A stretch of DNA of 63,968 bases, filler included, from Lenisia limosa (taxonomy: Eukaryota; Protista; Breviatea): NCBI GenBank assembly GCA_001655205.1. It is 14 parts of 14 records of this genome, joined end to end, with 100 filler letters (N's around TTAATTAATTAA, not from the genome) between each part and the next. Parts side by side here need not be neighbours in the genome. Positions count along the whole stretch, not along the records: positions 22,096 to 36,432 come from LPNZ01011212.1; 13 more parts are not named here. One strand, written 5' to 3'. The translations under genes were made by a program, and so were the position numbers. Positions 1 through 63,968 of the stretch are shown here, one piece after another. Numbering within the stretch: the first letter of the stretch is position 1; the number at the start of each line of letters is the position of its first letter. The notes beneath the pieces are model-generated. The model worked only from the letters and a program-made list of their open reading frames with translations, searched no databases and was not told the origin of the DNA.

Positions 1-85
1 CCAGCATACCTAATATTATAACACCCCAGCATACCTAATATTATAACACCCCAGCATACCAAATATTATAACACCCCAGCATACC
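1..85 (+). repeat. 25-bp tandem repeat (~3.4 copies) containing an acceptor-like TAACACCCCAG
   Basis: Unit CAGCATACCTAATATTATAACACCC at 2, 27 and 52, partial at 77. Confidence 0.9.
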
Positions 86-209
86 ATGGTATAGAGAGGG
101 AGTAGGGGGGGAGGAACCATTGTACATTTCTTCTTGGGCACTCAAGCAGATCTAACTCGGCTCTTCTAATGTCTTAGTCCCTTCTGACTTGATATGTAAC
201 CTTCCCCAG

Positions 210-1245
210 GCACCTAAAGGGTGGCATTACCCATGGCCGACCAGAGGAAGATAGTCAAGGGCTTGTCGCAGGATTCAGGGGTATCTACGCATTTCAAGTG
301 TGGTTTACTGACCTTGAACAGTAGGCCTGATAACAAGCATAGCTTTGCAATGTCATCATTTCATCCTAATCTCTTGATGTAACAATAATCATTTCTACTA
401 ATTTTACCATCCACACTTTTTAGGATCATGGTTGGAGGAGTCTTGAAGTTCATCATCTTGGTAGACAATGTTGTTATTGACCGTTATGAAATGAACGATT
501 CCAATGGAGGGCGAAACACTGGTTGAGGGGGGGGGGATACTATTACAGCCATTACAGGTTCTTACTTCACTAATCATCCAGCTCAAGTCAAATTCCTGAG
601 CCTGAAGCCATCACAAAAAGTGACCATCCAGGTGAGTTTCAATGTTGTATTGTGGAGGGTAAAATGATGGGGTGGTTAGGTCCCAAAATTGTCCTGCTTA
701 CTCCCAGCAAAGATATTTAAAGAAAACGAGGTAATTCAATGTTAGATTGCACTAAAGCAGGGTGCCAACCCAGAAACTGGCTCGGATAAACCACAATTAT
801 AGCAAAAACCGAGCATAACCTGCGTGATTTTTATTTACTGTGATAAAAGCGGTTGTTTTGGAAGCAAGAAGACAAATGTTGAGATTCTAAAATCTTCTTT
901 AAATTCGAGTAAAAAGTAGTTAAAAGATGACGTCACCGAAACTTTTTGTTGGGATATCCGTGATAACTTTCCGGTTGGCACCCTGCTTTAAATAGTCTTC
1001 ACTAAATTATAGATAAATACGTAACTTGTTGGTACTTAGAAGCATACCTAACCGCTCCATCAGTTTACCCCCCCTCCCCCGCCAAGGTTTAATCAAAGTT
1101 ATTAACCAAAATATCACATTGGCCTTTCGCTTGTGAATATTCTCACTCTGTCCAGTTCAGCGACTCGGCAGTGTCAGCGGAGCGCAATACAATCTACGAA
1201 ACCAGCCTTGTTCTCGTTGCTCCAATTCCTACTTGGAATGTCTAG
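210..1245 (+). CDS. Multi-exon hypothetical protein, weakly C1q/TNF-like
   Basis: Exons ~210-302, 424-521, 558-631 and 1156-1245 with GT-AG borders; reads ...GIYAFQVWIMVGGVLKFIILVDNVVIDRYEMNDSNGGRNTGSYFTNHPAQVKFLSLKPSQKVTIQ... Confidence 0.5.
758..985. mobile_element. hAT-like MITE
   Basis: Perfect 13-bp TIR CAGGGTGCCAACC/GGTTGGCACCCTG; flanking 8-mers CACTAAAG and CTTTAAAT resemble a decayed 8-bp TSD. Confidence 0.65.
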
Positions 1246-1744
1246 TCCCCCAACTATTTTATGTTGCCATTACTATGTACTCTATAATACTATCTATGAA
1301 ACGCTTGCAGAAGAAAGTACTGACTTCATCGTGGTACATGTACATGGTTTCATGATGGTGGTCCGTGTTGGGCGCTTCTTGGGCGCCTCCCGATTACCAA
1401 CCTGTGAAGTACCAAATTATTATTACCCCTCGCTAACTCGCCACCTCACCACCATGCAACCACCTTGTCAACGCCAGGCCAGGGCAGGCCAACGTTATAC
1501 GAAAAACACAATCAACCTGTTAACAGCCAATAAACCACGGCATATTAGGTGTTTGTGAACGCCGACCCGTTTTTTTCAACAAGTGCCCTCCGCCGCCGCA
1601 CTTCAGTTTTTGACGTGTTTTTCAATTACAATCAACAACCTTTTGACCTTTTAACTTGCTATAGTTTAGTTTAAATTGTATTTTAAATAACTTCATACGG
1701 TAAACTGAGTGGTATCGGGGTTAGTGTATCTTTGTTGTTATGCC

Positions 1745-3260
1745 ATGTTGCGCTTCCTCTCTCCACTCGCATACAATGCACCAAAATTGGTAGGAAAGAC
1801 GATTTCAAGAGCCCTCTCGACGCCTTCGTCATATGTGGTATGAGATGGTGACAGTTCCGACTAAGCACTCTTGCTTGGTTTCAGAACTCACCTTGCGCGG
1901 CTATTTTACTGTTGTATTTTCTCACCAAATCAGCCCCTGGCAGCCTCATCACAGGCGGCCATCAATGTAATTCAGCAACTCAGTAACGGTGAAACCCAAG
2001 GCAACCCTGAGCTTTTGGGGCGCAGAGATCTGAGGGACGACGTCATCTCGTCGTATAACGCCAGACAAGTGCGGGGGTGGTATCTTGAGGGTTGCTATAG
2101 CGTGTGTTTTGTCAATATTCAAGGATGCTATAGCTTGTGTTTGTCAATATTCAAGGATAACTGTTTCTCTGACTAAATTAATTGTGACATTTCTAGGTTA
2201 TTTCCCCAAGTATTGCTGAGATTATTGAATTCTATGACACAACCTCCTTGAATGAAAGGAGGTTCAAGAGGTGGGTGAATTAGATATCCGAAATAGGTAA
2301 ATCTGTTTTGTATGCATGTGTCCATCATGGCCCTCACAACTTTAGTGCAACAATGGCCAAAGATCAAATCAGTGTTCGGTTAGCCCACCGACTTTCAGAG
2401 ATCGAAGCCCTCCCCCAGGAACTCATTATGTTAGCATAGCATTTCTTATGGATTCATTCAGGGTTCAATAATTTGGAGGAAGATGCTTGTTAACACTTTA
2501 GAAACCCTGAGATTCTCTCGGTCCACCAGATCTACTGGCTGTGTTTCCACCTTCTCGCTGGCCACCCTGACGTTACGAATGATGAGGGAGAACGAGATGT
2601 GAGAGGTCATTGTCATTTTCATGATTGCAACGTATTGTCTTCTTTGCCTTCTATCACCCTCCTATCCAGTTTGCCTCTCTTTGCAACAGTCTTCATGGTG
2701 CAACAAATGGCTATCTGGGGAGAGTCCTGAAAGGTTGGTTTGAGGTGCACTGTTTCCTAATCTGCAGGATTCAAGCAGAGTGAGAAGAAATTGGCATCAT
2801 CGTTCAAGTCAAACTTCTTGGACAGTCTCCTGGGCAGTCGTATTCAACGGCGCTTTGCCGCCCGACAGCACCTTTGCATCCGTGAAGAAAAAGAGTAGGC
2901 TCGTGCTCTTAGTCCAAACAGTTCTCTACTTTTTCCATTTCATGAGAGTTTTACAACACAGACCCTCGTGCAACATGGTTGGTCTAATCGATCGGGATTG
3001 TTTGCTGACGGACCTTCTGCAGAGGTTTGCAGACTATTTCGTTAGTTCAAAACCGAACGTCCATTTGATCCCCCCCCCCCAGGTCAGTGCGACGAGCGTC
3101 AACTCTCTGCTATGAACAGTACAAACTTGTTCCTGATGTCAAAGTACGTTCAGAAACATTAACACTCATTTTTCGAAAACTTCCGATGAAGTCACCTAAG
3201 TAACCCCTCAGATATCTGGACTGAAAGCTCTCCGACTCCCCACAATCCCTGGCCAAATCA
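1745..3260 (+). CDS. PDK: Mitochondrial pyruvate/branched-chain ketoacid dehydrogenase kinase (3' truncated)
   Basis: Spliced product starts with presequence-like MLRFLSPLAYNAPKLVGKTISRALS, then ...KDQISVRLAHRLSEIEALPQELIINPEILSVHQIYWLCF...FLDSLLGSRIQRRFAARQHL...VGLIDRDC...LCYEQYKLVPDVK, colinear with the PDK/BCKDK N-terminal domain. Confidence 0.85.
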
Positions 3261-3371
3261 GTAAGTGGATGACACGTGGTGCATGATAGCGTACTACTAC
3301 TGAAAGTGGATTTCAGTCATTGTGAGCAAAATGGTGTGTGCGCTCCCCCCCCCCCTCACATTCCATTTTTC

Positions 3372-3471
3372 NNNNNNNNNNNNNNNNNNNNNNNNNNNNN
3401 NNNNNNNNNNNNNNNTTAATTAATTAANNNNNNNNNNNNNNNNNNNNNNNNNNNNNNNNNNNNNNNNNNNN
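3372..3471. other. Artificial scaffold spacer (44 N + TTAATTAATTAA + 44 N)
   Basis: Six-frame stop linker; identical spacers centred near 6716, 16458, 22040, 36477, 38839, 42816, 44737, 46180, 47992, 49566, 60325 and 62461. Confidence 0.97.
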
Positions 3472-3484
3472 CCCCCCCCCATAC

Positions 3485-6400
3485 CCATAAAGTCAGACAG
3501 ACCAGTTCTGTCCTTGATAACGTTCCCAAAGATCTCGACATTCAGTCCGAATCCGCTGAAGGTCATATTGGTACCAAAGGTAAGGGACAGTCTCGTGTCG
3601 CTGAACCACGAGCAAACTGGGCTTTCACCAAGACTGCCGAGAGTAGAGGGCTGGATTGGACGTTAGCGTAGTTTCAATGGTGTTGTATAAAACCCCCAAT
3701 TCTATATATCTCCAATTTCATTAAAATGATAAATAGCAATGGGAAATAAAAAATAAGGATCTGTTTGGCTGAAGCCGTCCACACCATCACGTTTATAAGA
3801 GATATTGGATTATAGTATAATATTAATTCACCCAATCNNNNNNNNNNNNNNNNNNNNNNNNNNNNNNNNNNNNNNNNNNNNNNNNNNNNNNNNNNNNNNN
3901 NNNNNNNNNNNNNNNNNNNNNNNNNNNNNNNNNNNNNNNNNNNNAAATCACATTACTAAAAGTATTAGACCCCCCACCCCCAACCATAATCAAAGCGGTA
4001 CAATTGTCCGATTCGGGCATGTTAGTAGGGCTGTCGAAGGAAACGAAGATGCCGCGGAAGTTGTCCTTCAGAACGGCCGAGAGCGGCATCGGGGCCATAG
4101 GAACAGGCACAGTAAGAACTTGGCTGCCGACTACTTCGCCTGGTGATGAATAAGCAGATTGTTTTTTTTGTTTTAAGATAAGCATGTGTAAACTATCATA
4201 TAAGTTCGGCTGATGGTGAGTGGAGGGGGGCTATCAGATTGTTTTTTTTTGAACTTGTGGATAAGTATATGCTCGGCTGCTGGTGAGTCCCCATGCCAAT
4301 GTGTTAATTTCCAAAAAAATACACAAGTATTCCACCAACCCCCCATACCAATACCATCCGTCGCCGTCTTGTTGTATTTGTAGATGTATGCATTGTATGT
4401 GCCCGGTGCGGGGACATTGAAAGATGCTGTCGCTGCGCCATTGACAATACTGGTCACCCAGCCACACTGGGGGGAATAAGAGTAAAATTAGAAAATTTAT
4501 GAAACAAAAACAAAAGCCCAAAATACACTCTGTTGGCTGACAACATACGCCATTCACTCTCCTCTCCATCCCCTCCCCCAACATTTTCCTCATATTGTTT
4601 GCAGGAGCCATCCAGATCCAGAACCAGCTGGAACGTCCTAACAGTGTTCTCAATGAACACTACTGTGGTTTGGCCATCGTGTGTGATGGGGTTGTCATAC
4701 GTATCGTAAGCCTGGGTGGGGGGAGGGAGTAAAATTGAAAAATATGAATAAAAATAAAAAGAAGCCGAAATTTTACATATGAAAAATAGCATGTATCATT
4801 CCTATCCAATTCGATCCGATTCCGGATCGGTTCGCGGTGATACACTAATCATGACACCCAAATCGACAGAAAGAAACTCACTGAGATAGTGAAGGACACG
4901 TTGAGGGAGTCATAGACCTTGCCTTCTATCACCGCTGTGGCGACCTCCTAAAATCCGGTCAAAAGGACAGGCTTGAAATACACTACGCGCATCGACTATG
5001 GATTCCTGTGAAAACGTTGGAATTCCCATATCAGGGCTTCACTTCAGTTCAAAAAAGACCGGTAAATTATCGACAGCTCTCAGAAACGCCCCCACTCACT
5101 GGTAAGGCTAGAACCTCAAGCGAGACGGCTGTGAGGGGCATTCCGTTGACAGCAAAATTTACAGAGTAAGCTAGGGGGAGCGGTGGAGTAAATATATAAC
5201 ATGATACAAAACAAACAAACAAAAACTGGCCGGGAAGAGGAAGTTGATGGAAAATAATATCACTCTGCCGCAAAACAACTGCGAAACGCATGGGGGTAAA
5301 AAANNNNNNNNNNNNNNNNNNNNNNNNNNNNNNNNNNNNNNNNNNNNNNNNNNNNNNNNNNNNNNNNNNNNNNNNNNNNNTCCTAAGGTGTGGTTAATGA
5401 TTGGAGAGGGGAACAATAATAAATATGGTCAGTTAGTAGCATATAAACATGTTAAGCTAAAACAACTAAACAAATGCTCTATGTATACAAATATTTTTGT
5501 CTAGATCTCCCATTTATTTCTTTTGATACAACAAATGCCCCTCAAACTTCCGGCAGAATGGGCGGTAAGAGACGTGTTATAAGTTCCGTCATTGTTGTCC
5601 AAAATGCCAGTATCCAGGAGGGATGCACCGGGAGTTGTGATGACGTCCCCGCCCGCGCCGCGTTGTGTCGTGTAGTTGTTACGGGCGACTATCTGCGATC
5701 GTAAAAAATAAACAAGGGGGTGGGAGGGATTGAAAATTTATCGCAAAACAAAGCCCCAAAATCTACTCTTTTGGCTAGTAACACACGAAGGTTGATAAAA
5801 ACAAAACAAAACAAAGCCNNNNNNNNNNNNNNNNNNNNNNNNNNNNNNNNNNNNNNNNNNNNNNNNNNNNNNNNNNNNNNNNNNNNNNNNNNNNNNNNNN
5901 NNNNNNNNNNNNNTGGTATGAGTGGAATACTGTTGGTGTTTTGTCACAACAAAGATCCCCCCAAACGGTATAGTCCAAATAGTCTCCGGCGTAAATGGTG
6001 GCAGCCAGAGGGGAAGCGGATGATGAAGCTGTTGGTTAGAAAACGATAAGGTGATGTATATTGGGTTTACTGGTGGTGAATAAAAGAAGGGGAGTGTCGT
6101 CACATGAGATACGTATTATATACTACACAAAAATTCTTCAACCATGTGATACACTTAAATATTTTACCAAATACTGTCATCCAACATTCTAACATTAAAG
6201 CTGACTATGATCCCAATTTTAGAGTCCAACGAGATACCCATCGTATTTTTGACATTGAAACCTCTTTTATACAACAAAGAGACCCAATACAATCATCTTG
6301 CTTTCAGATATATGACTATCATGCATATATCATATTCATATCATATGATCTCTAGCTAATATATAGTAAATGATGACCATCAAAAACCAAATATTCCCAG

Positions 6401-6525
6401 CATACCCGCATCAGTAATACAAGCAGATTTACTGTTGTCATCCCTGGCGTCTAATGGACAGAAATCGCACCACATCGAAACGCCATCATTATCAATATCA
6501 TCATCAGGGTCAATACCCGTGGCAC
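3485..6525 (-). CDS. Large surface/secreted protein fragment with TSP3-like, filamin/Ig-like and REJ-like segments
   Basis: Exons give DPDDDIDNDGVSMWCDFCPLD, ILDNNDGTYNTSL, AYDTYDNPITHDG, GIFVSFDSPTNMP and LGESPVCSWFSDTRLSLTFGTN; phase-compatible junction YEEN|CGWVTS. Confidence 0.65.
4467..4550 (-). repeat. Family A copy ending at the acceptor AG
   Basis: Minus strand GTTGTCAGCCAACAGAG...GGGCTTTT...GTTTCATAAATTTTCTAATTTTAC...CCCCCCAG then exon. Confidence 0.85.
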
Positions 6526-6922
6526 CTGGGGGGAGGGGGGAGTGAAACTGGAAAATTTTTGAAACAAAAAGCCCAAATCAACTCATTTATAAAACAAAAC
6601 AAGGGGATTATATCAGCTAACAGCTATGGCATTCATCGGTCCAAAGTAAATCACACGCATCATCTGTGTACNNNNNNNNNNNNNNNNNNNNNNNNNNNNN
6701 NNNNNNNNNNNNNNNTTAATTAATTAANNNNNNNNNNNNNNNNNNNNNNNNNNNNNNNNNNNNNNNNNNNNGGGGGGGGGTCAGCTATTTCTTAATATAT
6801 CCAAATGAAGAAATATGGCTAGATAAAACCTTGTTTTGTTATCCATTTCAACCTACATATGATATGTTTATGTTATATTTATGTTTATGATATGATATAT
6901 TACGATATGTTATTCCCTAGGA

Positions 6923-9900
6923 ATGGTTTGGAGATTTCTCAGCCAAACGTGTTGTGAAGGCGAAGGCGGCTTCAGCCATCGCAGTCATGACTGTGGGGGG
7001 GGGGGGGNNNNNNNNNNNNNNNNNNNNNNNNNNNNNNNNNNNNNNNNNNNNNNNNNNNNNNNNNNNNNNNNNNNNNNNNNNNNNNNNNNNNNNNNNNNNN
7101 NNNNNNNNNNNNNNNNNNNNNNNNNNNNNNNNNNNNNNNNNNNNNNNNNNNNNNNNNNNNNNNNNNNNNNNNNNNNNNNNNNNNNNNNNNNNNNNNNNNN
7201 NNNNNNNNNNNNNNNNNNNNNNNNNNNNNNNNNNNNNNNNNNNNNNNNNNNNNNNNNNNNNNNNNNNACGAACATATTGTAGCCAAATGAAGGGTGGCTT
7301 CTTTCCCTGCCCTGATTTACCTTCTCCTTAGACCCAAAAACAGCATGACGCTGCGCTCCTGGAAGTATGGAACACGAGAAGGCAGTTCATGGCCCTGCGC
7401 ACCCTGGTAACAGTCAGACGGACCCGGGCGTTGGAGGCCAAAAACGTGGCTTTGGTTCGTGGCTCTTTTGTTTCACAAATATCCAATTATAGTCTTAAGT
7501 TAAATGATTGAGTGAATAAATGTTGTTGTTCACTAATCCAATATCAATATCTCTTATAAGCGTGATGGTTTGGCCGGCTTCAGCCAGATACAACTTTGTT
7601 TTATTTCCTGGCATGTGGCTTGAATTATTTGATGCTGTTTTCAAATTCTTTTAAGCGTGATAGTGTGTAGCTTCATCTTTGATTTGGGGTTTTCTTCTTC
7701 TTGACTTTTCCATCACCCCCCCCCCCCNNNNNNNNNNNNNNNNNNNNNNNNNNNNNNNNNNNNNNNNNNNNNNNNNNNNNNNNNNNNNACTCGACATATG
7801 GAGAGGCAGCACTAAACGCAAGGTGGGATAACAGTAAAAGATAACACTTTGGGGGGTGGGGGAGTGGGCTTTGTCCTGATACTATCTTGTTTTATTTCTC
7901 AACATATCATATAGCTTACCCCCTTTCCCCACAACACACACGTGGTGTTGGCATGTTCTTCAGCCACCTCGTAGTTCATCTTTGCCTGGCGACATTCTGG
8001 GGGTTAAGATCGCTTTAAAAATCTCATATAAATGCATCCTGTTGTTCGTTTGTGGCCCCATGTATTATTTCATATCCCAAGATTCTATTTCCCAAATGCC
8101 AGCCAACAGAGTTGTTATCGGGCTTTTTGTTTCATAATTTTTCCTTTATTTACCCCACCCCAGTCCTGGCAGAACAGCATAGTAAAACGCCACCGTTTGA
8201 TGGTCAATTCCTCCACTCTCAGAGCTCACTTCGAGGCTTGGAGGGAACATGCTGAGAAAATGAGGGTTAGTAGAAAAGTTTTTCCTGCCAGTCCCCTCTT
8301 ATAAATCACGATTTACTCCTCACCCCTCCCCCCGCAGCACCTGCGACAAAGTGAAGAAACCTTCCGGTTACAGCAGCTGCAAAAACTGCTTGATGAGGTG
8401 AATCGGGTTTCACAGGCCCCTATGCAGTGCTTTAGGAACTTGAAGCTATGTTGGAGATTTATCTTATCAAGGGCTTATCCTGGGCTTATCAATATCTACC
8501 ACGAATAATATTTTGATCATGATCACATTTGTTTGTCGGTCGGACACTTCCTTCACCCGTCATCTTTTTTCTCATTTATAGCCAGTGGTGCTCAAAGACC
8601 CCCTTCTCACCCCATCCCCTCCAGTGGAAGTGGTACTGCACGGCCCGNNNNNNNNNNNNNNNNNNNNNNNNNNNNNNNNNNNNNNNNNNNNNNNNNNNNN
8701 NNNNNNNNNNNNNNNNNNNNNNNNNNNNNNNNNNNNNNNNNNNNNNNNNNNNNNNNNNNNNNNNNNNNNNNNNNNNNNNNNGTGTTTATCATAGGGGGGG
8801 AGGTCAATTATTGCATGAGCTTTATCTATACCTAATTTAAAAAACATCCAATTTCAAAAATGAGCTTTCTTTTCAAAGGAACTTCTCCACTTTCACTCTA
8901 ACCGTCCCAGGCTTTATCCACGTGGAAATCAGAAACTCGTCGCATTGTCAGATACCGCAACCTCACTAACAGAGTTGAGGAGCGCTCAGCCAAGGACGTT
9001 TTGGTATGCTGGTTGCTGGTATTTGTTGGTAGCTTGATTTCAATACATCATCCGCATGGATTTGTCAAAAGTTTGGCTTACAGTTTTAGCCAGCAAGGTT
9101 GATATTGTGGAGTTCTATGTTTATCAATTTCGCAATTTACCCCCCCCCCNNNNNNNNNNNNNNNNNNNNNNNNNNNNNNNNNNNNNNNNNNNNNNNNNNN
9201 NNNNNNNNNNNNNNNNNNNNNNNNNNNNNNNNNNNNNNNNNNNNNNNNNNNNNNNNNNNNNNNNNNNNNNNNNNNNNNNNCAGCAGCGACTCACAGTCGA
9301 TACCATGATATCACGCCTCGAGGTGGAGAGCAAAACACACGCCTTTTCGGTGAGGAGGATTGTGATATGGGAGAGGGTTGTGATTAATTATGTTTTGTTT
9401 TTGAGGGATAGAATAGACGAGTATGAGTCCGATAATTGTTCATGTCATGCCTCCTCCCCTCAGATACTGTTCTATAACCCCCAGGTTGTGGTTTAATTTT
9501 GTTTTATATTTTGTTTTTGCACCCCTAGATTGCTATAATCTATACCCCCCCCCCCAGGTCCTCCGGCAATACGCCCTCCTGCAGCGCCGTAAAAAGGGCC
9601 TCCGCCAAGTAGCTGACACCGTGATACGCCGGCGCCGCCTCGGATTGGCTATGATGACGTGGACAGCACGGACGGAGTTGTGCGTGGCGGACCAGGACAA
9701 CAGCCGCGTTGCTCGTGAGGCGTTCCGACGGAAGACCTTCGCCAAGTTCCTCCGAGCCTGGAAGAATGCGGCTGTAGAGCACAAGTGGGGGGGGGGTGAA
9801 AATATACAAAAGGAATTGAACTGAACTGAACTGAACTGAACTGACTGGGGGGGTTTCTCTCTGTATTAAAAGACCATTTTCCGTTCTACTAACGCCTCAG

Positions 9901-12900
9901 ACGCGAAGCTTATGTTGAGCGCCTCTGCGACTCCTATATCAGGAAGAAAATTCTGGGGTGGGCGGTGGTCTTCTCTGCGTATTGTGTGTGTAGTAATGCA
10001 GAATCCCCCCCCCCCCNNNNNNNNNNNNNNNNNNNNNNNNNNNNNNNNNNNNNNNNNNNNNNNNNNNNNNNNNNNNNNNNNNNNNNNNNNNNNNNNNNNN
10101 NNNNNNNNCCTGTGATATATTACCGCCACATTCTATGCAACCACCTTATCCCCGACATTCCTAAATAAAAAGCATTGGATATAATAGTAATTCAAATTGG
10201 TGATATCTAGGGCATCCCTACGGTCCGAAAAAGACCGGTCAAATATCGATATTTGTCGAGGATTTATCGAGACATTCAGTCTTTTTTTGGGACCGTAGGG
10301 AAACCCAAGTTATAGGATACCCCCCCCCCNNNNNNNNNNNNNNNNNNNNNNNNNNNNNNNNNNNNNNNNNNNNNNNNNNNNNNNNNNNNNNNNNNNNNNN
10401 NNNNNNNNNNNNNNNNNNNNNNNNNNNNNNNNNNNNNNNNNNNNNNNNNNNNNNNNCCGAGGACCAAGTGCGTGGACAGGAAATCTCGGAGAAGGTGAGA
10501 GGGTAGTAGTATTTCAAATTTTATATTATATTCCACTTTCATTAACACTAACCTAGGTGAACTCGATCCTCAGTGCAAACCTCAAACGCGTTGTTCTGCA
10601 TGAGTGGCATCAAACAGCCGTGGTATGCCTGGAACTTATCCATCTTATGGTGTTTCATTGAAGATATAGTATATAGTGGAGTGACACCGCTGAAGGTGTC
10701 AATATTATGGTGTTTCTATGAGGATATGTAATGAGGTGACGCCTTGACATGTAATATAATATGCTGTTTCATTGAAGTGGAGTGACGCCCTCGGCCTTGT
10801 AATATAATATGATGTGATATATAATATTATACAAATAATATTTATTTTATGAAAATAGTATTGGTAAGCCCTTTGCCTTGTTGGATAGTATGTATCAATG
10901 GATGTGTGTATCCCCTTCTTTCCCATCGTTTCTCCATCCTGCTCTCTCTTACCCTCCAGACCGAGCGTCTCGGAAGACAGCACACCAAAACCTTAGGCCG
11001 CAAGCTGCAGAGAAAAGCCCTGACTGTTTGGTTCCGCGAGTTCAGATTGATGCGGCTGAGCCACGAACTGAGACGCCGAGTCAATAGTGGGGAGTTGGAT
11101 CATAATCAAGAACACCCATGTCACTAAGGCTTCTCTATGGTCTGAAAAAGACCGGTAAAACCTCGATGTTTATCGAGGATTTATGACTTTTTTTTGGAAC
11201 AGTAGGGGAAGCCCAACATGTCACACTCAAAATCCATGTTACCAACATCGTACACTCAAAATCCTGCAGACCGTGTACTTCGTGAAGCCTACGTCGAATG
11301 GTCAACAGAAGTCTCACATCGCCTCGAAAACAGAAACAAAGTGGGGACTTGGTCATGTAATATTACTCTCCTACCTTGTTGAACCCATTTTAAGCTGACT
11401 TAAGCTGAACCCTAAACCCTCCTCCTTGAATATTATTTTTTTGCTTTTGTCTCTATTGAAACAAGGATCTTAGAGATTCGACGGTGAACTGTAGACAAAG
11501 ACAACCCCACAGATAACGAAAAAAGTTAACCGCTTTGTAGCACGAGGCCCAACTTTCTCAATGCGTGAAACTCTGGAAAATGAGATCTGTTCGCCTGTGT
11601 TTAACTGTGAGGGACGGGAGGATGTTGATCTTTTAGCTCTTACTCCTGTTGTATTGTGGGGGCTCCTGTTACAGAATAGTATTCATGTGTACATGTACAT
11701 GGATGTGGTTTGCTCCCAGTTGTCTCTTATGATACTATATCAGAGACATTGAATTTTCGATTTTGATTGTACTCTCAAAGAATCGATTTGGTGCGAGTCT
11801 TTTTCGTGTATTTACTATGTTGTCTGACCCCCCACCCCAGGCGTTGAGAGAGAACGCAGTAGAGGAGAAAGCTGTGAGACGTGCAGCCAAATTTGTGCAC
11901 GACGGTCTTGTGTCACGCTGTCTGATGGTGGGGGGCAGTCTTGTGTCACGCTGTCTGATGGGCTGTTTTTATTCTCATTTTTATTTTTCTCTTGTTATAT
12001 CTATTGTGTTGGGACCCTTTTTTGAAACTGTCAAAGAAGCAACAATCTTCTTCTTGTCTAACCCTTCCGTAGTCCTGGAAAAAGCTAGCCCACGCCAAGG
12101 CTCGAACCCGCAGTATTGGTACCAAAATCGCCAGTATCCGCAACCAGCAGACCCAGGCCCAGGCTTTCGGTTCATGGCGCAGCGCACTAACGCACAAAAG
12201 GANNNNNNNNNNNNNNNNNNNNNNNNNNNNNNNNNNNNNNNNNNNNNNNNNNNNNNNNNNNNNNNNNNNNNNNNNNNNNNNNNNNNNNNNNNNNNNNNNN
12301 NNNNNNNNNNNNNNNNNNNNNNNNNNGCAATTTTACCACCCACTTTTTAGATATAGTAGTACTATATATAATAATATCCAACAATACATCATATTATGTG
12401 TAGTATATCTGGGGAGCAGCTAATGCGGTTTCATTTTTGCGGTATTTCTCGTTATATGTAAGTGTGTGTCGAGTTCTGGATATATGAGTTAATAACGAAG
12501 TCTATTGTCCAAAAACGAAATGTAACGCTCTAGCTTGTTGCATCGGTTGAGAAGACAGAAAAACACATGTGGATGAAGGCAGCGTTCCAACAACTCAGAG
12601 TAGCAGTTCTTGATAAGCACTACGCTGAGGTGGGGGGAGGTTGAATGTCATATTAAGTAGGTTGGAGGAGGGGTATTTCTTGCTACTGCATCATTATCAT
12701 TGATTGTCCCTTGCTGCAATGTTCGAAATACGCCCTTCAATGCACCGAATATATAAAACACTTGTTTTCATATAACCCTCGTATAAACGCCCTTTATAAT
12801 ATAGTTAACACATAGGGCCCTTCATGATTATATATAACATATAACCCCTGGTACAGAATGCAGAGAGTGTTGCCGATGCCAAGAGGCTCAGTGCCCTTCT

Positions 12901-15900
12901 ACTGGCCTGGAAACGCATCACTGCAGCACGACTGGTTGGGGGAGGGGGGGTGAACCATTGTTTTATGTCAGTAGCTCTTAAGCCAAATGTTCTTGAAGGT
13001 TTATTTCCTTCAGTATAAGGCTTATTTCCTTTTAGGCTGTCAAGAAGATCGGAGTCGAAGCTTCTGAAGCCTTCAGAATNNNNNNNNNNNNNNNNNNNNN
13101 NNNNNNNNNNNNNNNNNNNNNNNNNNNNNNNNNNNNNNNNNNNNNNNNNNNNNNNNNNNNNNNNNNNNNNNNNNNNNNNNNNNNNNNNNNNNNNNNNNNN
13201 NNNNNNNNNNNNNNNNNNNNNNNNNNNNNNNNNNAGAGTATTTGAATCAAGCTAAAATACCTAAGGCAATTGCGTGAATTAATACTATACTATACTATAT
13301 TAATCCAATTTCTCTTATAAGCGTGATGGTGTGGACGCCTTCGACCAGATGCAACCTTATTTTTTATTTCTCATTTCTATACAATAATACCTCTATCCAA
13401 TGGCCAAATTTATCCCTTTCAAGCACTCCATTACTCAAATTTCAATCTCAATTTATCTCAAAATCGAGACCTAACTCTTGTGATGAGAACAAGAATAAGT
13501 ACCCCGCCACCATCCCCTCACCCCAATAGCCGGAGACTTCGCTGGTTGTTCCGCGAGTGGCAGGAGAGCGAGTATCAGTCACACTATTCGCAGCACATCC
13601 GCTCAATGGCCAACAAGCACGCTGTCTCTGTAGGTGGCAGAGTGAAATTGGACAATTTATGAAACAAATAATAATAAAAAAAAAACCAACTGACAACACA
13701 CAATGGTTGATAACAACAAAATAAACAATAATGGTCAATCTCTGCTCTTTCTCACTTATATTCTATTATGGTAAATACACACTGTCTCCGCAGGGGGAGG
13801 GGGTGGGTTTCGATCGCTTCGTTCTGTTATTATTCTTTTCATTCACTACCACTCTGTGTCGTTGTAGCGTCTCTATTTTTTCCCCTTAACAACTCCTAGA
13901 CCTCCTTCAAAGAATGGCACAATGTTACAAAAGAGGAAAAACAGAGTAGGGAGAAGGGATATTGTGACTCTGAGATTTCTTTCCATACGAATTTACATTT
14001 AGCAAATAGTATTTGTTTGTGGGGGGCTCATTATACATCTTATGGAGTCATTATTGCGTGTAATTGTCCTTTTCACTGGGATGCGGTGCTGCAGAAGCGT
14101 GGTCTTCTTTTGTTTTTTTGTTATCAACCCTCTGTGTGTTGTCAGCCAACGGAGTTGATTTGGGCTTTTTTGTTTCATAAATTTTTCAATTTTACCCCCC
14201 CCCCCCGCAGTCCACGACTCGGTTGAGGCTATGCGTTCGGCCCTATNNNNNNNNNNNNNNNNNNNNNNNNNNNNNNNNNNNNNNNNNNNNNNNNNNNNNN
14301 NNNNNNNNNNNNNNNNNNNNGTAAGTGTACCGTCCGACAAAATTCCTGTTGTTGATACTGCTGTCAAGGCTGTCCGAACGATCTCGTCCCTTCCCGTATG
14401 AGGCTTCAATGATTAAAGTGCTCCATCTTCCCCGTCCTCCTTGGAAACCCTATCCCCGCTATTGAGTTGATTATTTTATTTTTTTTTTCCAATAAATTTT
14501 TCCATTTTACTCAAAGTGTTATTAGCCAACAGTTGNNNNNNNNNNNNNNNNNNNNNNNNNNNNNNNNNNNNNNNNNNNNNNNNNNNNNNNNNNNNNNNNN
14601 NNNNNNNNNNNNNNNNNNNNNNNNNNNNNNNNNNNNNNNNNNNNNNNNNNNNNNNNNNNNNNNNNNNNNNNNNNNNNNNNNNNNNNNNNNNNNNNNNNNN
14701 NNNNNNNNNNNNNNNNNNNNNNNNNNNNNNNNNNNNNNNNNNNNNNNNNNNNNNNNNNNNNNNNNNNNNNNNNGGTTAGACTCAAGAATAGATTGGAGAA
14801 AGAGGAAGACGGGGGAATCATCTTATGCATATTGTTTTTAACAAGAGAACTAATATACATTAGAAATCCAGGTAGAATTAATAAATATATAGGGCAACCA
14901 TAAACAACTACCACACTCCTTGGCGTATGAGATCATTTTACATTTTATATCCCCTGTATGTCCGTTATGCTTGCGATAGTCCGGAAATACTGGGAAAAAC
15001 TATATGGAGGGGCGGCTACGAAAAGATATTCTACTCTATTACATATCGATATGATATATTATGGAACAGTTCCGTCTTTTTCTTTCTATTCCACAATGAG
15101 TCACTCAGTTCAGTTTTATTACTTCTCATTCGCTTCTAAATGGATTAGCTTCGCAATAGTAATAATGTTACCAAGAGAAAACTCCCCCTTTTCTTATTCT
15201 CCAGAACGCTGAGAGGTCTGAAGCAAGCCACGCAGCTCTCCATTGTATCCACGCAAGTTGAGCGCCGACGCAACGTTGAAGTGATGCGCCTGGCTCTGGA
15301 CTCCTGGTTGCATGCGCGTGAATGCGCTGAGCGTGATGAGTATAACCTTGAGAAGGCCGAGCTCCACTTCAGGNNNNNNNNNNNNNNNNNNNNNNNNNNN
15401 NNNNNNNNNNNNNNNNNNNNNNNNNNNNNNNNNNNNNNNNNNNNNNNNNNNNNNNNNNNNNNNNNNNNNNACTGTAAAACAAAAGGGGAGTGGACTTGAC
15501 ACAATTAGTCGCCAACTGGTCTCCAAAGTGCTTGCGGGGTGGAAGGCAACGGCAGACCACATTCACCAAGTAAATCGACTCGGAACAGGTGGGATGGTAC
15601 ATTCTAAAGCCCTTTGTACCAGGTATTTGATATCAACTTTGGGATTCAAATTACGATTCTGCTGAATATATATTATATTGAATTCCATTTCGTCCCCCTC
15701 CTCTATTCTGCTATCATAATTGTCTATTTTCGGGGATACGGTTCTGTAGAAGCGATTGGCCTGGGGCTGTGTTTGTTTTGTTGTCACCCCTGTTAGCAAC
15801 AAAATTGATTTGGGCTTTTTTTTTGCTTCATAAATTTTCAATCTCTCCCCCCATTCTGTTTTATAAATTGTCCATTTCCTCCTCCTCCACACTTTGCGTC

Positions 15901-16322
15901 CTTCTTACCCCCCTCCCCAGTTCTCTCACAACACAACACGTGCGAGCTGATGAAGAGAGCGCTCACAGTTTGGCGTATACGCATGGCCACTGCGCGTCGT
16001 CTGGAGTACATGACGACAGCCTTCAGAGCCAGGAGTGTCGAGGACCAGATCAGAGAGATCATCCGGAGATGGCATGATTTGGTGCGGAGGGAGGGGGTAT
16101 TGTGCATCTATATAAATGTATACAGTGACTGGAACAAGTCTTGACCGATTATTCTATGATTTCCCTTGGTCAAGACTTATCCCGGGCAGTGTGTAATGTG
16201 TGTGTGTGGGTCATTTCGTAAGAACCCACCCAAGATTATCTGCAACCTTTAACGTTCAGGTGGAAGAGAAGAACGCTCGTTATGAGACCCTCAGACTCAC
16301 CCTTGCCGAAGCCACTTTCGAG
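6923..16322 (+). CDS. Sfi1-repeat (centrin-binding-like) protein, more than 20 exons, partial
   Basis: Recurrent L-x3-F/L-x2-W repeats: TLRAHFEAWREH, TFAKFLRAWKNA, LQRKALTVWFRE, LSALLLAWKRI, RLRWLFREWQE, VLAGWKAT, IREIIRRWHD. Confidence 0.75.
8095..8163 (+). repeat. Family A copy ending at the acceptor AG
   Basis: CAGCCAACAGAGTTG...GGGCTTTTTGTTTCATAATTTTT...TACCCCACCCCAG then exon SWQNSIV. Confidence 0.85.
10210..10306. mobile_element. Family M2 MITE
   Basis: Imperfect TIRs GGGCATCCCTACGGTCCGAAAAAGAC / GTCTTTTTTTGGGACCGTAGGGAAACCC; TA on the left flank. Confidence 0.8.
13262..13378 (+). repeat. Family H copy, sense to host gene
   Basis: Core ATAAGCGTGATGGTGTGGACGCCTTCGACCAGATGCAACC...TTTCTCAT. 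Confidence 0.85.
13634..13727 (-). repeat. Family A copy, antisense, directly after a donor
   Basis: GTAGGTGGCAGAGTGAAATTGGACAATTTATGAAAC...CTGACAACACACAATGGTTGATAACAAC. Confidence 0.8.
14099..14210 (+). repeat. Family A copy making up an entire 112-nt intron
   Basis: GTGGTCTTCTTTTG...GTTATCAACCC...CAGCCAACGGAGTTGATTTGGGC...CAATTTTAC(C)nGCAG; splicing joins LQK and LHDSVEAMRSAL in frame. Confidence 0.8.
16123..16191. mobile_element. Family T (Tc1-like CAGTG termini) MITE, degenerate
   Basis: TA-CAGTGACTGGAACAAGTCTTGACC ... GGTCAAGACTTATCCCGGGCAGTG. Confidence 0.7.
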
Positions 16323-16739
16323 GTATGCAGAATTGTGGGTTATTATGGCTTATTGCCGTCTACACGCCTCACGTTGAGTGATAGGATGTCTTTGATTTGT
16401 TTTGTTGTAATCANNNNNNNNNNNNNNNNNNNNNNNNNNNNNNNNNNNNNNNNNNNNTTAATTAATTAANNNNNNNNNNNNNNNNNNNNNNNNNNNNNNN
16501 NNNNNNNNNNNNNCCGTCCACATCAGGGAGAAGCCGTATTACATACCCAAAGGACACCATCCCCCTTTATATACCTGAAGGAGTCACCCCCTATTAGGGC
16601 GTCCATCCGACCCAATTAATTCTCAATAAACATTGATGTTTTATCGGTCTTTTTCGGACCGTAGGAACGCCCTACCCTCCTATACATCCAGGGGAGTCAC
16701 GCACCCTCCTATACATCCAGGGGAGTCACGCACCCTCCT

Positions 16740-19700
16740 ACATATCCAGGGGCGTGACGGCGGCGGCGAGGTGTTCGAACTCGGTCATCAGGGAGTACAT
16801 AGTGACCATGACGTCGGCGGCATGAAGGACATTATGGTAGGCGTTGTTCTTGTACCCATCCGAGATCTTTGTGATCCATCGCTAAAGGGGGAGGGGGGAG
16901 TAAAATAGGAAAATTTATGAAACNNNNNNNNNNNNNNNNNNNNNNNNNNNNNNNNNNNNNNNNNNNNNNNNNNNNNNNNNNNNNNNNNNNNNNNNNNNNN
17001 NNNNNNNNNNNNNNNNNNNNNNNNNNNNNNNNNNNNNNNNNNNNNNNNNNNNNNNNNNNNNNNNNNNNNNNNNNNNNNNNNNNNNNNNNNNNNNNNNNNN
17101 NNNNNNNNNNNNNNNNNNNNNNNNNNNNNNNNNNNNNNNNNNNNNNNNNNNNNNNNNNNNNNNNNNNNNNNNNNNNNNNNNNNNNNNNNNNNNNNNNNNN
17201 NNNNNNNNNNNNNNNNNNNNNNNNNNNNNNNNNNNCCACACCATCACGCCAATAGGGATATTGGATTATAGTATAATATTAATTCACCCAATCATTTGCA
17301 TTACAACTCTGTGCACACTTTCTGCGTGCCTCCTTCGCATACCTACAATGATAAGATTCATGAATAAGAGCAATAGCACCTGCATAATAACCCAGGTTGG
17401 CACTCCTATATCCGTTTTATGGTGCATACCTCGAATTTGACCATGTTGATGGGCAGAGACTCCAAAACGTTGGACTTTTGAATCACAAACATCGTCAGCG
17501 ATATGAGGATATTGCCTAATATGGTAAGTAATACAAAAAAAATGTATCATAATAAGGCATATCATATAAAATCATCAGATAATCTTTGAGGGAATCTCAA
17601 GCAAAAGCCAAGCCACTCACCTCCTATGAAGCTAAAAAGTTCGAGGGTGGGGAACTGGAAAGATCCAACCCGGCAGAGAAGAGCGTGAATTGCCGCATGA
17701 TGCCTACATGGTAAGGCTGGCCAATAACGGTTTTTCAAAATGAAAGTCAATTATCAGCGAATGTCACTTTTTGTGGGTTATTCATTTTCACACATAAAGT
17801 TTGATACACTCAGGATAAACCTCATGTTATCTTCATCATTTTGACTCAAATATCAGCTAATATATGTAACATGATCATATCACAAGTGGATAGGGGTCAA
17901 CATGTTAAGCTTTACATGAAGCCTAGGGCTTCACTTCAGTTCCAAAAATACTGGTAAAGTATCGATAGTTTTCGAAGTTTTAACCGAAGTGAAGCCCGAT
18001 GAAGCCTCCCCCCCACTCTCCAAGAAAGTCGCACGTGTCTAATTGAGGCAATCTAGCCACTGTAGCTGACCGAGTTGATACAATATCGCTCATACTCTGG
18101 ACGGTCAAATGGAATTATGAAGTACTCCCCCCTATCAATAACAGCCACACCATGGATGGGATTGATGGGGGTGATGGGATTGATGGGGGTGATGGGGGTG
18201 ATGGTCGATTTCTAATACATGAATGTATCCGTCATATTCATAAGTATCTCAATCCCCACATTTATTAGTGTCATTAATATCAGATTATTCGTTTCAAAAT
18301 TTTCTTCTTTTCTGCTCCCCCTCCCACGCTCGAGACCGAAAAGTTGACATGTTTCTTGGTAGCGTAGTCTGCTTTAAGCCAGTTCTGGGTTTCTTTGTCG
18401 ATGTTCTGAGAGGTGGGTCACAATATAACCAAAATATACCCCCGTCAGAGAGATGAGACAGAATATTAGTGTATTTTGAGACTTTGTTATCAGAGCGCGT
18501 ATTTCCCTCCTCACGTTTTGGTCAAGTTGGTCCTCCCAGCCAGATTTCATAAGACCAGTCAAGTTGGACAGGAGTTTGATGGCCTCCTGAATGCCGCCTG
18601 GGCCTGGGGGGGGGGGGGNNNNNNNNNNNNNNNNNNNNNNNNNNNNNNNNNNNNNNNNNNNNNNNNNNNNNNNNNNNNNNNNNNNNNNNNNNNNNNNNNN
18701 NNNNNNNNNNNNNNNNNNNNNNNNNNNNNNNNNNNNNNNNNNNNNNNNNNNNNNNNNNNNNNNNNNNNNNNNNNNNNNNNNNNNNNNNNNNNNNNNNNNN
18801 NNNATGTCATAATTTTGTTCAAATCAAAACTTCAAAAAAATATTCCAAAAACAGAGATTTTATCAAACCCACCTCCTCCTTTGTTAGGCTGGTTATGAGA
18901 AATGTTCTTGAGGATAGACACGGCCTAAAATGGTCATATTGGGATAGATTAAATTAAAGAAAAAAACACCGAAAGGAATATCATGTGCGTGGAAAGCCAA
19001 ACTGTAATCCTTTTGTTTATAAAGCCATGTTGCAACCCTTTTGTTGATAAAGCCAGATTATTTATTGTCTCATTTGCTCTTTCAGGAATATTCATACTTG
19101 TGTATGTAATATATATAATAATATATATAGATATTATATGTACAGATGTGTATGTACTATTAAATATTTCATATGTGTGTATTGTGCACGCACCTTGGAC
19201 ACGGGACTGGTGTGGTCGATTTCGTTTGCAGCATCGGAGCTCTGCACTAAATTGAGCTTCTACATTGCATCGCGTGAGAATGGGGGGTGAGGGTGGTGGC
19301 TCTGATAGTACCAAATACCCAGTATGGTCAGTAACAGTTTTGTGGTATATATAGCAATGAAAAATAAAAAATAAGGTTGTATCTGGCAGATGCCGTCCAC
19401 ACCCTCACGCTTATAAGAGATATTGGATTATAGTGTAATTTCACCCAATCACTTTCCCTACAAACTTTATGTTCACAGCTTTCTGCGTATAGTATATGTA
19501 TACTATATCGATATATACTAGATGATGTTTCAAAAATGTTGTACATGTGTGCAGAGCTCGGACAAAAAGACTCTCTATCCCACTTTCTTGAGGTTTTTGG
19601 CGAACTTCTCGTTTTTCTTAAACTGCTGTTGGACATTTCGTGTTGACAAGTGAGAAACGAACACAAACACAATGCAGCCAATAATACCTGGTAATGAGTT

Positions 19701-21950
19701 AGAACGAGCAAGAACGGAATCGGCAAAAGTTGGAGTATGGTATTCGGATTACCCCTAGGGCTTCCCTGCGTCCGAAAAAGACCGTTAAACCATCGATATT
19801 TATCGAGGATTTATCGAGATATTCGCTCTTTTATTGGGAACGTAGGGAAGCCCTAATTAACCACCCCCCTCACCAAGGGCAAGAGAAAGGTAAATCACTT
19901 CAATGAGACCAGTGACAAGTTCGGACATGACAAAGTGGTCATTGACAGATACTGAAACGAACCAGTTCAGACCATCAAGCTGGATCTGGGATACCTGTGT
20001 GGTGTGACAGATGTCATGAAATGAAATACTCAGTTTTGGCATGGTAATATCCTTCTGTACCATTTTTTGCTCCTCCATGATGTGATATTGTTGATTTCAG
20101 CTGTATTATCTTGTTTTCTGCCTGCCAAGATGGTGGCTTCAAAAAATAACCAAAAAACAGCCTGGTATCTACACAAGGCTTCACTTCGGTTCGAAAAATA
20201 CCGGTTGAATATCGATAGTTTTGAAGATTTATTGAGAAATTCAGTCTTTTTATGAACCGAAGTGAAGACCAATATCTACACCTCGCTCACAGCAGTTCGC
20301 CACTTGTCACCATCATGCATGACATAATCTAAGATGGTAAAGAACGTGATTGAAAAACAGTAGTATTAAACTCATAATGGTATCAGATTGTTCAATCCAC
20401 AGCTGAACGTTTCTACACTTGCAAAAAAAAAAAAAAAAAAAAAAAANNNNNNNNNNNNNNNNNNNNNNNNNNNNNNNNNNNNNNNNNNNNNNNNNNNNNN
20501 NNNNNNNNNNNNCATAGCGACGACTCTCTGAAAGATCAGTTAATGTAGTCGGGTGAAACTATAACTAATGCCTTGGTGTGAAAAAGACTATATCGATTAT
20601 TAGGGCTTCATTTCGGTTCGAAAAACGACTGATTGTCTCAATAAATCCTCGAAAACTATCCATATTTTGCAGGTCTTTACGAAGTGAAGCCCTAATCAAA
20701 AGTCCCTCTTTTAGGAACGAAGAGAAACCCGAGCTGAAGCATCGTGTGGCAAAAGAGTTAAAAACCCCCGTGCTTGCGAAAAAAATTGAGCGGGATGACT
20801 TTTGTCAGATAACATTTGGAGGTATTTTGCGGAGTATAGCCCCCCCCCCCCGCGCAACCGGATCCGCAGAGTCGACAATATCCTTGATGGACATCACAGA
20901 AGAGTCGCCACCTTCTGGTGACGAGGACGCTGGGAGGGTCAACAGTGTAAGTGTATGAAGGGAGGAAATGGGAATCCTTTTAAAAAAGACAACATTCAGC
21001 CCTCCCCCTAACCAATGAGGTTGCCATTTTCGGTGTTTTCAGCAACAATGATCAGAAGATCGGATAGGTCAATACCTGTGTGGATTAGACGCATAATTCA
21101 ATAAACTCCTTTTGTCATGTTCCATATTACTCATCTGACTAAAGGAAAATCGAAAAAATACATGAAATGGTATCAAAAAAACATGTTTAAAACTAGCTTC
21201 CTATTCAGTGTCATGATGGCACAGATTTGAGAAAAGTTTCTACTTCCTTCATACCGAGATGTTCAAAGCTATTTTCGATACTTGACTGGACAAAAGAGAG
21301 CGGGCAGATACGGACTGAAACCCCATTGAACGTACCCCTAGAATGTTTATATTCGCTAAATCAAGTGAAATGGAAGTGATAGTTGAGAATGCACCCTAGA
21401 ATAATTATAATCACAAAATTTGAGTAAAATGGAAATGTTCCAATCCCAAAATGATAATTGAATCATACCCACTCCCCTCACGCTCGAAAGTAGGGCACAG
21501 CGACACTGGTGGTGGGAGCCACATTTCCCCCCTGGGCTGTGAACAGCTCCGTCCAAATGGGAACGTCTGAATGGGCATTACTGCCAAGCAATATCTTTGA
21601 CCAAAAAAAATAAATATACAAATTGACAAAAAAAAAAAAAGTTGAAGAAACAACAGTGTGTTTGATTTGGATGTAATGAGGCAAAGCCGTCAATACAGTC
21701 ACATTTACCAGGACTGCAACCCCCTCCCCATCTCACCCAATATCACTAAGAGTCACCCAATATCACTAAGAGTCACCCAATATCACCAAGAGTCACCCAC
21801 TATCATCAACAGTCAAAGCTGCCTTGTAGTACGCGCGTTCTCTTATGTCCAGAGTCATGTTCCCAGCAACATCACTGGAAATGCTTTGCCCATCCGAACT
21901 AAACCACCTGGAGGAGTGAGTTCTTCGATCTTTAGTGGGGAGTATGAGTA
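16740..21950 (-). CDS. Cache-domain, transmembrane, class I cyclic-nucleotide phosphodiesterase (partial)
   Basis: Cache-like LDIRERAYYKAA, PIWTELF, IIVAENTENGNLIASS and LDGLNWFVSV; TM LIEVIYLSLALGIIGCIVFVFV; PDE signature DGYKNNAYHNVLHAADV. All exons on one strand of one scaffold. Confidence 0.8.
19354..19488 (-). repeat. Family H copy, near full length, sense to host gene
   Basis: Plus strand GCAATGAAAAATAAAAAATAAGGTTGTATCTGG...CTTTCTGCGT. Confidence 0.9.
19758..19853. mobile_element. Family M2 MITE with TA TSD
   Basis: TA|GGGCTTCCCTGCGTCC ... GAACGTAGGGAAGCCC|TA, 96 bp. Confidence 0.85.
20176..20270. mobile_element. Family M1 MITE
   Basis: GGCTTCACTTCGGTTCGAAAAA ... GAACCGAAGTGAAGACC. 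Confidence 0.85.
20603..20692. mobile_element. Family M1 MITE with TA TSD
   Basis: TA|GGGCTTCATTTCGGTTCG ... CGAAGTGAAGCCC|TA; internal orientation opposite to the 20176 copy. Confidence 0.85.
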
Positions 21951-22196
21951 TGTGAGGCATGTATAGCAATGAGAAATAAGAAATAAGGCTGTATCNNNNN
22001 NNNNNNNNNNNNNNNNNNNNNNNNNNNNNNNNNNNNNNNTTAATTAATTAANNNNNNNNNNNNNNNNNNNNNNNNNNNNNNNNNNNNNNNNNNNNTTGCC
22101 AAAGTGGTTTTTCTGATTTAAAGATTCTCATATCATAGATCCCAGGCAAGGCAAAATGGAGAGGGGAGGAAGAAGCAGCAACACCCCCAGAAACCT

Positions 22197-25100
22197 GAAT
22201 TTAATCATACGAGCTCTCATTTCAACAACATCGGTGAAGTGAGCGGGAGACCTTGATGTTGTTAATGTAAGTAATGCAATGCTCTAGAAGGCAAATAACA
22301 CTACACATGATGAAAATGATCATTTCAATCAAACAACCCAGCAACGCCAATATGCCCTACCAGAGTCTCTCCGCTACAGCGCCGGACCTCGGGAAAATTC
22401 TTGGGATGACAGAGAAATCATTAATCTGTTCTCCCCATTGTCTGCGGATGTTATGTGAAATGTGGGATTGCAAATATGAATTTTAAAGCAAGGATACCCC
22501 CCCCCCCACGCAGCTCCTCCTCCAAGGAAGTTCTCTTTTTGGGCGTCAGTGAGGTCCTTGATGGTCTCCATGGGGTCGAAGACGTAGTAGTCTTCCCTGT
22601 AGTGTAAGAAAGGAATGGCCCATTTCCGTAAATAGAAGAACCGTTAGGACTAAGGTCCCGTCTGAGTAATATACTATTGAGATGAGAAACAAACGTATTA
22701 ATTGAGAAAATAGCGAGAAATTCCGTCTTTTTCGGACCAGTGAAGACCAAGACCAAATAATAATAAAACTACACCCCTCCTCACCAGACATCCAGGAGAA
22801 GATAATGCTGGTCCTGGGGGTCCGGCCGATGCTGGTCAAGATACCAGTGGCATGACGAAATGCTACGGTACCCTGCTTCCAGAGCCTACGGAGAGGGTAA
22901 ATCGCATGCGGGAAGCAAGTGGAAATTATCGGAAGTGGATGACTTGAAAACGATCAATGAAATTTGTCAGTGTGAAGAGTCAGAATACCCCCCCCCCCAC
23001 TCTCTTAATATTTGCAGGGTCACGCCAGGCATGGACCACGACGTCGTCAGAGAGTCCGATGTCTTTCGAAAATCCGTCACCCCAAATTACGACGTTGCTG
23101 TTGGTGGAGGCGAAGGACGCGGATTGAGCCAGGAACCAGCGGTAGAGCTGGGGGGGGGGGGGNNNNNNNNNNNNNNNNNNNNNNNNNNNNNNNNNNNNNN
23201 NNNNNNNNNNNNNNNNNNNNNNNNNNNNNNNNNNNNNNNNNNNNNNNNNNNNNNNNNNNNNNNNNNNNNNNTCTGTTGGCTGACAACACACAAGGGTATA
23301 ACAACAAAACAAAAAAGCCCAAGCCGGGTGGGGGGGAATATTAATTTCTCAATTTCACAGAGGCTAACTATTAATACCTATTAAATCACATCATATCTCA
23401 TATCATATATCATATACTACAATCAATTATCTCCTAAAGCATGATGGTGTTGACGGCTTCGGCCAGATACCGCATTTCGTAGTTACTCGCTAGCCTACCT
23501 CCTCAGCTGAGCTGAAATTGTTGTCTTTCATCCACTTGGCAATTTCCTCATTTTCAGTCCAACACGCTGGGGGGGGGGGGGGGGNNNNNNNNNNNNNNNN
23601 NNNNNNNNNNNNNNNNNNNNNNNNNNNNNNNNNNNNNNNNNNNNNNNNNNNNNNNNNNNNNNNNNNNNNNNNNNNNNNNNNNNNNNNNNNNNNNNACAAG
23701 AGATATCCTCTCCCTCTTACCCTTAACCACTTCGTCTCCTCCGATGTGGAACCACCCTGAAGAAAACAGCTGGCTGACTTCCTCTACAGGGGTCAGAAGA
23801 GGGGGTGTTGGAGAAAAAAACAGCCAAGATAATCAACGACATTTCGCAGTTACATGTATATTAAAGCAATATCCTGATTTCCATCTTCAACTCAATACCC
23901 CACGAATGATAGCCTTCATGATCGGAATGGTCCTCTTATCGGCAGGATTGAGCGGGATGTTAGGGAGTCGCGTGAGACGCTGGGGGCACTTTGCTGTGAT
24001 ACCCGGGTACCCCGTGCCCCATGACGCGGCGTGGCCTGATGGGTGAGGGATCACTTCGATTCGAAACCAGACAGTGTAGATTTATAGCCGAATCCATCCA
24101 CACCATCACTTTTAAAAGATATAATATAGAACAAATCCACTCATCATTTGGTTAATCATATTAAAACCACCAAATACCTGGGGTGTCAATTTCGGGGAGG
24201 ACCATGAGCCCAAGGGAGTTGGCGAAGTCAATAATCTCAGTGATCTGAAGTTGTGATTAAATTTTGCTGATAGAACAGAAGAGAAACAGAAGGGAAAAGA
24301 AGAGAAAACGAAGCGCAAAACCCACCTGTTTTTGGGTGTAAATAGCCTCGGGGGCATATGCACCCGCAGTCATATTGGGATACGAACGGATTTCGAGGGG
24401 CCAACTCTCGGCATCAACAAGATGCAAGTGCAGGACGTTATACTTCGACGCAGACATGCCCGTGATAACAGTCTGGGGGAGTAAGAATGGAGATTTATGA
24501 AAAATTAAGAAACCCAAAATCAATACTGTTGACTATCCACACACAAAGGGTTGAAAACAACAAAAACAAGCAAATCCCAGGCTAAAGCGAAGCCGTCCAC
24601 ACCATCACGCTTACAAGAGATATGCATATGAATTATTATTAATTCACTCAATCATTTGCCTTACAACTCTGTGTGTAAAGTTTTCTGCGTGCCCCCAAAC
24701 CTTAATAGAATCCAAAGAGAGGAAGTGACGAGACACATCAAGAAGCACCTCTCTGTGGGGGTGACATCATGAACTTGTATGCATATGATATTTCAAAATT
24801 GCCCACATCATCTTCCAAAAAAAGGGCTGAATACCCCAATAATTCTCAATAAATATGAAGGTCTTTTTCAAACCAGATGGGACCTAGTTCCACCCGGGTA
24901 CCTCCAGGGGAACCGGGGGGAATCCACAACATTGACGGGGGCGTTGATGACGTGGTATGTCTTAGTGGCGCTGTCGTATTGCATAAGTTGCGCCAGGGAC
25001 TGGGGGTGGGGATAAGAAAAATGGGATCCCCCTCTCCTCTCAAAAAACCCGCCATTGCACGAGGAGTCCCCAGATGAACATACTTTGCATGCATGCATGG

Positions 25101-26663
25101 CACCCCAGATGGTACCTGCCTTGACGGTCACTTCCTTGTTCGAAATATCCAAGGCGTAGCTGAGGGGTGGGAGGGGGAGGGGTCAATGGGTATTTCAACT
25201 CTATTCGATCAACTTTTCAAAATGCATAATAAGGTTTATGTGTTAAATATACAGTGAGCGGGATAAGTCTTGACCGATTTGCAATAGGAATTCCCAAGGA
25301 AAATCTGTCAAGACTTATCCGTTCACTGTATCATATCATATGTCATATCATTGCTTAAATACAATTGCTCCCTTCTCCCTTGCTCGACACTTTGACTAGC
25401 CATCCTTTATTCGTCTTCCCCAAAATTATTTTACCGCCAACCTTTCGTCTACCCCAAAACTATTCTACCGCCAACCTTTCGTCTACCCCAAANNNNNNNN
25501 NNNNNNNNNNNNNNNNNNNNNNNNNNNNNNNNNNNNNNNNNNNNNNNNNNNNNNNNNNNNNNNNNNNNNNNNNNNNNNNNNNNNNNNNNNNNNNNNNNNN
25601 NNNNNNNNNNNNNNNNNNNNNNNNNNNNNNNNNNNNNNNNNNNNNNNNNNNNNNNNNNNNNNNNNNNNNNNNNNNNNNNNNNNNNNNNNNNNNNNNNNNN
25701 NNNNNNNNNNNNNNNNGACCTTGAAGACGGTATCCTGCGAGTCTTGGATGTGGAAGAGGAGGGGGAGTGCGCCGCCATCGCCAACGGGCTGGGGGAAGAA
25801 GACATACTTCTGGTACCTGGTATGTCACATTACGACTTCGCTGTGATAATGGAAGTAAATGATGTTATGATCATGGATTGATAAGGTAAATTGAACAATG
25901 ATGAAGTAAAACCCTATTCTAACTCATATTGTGTAGTATATCAGCCTTCAACAAACTCTCTGTTAGCCTACTTGTTTAAGAAGCTTGAAAGAACGGCAGA
26001 CTTCGGGAAAGAGGGCTTGAAAGCCGTGATAGAAACAGTGTATTCTGATTGCGGTAAGAAGAAGGGTATACTGAGGGCATTTATTCTGACGGAAGAAGGA
26101 TGCAAGTCTTTCTTCAAGAATATAATAATTATCTATCAATTTAGCTTTTTTTTTTTTTTTTTTNNNNNNNNNNNNNNNNNNNNNNNNNNNNNNNNNNNNN
26201 NNNNNNNNNNNNNNNNNNNNNNNNNNNNNNNNNNNNNNNNNNACTCATACTATCAAAATGTCGACAACAAACAAAAGGCTAACTTGCATCAATCCTTGTC
26301 AAAGAAACACGACTCTGTAAATAATATGATATTAAAATATTGCCCAATCTGTCGAGAAATTGGTTTGATGCGAGTGAATATTACAAGGCAACACCACTCC
26401 ATTTTCACGCAATTATAAAGGATTAAGGATTCATACCCTTTTATTTCCCTCTCATTTAATCATGCGTGCAGTAATCATAAGGCCTACGGTGGGACTTGGA
26501 AAGAGTTGTTGGATGCGGGATGATCGTGGCATTGTCAAGTTCGTCCGCAATAACGAAGGCCAAAACCTAATTTTCCGTGTTATTTATGTTTACAGTGCGT
26601 ACAGAACGCTAAGAAATAAGCAAAGAGACCCACCAGGCAGAGAATGAAGGCAAAAATCTTCAT
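22197..26663 (-). CDS. HEX: Beta-N-acetylhexosaminidase (GH20) with signal peptide
   Basis: Signal MKIFAFILCLVLAFVIA; motifs DSPRFPW, LLDVSRHF, NVLHLHLVDAESWP, GHAASW, WFHIGGDEV, CHWYLD and QWGEQINDFSVIPRIFPRSGAVAERLW in GH20 order. Confidence 0.95.
24473..24700 (-). repeat. 228-nt intron built entirely of family H (5') plus family A (3')
   Basis: GTTTGGGG-GCACGCAGAAA...GCGTGATGGTGTGGACGGCTTCG...CCTGGGATTTG...CATAAATCTCCATTCTTACTCCCCCAG between two GH20 exons. Confidence 0.9.
25252..25328. mobile_element. Family T MITE with TA TSD
   Basis: TA|CAGTGAGCGGGATAAGTCTTGAC ... GTCAAGACTTATCCGTTCACTG|TA. Confidence 0.85.
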
Positions 26664-27147
26664 TGTCCAAAACTACAAATTCAAACGTAGCTCTGTGACT
26701 CTCTGTGTTGTAATCTGCTATTAGTTGACCAACTGCTTCAGGGTTTTTTTTTTACTTTCCGCAACTTATATAGAGGTTTGCTGCTTTCAACCCCCAGGAA
26801 TTTCTCGTTTTTTTTAGAAAGAGAGAAGAAAAAAACGAAAAAAACAGAGAAAGGAATTGTAAGAGAGTAATAATATACGAGTGGAGAGCAATAGCAGGGC
26901 TTAGGAAACTCGTTAACCAATTCCCCTTTGTTGGCACAATGGCACCAGACGCTACTGGGGTGCACTGTTTGCGCCACAATGAACTACAAGATGATTTAGT
27001 GAATTCAATTCTGAGAAACAGCATCTGTCGCGATTTTCTGAGGCCTTATGGCATCACACAAGTGGAAACCGTGAGCCTCTGCCGTTTCTGTTCTTATTAC
27101 CTCAATTTAGGCCATTAAACTGATCACCCTCTACGGAATAATCAGTC

Positions 27148-30100
27148 TCCGCGACAGATTTGGAGCAGAACCGTTGAGCCTCAAAGACATCAAGGGTGTT
27201 ATCGGTTAGCGCCGTCATGGCTCTGGTCGTCTTATCTCTTAAGAATACGACCTACACGTTGAAGATGAGAAAGCGGTACAGGCGGAAGCTGCGCAGGAAC
27301 GTGAGACGAAGCCGGAGCAGGCGGTCGTGAAAAGACGTTACAAACGCTCTTCGTCAACACCAGTGCAGCGTCCTCGTCCCTCGTCTGCATGGCGACTTGG
27401 TGACCAGGTTTGGTGCAGGGAGTGGATGTGTTTTTGTTGAGTTATTGGCCTTAATTATGGAGGCTTGGAGAAGATTTAGAGTGATTCGAAGCGTCTAAAA
27501 ATGAAGCGTTTTTCAAGTTATCTATAAAAGATATTCCCTTTGTTGTAAAATCTGACGAGTACAGAGACAATACGTCCACACTTCAGTTGTAGAGAAGCCC
27601 CATGATCAAATTATTGGTATGTTAGAGCAATGTGTCAGAATTTCAGAAATAACCTTTAGTGGATAAACACAGTGCCGCTCGACACAAATTATATGTTAAC
27701 CCATATATCTAGTGAGTATTGATCATATGACCGACTTTCAAGTCGAAATGATGAACGAAGATAACACGAGGGTTTATCCCGAGTGTATCAGAGTATCATT
27801 GAGACTTGTCGGTCAATTATCATACGAGTGGATATGAGGTATCATATCACTGCGTGGAAAATGATAGTTCACACGTGTGAAAATGATCCAGAAAGTGATA
27901 TGATATAATATATTATTCTGTTGGCCTTGTTCACGAGCATTCGCTACCCCGCTGTGTATTGTTTATGAACTTACATTTTATTTTAAATCAAATATTGGCT
28001 TAATTCAGGGAAAACAATGGTCTCTTTATTGCCCTAAATTCCTCTTCGTACTATGGAAGATATTCCACCGAAAAGCAAGCAAGTTATATGTAGCGTTATG
28101 ACATCAATACACACTTCTTCCCTTTCATTTCATTTTCTTCAAATAGCATTTGCCACATCTCCACCTACGTCAACCTTTCTAATGCCCCCCCCCAGGACAC
28201 CGCTACATCCATGCTCCTCCTGCAAGCCCATCAATGAAGCAGACATACCCGCAGTGGTGGCAGAAAAAGAACAACGGTTAGCCATGATGTTGAGGGTTGT
28301 CTGATAAACAGCAACTTGAGATAGCCGAAGATTTGTTGAAGTGCCTTCTAAAGCAATGGGAATGATTGGTCATAAACTGGAACCTTACACCACCATGATT
28401 GATACACATAGCTTCGGTCCCCCAATCCCCCCGAACTCAGCGGAAAGAGCAACACGAACCAACACACGAGATCTTGAGATCTACTGAATCTGAGTTTGAG
28501 TCCTGCCAGCCTATTTCAGCCACATCTTTCGCTTCACGTTCCCATTCACCTGCCGCATGCGGTATGTCAGGATTGGGTTTTGGAAACAAATTGTCTTGGC
28601 TTGAAAGACTCCCACAAAATTATATTTCATTGTGAGTTTCATACCCCTTTTATCTTCTTCCCATTTTTTTTCTCTGTGTTTTTTAGACGGTACAATTTGT
28701 GGATTCCCAATGTATAACTATCATAGAGCATCTCTGTATTGAATATATGGACCCGCTAAAAGGATTCAATATTCTTACTCCCCAGAAGAAGAAGAGGAAG
28801 TCGGCACAGGCATTGGGTCAACATGGCATCCGGAGCTGCGAGCCTCTCAGAAAAAAGACGCAGTGGAGAAAAGCCGGGCCAGGCTTAACGATGCTGTTTA
28901 CGGCGGACCAAGGCTTGCTTATACCAGTGGGGGACTGGATTTGTATTTTATAATAAGATGAAATATAAGCAAGCAAGTGGGGTGGTAAGAAAGGATTGCA
29001 TGTGAATCATTCAACCCACCCAATAATGTATAATTCTGCTATTTACTCTCAGGTCCCGAGGATATCGCGAGACATACAAAGTGTTGTGAGGTACCCCATG
29101 AACCAGCTGTACGTGAAACCCACCCNNNNNNNNNNATATATGGACCCGCTAAAACGATTCAATATTCTTACCCCCCAGAAGAAGAAGAGGAAGTCGGCAC
29201 GGGCATCGGGTCAACATGGCATCAGGAGCTGCGAGCCTCTCAGAAAAAAGACGCAGTGGAGAAAAGCCGGGCCAGGCTTAACGANNNNNNNNNNNNNNNN
29301 NNNNNNNNNNNNNNNNNNNNNNNNNNNNNNNNNNNNNNNNNNNNNNNNNNNNNNNNNNNNNNNNNNNNNNNNNNNNNNNNNNNNNNNNNNNNNNNNNNNN
29401 NNNNNNNNNNNNNNNNNNNNNNNNNNNNNNNNNNNNNNNNNNNNNNNNNNNNNNNNNNNNNNNNNNNNNNNNNNNNNNNNNNNNNNNNNNNNNNNNNNNN
29501 NNNNNNNNNNNNNNNNNNNNNNNNNNNNNNNNNNNNNNNNNNNNNCCCACCAAGAAAACAACAGCCCATGTAGGTGAACATTACCTTTTCATCAATCAAT
29601 ATCCGTTTTTAATGTGATAGTTTGCGTGACTTAGGCCTGAATGTAGAATGATGAGATCTTTTGNNNNNNNNNNACCAAGAAAACAACAGCCCATGTAGGA
29701 GAACATTACCTTTTCATCAATCAATATTCGTTTTTAATGTGATAGTTTGCGTGACTTAGGCCTGAATGTAGAATGATGAGATCTTTTGTAAATAAATAAA
29801 TTTTGAAGAGTTAATTAGTTTATATACTGGCCAAGACTCCTTGCCCCTCCAATCGCATCAGAACCCATCAATTCACGGTTTAGCAAGAGAAGAGTCCAGC
29901 CGAAGCCTGCTGCCCGAAAAACGGGTCACTTCCCCGCGGCCGCAACCCCCCATCTATGTAAAAATCCATCGCCNNNNNNNNNNACAATTCACGGTTTAGC
30001 AAGAGAAGAGTCCAGCCGAAGCCTGCTGCCCCCCGAGCCGAAAAACGGGTCACTTCCCCGCGGCCGCAACCCCCCATCTATGTAAAAATCCATCGCCNNN

Positions 30101-30678
30101 NNNNNNNAGTTGCACGTGACCGCTCCGCGTGGCTTAAGGCCCAGAGAAGCAGCAATGCCAAAGTGGAGCCCCCTGTCGGCTCCGAGCCTGTTCTTCCAAC
30201 CCGATCCGTGCCGACNNNNNNNNNNATGATGACCACAAATCCTCCACTTTCGCGTCACGCACACGCTCATCCTCGCCAAAATCAATCATTGCGCCGTTGG
30301 TTGCACGTGACCGCTCCGCGTGGCTTAAGGCCCAGAGAAGCAGCACTGCCAAAGTGGAGCCCCCTGTCGGCTCCGAGCCTGTTCTTCCAACCCGATCCGT
30401 GCCGACTCATTCCGCCGAGGTACTTCCGGTGAACATTCTGAAAACCGCCGCCGAGGCTAGTATTCTGAATGACGTGTCGTCGCCCGTGCCCCCCGTTATG
30501 GTAAGTACTTCCTTATTAGGCAGTTACACTTATTTTTTGTTTGACACCCCAGGTTGAAACGCTTTCAAAAACGGACATCTCCCCGCGGCCAAAGCCAATT
30601 ATTCCTGAAATTCCACAATCCCCTCCTCCTAAGTCCACCCCTGCAGCTCCAGCAACTACTACTTCAGAATCTACAGTG
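27148..30678 (+). CDS. Multi-exon hypothetical Pro/Ser-rich protein
   Basis: GT-AG bounded exons such as LRDRFGAEPLSLKDIKGVI|EYDLHVEDEKAVQ and VETLSKTDISPRPKPIIPEIPQSPPP; frames not fully resolved. Confidence 0.45.
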
Positions 30679-31555
30679 GTGGGGATATCGCTTTTATAAT
30701 AGTATTTATTATATCCGTTATCCCTTGATCTAGTATGAATCTTACTCAGTTCTGTTACGAAATTAGAAACCTGAAAGTGAGCCTGCCGCCCATGGTCCGG
30801 CAGCCCTCCTCCGAGCCCTGCGGTCACAAACCGCCAAAACTGCGGAGGCGCCACGTGAGCAGCCGAAGGAATCTGCAAAGTATTGGGGTGCTATCTTTCT
30901 GCAAAAAGGGGGGGGGGGGGNNNNNNNNNNATTTTTAAGGCGGCAAGTTTATTTTAGAATCATGATCTTTTTAAAAGAAACATGCCTTGTTCAGATATCT
31001 TATTGAAGTATGTGCACCTTTTTTATCACCTTTTTCAGTACAAATCTTACGTACAATTAATACATTGTAATTAATAGTTGAAATTTGAAATTATATTGTC
31101 TAAAAAGAGGTTCTGGTTACGAAATGTCCCACTTCGAAATTCCCATTTAATTGTAGAGCCCTCTAAACACACCTACTCATTTTGACATTCGCAATATCAA
31201 TACCTCTTTTCCCATTGAATGCCACTCAGGCTCACGAGCTGGGCTTTTGACTATGGCAACTTTGATAGAGACCCACTCCAGGTCGAATCGTAGGTACTTT
31301 CTTTTTGTTTTTTGGAACTGTGTTTTGTTATTTAGGTTGTATTTTTTATTATTATTTTGTATTTTAAGATTACCATGTACTTTTATCCTTTGAGTATCTG
31401 TGGTGACCCTTGTAATAAACAACCTTTTTATGTTCACAAGAAATTTATTTCTCAGATTTCCTTACATATTTCCGTTAAGCAATTACACCTCCCCCCCCNN
31501 NNNNNNNNTCTTCCGGTGAACATTCTGAAAACCGCCGCCGAGGCTAGTATTCTGC
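28735..31555. other. Unmerged near-identical overlaps flanking 10-N gaps (probable allelic haplotypes)
   Basis: The same 60-200 bp appears on both sides of 10-N gaps near 29125, 29664, 29974, 30098 and 30216, and 31509 repeats 30423; copies differ by a few SNPs or indels. Confidence 0.75.
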
Positions 31556-31977
31556 GGCTAAATTTGATGATAATTCACAATTTCTAACTGCACGTTAAAC
31601 GATATCGTTATTGTTACCAAACACTTCCTGATAATTCCTGAGCATTTTTATGTGATAAGTCCTGTAAGACTGTATCTTGAACATTTTATGAACTATTTGG
31701 GACGTAATATATGAAAATGATGGGATCATGCATGCTCAGTGTTCAAATCTGGACACTGTGCAGGCCAATCCATCAGTTAATATTGGACATTATCAAAAAT
31801 ATATCTTTTACACAGCTAAACAGTTAGAATACGGATGAAAAGTGGCAACGATAGAAATTACACGGAACTTATTTTTGCCGTGTGCTTTGGGGGGCTATCC
31901 TGTTGAAACATTGATTTTTTAATTGGCACATGCTAAACAACTAATTTCAATTTTTATGAAACCAACTTGATACAAAA

Positions 31978-32142
31978 TTGGGCGAATCTGGTGTCACACC
32001 GACCTCCGAAGTTGATATGACAGAAAAATTGGAAGATACTTGGTCTAAGATACCTTCATTTGCAATTAAAGATCTAATCGACTCCATGCCACGTCGTCGC
32101 CAGGCCATTATCAACTCAAATGGTGCCCCACCAAATATTAGA
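31978..32142 (+). pseudogene. Tc1/mariner transposase C-terminal remnant
   Basis: LEDTWSKIPSFAIKDLIDSMPRRRQAIINSNGAP followed, after a 1-nt frameshift, by TKY*, matching the Tc1 end motif LIDSMPRR..AVI...G..TKY. Confidence 0.8.
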
Positions 32143-32907
32143 TTTTTGGAATTTATATTGCCTATTTTCCATTATTTTCAAATACACATTTTATTTATTT
32201 TGGCCAGAGGTTAAATAACCTGTCAATTATCACCTTTGAAAGCTGTGGACGTAAACTGTAAAACCTTTTTTGCGCAAAATGCCGTTTACTCAAAATGAAT
32301 AAAATTGCGAACAGTTTTATAAAAGTACTTAGTGCCATTACTTATCTCACGCACTGTATTTATATTTGGAAGATCATCTTAAGATGAATTATATAACCCA
32401 ATACTCAATAGTGTATGGATAGGATATATATCTATTCAGTATTGGAGAAAATCCACTGATACAAATAGAAAAGCAACTTATCAAATTTAGGAAACCTCAT
32501 TGTTTTCTAACATTTAGATATTTATAAACCAAACTGCACCGATGTCTCTGAGTGAATCAAGTTTGGCAGATAAGAGAGATATTGAATTGGACGAGGTTTG
32601 CAGTGTTAATCAAGAAAACTGATCATAAATTTCATTGTAAAAGAAGATATATTTATCCATAAAATTGAGACGACTCTCTACAATCATATATGAATGATAC
32701 TTCATCACAGTCACTATGGTGTATTCAGTATTCTTGATTTATGTATTTTCAGCAAATTGAGATGAAACTGGTAAACCTAACAAGGCCTAAGCTACACCCT
32801 AAAATGAGGCAGTATCCTTCAGTAAGGAGTTGTGGCCTTGTTATTTTGAAATAAAGTAGAAATTATTCCTTGAAAATAATCCCCAAGTTCTGTCCCAAAA
32901 TCAACAC

Positions 32908-35900
32908 AGAGCTCCACCCATTTACTGACCATGAGTATTTCAATGTTCGAGAAGGACATGAGAAGTACCATGGTTTTATAAGCTTGGCTCCTTTTGATAC
33001 AACTACAACAAAGTAAGCAGCCTTAAACAGATGTAAGAATTCTTCCTCCATTCTGCTTCCAGTTTCATTTTTGTGCCCGCGTCCACACCACAATATTATG
33101 TTACTCCATCTAAATAAGTGTATTTTTGATTTTAACCCACTGCACAGCCCATATTCCACCGATCCTAAAGTTATCTGTAAGCTGCGAAAGCAACCAGAAA
33201 TTTCACCAGACCCGAATGTGTCAGGCTTCACGCAAGCTAAGTTAAAGACACCTCTTGATATCCAGCCTGTTTCAAACTGTTCTCAAGTATTTGGGTTTAT
33301 TTTACGTATTATGGGTAATATTTACTTATTTTCATTTTGTTATTTGCTAATAACAATATTTTATATGTAACTGTATACGAAGTCTTTGATTTATATATGC
33401 ATTGTACATGTACATATCATATGTTCACATTTCTGAACAATAAAGCCTCCGCATTTTAATAAATAAAACAATGGTCTAAATACATAGATTTTATAAATCA
33501 TATTGTGAAATATATGTATGTGTATTTGATTAACCAATTAATACCTGTTTAGAGGGTCAAAATCCGTGCCGGGCTTCGCAACATGATTGATGTCGCATTG
33601 AGAAACAGAAGAAACGCCATGCAAAATATGAAGGAAAACAATCTTAGTAAGAGCGGTAGATCATGTCTTGATTTGAAATTCTGTAATTCCAACAAAAATT
33701 TATCATACTTCGTGATGTGTTGTGTTTTTGGGCAAATTTGTTGTGTCAACTCTGTAATAATGTTGTTCCGAATACAATTCTAACAACCTAATTTTTAGAT
33801 GGGGGTAAATCTATGGCGTTTCAAGACCACCCGCCACATATTCACCACATTGTCGTGGAGAGTGCTGGCAACAGAGTATGGATGGGATAATGATCAACCA
33901 TGAATCTGATTGTTGTTTAACACTTTAACTTTACCATCCAGAACTTTTGATTTGATTAATAAATACTTCAATAACTTAGATTAACAGCACAGTATAGTTT
34001 CACTATTCAGTCGATCTCTTTTGCATATCCGACTGTCATGGAAACTCTTAACAGCCTCCCAACTGGTTTTAGCGAGTTCAGATATCCTGTTGGTGATACC
34101 TTCTCAATTTTTATTGAAATGTTTATCGAATTATTGTAAAAAGCCTGCTACTAATCCAAACAGCTTCATCGTCTTCTGCATAGTAGCTCAACAGCAAACA
34201 GAATGGCTTCTGACACAGGCTACACGTACTTCCCTTATTCGTCACCTCCTGTTGGTTATTCAACATTTAAGGGCAAAGATGTAATATTTGGTGGTTTTAT
34301 CAGTGCTCCACTACTGCATTATTTACAGTGTAGAATCAATTCGGTCCGATAGATGAGTTAAATGAGCCATATGAAACAGTAAGACATTGGTTTTTCCAGT
34401 TAGCTAGCACGTTACTTACTTCCTAGAGTGTCAATTTTACAGAGCATTGCCCATATTCCTCCAATCCCAGCGCTCTTGGAAGTATGTCGCAACATCTTTT
34501 GAACAATAATAATGACACCTCAATAACCAACTTATATGATATATGGACGATTTAATATATATGTTACGCAATTACACTAATATTTTCCATTGATTATAAC
34601 CCCAAAAGGCTTAGGATACAAAACCTATGTGTCTCTCGCATATTCTACTGACCATCCGATCAACAAAGGCTATTTGCATGGAAGAGTAAATTTCAGAGTA
34701 TGTTTACTAGTGTAAAATTAAAATGGATCTAATACTCCTTATTTCAGCACTACGACTCAACAATGGGAGACTATGCACGTTTCAAAGGGGCTGCTACTTT
34801 TGTCAATAAATACGCATCGAAAAATTCTCCAGTCTACACGTTAACGGATGTAAATTGGGTCAATAGCATGTTTTGTATTTCATTTGATATTGCTTTGTTA
34901 ATAGGTTCTATTTGATTAATTAACATTAACCGATTTCTAGACAATTATTCTCAACTTATCAATGGAACTTTGCCAACTTTCCACAGGTAAATAAGTCACA
35001 CGTACCTACTAACAAATTCAATAAGTGCTGCACCAGTGAAGATATCGTGAGTGGGGAACTAAGTAATAATCATTTGAATATGAAAAGAATTTATCGAATT
35101 GACCCACAGCAAATTCACCTTCTAGAGACTCTCAGGTTATCTTGAATTCCTTACAAACCATTCCAAGGAGAATAACTACCCCATTGTCATCATTATTCAT
35201 GGAGATCATGGACCCCAAGTTGGACCTTCAATGGCAACTGACGCTGGTACGGATTCAGCTGATTAGAATTTCTATGTTATATTGATTGTACTTGCAATGA
35301 AAATTATTGACATTGAATCTTGATTTTTGTTCTAATATTGAATTTGGTTACGGCTTCCCTACAGTCCGAAAAAGACTGGTTAAATATTGACATTTATCGA
35401 TGATTTATATGATGCTTAGGTTTTTTGGGAAATCGTACAGTAGAATCTCAAATAACCTTACATCAAACCATTTTATTTTTTAATCACATTTTGTATTCGT
35501 GAGAAGATTTGTCCAAGAGTATTGTTAGGATATTGATTATCCTTAGGAATTTTTGACTACCACAATACGTTTATGTCTGTAACAATGTCCAATGGGATTC
35601 TCAGTGACTATCCAGAGATTAGGTATGTGAAGTATTGCCTCAATGTGAAATCATTGTGAATATATGATATATACTATATTACACACAGCGATACATTCCA
35701 TTATTCATATTCAAGATCTGCATTAGAGGTGAACACTATTCGAAGAGTTGGGATGATCGATATTACTCAAACCATCCGGCACCTTGCAGTGTACCCCTTC
35801 CGATTACACGACTCGTATCGTGATAACGACTTTTTGAATGTGAGTTGTGGTTGTACTTAAAATTGATAAAGCATCTTCCAGCACCCAAAACCAGGTTGTT

Positions 35901-36350
35901 GATAGATATATACAGCAGAAATACCCCCGCAGTTTAAAAGTAATTTCACATCATCTTAGCTTAGTCGCAGTTTGTTAACACCCATTGATATCCGTTACCC
36001 CTCACACTTGCCAACAACTGGTGAGATTGGATTGATGGTATTTTCTTCGATAAATGTATTTATCTTTTGGTTATTGTTATTAGGTTTTGAGACAATGTGT
36101 GAGAGCCTTGAAGGATCAATAAATGCAGTTAGAACTTACAAAACTGAGGTTGGCAGAGAAAATGGATACATCTTTGGTCACAAAGAGTCATAGTAATTTT
36201 GCATGTATTTGATTTCTTAATCAATTTGGTAAACCAACTCATTAATGTCATTCACTTTCACAGGAAGAAGTGTTAGCAATGGTACAGAGAGAGTACACTT
36301 TCTTGACAGTGATAGGGGAATTCCTGAAGTATCTCAATGAATTGTCATTG
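32908..36350 (+). CDS. AT-rich multi-exon gene (or genes) including an alkaline phosphatase/sulfatase (LtaS-like) domain
   Basis: Exon translations LHIYSVES, VNFTEHCPYSS, LGYKTY and YPIVIIIHGDHGP in the order of sulfatase-fold metal-binding motifs; short GT-AG introns, TACTAAC near 35001. Confidence 0.6.
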
Positions 36351-36532
36351 TAATATCAGAGTATACAATTTATTAAATTGACTGGTATTCTTTGTTGTCC
36401 TTATTCACATAGGTGACCATACATAACTGTGGNNNNNNNNNNNNNNNNNNNNNNNNNNNNNNNNNNNNNNNNNNNNTTAATTAATTAANNNNNNNNNNNN
36501 NNNNNNNNNNNNNNNNNNNNNNNNNNNNNNNN

Positions 36533-38794
36533 TGACTCGACGTTTAGCGACGAGGTTATGGATTGTTTGCCCGAAACTCCCTGGTCGATTCCGGAAGGTT
36601 TGTTGGGGTGTTGATCAACATTGCATAAAAAGAGCTTCCCTACAGTCCACCAAAATACCGATGAAATATGGATAGTTATCGACGATTTATCGAGAAATTC
36701 GGTCTCATCTAAAAAAAGGGGTGGCAACGTCTGTAGTTTAACAATAATAAATGATAAAAGTGGTATTTTTTTTGAACAAAATTGTAAAAATTAAAGGTTT
36801 ATTTTTGCAACTACAGACGTTTTTTTCAAAGAGCCACCCCTTTTTTAGACAAGCGAAATTCGGTCTTTTTTGGGAAGACAAACATTTTTGTTTGAGCCTT
36901 TTCCAAAATGTCTTATGGAAATTATGTAACTCTATTTAGACTAAAAGCTTATTCCGTAAGGTTCCTGATTTGTTACAAAAGATAAAATTTGATAGAAGAA
37001 ATGATATACAAAATACTGTGTATAATATATTACATCATTTTCTATATTGATATCTGATATACTATTATTATAAATAATAGATTTATATATGTGGGTGTTG
37101 CATGTATGTGTAATACACATTTTTAGTCTATACATGTGTATATACAGGATACATACATATGATATATCCTTCATGTTCCTTCTATCTCAAACCCTCCGAG
37201 GAAATATGAAGAGATCAGCTTACTTGACTATCTAGGGCTCTGGTCAATTATTTAGAAATTAATTGACAAAAGTAGATGGTTATACTATGTCCCAATTCAA
37301 AATTTGCAATTATTTTTTCAATTAATTGCACGGAGCCCCAATTTATCAAATCACCTCCCAGAGGAAATCGCTAAGAGAAGAGATCTCAGATCATGGCGTA
37401 TCTTCACAATTGACCCTGCTTCCGCCCGTGATCTTGACGATGCTCTTTCCTGCACTGTTTTGGAGAATGGCAATTTACAGGTGAGGGGGGTTATGTGATT
37501 TCAAAGGCAACTTATAAAATGGGGCAGGGGCTTCACTTCGGTTCGAAAAACGACTGAATGCATCGATAAATCCTTGAAAACTGTCTATTTTCCCGAGTTT
37601 TTTCGAACTGGTCCNNNNNNNNNNNNNNNNNNNNNNNNNNNNNNNNNNNNNNNNNNNNNNNNNNNNNNNNNNNNNNNNNNNNNNNNNNNNNNNNNNNNNN
37701 NNNNNNNNNNNNNNNNNNNNNNNNNNNNNNNNNNNNNNNNNNNNNNNNNNNNNNNNNNNNNNNNNNNNNNNNNNNNNTTTTTTTACTTTAACAGAGAAAT
37801 AATATTCCTTTAGAAATCTAGGGAAAGAAATATATAAAAAATTACTTCGTAGATTGGCGTTCACATCGCCGACGTGACGCACTTTATTCCCGAAGGATCG
37901 GCCCTCGATAAAATGGCCTCGGTCCGGGGTACCTCAGTAAGGGGGGTGTATAGAGGGAAGCGACCGGCCTGGGCTTTGTTTGTTTTGCTATTATCAACCC
38001 TCGTGTTTTGTCAGTTGATTTTGGGCATTTTTGTGTTTTTTTTTATTAATTTGACACCCCCCCCCCCCNNNNNNNNNNNNNNNNNNNNNNNNNNNNNNNN
38101 NNNNNNNNNNNNNNNNNNNNNNNNNNNNNNNNNNNNNNNNNNNNNNNNNNNNNNNNNNNNNNCTGCGAAGAACTGTGTTCCCTGAATCCCCATGCTGTAT
38201 GGGGAGAATCCTCACTAATTTTATTAAATCCTTGATAATTCATAGTTTTTCAAAATCCTTGATAATTTTATTTAATCCTCGATAAATCCTCATTAAATTC
38301 TCAATAAGCCCTCGATATGTATGTATATTTATTATAAAACTTGACACTTCTTTTTTGGACTGGTAAAACATCGTGTTTTAAGGTTTTCAGGCATTCCTAA
38401 TTATTTGTTTCCCAATTATTCTGAAAAACTTTATCTCTTGTCAAAAAACAACATCGATATGATGTATTACTATGGTATATAAATTCTTGAATAATATATT
38501 ATATGTACAATCTATATATTATGTGATAATAGCTACATTGTCTTATCTATATAACCGTCTAATATTATATCATATAGTATATGATATTGTTATAGCATAT
38601 TATATACATTATGAATCTGTTTTTTTTTTTAAAAAAATAATGCATATATATATCAGTATGATATGTATAAATATGTATATTAATCTTAAAAATCTTATTT
38701 TTTAGGAGCGGCTGGCGTTCAGTGGAGTATGGGAGTTGACCCCCGAAGGCGACGTATGTGACGAGTGGTTTGGCAAGACGGTTATCCGCTGCTG
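36533..38794 (+). CDS. DIS3L2: DIS3-like exoribonuclease (RNB domain), partial
   Basis: [48 protein letters not shown]; [27 protein letters not shown]; [14 protein letters not shown]. Confidence 0.92.
36712..36850. mobile_element. Small inverted-repeat element within a family M2 copy
   Basis: Arms AAAAAAGGGGTGGC..AACGTCTGTAGTT and AACTACAGACGTT..GCCACCCCTTTTTT. Confidence 0.55.
37966..38068 (+). repeat. Family A copy running into the poly-C tract and gap
   Basis: GGCCTGGGCTTTGTTTGTTTTGCTATTATCAACCC... about 30 nt after donor GTAAGGGGGG. Confidence 0.8.
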
Positions 38795-39226
38795 NNNNNN
38801 NNNNNNNNNNNNNNNNNNNNNNNNNNNNNNNNNNNNNNTTAATTAATTAANNNNNNNNNNNNNNNNNNNNNNNNNNNNNNNNNNNNNNNNNNNNGACCAT
38901 AATTGTATAGTATTTTACCCTTAGGGCACCACCCCGTGGCGAGCTGACCCAAAAATCCTGCCAGCTGACCCTCCGATTGCCCCTGTCAACCTCTCAATAC
39001 AAAATAGCTTGTGTGATTTTCTGATAAAAATTCAAATTAAAGGTTGAAAGGTTGTTGCATTGCGAAAGTGAACAAGTGAGAATCCAAGGTGTGGAGGCGG
39101 GAGAATCAATCAAATTCAATAAAAATAATAGTTGTTCAACCACAAAAAAGAAACCATAACATGAAAATATGTAAATAAGCCAAAAACAATCGAATCACAA
39201 TGCTACAGCACAGTGACGAAAGACGA

Positions 39227-42200
39227 TCATTGCATGGGTCCAGAAATCCAACGAATGCCGTGCTGGTCCGGCTCGGGATAAAGCCCGTCAATGGCCCATG
39301 GGCTGGGGTGTAAAAGAAAATTTGATGAAGAANNNNNNNNNNNNNNNNNNNNNCGAAGCGAAAATATGAAACTCAAAGAAACACTGGGTGAATGATACAA
39401 ATTGAGACAGCAAAGTGCAATTTTTTCAGCCCAATACCTTTCATCAGAGTTGTACCTCCTTGGTGGGACTACAAAAGGCAGATGGACGGAAACGTCTCCA
39501 GACTCTGCAGCCATACGATGCTGGGACGTTACTCTTTCTTGATAAACTGGATCTGACTGACCCGTTAATTGGGTAAAGTGGTAGCTAATAACAAGGGATT
39601 GAGATGCGGAGACTAAAAATAACAGGGAAACCAATCTCAATAACCAAACTGTCGGTGACATGATCAAATACAACAAAGATATAGCCAAAAATGGGTGATT
39701 CAAAACAGGTGGAGCACAAAAACTATTGCATCACTTCCATTTCTTATAAAAGACTGGATTGTTGATTAATGTCTACAATCTACACGACATTTAGAACCGA
39801 AAGTACTCTAATACAGCCACCAACTTGGAACTCATGAGTCAGGCGAACTTGGCTGTTCGGACCGCGCATTTTACTTGGAATAAACATGACACCAAGCTCA
39901 TAAGATCGAATGGTGAGGTTCTTCGTTTTCGAAAAAGATCCCTGTATAGTGATCTCAATTTCATCAAGCAAGGCTGAGCATTATTTTGTAATGTAGGTTT
40001 TCACTGGCACAAAGACCTTCGAGGAGAGGATGTCAGTTGTCTATTTTTGACAACTTATAGGAACCTACCAGCTCACCATTTGAGAAGAATTCTCTAGCAT
40101 CCTACCCCTTCCCTTCATTATAAGTCCTGGTAGCCCGTTCCACCCATATATCTCATAATGAAGCTAACTCCCCCCACCCATGCAGAAGCTGACAGATTTG
40201 CTGACGTCATACAAGCCCATCGGATGTTTTTCCCATCTTCCGACATGCGGGTGTACGTCTTGATATGTGGCACGTTTTGGACCCTATTGCTGGGCGTCTA
40301 GAAGGGTTGAGTTAAAAACACGAGTGGAAACATGTTATTATATGTATATACTGTATGTAGAACAAAGAAATAAAAAGATATATCTGGTCGAAGCCGTCAA
40401 CATCTATTAATAAGATATCATATTAATGTGTGCGTATATCCAATATTATATTTTCAAAAACGCAGGTAAGCCCTAATAATGCCCCCACCCTACCGCATCC
40501 CAAGCACGGTAGTACTTCCTGAGTTCCGGTTTGTGGTTCTTAGCGGGACAAGGGAGGCAGCCGCCACCGCTGTAACCCTCGAGGGAACTGAACTGTTAGA
40601 ATGGCGCTTAGATTTGGAGGGTTTTCAGCAAAAGTTTCTTGTTATAATTTTTAGAAATGAGAGTCCACACCACAAGAGATATTGGATTATAGTATACTAT
40701 TAATAGCGTGATGGTGTGGCTTCGACCAGATACAACCTTTTTTTTTTGTTTTTCTCATTGCTACTCTATCATATTAATTAACCCAATCATTTGCCATACA
40801 ATGTTGAATAGCCATAGTCAGTTTCCGATCATGTAATATGTTCCATGTTTCAACACCCACTTTTTGATGACAGTTGCGGAGGGCCAGACCAAATTAAATA
40901 CTCTGGGGTTACACGGGCGGTCAGCCCAACATGAGCCGAAGAACTGAAGCTCAAGCCACTCGGCTCGGAGAGACCTGTGTCGTTATCAGGGCTTCTCTTC
41001 GGATAGAAAAACACAGGGGAAAAGATTTATCGAGACAGTCTTTTTTCGAACCGAAGTCGTAGACATTTAGCAAGGAATAACAAATATTACAGAAGAAACT
41101 GATTCGTTCTCGATAATGCTTTGAATAATTATGAGCTTTACTTACCCCAAACTGGAGCACTGAGCAACGACAAGGTCACTCGATTCTCCTTCAATTGCAT
41201 TCGACTCTATCACAGACTTCTGAAATATGTTAATGCATTGGGGTTAACTTCTCAAGAAAAATTCGGCTACAATATCAGAAATAGCAATGATGAAATGATA
41301 AACGGTGGTTTGAGCCTATGGACTCATTTCCTTGATTTGTCTGACACATATGATCTGCCTTTATTCAAAAAAAAAAACAGTCCCATCTGACCCTAATATG
41401 TTGCATGAAGAGGTTCTTCAAAAAGCCCCCATCCCACCAGTTTGCCAAGGCCCCAGCGTTTCGTCTCTTCTCCAGTGAAAGTACCAGGTATGGATGCTAT
41501 CAAGATCACTCCCTACATTGCCGTTAAACTCTGATAGAAAGAACCATTCATTCCGAATCAAAAAGACCGATATATCGATAGAAGATAGTAAAATGGGTCA
41601 TATTCATGAAACTAAAACTCACGTCTGCCTTTGAGAAATCGTAGTTATTCAAGCCAGCTCGTTGAACTCTCACAATACCTGAAGCATGACAATCGGTGTT
41701 ATAAACGGTGTTATCCACAGAACAACAAAAAACACAACAAAGCATATCACAAAAACAAAACAAGTCGGGAAGAGGAGAGATAAAACTAGAACCATTTAGA
41801 TGCCCCCAACACACCGCCTAGGGAAGAGAGGTACTCCGAGAGGTCGTCTCGGAATTGAGACGGTTGAAACTTCGTACAAAGAGGAAAGTCCTCGAACCAG
41901 AGTCCCTGATATTCAGTCAAAACAGACGGACAGTGTGGTATTCTTGTTTTGTGAACAGATATGAAACTCCAACAAGATAAGCCACTCTCTATTATTCATT
42001 TAAGGCTTCTTGTTCTTTAGGGCAATATTGTAAATTGCTACAAAAACAGGTCATACTTGTGTTTTGAAGATCCAGTCTTGGTCAATAAAATTGGCTGAAG
42101 TAATCACCACTCGGAGAAAATTCGGGTAGTACAGCAGCATGAACTTCCTATGAGTTTAACAGCTATGGATTTCAAAAAAAAAAACAGTAAAAAGAAAAAA

Positions 42201-42446
42201 ATCCCACTTTCAATTATCGAGAGAGGTGAAGCCCCACCCACATATACTGCCAGATAACACACAATATAGCAATGAGAAATAAAAAATTAAGCTTGTATCT
42301 GGTCGAAGCTGTCCACACCATCACACTTTGAAGAAATATTGGTTATTGTATCATATTAATACACAATACCAAAGCCCACGAGTGGTGAGTTCCGAAAGCT
42401 AGAGGCAATCTTGGCATATGCACTTTGCCTCCTGGCGGCGCTTGGG
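39227..42446 (-). CDS. TDP1: Tyrosyl-DNA phosphodiesterase 1 (5' truncated)
   Basis: FGTHHS-KFMLLYY...RVVITSANF, SSLEGYSGGGCLP, PHIKTYTR...TSANLSASAW, TIRSYELGV, and C-terminal PWAIDGLYPEPDQHGIRW. Confidence 0.95.
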
Positions 42447-42871
42447 TCTGAAGGGGGGGGGGGTCGTTAGTAAGGCTTCCTCAACTCCGAAAAAGACCAG
42501 AATATCGACATTTATCGAGGATTTATCGAAAAATTCAACCATTTTTCAGAAAAAATAAGAAGACAATGTATCGATAATCCTCGAAAACAATCTAAATCTG
42601 TACAATTTCATTTTGTCCTGAGTATTCATTTAGGGTGCAATCATATATGCACATGTATCATATGAAATGTATTAGCGATGAGAAATAAAAAATAAGGTTG
42701 TATCTGGCCGAAGCTGTCCACATCATCACGCTTATAAGAGATACTAATATATTAATTCACCCAATCATTTGNNNNNNNNNNNNNNNNNNNNNNNNNNNNN
42801 NNNNNNNNNNNNNNNTTAATTAATTAANNNNNNNNNNNNNNNNNNNNNNNNNNNNNNNNNNNNNNNNNNNN

Positions 42872-42947
42872 CATCCCATCACTCCAGCTTCTGCAGCACC
42901 GCATCCCATCACTCCAGCTTCTGCAGCACCGTATCCCACCACTCCAG
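42872..42947. repeat. 30-bp tandem repeat (~2.5 copies)
   Basis: Unit CATCCCATCACTCCAGCTTCTGCAGCACCG. Confidence 0.85.
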
Positions 42948-43224
42948 CATGGGGGGTATAAGGGGAGAGGGAGACAGCACGAAGGTATCATAGGCACAAT
43001 AAATCCAGTGTTAAATGACAGTACTGCATAAAGTGTATTGTCCAAATAGTTTTAACCTGGCTTCCCTTTGAACCAATAAAAAATTGGTAAACTATCAATC
43101 AAATGAGGAAATTAGCAATCGTTCAATTTTAAAAGAATAAATACAACGAACTCATCCAATTCAATAACTAACAACTTGTAACAATGATGCATTATTTCCC
43201 CTTTGTCAACAGGCCACTCGCCTA

Positions 43225-43870
43225 CCTCAAGCCACTTTTCCCTTTGTTCCTCGGTCTGTAGGCCAAGATAGAAATGTTTTGAGGCACTAATAGCTTTGAT
43301 GCAAAATTGCTTTCCATGAATAGTTGCTAAACGAGTTAATAGTGTTAGGTCAGCGAAGAGAGAGATGGGAAGAAACATACCGCGCTCGCTCCGAAGGAGG
43401 TCAATAACCAAGCCTGTATAAGGGATTACACCCTTCTTTTTTCCCTTCTTCGAGCTCTCGTAGTAGGCGAGACCTGTATCTTCTTCGGCAAACCTGGCAA
43501 AATGAGCAGGAGAAGCGGATACCTACCATCTTTTCTTCCAGTTGCATCTCTTGTGTGCTCCTGTCTCAGCACCTCGTTTCTCGACCCATCCCTCCATAAT
43601 GGAAAGCGAAAAGGCCTTGGCGTTCCACCCAATCACTTGCCCAACTCCGACAAACCGAACAACCCGAATCTGCTTCTATCAACTCTCTTGTTCTTACGTT
43701 CTTACTGCTTGTATATTCTTAATTCAAATTGTATTGAAGTGCTTACCCGTTTACCCGCCAGAAAAAACAAACACAAACACCGCCTTTTGGCGCAGATCTC
43801 CAGGATCTGAATTTGACCTCGTCGATCTGACTCTCCCTAACTCTTTTCTTGGCATCACTTCTTTTGTTCA
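43225..43870 (-). CDS. PH-domain protein (partial)
   Basis: MEGWVEKRG...NWKKRWF...LAYYESSKKGKKKGVI...HFYLGLQTEEQREKWLE. Confidence 0.85.
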
Positions 43871-44351
43871 GACTTCTCTTCTTGAAATAGATTGGAACTA
43901 AAGTGTTATTTTTATTGGTTTTTTTGTTTTGTTTTTTTACTTTGTTTCAACTTTGTCTAATGCAACGAAGCAACGAAGGGCTGTTTGTGTGCCAATTTGC
44001 CAATTTCATTCTCGATTACATTAGAGATGAAGAGATGAAGACTTTGAATTTGGAACTAAAACATATAATATATGGTTCAGCAAATACGTCGAAATGAGAA
44101 AGAAAACAACGTTTTATCTGGTTGAGGCCACCCACACCATCACACTTTCATTAAATGTCACTGAGATTTACAATGATACTCGAAATGCGCAAAGCACTGG
44201 CACCGACAATAACTGTACAAAACGTCGTATATTATTACATCCTACAATTACACCATAGCCAGACTTCCGCCTAAATCGGTGAGGACAGAAAATACAGTCA
44301 TGACAAAGTGAGCAGTTGAGTTTGTTACGAAGTTTTTCATCATCCCCCCAA

Positions 44352-44448
44352 GGGTTTCACTTCGGTTCAAAAAAGGCCAGTAAAATATCGATAGTTTTCG
44401 AAGATTTATCGAGACATTCAGTCTTCTTTTCGAACCGAAGTGAAGCCC
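44352..44448. mobile_element. Family M1 MITE
   Basis: GGGTTTCACTTCGGTTCAAAAA ... TTTTCGAACCGAAGTGAAGCCC. Confidence 0.85.
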
Positions 44449-44462
44449 CCCCCCCCACCTTA

Positions 44463-44543
44463 TCATGGGCACTTCCTCTCGACAACATCAGCGCCAAACT
44501 CATCATACTCCTGTTTACTCATCCACAACTGCTGGAATGTTCC
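44463..44543 (-). CDS. ARP4: Last exon of actin-related protein 4 (ARP4/ACTL6)
   Basis: [26 protein letters not shown]; the VERKCP end is typical of ARP4/BAF53. Confidence 0.85.
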
Positions 44544-44792
44544 CTGTGGGGGAGGGGGGGAGTAAAATTGGAAAATTTATGAAATAAAACCCAAACAGCT
44601 ATTACCTAATTCATAACATGTAACACATAAACCATAACAACTACTCATACATGCTAATAAAACCGTAACGATTCGTACATGTTAATACTCAGNNNNNNNN
44701 NNNNNNNNNNNNNNNNNNNNNNNNNNNNNNNNNNNNTTAATTAATTAANNNNNNNNNNNNNNNNNNNNNNNNNNNNNNNNNNNNNNNNNNNN

Positions 44793-46135
44793 CCTCTTGT
44801 TCAACATGCCAGATCTGCAGGTCACGTGGGAGGTCGATCTCTCCCTCAGCAATATGACGAAGGAGGGTGGTCTTGCCAACTCCCTGGGGTGTAAGATGGG
44901 ACCACAGAAACAAAAAAACAGTATTATTTATGAAAAAATTCATTTTAAAAAAATAACACAAGAGCATCTTTGCAATCCCCCCTCCCCCCTCACGTTGCGA
45001 CCAACAAGGGCGTATCTTCCACCCATCCTAAGGGTCATTTGTCCGTTCTTCAACAGCTCCTGTCCACCAGCAACTGAGTCGTATTAGGGTTATTTCCAAC
45101 GTTTTTGTAAATAAGTTTCTTAGGACTTATAGTGATTATGTGGGGATTATTAGGGGTGAAGACAGTTAGAGATTAGGTTCGGCTGATGATAAGAGATAAT
45201 GTTCGGATGATGAGAGCGGATAATTAGAGATTATTCTCGGAATGTTGAGGGTGATTGAGGTTAAAGGCGATATTGGAATGACTAAAGTTGAGTTTAGCCT
45301 AGTTGAATATTCCTCCCATATTGTAGTATGGTTGCATGTAGTACGCAATGCTGAATATCACCACATTTACGAAACGTAGACGTAATATACATAGCAATGA
45401 GAAATAAAAAATAAAGTTGTATCTGGCCGAAGCCGTCCACGCCATCAAGCTTAAAAGAGTTATTATAATAAATATCCCAATCATTTGCCTTAAACTCTGT
45501 GCACACAGCTTTCTGCGTGCATCCCCAGAATATGCCCTCTCATACATAATTGAATGTTGTTAAGTTGAATATCGTTGCTACAGCCTCTTTCAGTGGCCCA
45601 ACGGAGGGGATCCTGGAATGGGTAACTGGTGTAGAAATGAACTTCTACCATTCCTATATGACCATATGTTGAAAAAAAAACAGGCATATGATATCATCTT
45701 ATAAGAGAAATTGATTGTGTAATATGGGAAGTATAATAATGTGAACGGCATGTTAATATTTAGCCACTTCGTTAACTCGAAAAACCAAGTACCCTCCCAC
45801 TTTGGTGAACCTCGAGATTTCTCCTCGCTCAGACAGTTTGACCATAGCCTAAAAAGGTCACAAAAACAGTACGGTTTCAACTTGAACGGCTTTGAGAGGA
45901 AACTATAAGTAGGGCTTCAGTTCGGTTCGAAAAAAGACTGAATTTCTCGAAAAATCCTCGAAAATTATTGATATTTAACCGGTATTTTTCGAACCGAAGT
46001 GAAGCCCCAACTATAAGACATAAAAATCATCATAAACATGATATCCCCCTCTCCTACGGCCTGTTTTTTCTCAGCATTGACCTTTTCACGCTTGGCACGC
46101 TTTTCGGCGTTTTTAGCGTCAGTAGCGGCGACTGC
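44793..46135 (-). CDS. ABCF3: ABC-F family ATPase (GCN20/ABCF3-like), partial
   Basis: DIQLNNIQL-FAGGQELLKNGQMTLRMGGRYALVGRNGVGKTTLLRHIA...QIWHVEQE. Confidence 0.88.
45394..45520 (-). repeat. Family H full-length copy 25 nt after a donor
   Basis: Minus strand GCACGCAGAAAGCTGTGTGCACAGAG...GGACGGCTTCGGCCAGATAC...TTTCTCATTGC. Confidence 0.9.
45912..46007. mobile_element. Family M1 MITE
   Basis: TA|GGGCTTCAGTTCGGTTCGAAAAA ... TTTTTCGAACCGAAGTGAAGCCC, 96 bp. Confidence 0.9.
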
Positions 46136-46289
46136 NNNNNNNNNNNNNNNNNNNNNNNNNNNNNNNNNNNNNNNNNNNNTTAATTAATTAANNNNNNNNN
46201 NNNNNNNNNNNNNNNNNNNNNNNNNNNNNNNNNNNAAAAAAAAAAAAAAAACCAAACAAAGCCCAGACCAGTAAAGCTGATCAAAACGA

Positions 46290-47812
46290 TCCCATACCGA
46301 AGAGGACTGTTGCCATATGCGGAAGATGGCATTTCTGTCATTTCGGGCTTGGGCTGGGGGTCGACAGTGATGGACTTGATTGGCCTCTGGAGGGACTCGT
46401 TCCTCACCACACGCATATCCGTAGGCTCATAACTAATATGGTAAGTAATACCTAATATGGCAAGTTATACTAATATGGTAAGTCATATGTACCTATGTTT
46501 TACATATTATCTAGATATACATGTATATAGCAATGAGAAAAAAAAAAAAAAATAAGGNNNNNNNNNNNNNNNNNNNNNNNNNNNNNNNNNNNNNNNNNNN
46601 NNNNNNNNNNNNNNNNNNNNNNNNNNNNNNNNNNNNNNNNNNNNNNNNNNNNNNNNNNNNNNNNNNNNNNNNNNNNNNNNNNNNNNATTGGATTATAGTA
46701 TAAATTCACCCAATCCACCCGATCATTTACCTTAGAACTCTGTGCACACAGCTTTCTGCGTGCCTCCCATACAAACAAAAATAAAAAATATGGATGGTAC
46801 CTTCCGCTTTCGGAAATGACCATGCCCCCCCCCCCTAACAAATCATTATGGCTATGGATTGCAGGTGCAGCAGGGGGCTCAGCGGCCGTGAACGGAGAAC
46901 TGGGAGCAACAAAAGGTGCCGGCGCGGGTTTGATGAGGGTGGCGGATTGGGGTGTTTTGGATACAGCGGTGGGGGGCTTGGGGAGACCTGAATAGTCATT
47001 TAGACACCCCTAGGTTATATTTAATTTCTGAAATATCTTACATTATCCAAAATGATTGACAAAATGGTGAGATATAACCAGAACAAAAAAAAAGGGGGGG
47101 TACAATTTGATGATTGTGAAAAGAAGAGTAAGTGGAAAATATTACCGAAATACATATCGAATAAGACCTGACATGATAAACTCAAGGTGAAGTTCAAAAT
47201 CCGTGTCAGGACTTATCGCGGTCATTGTATACACTGTGATAAGTCCTGACACGATTGACCAAAGCAAAAGCTCACTATTCGTGTTTGGACTGATATCGCA
47301 GTCACAGCATACATATCGATATTTGGTAGGGTAGGTCCTGGCAAAAATGGAACATCCGATTTCCATGTCGTTTAGATGTTTGAAAGTATACAGTATACAG
47401 TGACCGGGATAATTCTAGTCTGATTTTCCTTGGGGAAAATACAAAATCGGTCAAGGCTTATCCCGGTCACTGTAAATGATGACAACCTCACAGCGAACCG
47501 TTTTCGAATACTGGGGCAGACATGACAGGATGTTGGAACGCGGGGGCAGAGGTAGGTTTGATGGGCTGAAGGCTGGCGGAAGTGACAATGGGGACTGGTT
47601 GGGCAATTTGGGGTTGAATAGCTGGCTTCTTGGCGGCTGTTGTTGAGGTTTCAGGCTCAGCTTTCTCTTCTTTTTTCACTTGTTCCACTTGTTCCACCTT
47701 TTCCACTTTCTCCACCTTCTCAGTTTTTTTCAACTGTTGAACTTCATTTTCTGTTTGGATTGGTTTTTGTTTTTCAGCAGGCTTGTCAGTGATAGGAGCT
47801 TCGGGCTTCGCC
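46290..47812 (-). CDS. Low-complexity Glu/Lys/Pro/Ala-rich protein fragment
   Basis: Exons KTEKVEKVEKVEQVEQ...PVFENGSL, GLPKPPTAVSKTPQ... and RVVRNESLQRPIK... Confidence 0.5.
47398..47472. mobile_element. Family T MITE with TA TSD
   Basis: TA|CAGTGACCGGGATAA ... TTATCCCGGTCACTG|TA. Confidence 0.85.
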
Positions 47813-48047
47813 TAGGGTTATTAGAAATCAGGAAATGTGTGCAAAATGAGGGGTAAGAAAATAAAACACGAAAGAGGAGGAAAGAGGAGGAAAGAGGAGG
47901 AAAGAGGAGGAAAGAGGAGGAAAAAGGTGAAAAGAGGAGAAAAATTANNNNNNNNNNNNNNNNNNNNNNNNNNNNNNNNNNNNNNNNNNNNTTAATTAAT
48001 TAANNNNNNNNNNNNNNNNNNNNNNNNNNNNNNNNNNNNNNNNNNNN

Positions 48048-49521
48048 AAGGTCCGACCAGAGGACCAGCGGATCCTTGATGAGTCCATCACTGTGGCTCA
48101 TGACGAAGTTGCCAAGTACTTTGAGGGCGGAGGTTGGTTGACGGCTCCCGAAGATTTGATTTCTTCATGGAGTTATGAGGTTTCTTGCTCAACACAGAAT
48201 GAGTCTTGTAGAGTCATGAGCGTAATCATCATTCATCTTACTTTTACTTAGTTCAGCATATCATACTCTCTTAGTCAATAGGAACTTTATATCTGACACC
48301 TCCAGACCTGAAGGTTTATATCTAACACCTCCAGACCCTGTGAAGGTTTATATCTGACACCTCCAGACCTTGTGAAGGTTTATATCTGACACCTCCAGAC
48401 CCTGTGAAGGTTTATATCTAACACCTCCAGACCCTGTGAAGGTTAAAAACAAACACCTCCAGACCCTGTGAAGGTTTATATCTAACACCGCCAGACCCTG
48501 TGAAGGTTGTCCGAGGCAAGCACAAGGGAGAGACAGGAATGATCACCAGAATCGACAGTGACATTGTGACCCTCTTCACTGACCTTGGCTTGTCCGAGAT
48601 TTCAGCTCATACTAGGTGCGGAGAGGCGATCCTGAATGATTGTTGTTTTTTTTAAAATATTTTTGAGGGTTATTCATACTCCCCCTTTGGAGTTGATTTT
48701 CGGCCTTTTTTGTTTTATAATTTTTCCAATTTTACCCCCCTCCCCCCCTGACGCTTTAGGGACATACGCCGAACGACCGAAATTGCAGTGGGTGGCCAGA
48801 CGCTCGGAAAGTACCAGCTGCACGACCTTGTCCAGATCAGCGCTTCCCTCTTCGGAATCATCACCCATATCCACCACACTTCCTGCCAGGTTGGTGGTGA
48901 CTGCACTCTTAGCAAGTGCTATGCAAGTGCTGTAATGGGCTTCTTTTACCGGCGTTATGGCTGCATTTGTCTTCAACACATGGCAAAGCTCACCCATTTT
49001 ACGTTTGTACCCAAAAGATGTTCATTATCTATCATATCATATGATAGTAATAAGATATATTTTTATTTTGCACAAACCACGGTAGCAGCAAACTTGACAC
49101 TTCAGGTTATGACCCAACATGGTGAAGTCACAAAAGTAGACGCCAAATGTATGGGGGGGGGGGGGNNNNNNNNNNNNNNNNNNNNNNNNNNNNNNNNNNN
49201 NNNNNNNNNNNNNNNNNNNNNNNNNNNNNNNNNNNNNNNNNNNNNNNNNNNNNNNNNNNNNNNNNNNNNNNNNNNNNNGTTCACTCATCAGCTCTGCTGT
49301 CAAAAAGGAACAACAGAAGAGCACAGGCGATGGACAATAGTCAGGTATGATGGGCTCCTTTTGCATCCAGTTTCATACACGTGTCACCCCAAATAACGAC
49401 AATTACTCACCCCCCCCCCAGAACGTAATCAGCCGGGATGATGAGGTCGAAGTTCTCAGCGGCGAGATGGCGAAAAGGACGGCCAAAGTGCGGCAGATCT
49501 ACAGAAGTACTCTGTTCCTCT
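48048..49521 (+). CDS. SPT5: Transcription elongation factor SPT5 (KOW region), partial
   Basis: VAKYFEGGDPVKVVRGKHKGETGMITRIDSDIVTLFTDL; YQLHDLVQI; NVISRDDEVEVLSGEMAKRTAKVRQIYRSTLFL. Confidence 0.9.
48287..48508 (+). repeat. 32-bp x7 tandem array of a 3' splice junction
   Basis: Unit TTATATCTAACACCTCCAG|ACCCTGTGAAGGT; the last copy is the in-frame SPT5 acceptor. Confidence 0.9.
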
Positions 49522-49621
49522 NNNNNNNNNNNNNNNNNNNNNNNNNNNNNNNNNNNNNNNNNNNNTTAATTAATTAANNNNNNNNNNNNNNNNNNNNNNN
49601 NNNNNNNNNNNNNNNNNNNNN

Positions 49622-52600
49622 TTGCATAGCTCGGACCTTTTGTTTGAGGGCGGCTGAGAGAGATGCGGCCTGGGCCTGGTATACAGAAAGCTCCGACACA
49701 GTCGCCATGACTCGCTTCGATATAGACCTGGGGTGAAGGTTGGATATAGACCTGGGTGAAGGCTGGATATAGACCTGGGGTGACGGTTGGATATATATTT
49801 TGAAAAGGGATGGGAAAAAGGGTTAATGTGAACTTATGTAGGAGAACCGATAAGGAGGGGAGGGGCAAACCTTAATGACACCTGAAGTTCGGATGCAGTC
49901 TTCAATGATGACGTGTCAATATTAGATGCTCGACTCCTGACATCATCCAAAAGCGACGATATCTCACGGAGGGCCAAGTCTTTCTCAAGCAATCGCTCCT
50001 GATCGTGTGAAATGTGGGCCCAGATGTGTGTGAAGGTGGCAGTGACGCTTGGAGGAAGCATACCTGCTGATGTCGTAATTTGCCTTCCAAGTTGTCAATT
50101 TGACTCTCGTACTCCGCAGAAGATTGGTTAACACCTAGATACTCAGAAGGAGTAAAAGACAACAGAGACGTGATAGCAGACATAGTAGTAAATAATTTGA
50201 AGAGTGACCTTGTTCAGTACCCCCTGTAATACTGTTTCAACGCTCACCAGGAATGATGCGCCAACGTGCAAGGTTCTCGGGGCTTTCGAGATCCTGAGAG
50301 AGCTTTTCGCACCTACAAAATGACCACGTTCATTCCGAATATATCTGTATCGTTTGAAACAAACTGCTGAACGCGAGTGTGAGAGTAGTGTGATTAGGGC
50401 TTCACTTCGGTTCGAAAAAAGACTGAATTTCTCGATAAATCCTCGAAAACTTACGATATTTCACCGGTATTTTCCGAACCGAAGTGAAGCCCAAACAATG
50501 ATGTATATTATTACATACAACACACATGATATATATACCAGAGCAGACAATGAAGCATAATAATACTCAGCATACCTGCCCCTTTCCTCCAAGAGTTCTA
50601 ACTGGAGCTCCACAACCTGGTTTTCAAGGTTCGGGATTTGCGGTGCGCGGGACACGCCAAGTCTTCGCGAGCGCTCGAAATCATGAGAAATGCGCTGCAG
50701 ATTCTTGTATTCCTGGGTGGTGAGAAAAGAAAACTTTCAAATGATGTTGTACAATCTTCAACAATGAAGGTAGTAACTGCCAAAAAATATATCATAAATT
50801 GCTGTAACCCCCCCCCCCCNNNNNNNNNNNNNNNNNNNNNNNNNNNNNNNNNNNNNNNNNNNNNNNNNNNNNNNNNNNNNNCATCGAGCACTGTAACCTG
50901 GGGGAGTAAAACAAGGGAAATTATATGATGATGAATACTGGCACTCCAATCAAACAGAAAACAAAAAAATCTACAATTAGACAAACCAAAAGACACAAAG
51001 AAAAACAAAGATTGATTGACATTGCTATGCCTGACCTTTTCAAACAAGATGCACAGCTCGTCATTACGGTCAACAAGCTGGATCCCCACACTGTTGCGGT
51101 CGGCCATCAGATTCTCAAACCGCCCCTTTAGCTGAGCGGTAAGGAATAGTGGAAATAAAATTTAACTTTAGAAGAAAAGGAATCATGACATTGGAAACAG
51201 TTCAATTCTCAATGGCCACTAAGACGTGGCTACTTGTTGCCCCAGGACCCCAACCTGAATAAGATCCTTTTCACTGGTTGTGATGACAGAGCCCAGTTTG
51301 TCGACTTCACTGATCTGGCGATCTACAGTCTCCTGACGCGAGCGGAACAAGAAAATAAGCTACATCATGTTACTAATGTAAAGATGGTAAACAGTATGAA
51401 ACATGCCACATACCTTGTTTACTTCTCCTCGTAAACTATCACGGGCAGACAGTGACGTCTGATGCTCCATTCGCAGTTTCTGAACGTCAAAAAGTCCAAA
51501 ACATACGTTGGCCAAGACTGACAACTAATAACAAAACATACGTTGGCCAAGACTGGCAACTAATAACAGAACATACGTTGGCCAAGACTGGCAACTAATA
51601 ACAAAACATACGTTGGCCAAGACTGACAACTAATAACAAAGTCTGGCCTACAATCAAGCTTTTATCCTTGTCCGAACTTTCGCTCCGGAGAATGTCCACT
51701 TCGTTCCGCAGAATTTTCAGCTTCTCAGACAGCTCAGCAAACGACTGGTCAGTATGTTGGATGGAACTGAGATACTTGTTCTTCTCGGTCTTAACAACTT
51801 CATAGAGCTTTTCAGTTCGCCGAAGAAGGGACACTAATGTCGTAAAGAATTGTAAGGAGTGGTAAGGAATGGACTCACTAGAATATTTCTTCTTGCCCCC
51901 CCCCCCCCCCCCCCNNNNNNNNNNNNNNNNNNNNNNNNNNNNNNNNNNNNNNNNNNNNNNNNNNNNNNNNNNNNNNNNNNNNNNNNNNNNNNNNNNNNNN
52001 NNNNNNNNNNNNNNNNNNNNNNNNNNNNNNNNTAATCACGAACCGAATAATCTGAAACTTCAAACAAACAAACAAAAAAAAACAAGCAATAACAAACACG
52101 AGCAACCAACACTAAAACTAGACAAAAGCACAGGGGGGATATAAGGTTTATTCTGCGGTAAGGCAAGTTGTTATTCTTCTGTGGAATACGTATGCTAAAC
52201 GCAAAATTGGGTTGGGGAAACGGATGTACACACCTTTTCAGTTGAGGAGTGCCCTAGCTTCATAACCATGGACTTAGACTCAGCAATCTAAAACATCAGA
52301 AATACGGCTTGAAATTTGGTACACTGCCATAAGAGGCGATTGGATTAATCTGTTTCTGTACTCAGCTACTCACCTGGCTCTGCAACAAGGAGTCAAGGGA
52401 CGACAGGTGCTCCTTCATCTGTGTGACCTGGGCAGCAAACGCGGCTGAACAGTTTTCCTCCTAGGCGTGTTACTCCAACTACCCATTTCCTTATACCACT
52501 ATAAGCTCTTGGCTTTTTCGTTCCTGTGTCATATTTGACACCAATAAAGGCTTCACTTGGACTCAGAAAAACGCTACACTACCAATATTGGTCATTGTAT

Positions 52601-54447
52601 AATAGTAGTTTGCTTGCCCTAATCTCAATAATTGCACAAAACCAATCGCAACTGATCAAGCCTACCTTGAGGAAAGAAGCCATAAAGGCCGAGACGTCTT
52701 TTCGGACCTGAAAACTGTCAAACAAATCAAGCTCAAGGTCAAGAATTATGTTCCCCTCTACCTGCTCGATTTGCTGCTCAGTTCGCTTCTTCTGGACCTT
52801 CTCGTGCTCCACCTCGCGGGCCAACCGATCCACTGCCTGCTTTGTCATTTGTTGCCAGTATGTAGAAGTGAGGAACAACTTAATCTCGCTGAAACCACAA
52901 TATCGTTATCCAGGCTGGGCATTACGCGATACCAAAACACAAACAAGGTCAAATCTGTCACTATCCTCTGACATGTTTAACTCCAGGAAGAGAAATCTGA
53001 AGATCCTGGCTAGCTGATTCGGTTTTCCGCAAAATACGCAACTCCCTGTCCTTTTCGCGGGTAGCCTGAAAACGATGATGTTGTTTTGATATGTTAAAAA
53101 AAATACTTCAAAGCAACCCATTCGCACCTTTGAGAGGATGTCACTCACACGATGCTGCTCAATGTTGGTCATCTTAAGGTCCATTTCAAGCTTAACCCGG
53201 TTTGCAATGTGATTCGTAGCAACTTCCTAAAGGATGTCAAGGGGGAAACAATATTCCTAAAGGATGTCAAGGGGGAAACAATATTCTGTCAGAAATCCTA
53301 GAAACTGACACTTTGAAATCTACCATGCTTATCATAAAATTTAGGATTAACAGAGAAAAAACGGACATTCCCTCTCACTTTGTACAGCTCATTGTCCTTG
53401 ATGAGGTGTTCCACAGCCCTCTCGCGGGCCTCAATGTTGCTTCGATGTCTGGAGCGGCGTGAACATTGCATCATTTACAAGGTGGTCGTTCAATGCATTT
53501 AGAGAGATAAGATACTACTTTGAAGCTTTTATTGCAACATTGGTTCTGCTATTGCAAAGCAAAAAGCGTAGAAAGCTTGTATGTGCAATATCAATGCCAC
53601 AGTGAATTGTGTCCGCTATTGCACCCACCTGTCAATGACGAGAGCAGCCTCCATTTTACTGGCTTCCAACTCCTTGATTCCAAGCATTTGCTTGTGTTGC
53701 TGATCTTCAACGCCATCCAAGATAACGCTGTAGCGCTGACACTCAGCAGAGAGACTGTCGATCGCCTGTTGCAAGATGGCAGATTGTTTACTGAGTTAGA
53801 GGGAAACACAACACAAAACACACCACAAAAACAAAGGAAAAAGAACAAACCCGGTCTTAACAGGAGCATCTGATTTGGATTTGAGAATTCGTTTCAGTTC
53901 GCTGGCCTCCTTCGTGAGATTGCCATTTTTCACCTGTTCTTCCTTAATTTTGCTGTCTTTTTCTGAAACATCGGAATGTAACCGTGAGAGGATAAGAGAA
54001 TTGGACAGAATTTCACTCTGAGAGTTAGGAGGGAAAACACAAAGGCGCAAAAAACAAAAGAAAAAGAAAAAAACATTTAGGTTCTCGATTTCTGTAGCAA
54101 CAGCAGTGGAATCAGAGGATGGGATCCTCTTTGACTCATCATGAAGGGCATCTCTTTGTCTTTGAAGTTCCTCAAGTTCCAAATTTAACAAGTCATTTAC
54201 CTCATCAAGTGCAGTCTGATCAGAGAGAGCCTAAATTAGAGAATATATGATTCACCGAATTAAGCTCCTGCTTGCATTGCTGGAGTAAGACAGCTGTCTG
54301 TGCCTGCTCATCATCAATTGCCTCAAAATTATTCTTTTGGTGGATCAATCTCTCCTGTAGCTGTCTTGCAGTCCCTAGTTTTTCCTTTTCTGAGACAGCT
54401 AGAAGGTCGATCGTTGCTTTAAGCTTTTCAATTGGTAGTTTATCCAT
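49622..54447 (-). CDS. CCDC146: Coiled-coil cilia/flagella protein CCDC146 (MBO2-like), 3' truncated
   Basis: LKNLMADRNSVGIQLVDRNDELCILFEK; ERLLEKDLALREIS; KRVMATVSELSVYQA; ATG at 54447. Confidence 0.85.
50397..50492. mobile_element. Family M1 MITE (close to consensus)
   Basis: GGGCTTCACTTCGGTTCGAAAAAAGACTGAATTTCTCGATAAATCCTCG...CCGAACCGAAGTGAAGCCC. Confidence 0.9.
51505..51640. repeat. ~35-bp x4 intronic tandem repeat
   Basis: Unit AAAACATACGTTGGCCAAGACTG(A/G)CAACTAATAAC. Confidence 0.9.
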
Positions 54448-54678
54448 GTTTACATTCTATCAGCACTTTTATTATTCTACAAGACTTTTTTCTACATTCT
54501 TTTTGATTTTTATGGCAATCAAAAGTAATCATATTTTAATGTTGTCATTTTATGAACACTTTAAAGACTTTTTGACATACATAGCTTCTCTATTTATTGA
54601 ATTAGTGAAATATTATATTCAGAAATAATGTGATTTGAAGCTAAAGACCAGTCAGTTTACTATCAATCCTCAATACAA
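54448..54678. promoter_or_regulatory. Short divergent intergenic region, putative bidirectional promoter
   Basis: About 230 AT-rich bp between the CCDC146 ATG (-) and the ATG of MGDAKFRMPP (+). Confidence 0.45.
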
Positions 54679-57600
54679 TGGGTGATGCAAAGTTTCGAAT
54701 GCCTCCGGTAGGGATTCAAACAGAATAAAACATGAAATACTGGGTAAAATGACGATTAATCATTTTCCAGAAAGTGGAGGTTGCCGTCCACAAGCATAGA
54801 ACCTTCAGAATTCATAGCAGTAAGCTGGTAATAGTGTAATTCAAACAAATATTAGGGCAGAATCCACAAGACTTCTTACTTTCGGAGTTTATCACCATTT
54901 GCAGTTACCATCAATCGGCACACAACCGGCTATGAGGCAGTCCGAAGTGTTTTGCAGTTTGAAAACGTATCTGAGATGAGCTACCACCTCTTTCAACTCT
55001 GGGTTGTGTTCCCTTCTCTTGGTAGGTTGCCTTGATGAACATCCACGCCCTCTGTACACAGGCTGCCCAAGACAGTGTTTTGCTTCAAGGAATGATTTTT
55101 TTGCCGTGTTGTTGTGTTTTTGGGTTTTCTGTATCAAAAACACGGGCCCACATTGGTGCCATGTTGGGCCCATTTCCATCTTGCTTCCTTGATACTACGA
55201 CTTTGAAAGAGGTTTATAATGGAGAGTTGTGTCAGAGAGTGTTCTAGAAAAGTTCATGTTTGCACTTGTGTAATGAGATTCCTACGATGTCAGGATTGTT
55301 TCACTCAGCCACTTGCATGTTTCACATTTCCTGGACCAGTTTGACCCCAACAGAAGTCGGCATTGGAATGGGGCCCAAGGACTACATTGGCGAGGCTGTT
55401 TCACGCGCACTCAAACAGGTCATCACTCGCAAGGTGGGGGACGGGATGGAGTATCAACGTGCCAGTTTATTGAAGGGATGGTGGCATGGTGTGTCAACGT
55501 GTGGGATGGTGTGTCAACGTGCCAGTTTATTGAAAGGATGGTGTGTCAACGTGCCAGTTTATTGTTCTGATTGCTAAAATGCTTTTCTTACGTTTTCAGC
55601 TCTACCTTCCCTTAGTTCCCCTTTCCAAAGTAAGGAGTTTTGCTGAAACCTTTGCAGAATCTATTATAAGGTCTTGTTGTACCATGTATCTAATGCAAGG
55701 CCTTGCTATAGCGTGATGGTGTGGACAGCTTCGTCCAGATACATCTTTATTTCTCATTGCTATATATATACCATGTATCTAATACAAGCAATAGCGGTTG
55801 ATAGGAAGTCCTTTTGTGAGATGTATCACAATCAGTCCACGCACTTATGCCTATCCAGGCGCCGGAATACCCCCCCAACACTCTTCCCAACAGCCAAGGC
55901 GCGCGGTTGATGATACGACGAGTTGGCGATGCTGTGCTGCATGTAGGCCAAGGGAAACTTGAGGGTGTTGACAGCTGACATTTATTAACCGCGTAGAACG
56001 AGAGAAACTGCCGAGATACAGGGGCTGTTGAGCTTCTATTTAACCAGGTGAGTGACCTTTGACAAGGGCTAAAAGACCAGCAGTATATAGATAGTTTTCG
56101 AGGATGTATCGAGAAGTTGTACCTTTGACCATGCAATACCCGTGATAATGGCCACACACTACCCATGATAATGGCCACACAGGCTGTGTACGAAGTGCAG
56201 TGCGGACGTCTTCCGGTCGGCAACAGCACGCATATCATTGCATCTCTGCTCTCTGTCTATGCCACTGTACGTTGGGGTGCTGATCTTGGCTGAAAGTTAC
56301 TTAATTACCCTCCACCGCTACACATTATGTGAAATTGGACATTTAAGCAATATCGAAATCATCCGTCAATAAGAATACTCCTTGGGATTGAACCACCCTG
56401 AGGAGGCAGGATATGTTCAGTTTCACAATTCAGCTGACAGGCAACACTACCATTCACAATTCAGCTGACTGGCAACACGACGAAGAAGGGCATCAAAGAA
56501 ACTGCCGACATTCTCTTCCCCTTCAGCATCACTGACAAAGCTTCACGGGCAGAGTGGGAGGGCCTTGAAGCTTCACGGGCTGGGGGGAGGGCCTTGAAGC
56601 TTTACGGGCTGGGGGGAGGGAAGGGTGTTGTTGAAGGAGTGGCAATTGGTGAAAANNNNNNNNNNNNNNNNNNNNNNNNNNNNNNNNNNNTTCATTCATC
56701 ACACGCATAGGGCCCTGATGCGAGTGGCAAACCTCTCAAATGGCGTCCCTGTTCCTATCCTCCACCGTCTCTTCCTCTCGGGTATGTTATTATTTGGAAA
56801 GAGCTTTTTTTTTTTGATTTTGATCAATCTTATCTACAATGTAAAAATCCGTCATTTTGTGATGGATTTTCCGAGAGTATCCATATTAGGCAAGTTGTAT
56901 TGTCCGAAAGTATCCATATTAGGCAAGTAGCTCACCCTCCAGCCCTGCGAGAACTGCCGCTATACAGTGCGTCCTTCTTCCCGGCACTTGTCGATCCTGA
57001 CACGTCCGCCAACGCCAAACAGCCCTCAATCAAGGAGCTCAACCAGAAGGTACGGAATAACAGGCAACACTGAATAATGGTCTTCTACAGGTTCACACCA
57101 ATATGGACTCTATTTCTGACCCAGATTCAGCCGAAAAAGGCTGCCAAAGACACGGTGGGCATGAGCACCACCCAGGATTTCGGGCCGAATGACGGCGGTG
57201 TGGAGCAGCGGTGAGCCGGGTCGGGATCAAAATGCTGACGAGAGAATATTCTCTTAAAATGTCGATGTTTCCCTTTTTGACAAGAAGTGATCTTTCAGAT
57301 CGCGCGTGAAGACCACGCGAACAGCCGTGCCGGGATGCATTGCAGCTACGGAACAGTGGATCATGATTGTTGTCCTCAAGGAAAGAGTGGGTGGTCTTGG
57401 GGACTGTGACCCAAAGTTTGGTCAGAGATCTTTTTGGAGTTCATGTATTCACTATCTTGTTCACCCCCCCCCCCCCCNNNNNNNNNNNNNNNNNNNNNNN
57501 NNNNNNNNNNNNNNNNNNNNNNNNNNNNNNNNNNNNNNNNNNNNNNNNNNNNNNNNNNNNNNNNNNNNNNNNNNNNNNNNNNNNNNNNNNNNNNNNNNNN

Positions 57601-60130
57601 NNNNNNNNNNNNNNNNNNNNNNNNNNNNNNNNNNNNNNNNNNNNNNNNNNNNNNNNNNNNNNNNNNNNNNNNNNNNNNNNNNNNNNNNNNNNNNNNNNNN
57701 NNNNNNNNNNNNNNNNNNNNNNNNNNNNNNNNNNNNNGAAGTTGAGCATGCTGGAGGTCCAGGCCTCAATCTCCAGTGAAGCCAAGCAGGAGTGGGGTGT
57801 TTTGCATGTTTTGGATGTTTTAGATGGCAACTAACGCAGCAGTCCCGTGGGAGAAGCGTACGATTCGTTTGTCTGTGCTGTGCGTCAAGTGTCTGTTGCG
57901 TCCTTCCTGAAAGCCTTCCTTGGAGGTGCGTTGCGACCCCCATGATCGAAATTCTTCATTTTGAAAGGGTTTGAATACTACTCGATAAATCCTCAATAAA
58001 AAGTACCAATTGAAGTCTCGAAAATGCTATAAAAGCTTCATCGTTAACCCCCCAGTCAGCCAACAGGGTTGATTTGGGCTTTTTTGTTTCATAAATTTTC
58101 CAATTTCACTCCCCAGACATGGCCACCATTATGCCGGATATCCCGTTGGCGCACTGTGGCAGCAACGCCTCCCTCAACAGGTGCCTTGGGTTTATTTTCA
58201 GTTCCATAGAATAACGCAGTTCTCAATACTTCCTCTTTATAATTGTGTATTGTCCTTGTCTGTCTTACCAAAGTGAAAGCCTTCAAAACCCTTGTGACTT
58301 TGTAGCTCTTCATCGCGCATCTCAGGCCTCCCGCAAGGCCCCTCAATTGGTGGGTTGCTACCTTGTTGGATACTCCAGCAACGATCTAGTCCCCCAGTTG
58401 TTTCATTTCTTTTCCCTCCGCCAACAGTCATATATCATATCCTAACCCCTAACCCCTAACCCCAGTTGAAACGTCGCCCTCACGCTCATCAATGTTGCGT
58501 AGACGCCTGTCCACTGCCTCCGTGTCAAGCGGCAAACATTCCTTCGCCGCCGCAAGCCAAACTCCAAGTCGCTCTGGTGCGGGAGCACACCTAATATACC
58601 TGGGTATCAAATCGATTCTCAACAACTTCACCCCCTGCCTGGGCTTTTTTTTTTTTTTTTTTTNNNNNNNNNNNNNNNNNNNNNNNNNNNNNNNNNNNNN
58701 NNNNNNNNNNNNNNNNNNNNNNNNNNNNNNNNNNNNNNNNNNNNNNNNNNNNNNNNNNNNNNNNNNNNNNNNNNNNNNNNNNNNNNNNNNNNNNNNNNNN
58801 NNNNNNNNNNNNNNNNNNNNNNNNNNNNNNNNNNNNNNNNNNNNNTACGTTGTCAAAGGCGGTGCTCTACCCGATAACGTGGGGGGGGCGACGTAATGCT
58901 GTGAACCCATATCCAGTGCTCAGTTTTTCATTGTGTAGGCTCTAGAAGCGGCGGAATCCTACGTAGCAGGCCGGCTGGTGGCCCTCCTTGGACCTGGTGG
59001 GGGTGTAGAGGTTATGTGTAATATCGATATTCTTGGGAGGTTATGTGTAATATCGATATTCTTGGGAGGTTATGTGTAACATGTGCAGGAAGCGAGGAGG
59101 TGATCAAAAAGGTGCAGGAAGTCGGCGACCTCCTTCACGCTATTCTCAAAGCAGTCGCTAGTATCAGGTACGTACCTACCAATGGTTAAGGCTTTACTCC
59201 GGACTTTGATTCGTTTTGCTGACAGTTCAGCTTCAAGGAGCTATGTGAGTCGATGAAGGAAATCCTCTCTTCGGTCTCAAGCTCAGTGTTCCACGAAATG
59301 GTGAGCGGAAGGCATGGCATGACGTAACATTGTCAGTGTTGATGTATTCTGATTCAATGGTGCTCCTCTTCCTTCACATCGTTTTTCAATGAAATGACTA
59401 TTTTACTGTAATCCAATATCTCTTATAAGCGTGATGGTGTGAACGGCTTCGGCTAGATACAATCTTATATTATTTCTCATTGCTATAATGTATATATGCA
59501 TGATAAAACTCTAATCCAACATTTCGTTTCACTTTTTCCTTCTTGCTGCATATTTCATATTTACCGCGATGCAGCCGTCCCCCTTCCTGGATTCACCCGA
59601 ACATGCCTCCACAGCTCTCCTCAGGATATTCCAGGAGAAAAAGGTAGGGAGGCTCTTGGTATTGCTGAAATCCTTTTTCCTTAGCAACCATTTGGCCACT
59701 ATTCATCGAAATTGCCTTCGTTGTATCCCCCCCCCCCCCNNNNNNNNNNNNNNNNNNNNNNNNNNNNNNNNNNNNNNNNNNNNNNNNNNNNNNNNNNNNN
59801 NNNNNNNNNNNNNNNNNNNNNNNNNNNNNNNNNNNNNNNNNNNNNNNNNNNNNNNNNNNNNNNNNNNNNNNNNNNNNNNNNNNNNNNNNNNNNNNNNNNN
59901 NNNNNNNNNNNNNACCTCAACTTTTAGAGCGAGCTCATGTCTCCCGAAAAGCCGACATAGGATTGTGACTGGAATTTGCGGTATGTTAATCTAAACTGAA
60001 CTGGACTGAACTGAACTGGACTGATATTTTAGACTTTGTGGACTTGATATCGCACGTTGGCCTGCTCCCGACGGAATACGCTAAGCCCTCCGCCCTGCGG
60101 TTTGTCCTCGATCGCCTCAGAGCTGAGGTG
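54679..60130 (+). CDS. Large multi-exon hypothetical protein
   Basis: More than 15 GT-AG exons, e.g. MGDAKFRMPP|KVEVAVHKHRTFRIHS, WTSLTPTEVGIGMGPKDYIGEAVSRALKQVITRK and LDFVDLISHVGLLPTEYAKPSALRFVLDRLRAE; family not recognised. Confidence 0.6.
58055..58116 (+). repeat. Family A copy ending at the acceptor AG
   Basis: GTCAGCCAACAGGGTTGATTTGGGCTTTTTTGTTTCATAAATTTTCCAATTTCACTCCCCAG. Confidence 0.9.
59408..59483 (+). repeat. Family H copy, sense to host gene
   Basis: GTAATCCAATATCTCTTATAAGCGTGATGGTGTGAACGGCTTCGGCTAGATAC...TTTCTCATTGC. Confidence 0.9.
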
Positions 60131-60380
60131 GGCCATGTCCTATCTATGATGACCGTAAACCCCCAGAGGCTCGGGGCTTCTTTCTTCTTCCCCTTCCTTT
60201 CTTGCCCCCTCTCACTAGTTCATAACTGCTGGATATTTTTTGTAATCTAAATGCTGTGTTGCCAGTATGATGGTGTGGACNNNNNNNNNNNNNNNNNNNN
60301 NNNNNNNNNNNNNNNNNNNNNNNNTTAATTAATTAANNNNNNNNNNNNNNNNNNNNNNNNNNNNNNNNNNNNNNNNNNNN

Positions 60381-62225
60381 CAGTCGCAAACACGCCTCTC
60401 AATGCCCCCGTGGTTGCCCCTGTGCCTCCCCATGTGTGTTTGGTGGAGCGCTCCTGCTGCTTTTTGATAGGGGCTATAATTACCCTTCGGTCCAAAAAAA
60501 GACCGTTAAAATATCGATATTTATCAAGGATTTATCGAAAAAATAAGTCTTTTTGGGACTGTAGGAAGCCCTAGTGATAATAAACTATGTTAAGTCTTGA
60601 CCGATTTTCAGCGTGAAATCCCCAGGAAAATTGGTCAACACTTACATGGAACATCAGATGGAATATTAATGATAATGTGCAGATGACAGTATATTTATTT
60701 AATATTATGATTGGGTGAATTAATATTATAATATACTACTCCAATATCTCTGATAACTGTGATGGTGTGGACGGCTTCGAGCACAGATACAACCTTGTTT
60801 TATTTCTCATCTCCATATAGAGCTATTATTTGAATATTTTAATATTGATGCTGATCTTTGTATCGCATCACAATACCCCCAGAATACCACTAAGCCCATT
60901 TTCCCAATCACAATTCCTGAAGCAGCTATCCCACAAGTCCCCTCCGTAAATGGGTGCAAGATTGGTTCATTAATGCTAGATGGCTTCACTTTGGTCCAAA
61001 AAAGGCCGGTAAAATATCGATAGATTTCGAGGATTTATCGAGACATTCGGTCCATTTTCGAACTGAAGTGAAGTCCTAATTAAGGCAAAGGATTTGGGTG
61101 AATTAGTATTCTATAATCCAACATCTCTGATAAGCGTGATTGCGTGAATGACTTCGGCCAGATACACCTTGTTTTATTACTCGTCTACAAATGATGGAGG
61201 TACAAAATACCCTTAATGGAATGCGCTCAAGAAGTTGTCTTCTTTTTCGGTTGATTTCCTCCTCCCCTACCCCTTTTTTTTTCATACATACAATCTTTTC
61301 TCAACCCCCCTTACCAGTTTGTTTTATTGTTCTTAACCCTCATTTTACCAGCCACCAGAGTTTGGGCTTTTTTTCGTTACATATTTTTTTCCAACCCCCC
61401 CACCACCCATTCTCCCTTTTCTCAAGTTTCCTTCCTTTTACTCCCAACAGAGTTGATTTGAGCTTTTTGTTTCATAAATCCCCCCTTCTCTCTCTTTCTC
61501 AACTACTCCGCAACTTTATTGACCATTAACTTTGTTGTTATCAACCCTTGTGTGTTGTCAGCCAACCGAGATTTGAGCTTTTTGTTTCATAATTTTCCAA
61601 TTTTACCCCCCCCCCCCANNNNNNNNNNNNNNNNNNNNNNNNNNNNNNNNNNNNNNNNNNNNNNNNNNNNNNNNNNNNNNNNNNNNNNNNNNNNNNNNNN
61701 NNNNNNNNNNNNNNNNNNNNNNNNNNNNNNNNNNNNNNNNNNNNNNNNNNNNNNNNNNNNNNNNNNNNNNNNNNNNNNNNNNNNNNNNNNNNNNNNNNNN
61801 NNNNNNNNNNNNNNNNNNNNNNNNNNNNNNNNNNNTTTACCGTTTTAGGCCCCCTCTGTTCCTGAAGTGAATTCCTCGGAAGCGAGTGGGAGGGGTTGAG
61901 TCTAGTGCTAGGGCTTCACTTCGGTTTAATAAGAGACTGAATTTCTCGATAACTCCTCATTATCGATTTTTACCGGACTTTTTCGAACCAAATTGAAGCC
62001 CATCTTGGTGCCTTTTTTGATCATTATATCATTATCCATCATTTATGCTGCCATTTACGGAGACTGTCCCCTTTATTTCCACATAAGTTACGCCATATAA
62101 TTGATTTGCTTTATTTGTTCCATACTTGATGTTATTTCTGATTGCATTGGGTTTATTGCTCAGCAGCTGCACCATCTCTAAGTAGAGAGTTGTTGTCCCC
62201 TTTCACCGCGCCAGCTATCCAGGTA
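60381..62225 (+). CDS. Pro-rich protein exon fragments in a repeat-dense scaffold
   Basis: VANTPLNAPVVAPVPP, NTTKPIFPITIPEAAIPQVPS and APSVPEVNSSEA, with GT-AG borders where visible. Confidence 0.4.
60981..61076. mobile_element. Family M1 MITE
   Basis: GGCTTCACTTTGGTCCAAAA ... TTTTCGAACTGAAGTGAAGTCC|TA. Confidence 0.8.
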
Positions 62226-62741
62226 TGTGAGAGTCACCTCTGAATGGGCACACTTTTTTGCAATAAAGTCACTTTTAAAACTAGGTCTATTTCGGTTTCA
62301 ACATTATTTTTCGTGTCATTGTCTAAATAGCCACAGAGAGTATTGTCTTCCATTTTCACCTCACCCCCTCCTTTCCCTTGCCAACAGAGTTGCATATGCG
62401 ATTCTTTTTTTTTTTTNNNNNNNNNNNNNNNNNNNNNNNNNNNNNNNNNNNNNNNNNNNNTTAATTAATTAANNNNNNNNNNNNNNNNNNNNNNNNNNNN
62501 NNNNNNNNNNNNNNNNATTTGCTATGTGAATTCCCAAGGAAAATAGGTCAAGAAGTATGTAACTTTATATCTATGTTTATATCTGAGAGATATTAATGAG
62601 AGCAATATTAATTCACCAAATCATTTGCAAAACTGGTTTCACTCATCTTGTCATTTCATCCCTATGTATTATTAATTATTTGTATCATAAATATTATCTA
62701 GTTCTATAAACCCACTTATTCTTCTTCTTGCCCTTTCCCTT

Positions 62742-62837
62742 GGGCCTCACTTCGATTTGAAATAGACCGGGAAAATATCGATAGTTTTCGAGAATTTATC
62801 GAGAAATTCAGTCTTATTTCAAACCGAAGTGAAGCCC
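62742..62837. mobile_element. Family M1 MITE adjoining a donor G-run
   Basis: GGGCCTCACTTCGATTTGAAA ... TTTCAAACCGAAGTGAAGCCC. Confidence 0.85.
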
Positions 62838-62849
62838 CCCCCCCCCCAC

Positions 62850-63968
62850 TTGAGTCTTCTTCTATCCTCAGGGTCATTGGAGAGTTTCAGATCATTGATC
62901 ATGTCTATCTCGTACGCCGCTTTCTNNNNNNNNNNNNNNNNNNNNNNNNNNNNNNNNNNNNNNNNNNNNNNNNNNNNTTTATGAAACAAAAAACCCAAAA
63001 TCAATTCCTGGCTGACAACACACAAGGGTTGATTACAACAAAATAAACAAAGCCCAGACGGGGGGAGTAAAATTGGAATATTTATGAAACAAAAAAAAAA
63101 CAAATCAACTCTGTTGGCTAACAACAGTGAAGATAAGTGGAGAAATGTTTGAATCAAACAAGCCAACTCAGTTGGCTGAACTGTAGTACAAGACGGATGT
63201 AAACAACAAAACAAAAACAAACGGGTGGAAGATGATTAAAAGCCCGAGAAGAAAGATACATGGGGTGCAGGAGCTTGATACAGAAAGTAAACTACAAAGA
63301 CACCCCTTTGATATTTCTCATTTCGACAGACAAATTACATTCGAATGCACCATAGTGTAGGGTTAATTGGTGCTAAAATCAACCGCATCTTCACCATAGT
63401 TTATCAACGACATCCAGCACCAACCTGCGACATTGTCCGCATCTTCTTCCTCATAGCAACCTCACTGGCTGTTTGTCTGGGAACTGGATCCTCAATTTGT
63501 CCTTCTTCGAGTTCTAAAAGGTGAGAGGGAGCGGAGAACCCAGTCAGAGATTGCGGGGGGGGGGGGGGGNNNNNNNNNNNNNNNNNNNNNNNNNNNNNNN
63601 NNNNNNNNNNNNNNNNNNNNNNNNNNNNNNNNNNNNNNNNNNNNNNNNNNNNNNNNNNNNNNNNNNNNNNNNNNNNNNNNNNNNNNNNNNNNNNNCCTCA
63701 CCTGAATCACTGTCTTTGGGCTTGGGAGGGAGTGGTGGGGTGCCAGCCTTCTGTTGTGTCAAATAAGCAGAATAAAATGTTCCTCAAATAAACAGAGAAA
63801 AAGATGTTATTGAGACCGACAATACCTATTTACATAACAAGGACTGTATGAAAAATGAGAAAAGTAAGGAGGATGTACATTGTTTTTGTTGTTCTAAAAA
63901 GAAGATGGAAACACCCCTCCCACCTCATCCTCAGCAGGAACGTCGCCGTCACGCCCCTTGATGTCCTC
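62850..63968 (-). CDS. Hypothetical protein exons
   Basis: EDIKGRDGDVPAEDE, TQQKAGTPPLPPKPKDSDS, ELEEGQIEDPVPRQTASEVAMRKKMRTMSQ, KAAYEIDMINDLKLSNDPEDRRRLK. Confidence 0.5.
62979..63125 (-). repeat. Two head-to-tail family A copies
   Basis: Minus strand ...CATAAATATTCCAATTTTACTCCCCCC-GTCTGGGCTTTGTTTATTTTG...GTTTCATAA then gap. Confidence 0.85.

Follow-up and report, generated by a model that had tools for sequence, protein, structure and literature searches.

Introduction

The question of intron gain is an old one, and for gains in bulk Introners represent the best-supported mechanism. In fungi, Introner-like elements are near-complete introns that carry all splice signals, show no target-site duplication (TSD) and decay to ordinary-looking introns; they are not known to have inverted ends or inverted copies, both of which are present at the locus described here. 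Introners are known from Micromonas, Aureococcus, Symbiodinium, Acanthoeca and many other lineages (Gozashti et al. 2022, PMC9860276), and the documented families include some that have inverted ends without a TSD and others that co-opt one splice site from the target (PMC9860276). The introner elements of Amoebophrya carry inverted repeats of 8-20 nt that join the intron ends and have been interpreted as MITE-like, with no evident transposase partner (Farhat et al. 2021, PMC7789003). Introns of hemistasiid diplonemids and euglenids have inverted G-/C-rich ends for which an origin by MITE-like insertion was proposed, and in one of the species of that study a variant U1 contains a stretch of C's with the potential to pair with G-rich donors (Thakur et al. 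2025, PMC12621601).

Here we describe an intron of a GH20 hexosaminidase gene of Lenisia limosa that is composed of two repeat modules, termed H and A. Positions count along the window, which is the whole stretch of DNA analysed (63,968 nt, filler included). The locus offers a clean, RNA-verified example of an intron that is one complete copy of an abundant element. Derivatives of lesser length make up or occupy further introns, both of the GH20 gene and of an unrelated one, and the G-rich and C-rich inverted ends of the element match the genome's unusual splice-site style. The element fits Introner-type elements, a known kind, which are likewise short non-autonomous repeats constituting whole introns in unrelated genes, are enriched in genes, have inverted ends in many families and reach copy numbers up to thousands (PMC9860276). 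It differs from them in that one intron position is common to a distant homologue, many copies are fragments in longer introns, and the ends are homopolymer-like G- and C-runs that also mark introns without the element. Amoebophrya similarly has repeated, MITE-like introns with inverted repeats joining both ends, but those introns are mostly non-canonical and show 3-5-nt direct repeats across their boundaries (PMC7789003), whereas the GH20 introns have GT..AG borders and no direct repeats were seen. Euglenozoan introns likewise begin G-rich and end C-rich, with pyrimidine tracts rich in C, but mostly lack GT-AG borders and need end-to-end pairing (PMC12621601), in contrast to the canonical borders and often single, unpaired G- or C-runs found here.

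Results and Discussion

A 228-nt intron is spliced from a GH20 transcript

The interval 24473-24700 on the minus strand is a real, spliced intron of 228 nt with GT..AG borders, reading GTTTGGGGGCAC ... CTTACTCCCCCAG from 24700 to 24473. It is skipped exactly, together with nine more introns of the GH20 gene, in one 1596-nt contig of polyA-RNA (run X2), in which 24472 is joined to 24701 (CT..AC on the plus strand) in phase 0, between ...LDSIK and TVITG.... The coordinates and description of the intron in the initial annotation were correct, with the feature on the minus strand. All 12 introns compiled for the gene, ten from RNA contig joints and two from the contig's exon pieces, have GT..AG borders. 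The upstream exon (24701-24752, minus strand, 52 nt) ends ...ATTAAG and was placed by RNA contig pieces, joints and translation; the downstream exon (24326-24472, minus strand, 147 nt) begins TVITGMSASKYNVLHLHLVDAESWPLE... in the RNA contig, and the joined exons give an open GH20 frame matching Pfam PF00728 (Glyco_hydro_20, E 2.5e-13). Words sampled from the 228-nt intron were absent from the polyA-RNA run.

A branch-point-like CTTAC was read at 24481-24485 (minus strand), 8 nt 5' of the AG; this column is conserved in the alignment of module A copies, where the family consensus is TTTTAC, and the motif may function as the branch point. When the intron was folded as RNA its G5 paired with its C5, yet the fold was no more stable than those of shuffled sequences (z -1.0) and a structure-based reading was consequently dropped. 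A protein search with a 43-aa ORF inside the intron and an Rfam search of the intron at E<=1 gave no match, and ARAGORN reported no tRNA gene.

The intron consists of a donor-side and an acceptor-side module

The repeat makes up nearly all of the intron, its ends lying at the splice sites or beside them: module H (~24585-24700) is followed by module A (~24473-24588), and the two together span 24473-24700. This composition had been proposed from the initial reading and was borne out by nhmmer profiles and copy alignments. Module H, the 5' half (24585-24700, minus strand), is matched by the nhmmer H profile from 24699 to 24584 and by copy alignments; it starts GTTTGGGGGCACGCAGAAA and carries a subterminal ACACACAGAG. 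Its most conserved part is a core at 24588-24622 (minus strand; GTGATGGTGTGGACGGCTTCG plus flanks), recognized from copies in the same piece and from loose ends of the DNA run, which mark repeat edges at 24588 and 24623. The core partly resembles a whole-genome-amplification primer, a likeness that was set aside. Module A, the 3' half (24473-24588, minus strand), is matched by the nhmmer A profile from 24588 to 24475 and aligns end to end with six other copies; it comprises, in order, a T-rich start, CCCTTTGTGTGTGG, CAACAG, TTGATTTTGGG, TTTCATAAA, CTTAC, C5 and AG.

A repeat search detected a 9-nt terminal inverted repeat (8/9 complementary) with its left arm at 24692-24700 (CCCCCAAAC on the plus strand) and its right arm at 24471-24479 (GTCTGGGGG on the plus strand), the latter overlapping the downstream exon by 2 nt; G5 and C5 dominate this signal, which makes it weak. 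Subterminal inverted repeats are also common to H and A (ACACACAAAG / CTCTGTGTGT). H and A look like halves of a single MITE-like element whose inverted ends are G-rich and C-rich, and alignments indicate one H+A element of ~230-260 nt from which shorter forms derive: an A with a variant core that lacks the H body, and an H that lacks the A body. This agrees with the initial guess of a ~230-nt H+A element plus halves.

We consider that the 228-nt intron is probably a long H+A copy of a very abundant non-autonomous MITE-like repeat that lives in genes and whose termini are ready-made splicing signals. The H terminus would supply GT followed by G's as a donor, and the A terminus would supply an acceptor together with a branch-point-like motif and a pyrimidine tract rich in C. 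A copy inserted in sense orientation could then be excised from the transcript by the ordinary GT-AG spliceosome, so that introns would be made or remodelled as by Introner-type transposons.

Shorter and inverted copies occupy other introns of the GH20 gene

Three further introns of the GH20 gene contain H and A copies, and the H core is repeated twice, in the same orientation at 24089-24123 and inverted at 23428-23461. In the 142-nt intron 24036-24177 there is an older sense copy of H (24079-24169, minus strand; nhmmer E 1.3e-17), which is diverged, as judged from DNA depth at background over 24079-24169. The 289-nt intron (23148-23498), in which a gap of N's in the window at 23163-23271 was filled from ENA contig L126 (100% identical), holds an H copy that is inverted relative to the gene (23326-23471, plus strand; nhmmer E 4.4e-25). 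The unused terminus of this inverted copy is still GTGGGGGGG, with GT+G7 at its end, and this motif therefore belongs to the element. This 289-nt intron's 3' end is formed by a second A copy (23148-23329, minus strand; alignment, BLAST and nhmmer) that ends in C13 followed by AG; module A aligns with it over ~115 nt up to the C-run and AG (BLAST E 4e-13), and C-runs flank the copy on both sides. The intron at 23567-23720 (minus strand; true length 102 nt, with an N gap in the window) combines a partial core GATATCTCTTGT, an A-like 3' part giving weak BLAST matches to module A, C15 and AG, and we tentatively read it as a reduced H-A copy. With the H and A profiles, nhmmer detected nothing else in the piece at E<1 and no copy in the ~11 kb outside the GH20 gene, so the recurrence of the modules exceeds chance.

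The element is abundant, and its copies are mostly in sense orientation

Summed DNA word depth over 24496-24695 was 41,037 against a background of 25-40 (~1000x), and 3,823 DNA contigs matched the 6-kb stretch, 316 of these at 99% or more. Another contig from this assembly, NODE_977 (L132/L133; 15 kb; coverage 23.7, compared with 23.8 for the GH20 contig), carries 8 H and 10 A copies (nhmmer E<0.01) in a gene for a cysteine-rich receptor-like protein, in which one exon matches Ephrin_rec_like (27.4 bits against a cut-off of 23.1) and others are weakly PKD-like; exons of this gene are predicted, and they and the splice motifs served to assign its strand. One intron predicted in NODE_977, in frame and 165 nt long, consists of GTAGGTTCTTC (11 nt) and one short-form element flush with the AG, which has a G/C-rich 16-nt inverted repeat (75% complementary). 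Scans for the H core across metagenomes (120 loci of 20-24 nt) and viruses returned chance matches only.

The two loci sampled directly thus hold 23 H/A copies in two unrelated genes, and for these two the claim that the modules recur in introns of unrelated genes stands; H is 5' of A wherever both occur, also as claimed. Twenty copies are in sense orientation (16/18 on NODE_977 and 4/5 in GH20) and three are antisense (two-sided binomial ~5e-4, from a small sample). The initial annotation had asked whether unoriented copies are equally common outside genes; this bias, and the lack of copies in the ~11 kb beside the GH20 gene, point the other way. A large number of copies do not form introns but lie within longer ones, nested or tandemly arranged, beside a Tc1-like MITE; introns here are also plain transposon sinks.

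The sense bias is relevant to RNA-level intron transposition, in which excised H+A RNA would reverse-splice into other transcripts and be copied back to the genome, giving sense-only copies with exact GT/AG ends and no TSD, a route put forward for fungal families that have neither a TSD nor inverted ends (PMC9860276). The strong bias, the ends flush with splice sites and the lack of a TSD would suit such a process, but the three inverted copies (one a full H inside an intron), the inverted terminal repeats, the copies without GT or AG, and the internal, nested and tandem partial copies are better accommodated by insertion at the DNA level, and we judge the RNA route very improbable. The element was presumably transposed as DNA.

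Loose ends of many DNA contigs give a consensus of the H core followed by GCCAGATACAAC and T17-18, with one end running into A7, which would be consistent with SINE-like retroposons lying antisense to genes: the other strand of A ends A-rich, a run of ~18 A precedes most H copies and A-runs follow some H ends, and splice-like ends and T-runs would be by-products, as in antisense Alu exonisation. T22 tracts within A copies of NODE_977 and a ~23-nt direct repeat flanking one H-only copy are in line with this idea. It is countered by the searches above, which found no tRNA, 7SL or 5S-like head, by the inverted terminal repeats, by the position of the T-run, which is internal to the H+A unit and not terminal, and by the lack of a TSD around the 228-nt copy; a SINE-like origin appears highly unlikely.

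Element ends resemble the splice sites of the genome

In family alignments, the MITE-like element begins (G)TATGCTGGGGAGG / (G)TATGCTGGGGAGGCACGCAGAAAGC, shortened in the 228-nt intron to the terminus that gives GT and then G's, and finishes with TTTTAC, a C-run of 5-14 and usually AG. The branch-like motif and the C-run are intrinsic to module A. In six A copies from two unrelated genes the C-run and AG lie within a few bases of the copy's end, flush at the acceptor, and the termini themselves would act as splice signals. AG is absent after the C-run in three A copies away from acceptors, and G precedes the H terminus TATG in 2 of 4 informative copies (hence GT at 2/4 H termini), so the element may lack complete splice sites of its own. 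GT+G-run donors and C-run+AG acceptors are general in the genome's introns, including those without H or A. The initial description of H as donor-carrying and A as acceptor-carrying is partly upheld: the six flush A copies speak for it, while the missing G's and AG's and the same signals in introns without either module speak against it.

The inverted repeats are short and G/C-rich, and the 9-nt and 16-nt pairs are weak taken singly. No TSD was seen at the 228-nt intron beyond a possible AG, in agreement with the earlier remark; a 2-nt AG at the intron border is indistinguishable from a proto-splice site, and a possible TC at the 165-nt intron of NODE_977 does not exceed chance expectation. 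The 30 kb examined yielded no autonomous partner sharing these ends, nor was there any empty site or presence/absence polymorphism, and run X1 listed no intron-less DNA form.

Long G-runs after GT and C-runs before AG, genome-wide and in introns without H or A, could be fossil inverted ends of this transposon lineage, which would then have made a large share of the introns, the splicing machinery having adapted to read such ends, perhaps by way of a U1 whose 5' end is C-rich, as reported for one diplonemid. We regard this as unlikely and offer it tentatively. If true, a transposon would have determined the style of splice sites in this genome, and the link between element ends and genome-wide splice sites would amount to a transposon shaping its host's splicing code.

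A distant homologue has an intron at the same position

The GH20 gene has 12 introns in ~400 codons, most at positions absent from three intron-containing homologues (L127, L129 and L131). The other three H/A introns are absent from all of these homologues, as are most of the introns lacking H and A. The 228-nt intron, however, coincides in codon boundary (75|76) and in phase with an intron of 71 nt and GC..AG borders in L127, an unrelated Tara metagenome contig encoding a distant GH20 homologue (P0031), and a GH20 intron without H or A shares its position with one in L129, so the gene retains certain positions that are old or recurrently used. For the 228-nt intron, the initial proposal of seeding by the element was accordingly not borne out, a conserved position being among the observations that the initial annotation had itself named as speaking against it. 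Among the 150 best homologues scanned for ORFs starting at the intron site, P0031/L127 was the only case; read-through of the site in homologues is uninformative because annotated proteins are spliced. The exon ORF P0001 matched only itself in a search of the protein collection, which thus includes no close relative. The full-length homologue P0005 is intronless.

These shared positions lend weight to the alternative that old introns were colonised, H/A accumulating, like the nearby Tc1-type MITE, wherever insertion is tolerated; the sense bias would then reflect selection against antisense decoy splice sites, and the flush ends a preference for existing G-/C-runs or selection on splicing. Copies nested in long introns beside other MITEs, the C-runs on both sides of the A copy in the 289-nt intron, the generality of G-run donors and C-run acceptors, an AG that is not intrinsic to the element and the lack of a TSD at exon borders are all compatible with colonisation. 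Against it, the 228-nt intron leaves room for a remnant of an older intron of no more than ~12 nt on its 5' side and ~9 nt on its 3' side, six A copies in two genes end at acceptors, neutral insertion into introns would hardly be expected to give an orientation bias as strong as 20:3, and the GH20 gene is far more intron-dense than its homologues. Taken as a general account we find colonisation plausible but rather unlikely, and favour the view that the element brings splicing signals with it, its insertion into exons having presumably created introns. For the 228-nt intron itself, we consider it about equally likely that the insertion created the intron and that the element took over an older one at the site. 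If the shared position is ancestral, the locus documents elements overwriting old introns, which bears on how gains are counted in introner censuses.

A Tc1-like MITE lies in the neighbouring intron

The sequence at 25250-25331, in a neighbouring intron, reads as a classic Tc1/mariner-derived (Stowaway-like) MITE, with TA, CAGTG...CACTG and TA, from which it follows that the genome hosts active MITE biology. The ends of H/A differ from these and are not accompanied by a TA duplication, so H/A is not a member of this group. A weak Rfam match to mir-9256 at 25247-25333 is merely the hairpin of the Tc1-like MITE.

Splicing of the GH20 intron

The studied intron, which reads GTTTGGGGGCAC ... CCATTCTTACTCCCCCAG (228 nt) from 24700 down to 24473 on the minus strand, lies in a draft eukaryotic scaffold (22096-36432) whose N gaps adjoin homopolymer G or C tracts. 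The locus was found in a DNA run (X1) and a polyA RNA run (X2), both public and from a single study. A 1596-nt RNA contig aligned to 22096-28090 skipped exactly 24473-24700, along with nine other segments of the minus-strand gene that contains it. Twelve introns were compiled for this gene, ten from joints of the RNA contig and two from its exon pieces, and all 12 had GT..AG borders. The joined exons formed a single open frame in the standard code with all hallmarks of a GH20 beta-hexosaminidase, and the exon directly 3' of the studied intron matched Pfam Glyco_hydro_20 (E 2.5e-13). Because the RNA contig skips the segment, the frame is open and none of the sampled words of the intron occurred in the RNA run, 24473-24700 is a genuine intron that is removed efficiently; it has phase 0 and separates ...LDSIK from TVITG.... 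Elsewhere in the gene, tandem 34-nt repeats containing TTTTGGGG (25410-25492) run into an N gap (25493-25716); between exons, the RNA contig includes 12 nt of this repeat (GGGGTAGACGAA, gene strand), which places all or part of an exon within the array and gap.

Copies of the modules and their abundance

The RNA-contig joint and the module alignments and profiles agreed with the initial annotation's description of this intron as a 5' module, H, followed by a 3' module, A. Two further H cores matched that at 24588-24622, one in the same orientation (24089-24123) and one inverted (23428-23461), and part of A recurred at 23273-23324 beside an N gap. Two of the scaffold gaps were closed by an ENA contig (ERZ3820729 NODE_4850), which was reached through exon ORF P0001 of a public collection and was 100% identical to the window. 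With these gaps filled, family sequence was found in four of the 12 GH20 introns: the 228-nt intron (H, then A), a 289-nt intron (37 nt, an inverted H, then a sense A ending in C13 and AG), a 142-nt intron (a diverged sense H) and a 102-nt intron (an apparently reduced H-A copy ending in C15 and AG). The A copies of the 228-nt and 289-nt introns aligned over ~115 nt, through to the C-run and AG. Searching the other ~11 kb of the piece with profiles of the GH20 copies gave no further match at E<1.

Summed word depth in the DNA run, which is no measure of copy number, was 25-40 across exons and unique introns, 41,037 over 24496-24695 and 17,195 over 23296-23495. The 6-kb stretch was matched by 3,823 contigs, including 316 at ≥99% identity, and the modules are clearly repeated on the order of a thousand-fold. 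In the loose-end consensus of the DNA contigs, the H core was followed in most copies by GCCAGATACAAC and a run of 17-18 T.

A second, unrelated gene carries the modules

A second locus was reached through an ORF of another high-copy repeat (27783-27908): the two called proteins that it matched were both encoded on ERZ3820729 NODE_977 (15,144 nt; coverage 23.7 vs 23.8 for the GH20 contig). A profile search (E<0.01) identified 8 H and 10 A copies on this contig, with 7/8 H and 9/10 A on one strand, which also bore 16 GT+G-run motifs vs 6-7 on the opposite strand. The H/A-rich strand carried exons of a cysteine-rich, receptor-like protein (Ephrin_rec_like, 27.4 bits against a cut-off of 23.1; weak EGF and PKD-like matches). 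This gene is unrelated to GH20, which at a second locus bears out the proposal that the modules occur in introns of unrelated genes, and it fits the REJ-like gene listed there. Across the GH20 and NODE_977 copies, 20 were sense and 3 antisense (two-sided binomial ~5e-4).

The sole antisense H-only copy of NODE_977 (~1120-1400 on L132, a handle of this contig) ends in a C-run and TCCCAT and has on either side a ~23-nt direct repeat (ACGYAGAACTTGCCTTATCGGGA), which far exceeds the usual length of a target-site duplication (TSD). Inside one predicted intron, two T22 tracts lay together with tandem units that duplicate part of the A 3' end (L132 7940-8070). Each unit reads ...CATAAATT.TCCAGTTTT followed by a C-run, and the pattern suggests slippage during replication or more than one insertion at the C-run.

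Structure of the H/A family

The A consensus comprised TGCTGCAGAAGCGACTGGCC, TGGGCTTTGTTTG, a T/G-rich stretch, CCCTTGTGTGTTGTCAGCCAACAGAGTTGATTTTGGG, a T-run, GTTTCATAAATTTTCCAATTTTACTCC and then 5-14 C. Six A copies in two genes ran straight into AG or ACAG at an RNA-supported or predicted acceptor; three internal or antisense copies had the C-run and no AG. The consensus 5' end of H was TATGCTGGGGAGGCACGCAGAAAGCTGTGT, preceded by G (giving GTATG) in 2/4 informative copies and shortened to GTTTGGGGGCACGCAGAAA in the studied intron. Because A in NODE_977 extends 5' into sequence that aligns with the 3' half of the H core, and H is joined directly to A in the 228-nt intron and one NODE_977 copy, H and A are best read from these alignments as two parts of one ~230-260-nt element with deletion derivatives. 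The G-rich 5' and C-rich 3' ends were inverted repeats (9 nt in the studied intron; 16 nt with 75% complementarity in one NODE_977 copy), and a subterminal inverted pair was common to H and A. A predicted in-frame 165-nt intron of NODE_977 consisted of GTAGGTTCTTC and one short-form element, flush at AG. The inverted H of the 289-nt intron kept GT+G7 at its unused end, indicating that this motif belongs to the element.

Creation or colonization of introns

The initial annotation proposed that an Introner-like element had seeded many introns; the main rival is that H/A elements colonise pre-existing introns. We compared the GH20 gene with homologous GH20 genes that contain introns, recovered as short ORFs from metagenome contigs. 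The studied intron (codon 75|76, phase 0) occupied exactly the same site as a 71-nt GC..AG intron of a homologue on a Tara contig (L127, 4434-4504), in an alignment without gaps from SRHF to LHLHL, and a second, non-H/A intron (phase 2, Arg codon of PRFPWR) shared its site with an intron in another contig (L129, 126-180). Both are marine metagenome contigs, and their GH20 homologues are distant. Since each of these exact matches has a few-percent chance under uniform placement, some intron positions, at least, are old or favoured proto-splice sites. The other three H/A introns were at unshared positions, as were most non-H/A introns. In human HEXA, the closest intron lies three codons downstream of the studied site. 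As the initial annotation had reported for its cleanest examples, no TSD was visible at the studied intron, where the AG on either side was indistinguishable from a proto-splice site.

Within the GH20 gene, 6/16 G4+ runs fell in the first 16 nt of introns (P 2e-4) and 7/25 C4+ runs in the last 16 nt (P 4e-4), with zero cases of the reverse arrangement in its introns. Most G-run donors had no H behind them. GT+G-run donors and C-run+AG acceptors are general, which counts against simple intron creation, as do the shared intron positions, the lack of a visible TSD and several NODE_977 copies nested or in tandem in long introns beside a Tc1-like MITE fragment. The best-supported reading remains that H/A is a MITE-like family of the Introner type, with ends that also serve as splice signals. 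Systems of this kind are already known: Introner families with inverted ends and no TSD, and with co-opted splice sites, have been described (PMC9860276), and a MITE origin has been proposed for introns with G/C-rich inverted ends in diplonemids and euglenids (PMC12621601) and in Amoebophrya (PMC7789003).

The splice-site style genome-wide was a donor of GT, 5-13 G and T and an acceptor of 5-16 C and AG. It was seen in at least three genes, mostly with no recognisable H or A (22442-23000, 23148-23720, 28185-28197; L132 throughout), and two GH20 introns were alike in their first 19 nt only (GT, G11, TATYCT). The N gaps of the scaffold fall at these G- and C-runs.

Other repeats

The next upstream GH20 intron contained an 83-nt near-perfect palindrome (25250-25331) bounded by TA, CAGTG...CACTG, TA, a Tc1/mariner-type MITE with TA duplication (DNA depth ~16,000 vs 30 background); a fragment of its family also occurred in a NODE_977 intron. 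Its weak, sub-threshold Rfam mir-9256 match (E 0.018) probably reflects the hairpin only. A 78-aa ORF (31978-32214, plus strand) resembled by eye alone the C-terminal end of a Tc1/mariner transposase (..DLIDSMPRRRQAII..), a likeness unconfirmed by Pfam (no match at E≤0.1). Several 45-149-nt duplicates at 96-100% identity, with 10-N joins separating them (28743-31554), appear to be contig ends, redundant or alternative, that the scaffolder joined together, not biology; one duplicated 142-nt unit (28785-28926) had CTTACTCCCCAG and GTGGGGGAC at its borders, as an exon would. Another very high-copy repeat (27720-27900, depth ~27,000) lay in the 581-nt intron 27617-28197 (GTATGT...C9AG) of a gene on the plus strand and held two 41-aa ORFs, to which called proteins on NODE_977 were 85-88% identical. 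DNA contigs linked its edge at 27720 to H-core edges (23470, 24588), indicating that the two repeats adjoin elsewhere in the genome.

Follow-up and report, generated by a model that had tools for sequence, protein, structure and literature searches.

The locus examined here raises the question of whether H, a short element lying in an intron of the breviate protist Lenisia limosa, is tied in its origin or its orientation to the 5' splice site that it adjoins, or is a repeat that sits in an already existing intron and is removed along with it. The window, i.e. the whole stretch of Lenisia DNA under analysis (63,968 nt, comprising 14 parts joined end to end with filler), had been predicted to hold a family of about 20 such elements, recognized by eye, which are almost always sense to the host transcript and can begin with a donor-like GT. 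The present analysis concerns the piece at positions 44793-46135 (~40% GC), which carries part of a minus-strand gene with one H copy.

The host gene and its introns

The exons of the piece were used as single queries, and exon E, searched alone, recovered two database proteins at 100% identity. The first, P0001, is a 66-aa ORF from a 1635-bp ENA contig. The second, P0002, is a 714-aa ORF from a Trinity transcript of Lenisia limosa (EukProt EP01086; lineage Eukaryota, Breviatea), which contains two ABC_tran domains and an ABC_tran_Xtn domain; among solved structures, its closest relative is human ABCF1 (4e-126). A tblastn search with P0002 against the piece returned five exon segments, each at 100% identity (Table 1). 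Judged by these matches and domains, the host gene is an ABC-F ATPase of Lenisia limosa encoded on the minus strand; the family assignment was made via P0002, as the single exons are too short and gave no match to Pfam. Since P0002 is derived from a transcriptome, both the direction of transcription and the splicing of intron 3, in which H resides, are experimentally backed. In the protein, the residues on either side of this intron read ..NNIQL(F) before it and (F)AGGQELL... after it. P0001, for its part, is a spurious prokaryote-style ORF (44793-44967, minus strand) that begins in intron 4, crosses exon E and continues into the intron beyond it. ORF fragments from other eukaryotes (P0003, P0009 and others) were considered as indicators of a shared intron position and rejected, for their starts proved to be internal methionines (P0011).

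The introns of the piece are markedly strand-asymmetric in their composition: beyond the first 25 nt, their interiors (within 44884-46057, minus strand) have 11-18% G on the sense strand, compared with 27% for exon sequence. Toward its 3' end, intron 3 contains a degenerate tandem repeat (45124-45240) with a period of ~24 nt and 2 to 4 units (77-86% matches); here the plus strand shows a GC skew of +0.6 and the sense strand is very G-poor.

Table 1. Coordinates of the exons, introns, element H and associated sequence features in the ABC-F piece of the window.
Feature	Position	Strand	Remarks
Exon A	46135..46058	-	tblastn with P0002, 100% identity
Intron 1	46057..45849	-	209 nt, GT..AG
Exon B	45848..45801	-	tblastn with P0002, 100% identity
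Intron 2	45800..45613	-	188 nt, GT..AG
Exon C (DPLRWATERGCSNDIQLNNIQL + first base of F)	45612..45546	-	P0002 residues 183-205, 100% identity
Intron 3	45545..45074	-	472 nt, GT..AG, phase 1
Exon D ((F)AGGQELLKNGQMTLRMGGRYALVGRN)	45073..44994	-	tblastn with P0002, 100% identity
Intron 4	44993..44884	-	110 nt, GT..AG
Exon E	44883..44794	-	tblastn with P0002, 100% identity
Element H, 127 nt (GCACGCAG...TTTCTCATTGC)	45394..45520	-	sense to host gene
Spacer between donor and H, 25 nt, G-rich (GTATGAGAGGG...GGGGAT)	45521..45545	-	resembles starts of other three introns
5'-terminal hairpin of H	45500..45521	-	9-bp stem (one G-U), 4-nt loop
GGC-UUCG-GCC mini-hairpin	45425..45434	-	3-bp stem, z -0.65
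T-rich 3' end of H, T6 run at 45406-45411	45394..45416	-	sequence reading
AATAAA in H	45403-45408, 45410-45415, 45467-45472	+	two of three within T-rich 3' end
TATGTAT, upstream copy	45542..45548	-	spans exon/donor junction, includes donor GT
TATGTAT, downstream copy	45387..45393	-	abuts H on 3' side
G-rich intron starts	46033-46057, 45776-45800, 45521-45545, 44969-44993	-	four introns of the piece

The ends, folds and class of the element

H is non-coding, with a GC content of 39%. It lies on the minus strand, as does its host gene, so that this copy has the predicted sense orientation, albeit as a single instance (n=1) without statistical weight for a bias. Its predicted placement 25 nt past a real donor is likewise borne out, with the GT of intron 3 at 45545-45544 and the first base of H at 45520. 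The weak inverted repeat that had been described at its ends is present in 8 of the 11 terminal bases, a match equalled by 1.5 per 1000 shuffles with the ends fixed; it does not extend inward (8/20). After the T-rich stretch, the 3' end of the element reads CTCATTGC.

These ends were compared with those of the known classes of short mobile elements. The hallmarks of MITEs are terminal inverted repeats and a flanking target-site duplication. H resembles them in being small (127 nt), AT-rich, non-coding and intronic with imperfectly inverted ends. However, the latter are far weaker than those of the neighbouring M-type MITE in intron 1 (at about 45902-46015), with its 31-nt inverted ends (87%) and flanking direct repeat CTATAAG of 7, possibly up to 9, nt. 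On both strands this M element also has sub-threshold matches to miRNA precursors (MIR319 and others; Rfam, 33 bits versus a gathering threshold of 54), which simply reflect its hairpin. At the boundaries of H itself (45520/45394) a target-site duplication is absent, there being only a 2-nt AT match that is offset, and no transposon superfamily can therefore be assigned to it. A strong orientation bias would also be atypical for MITEs. Helitron-derived elements are marked by a 5' TC, a 3' CTRR that follows a subterminal hairpin, and insertion between A and T; in H there is a plus-strand hairpin near the 3' end, no CTRR within 30 nt and a 5' end other than TC. SINEs, in turn, have a polymerase III head that descends from tRNA, 5S, 7SL or snRNA, end at the 3' side in a tail of A-rich or simple-repeat sequence and are flanked by duplications. 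H displays no such tail and no flanking duplication, and neither ARAGORN, which found no tRNA-like part, nor Rfam detected a polymerase III head in it. We accordingly file H as a putative small interspersed repeat of unclassified type, from a lineage with undescribed repeats; a literature search found no paper on the repeats or introns of Lenisia or other breviates.

The same features bear on the idea that insertion of H is itself strand-specific and coupled to transcription or splicing, for instance through an RNA intermediate that enters the transcribed strand, such that its copies are born sense. The bias reported for the family, the sense orientation of the present copy and the lack of a boundary duplication are in line with such a mechanism, and the T6 run on the sense strand could end a polymerase III transcript. 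Against it, H has neither a poly(A) nor a simple-repeat tail and no head resembling tRNA, 5S, 7SL or snRNA, we know of no partner reverse transcriptase for it, and nothing in a single copy demands this route, which we consider quite improbable.

In terms of RNA structure, the hairpin with a GGC-TTCG-GCC core that had been pointed out in H is present, yet its 3-bp stem does not rise above shuffles. To this description we add a 9-bp hairpin at the 5' terminus of H, which begins 24 nt past the donor and is the only fold of the element above shuffles (-13.7 kcal/mol, z -3.65, 1/200 shuffles as good). The strength of this hairpin and its nearness to the donor could be taken to mean that H is a functional RNA, for example a small RNA carried by the intron or a hairpin that regulates splicing. 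However, the fold of the whole element is not above shuffles (z -1.0 to -1.2 on the sense strand, -0.5 on the antisense strand). An Rfam scan with E-values up to 10 recovered no family, its single match (23 nt, E 7.7) being meaningless, and inspection of the sense strand by eye found no C/D box pair (no CUGA). Moreover, genes for small RNAs are not usually dispersed families of many copies, and a functional RNA is in our estimation highly improbable.

Searches for further copies bear on whether H is a repeat family at all, rather than AT-rich intron sequence over-grouped by eye, or is far rarer than supposed. ORFs through H (two sense frames and one antisense) found no relatives in a word search of 5.8 billion proteins, in collections that hold almost no Lenisia DNA; chance ORFs crossing H had no credible Pfam domain, and an 82-aa ORF through it had no usable match in the ESM Atlas. 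A two-part H pattern matched 2 metagenome, 2 prokaryote-genome and 0 viral contigs, with alignments that end where the pattern does and are thus due to chance. Two more H patterns and an end of the M element gave chance matches or none among viral contigs. Taken at face value, these protein, DNA-pattern and ESM Atlas searches, none of which produced a second H copy, would favour the absence of a family. Yet the collections barely contain any DNA of this organism: only one contig of the host locus, the above-mentioned one of 1635 bp, is on record at ENA, and blank searches for H are therefore weakly informative. The conserved termini quoted for the family in the original prediction, in contrast, match this H copy exactly, and we find it very doubtful that H is no family.

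G-rich intron starts and the likeness to introners

The predicted association of H with donor-like sequences has to be viewed against the other introns of the piece. All four open with GT and continue with sequence rich in G: this base accounts for 46% of positions +3 to +25 as against 14% of the remaining intron sequence (p=2e-11, Fisher test), GGG runs are present in 4/4 introns, and in 3/4 GGGGAT lies no more than 25 nt from the donor. Their opening strings are GTAGGAGAGGGGGAT, GTGGGAGGG, GTATGAGAGGG...GGGGAT and GTGAGGGGGGAGGGGGGAT, and P0001, whose residues VGGGV read into the next intron, would by its codons imply a fifth G-rich start. As all four introns share this feature, the GT and the G-rich stretch before H appear to be the look of any Lenisia donor and not a mark of H; by the same token, any H copy that happens to lie near a donor would seem to 'start with GT'. 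The claim of a special link between H and 5' splice sites is weakened. In Lenisia limosa the G-rich start may itself be a splicing motif close to the donor, and it could mislead anyone looking by eye for elements that seem to open with a donor sequence.

This is of consequence for the proposal that H is introner-like, i.e. a mobile element that made intron 3 upon inserting into an exon, with the intron being lengthened later. The 5' splice site would then either be part of the element or derive from the target sequence duplicated upon insertion, and known introners can indeed take a splice site from such a duplication (PMC9860276). The surroundings of H offer a possible counterpart, in that a 7-nt direct repeat, TATGTAT, encloses 21 nt plus H, with the donor GT contained in its upstream copy. 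Further, like the introners (the Micromonas IEs, the fungal introner-like elements and the families of Gozashti et al. 2022/2025), H is short, non-coding, genic, sense-oriented and situated beside a real 5' splice site, and the Micromonas elements are likewise found in transcribed regions only and in the sense orientation only (PMC3879977). The host intron is also the longest of the four (472 nt versus 110-209 nt for the others), and later insertions may have lengthened it.

Several observations speak against this proposal. First, the 3' end of H at 45394 falls 320 nt short of the acceptor of intron 3 (45074), and intron 3 is therefore not simply a copy of H. Introner screens demand similarity up to both exon-intron boundaries and discard secondary insertions in old introns (PMC12130899); in this copy the element and the intron do not coincide, with 25 nt of intron before H and 320 nt after it. 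Second, the G-rich string after the GT is common to introns without H and need not belong to it. Third, the other introns of the piece have no significant similarity to H: intron 4 and the rest were considered as decayed copies and rejected upon local and global alignment in the same orientation against shuffles (p=0.12-0.8). Finally, the direct repeat was spotted post hoc and has a shuffle p of only ~0.02; it fits an insertion just inside an old intron equally well as an introner-type insertion. On balance, an introner-like origin of H appears unlikely.

A 13-nt inverted repeat (85%) was also seen in this intron, between the donor-proximal ATGAGAGGGCATA (45531-45543) and positions 45210-45222, 308 nt downstream; it could delimit a larger element with H inside, or be due to chance.

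Possible selection on orientation and the significance of H

We hold at about even odds (a probability of roughly 0.5) that H, a putative short non-autonomous repeat, sits in an ABC-F intron that was already there, with any sense bias of its family arising from selection. Counting for this passive reading are its residence in a transcript-verified intron, of which it makes up 127 of the 472 bases, and the lack of any Rfam, tRNA or domain match or of an overall fold above shuffles. H would be removed passively along with intron 3, and the sense bias of the putative family, if real, would stem from purifying selection. The original prediction had itself named avoidance of the AATAAA on the antisense strand as an alternative account of the bias, and this hexamer is indeed found there in three copies, with none on the sense strand. 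The antisense strand further bears an acceptor-like site, where a pyrimidine tract leads into CCCCAG at the junction of H with its flank, which has no equivalent on the sense strand. With an antisense H, the pre-mRNA would thus contain three AAUAAA signals as well as a CAG preceded by an acceptor-like pyrimidine tract. Avoidance of poly(A) signals is therefore physically possible, with the proviso that the poly(A) signal of breviates may differ, in which case the AATAAA in H may not matter in Lenisia. The proximity of H to the donor, in turn, would be explained if insertions are better tolerated on the donor side of an intron than on its acceptor side.

Both parts of this account have parallels in mammals. 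Transposable elements within 20 bp of exons lie preferentially on the donor side; among human SINEs close to exons, sense copies prevail because the cryptic acceptors of antisense copies are selected against (PMC3088655). Alu and other mammalian SINEs would thereby be comparable to H in having an orientation bias explained by the cryptic signals of one strand together with a donor-side preference (PMC3088655). They differ from it in that H has no recognizable polymerase III head or A-rich tail, and the host in our case is a protist of the Breviatea whose introns measure 110-470 nt.

Several points count against the passive reading. The searches produced no second copy, so that H is a repeat only by the original prediction; a target-site duplication is absent from its boundaries; and the TATGTAT repeat that includes the donor GT suits an introner-type insertion just as well. 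A further point is the bias, if it truly is as near-absolute as 19/20, since this exceeds what selection usually yields for short elements.

Breviatea is a deep-branching lineage near animals and fungi, and if the H family were indeed confined to the sense orientation and linked to donors, Lenisia would join the organisms with introns made by mobile elements and would provide an example of such an element leaving part of its intron unfilled. In its fullest form this would make H the first mobile element of introner type, or coupled to splicing, in Breviatea, one that occurs only in the sense orientation, inserts at a 5' splice site or supplies one along with the G-rich motif, and has seeded many Lenisia introns; we rate this as rather improbable. 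If, instead, the bias just reflects the purging of copies with poly(A) and acceptor signals, H would be an ordinary small repeat. Standing either way are the transcript-supported placement of this piece in Lenisia limosa and the tendency of Lenisia introns, as it appears from those seen here, to open with a G-rich motif.
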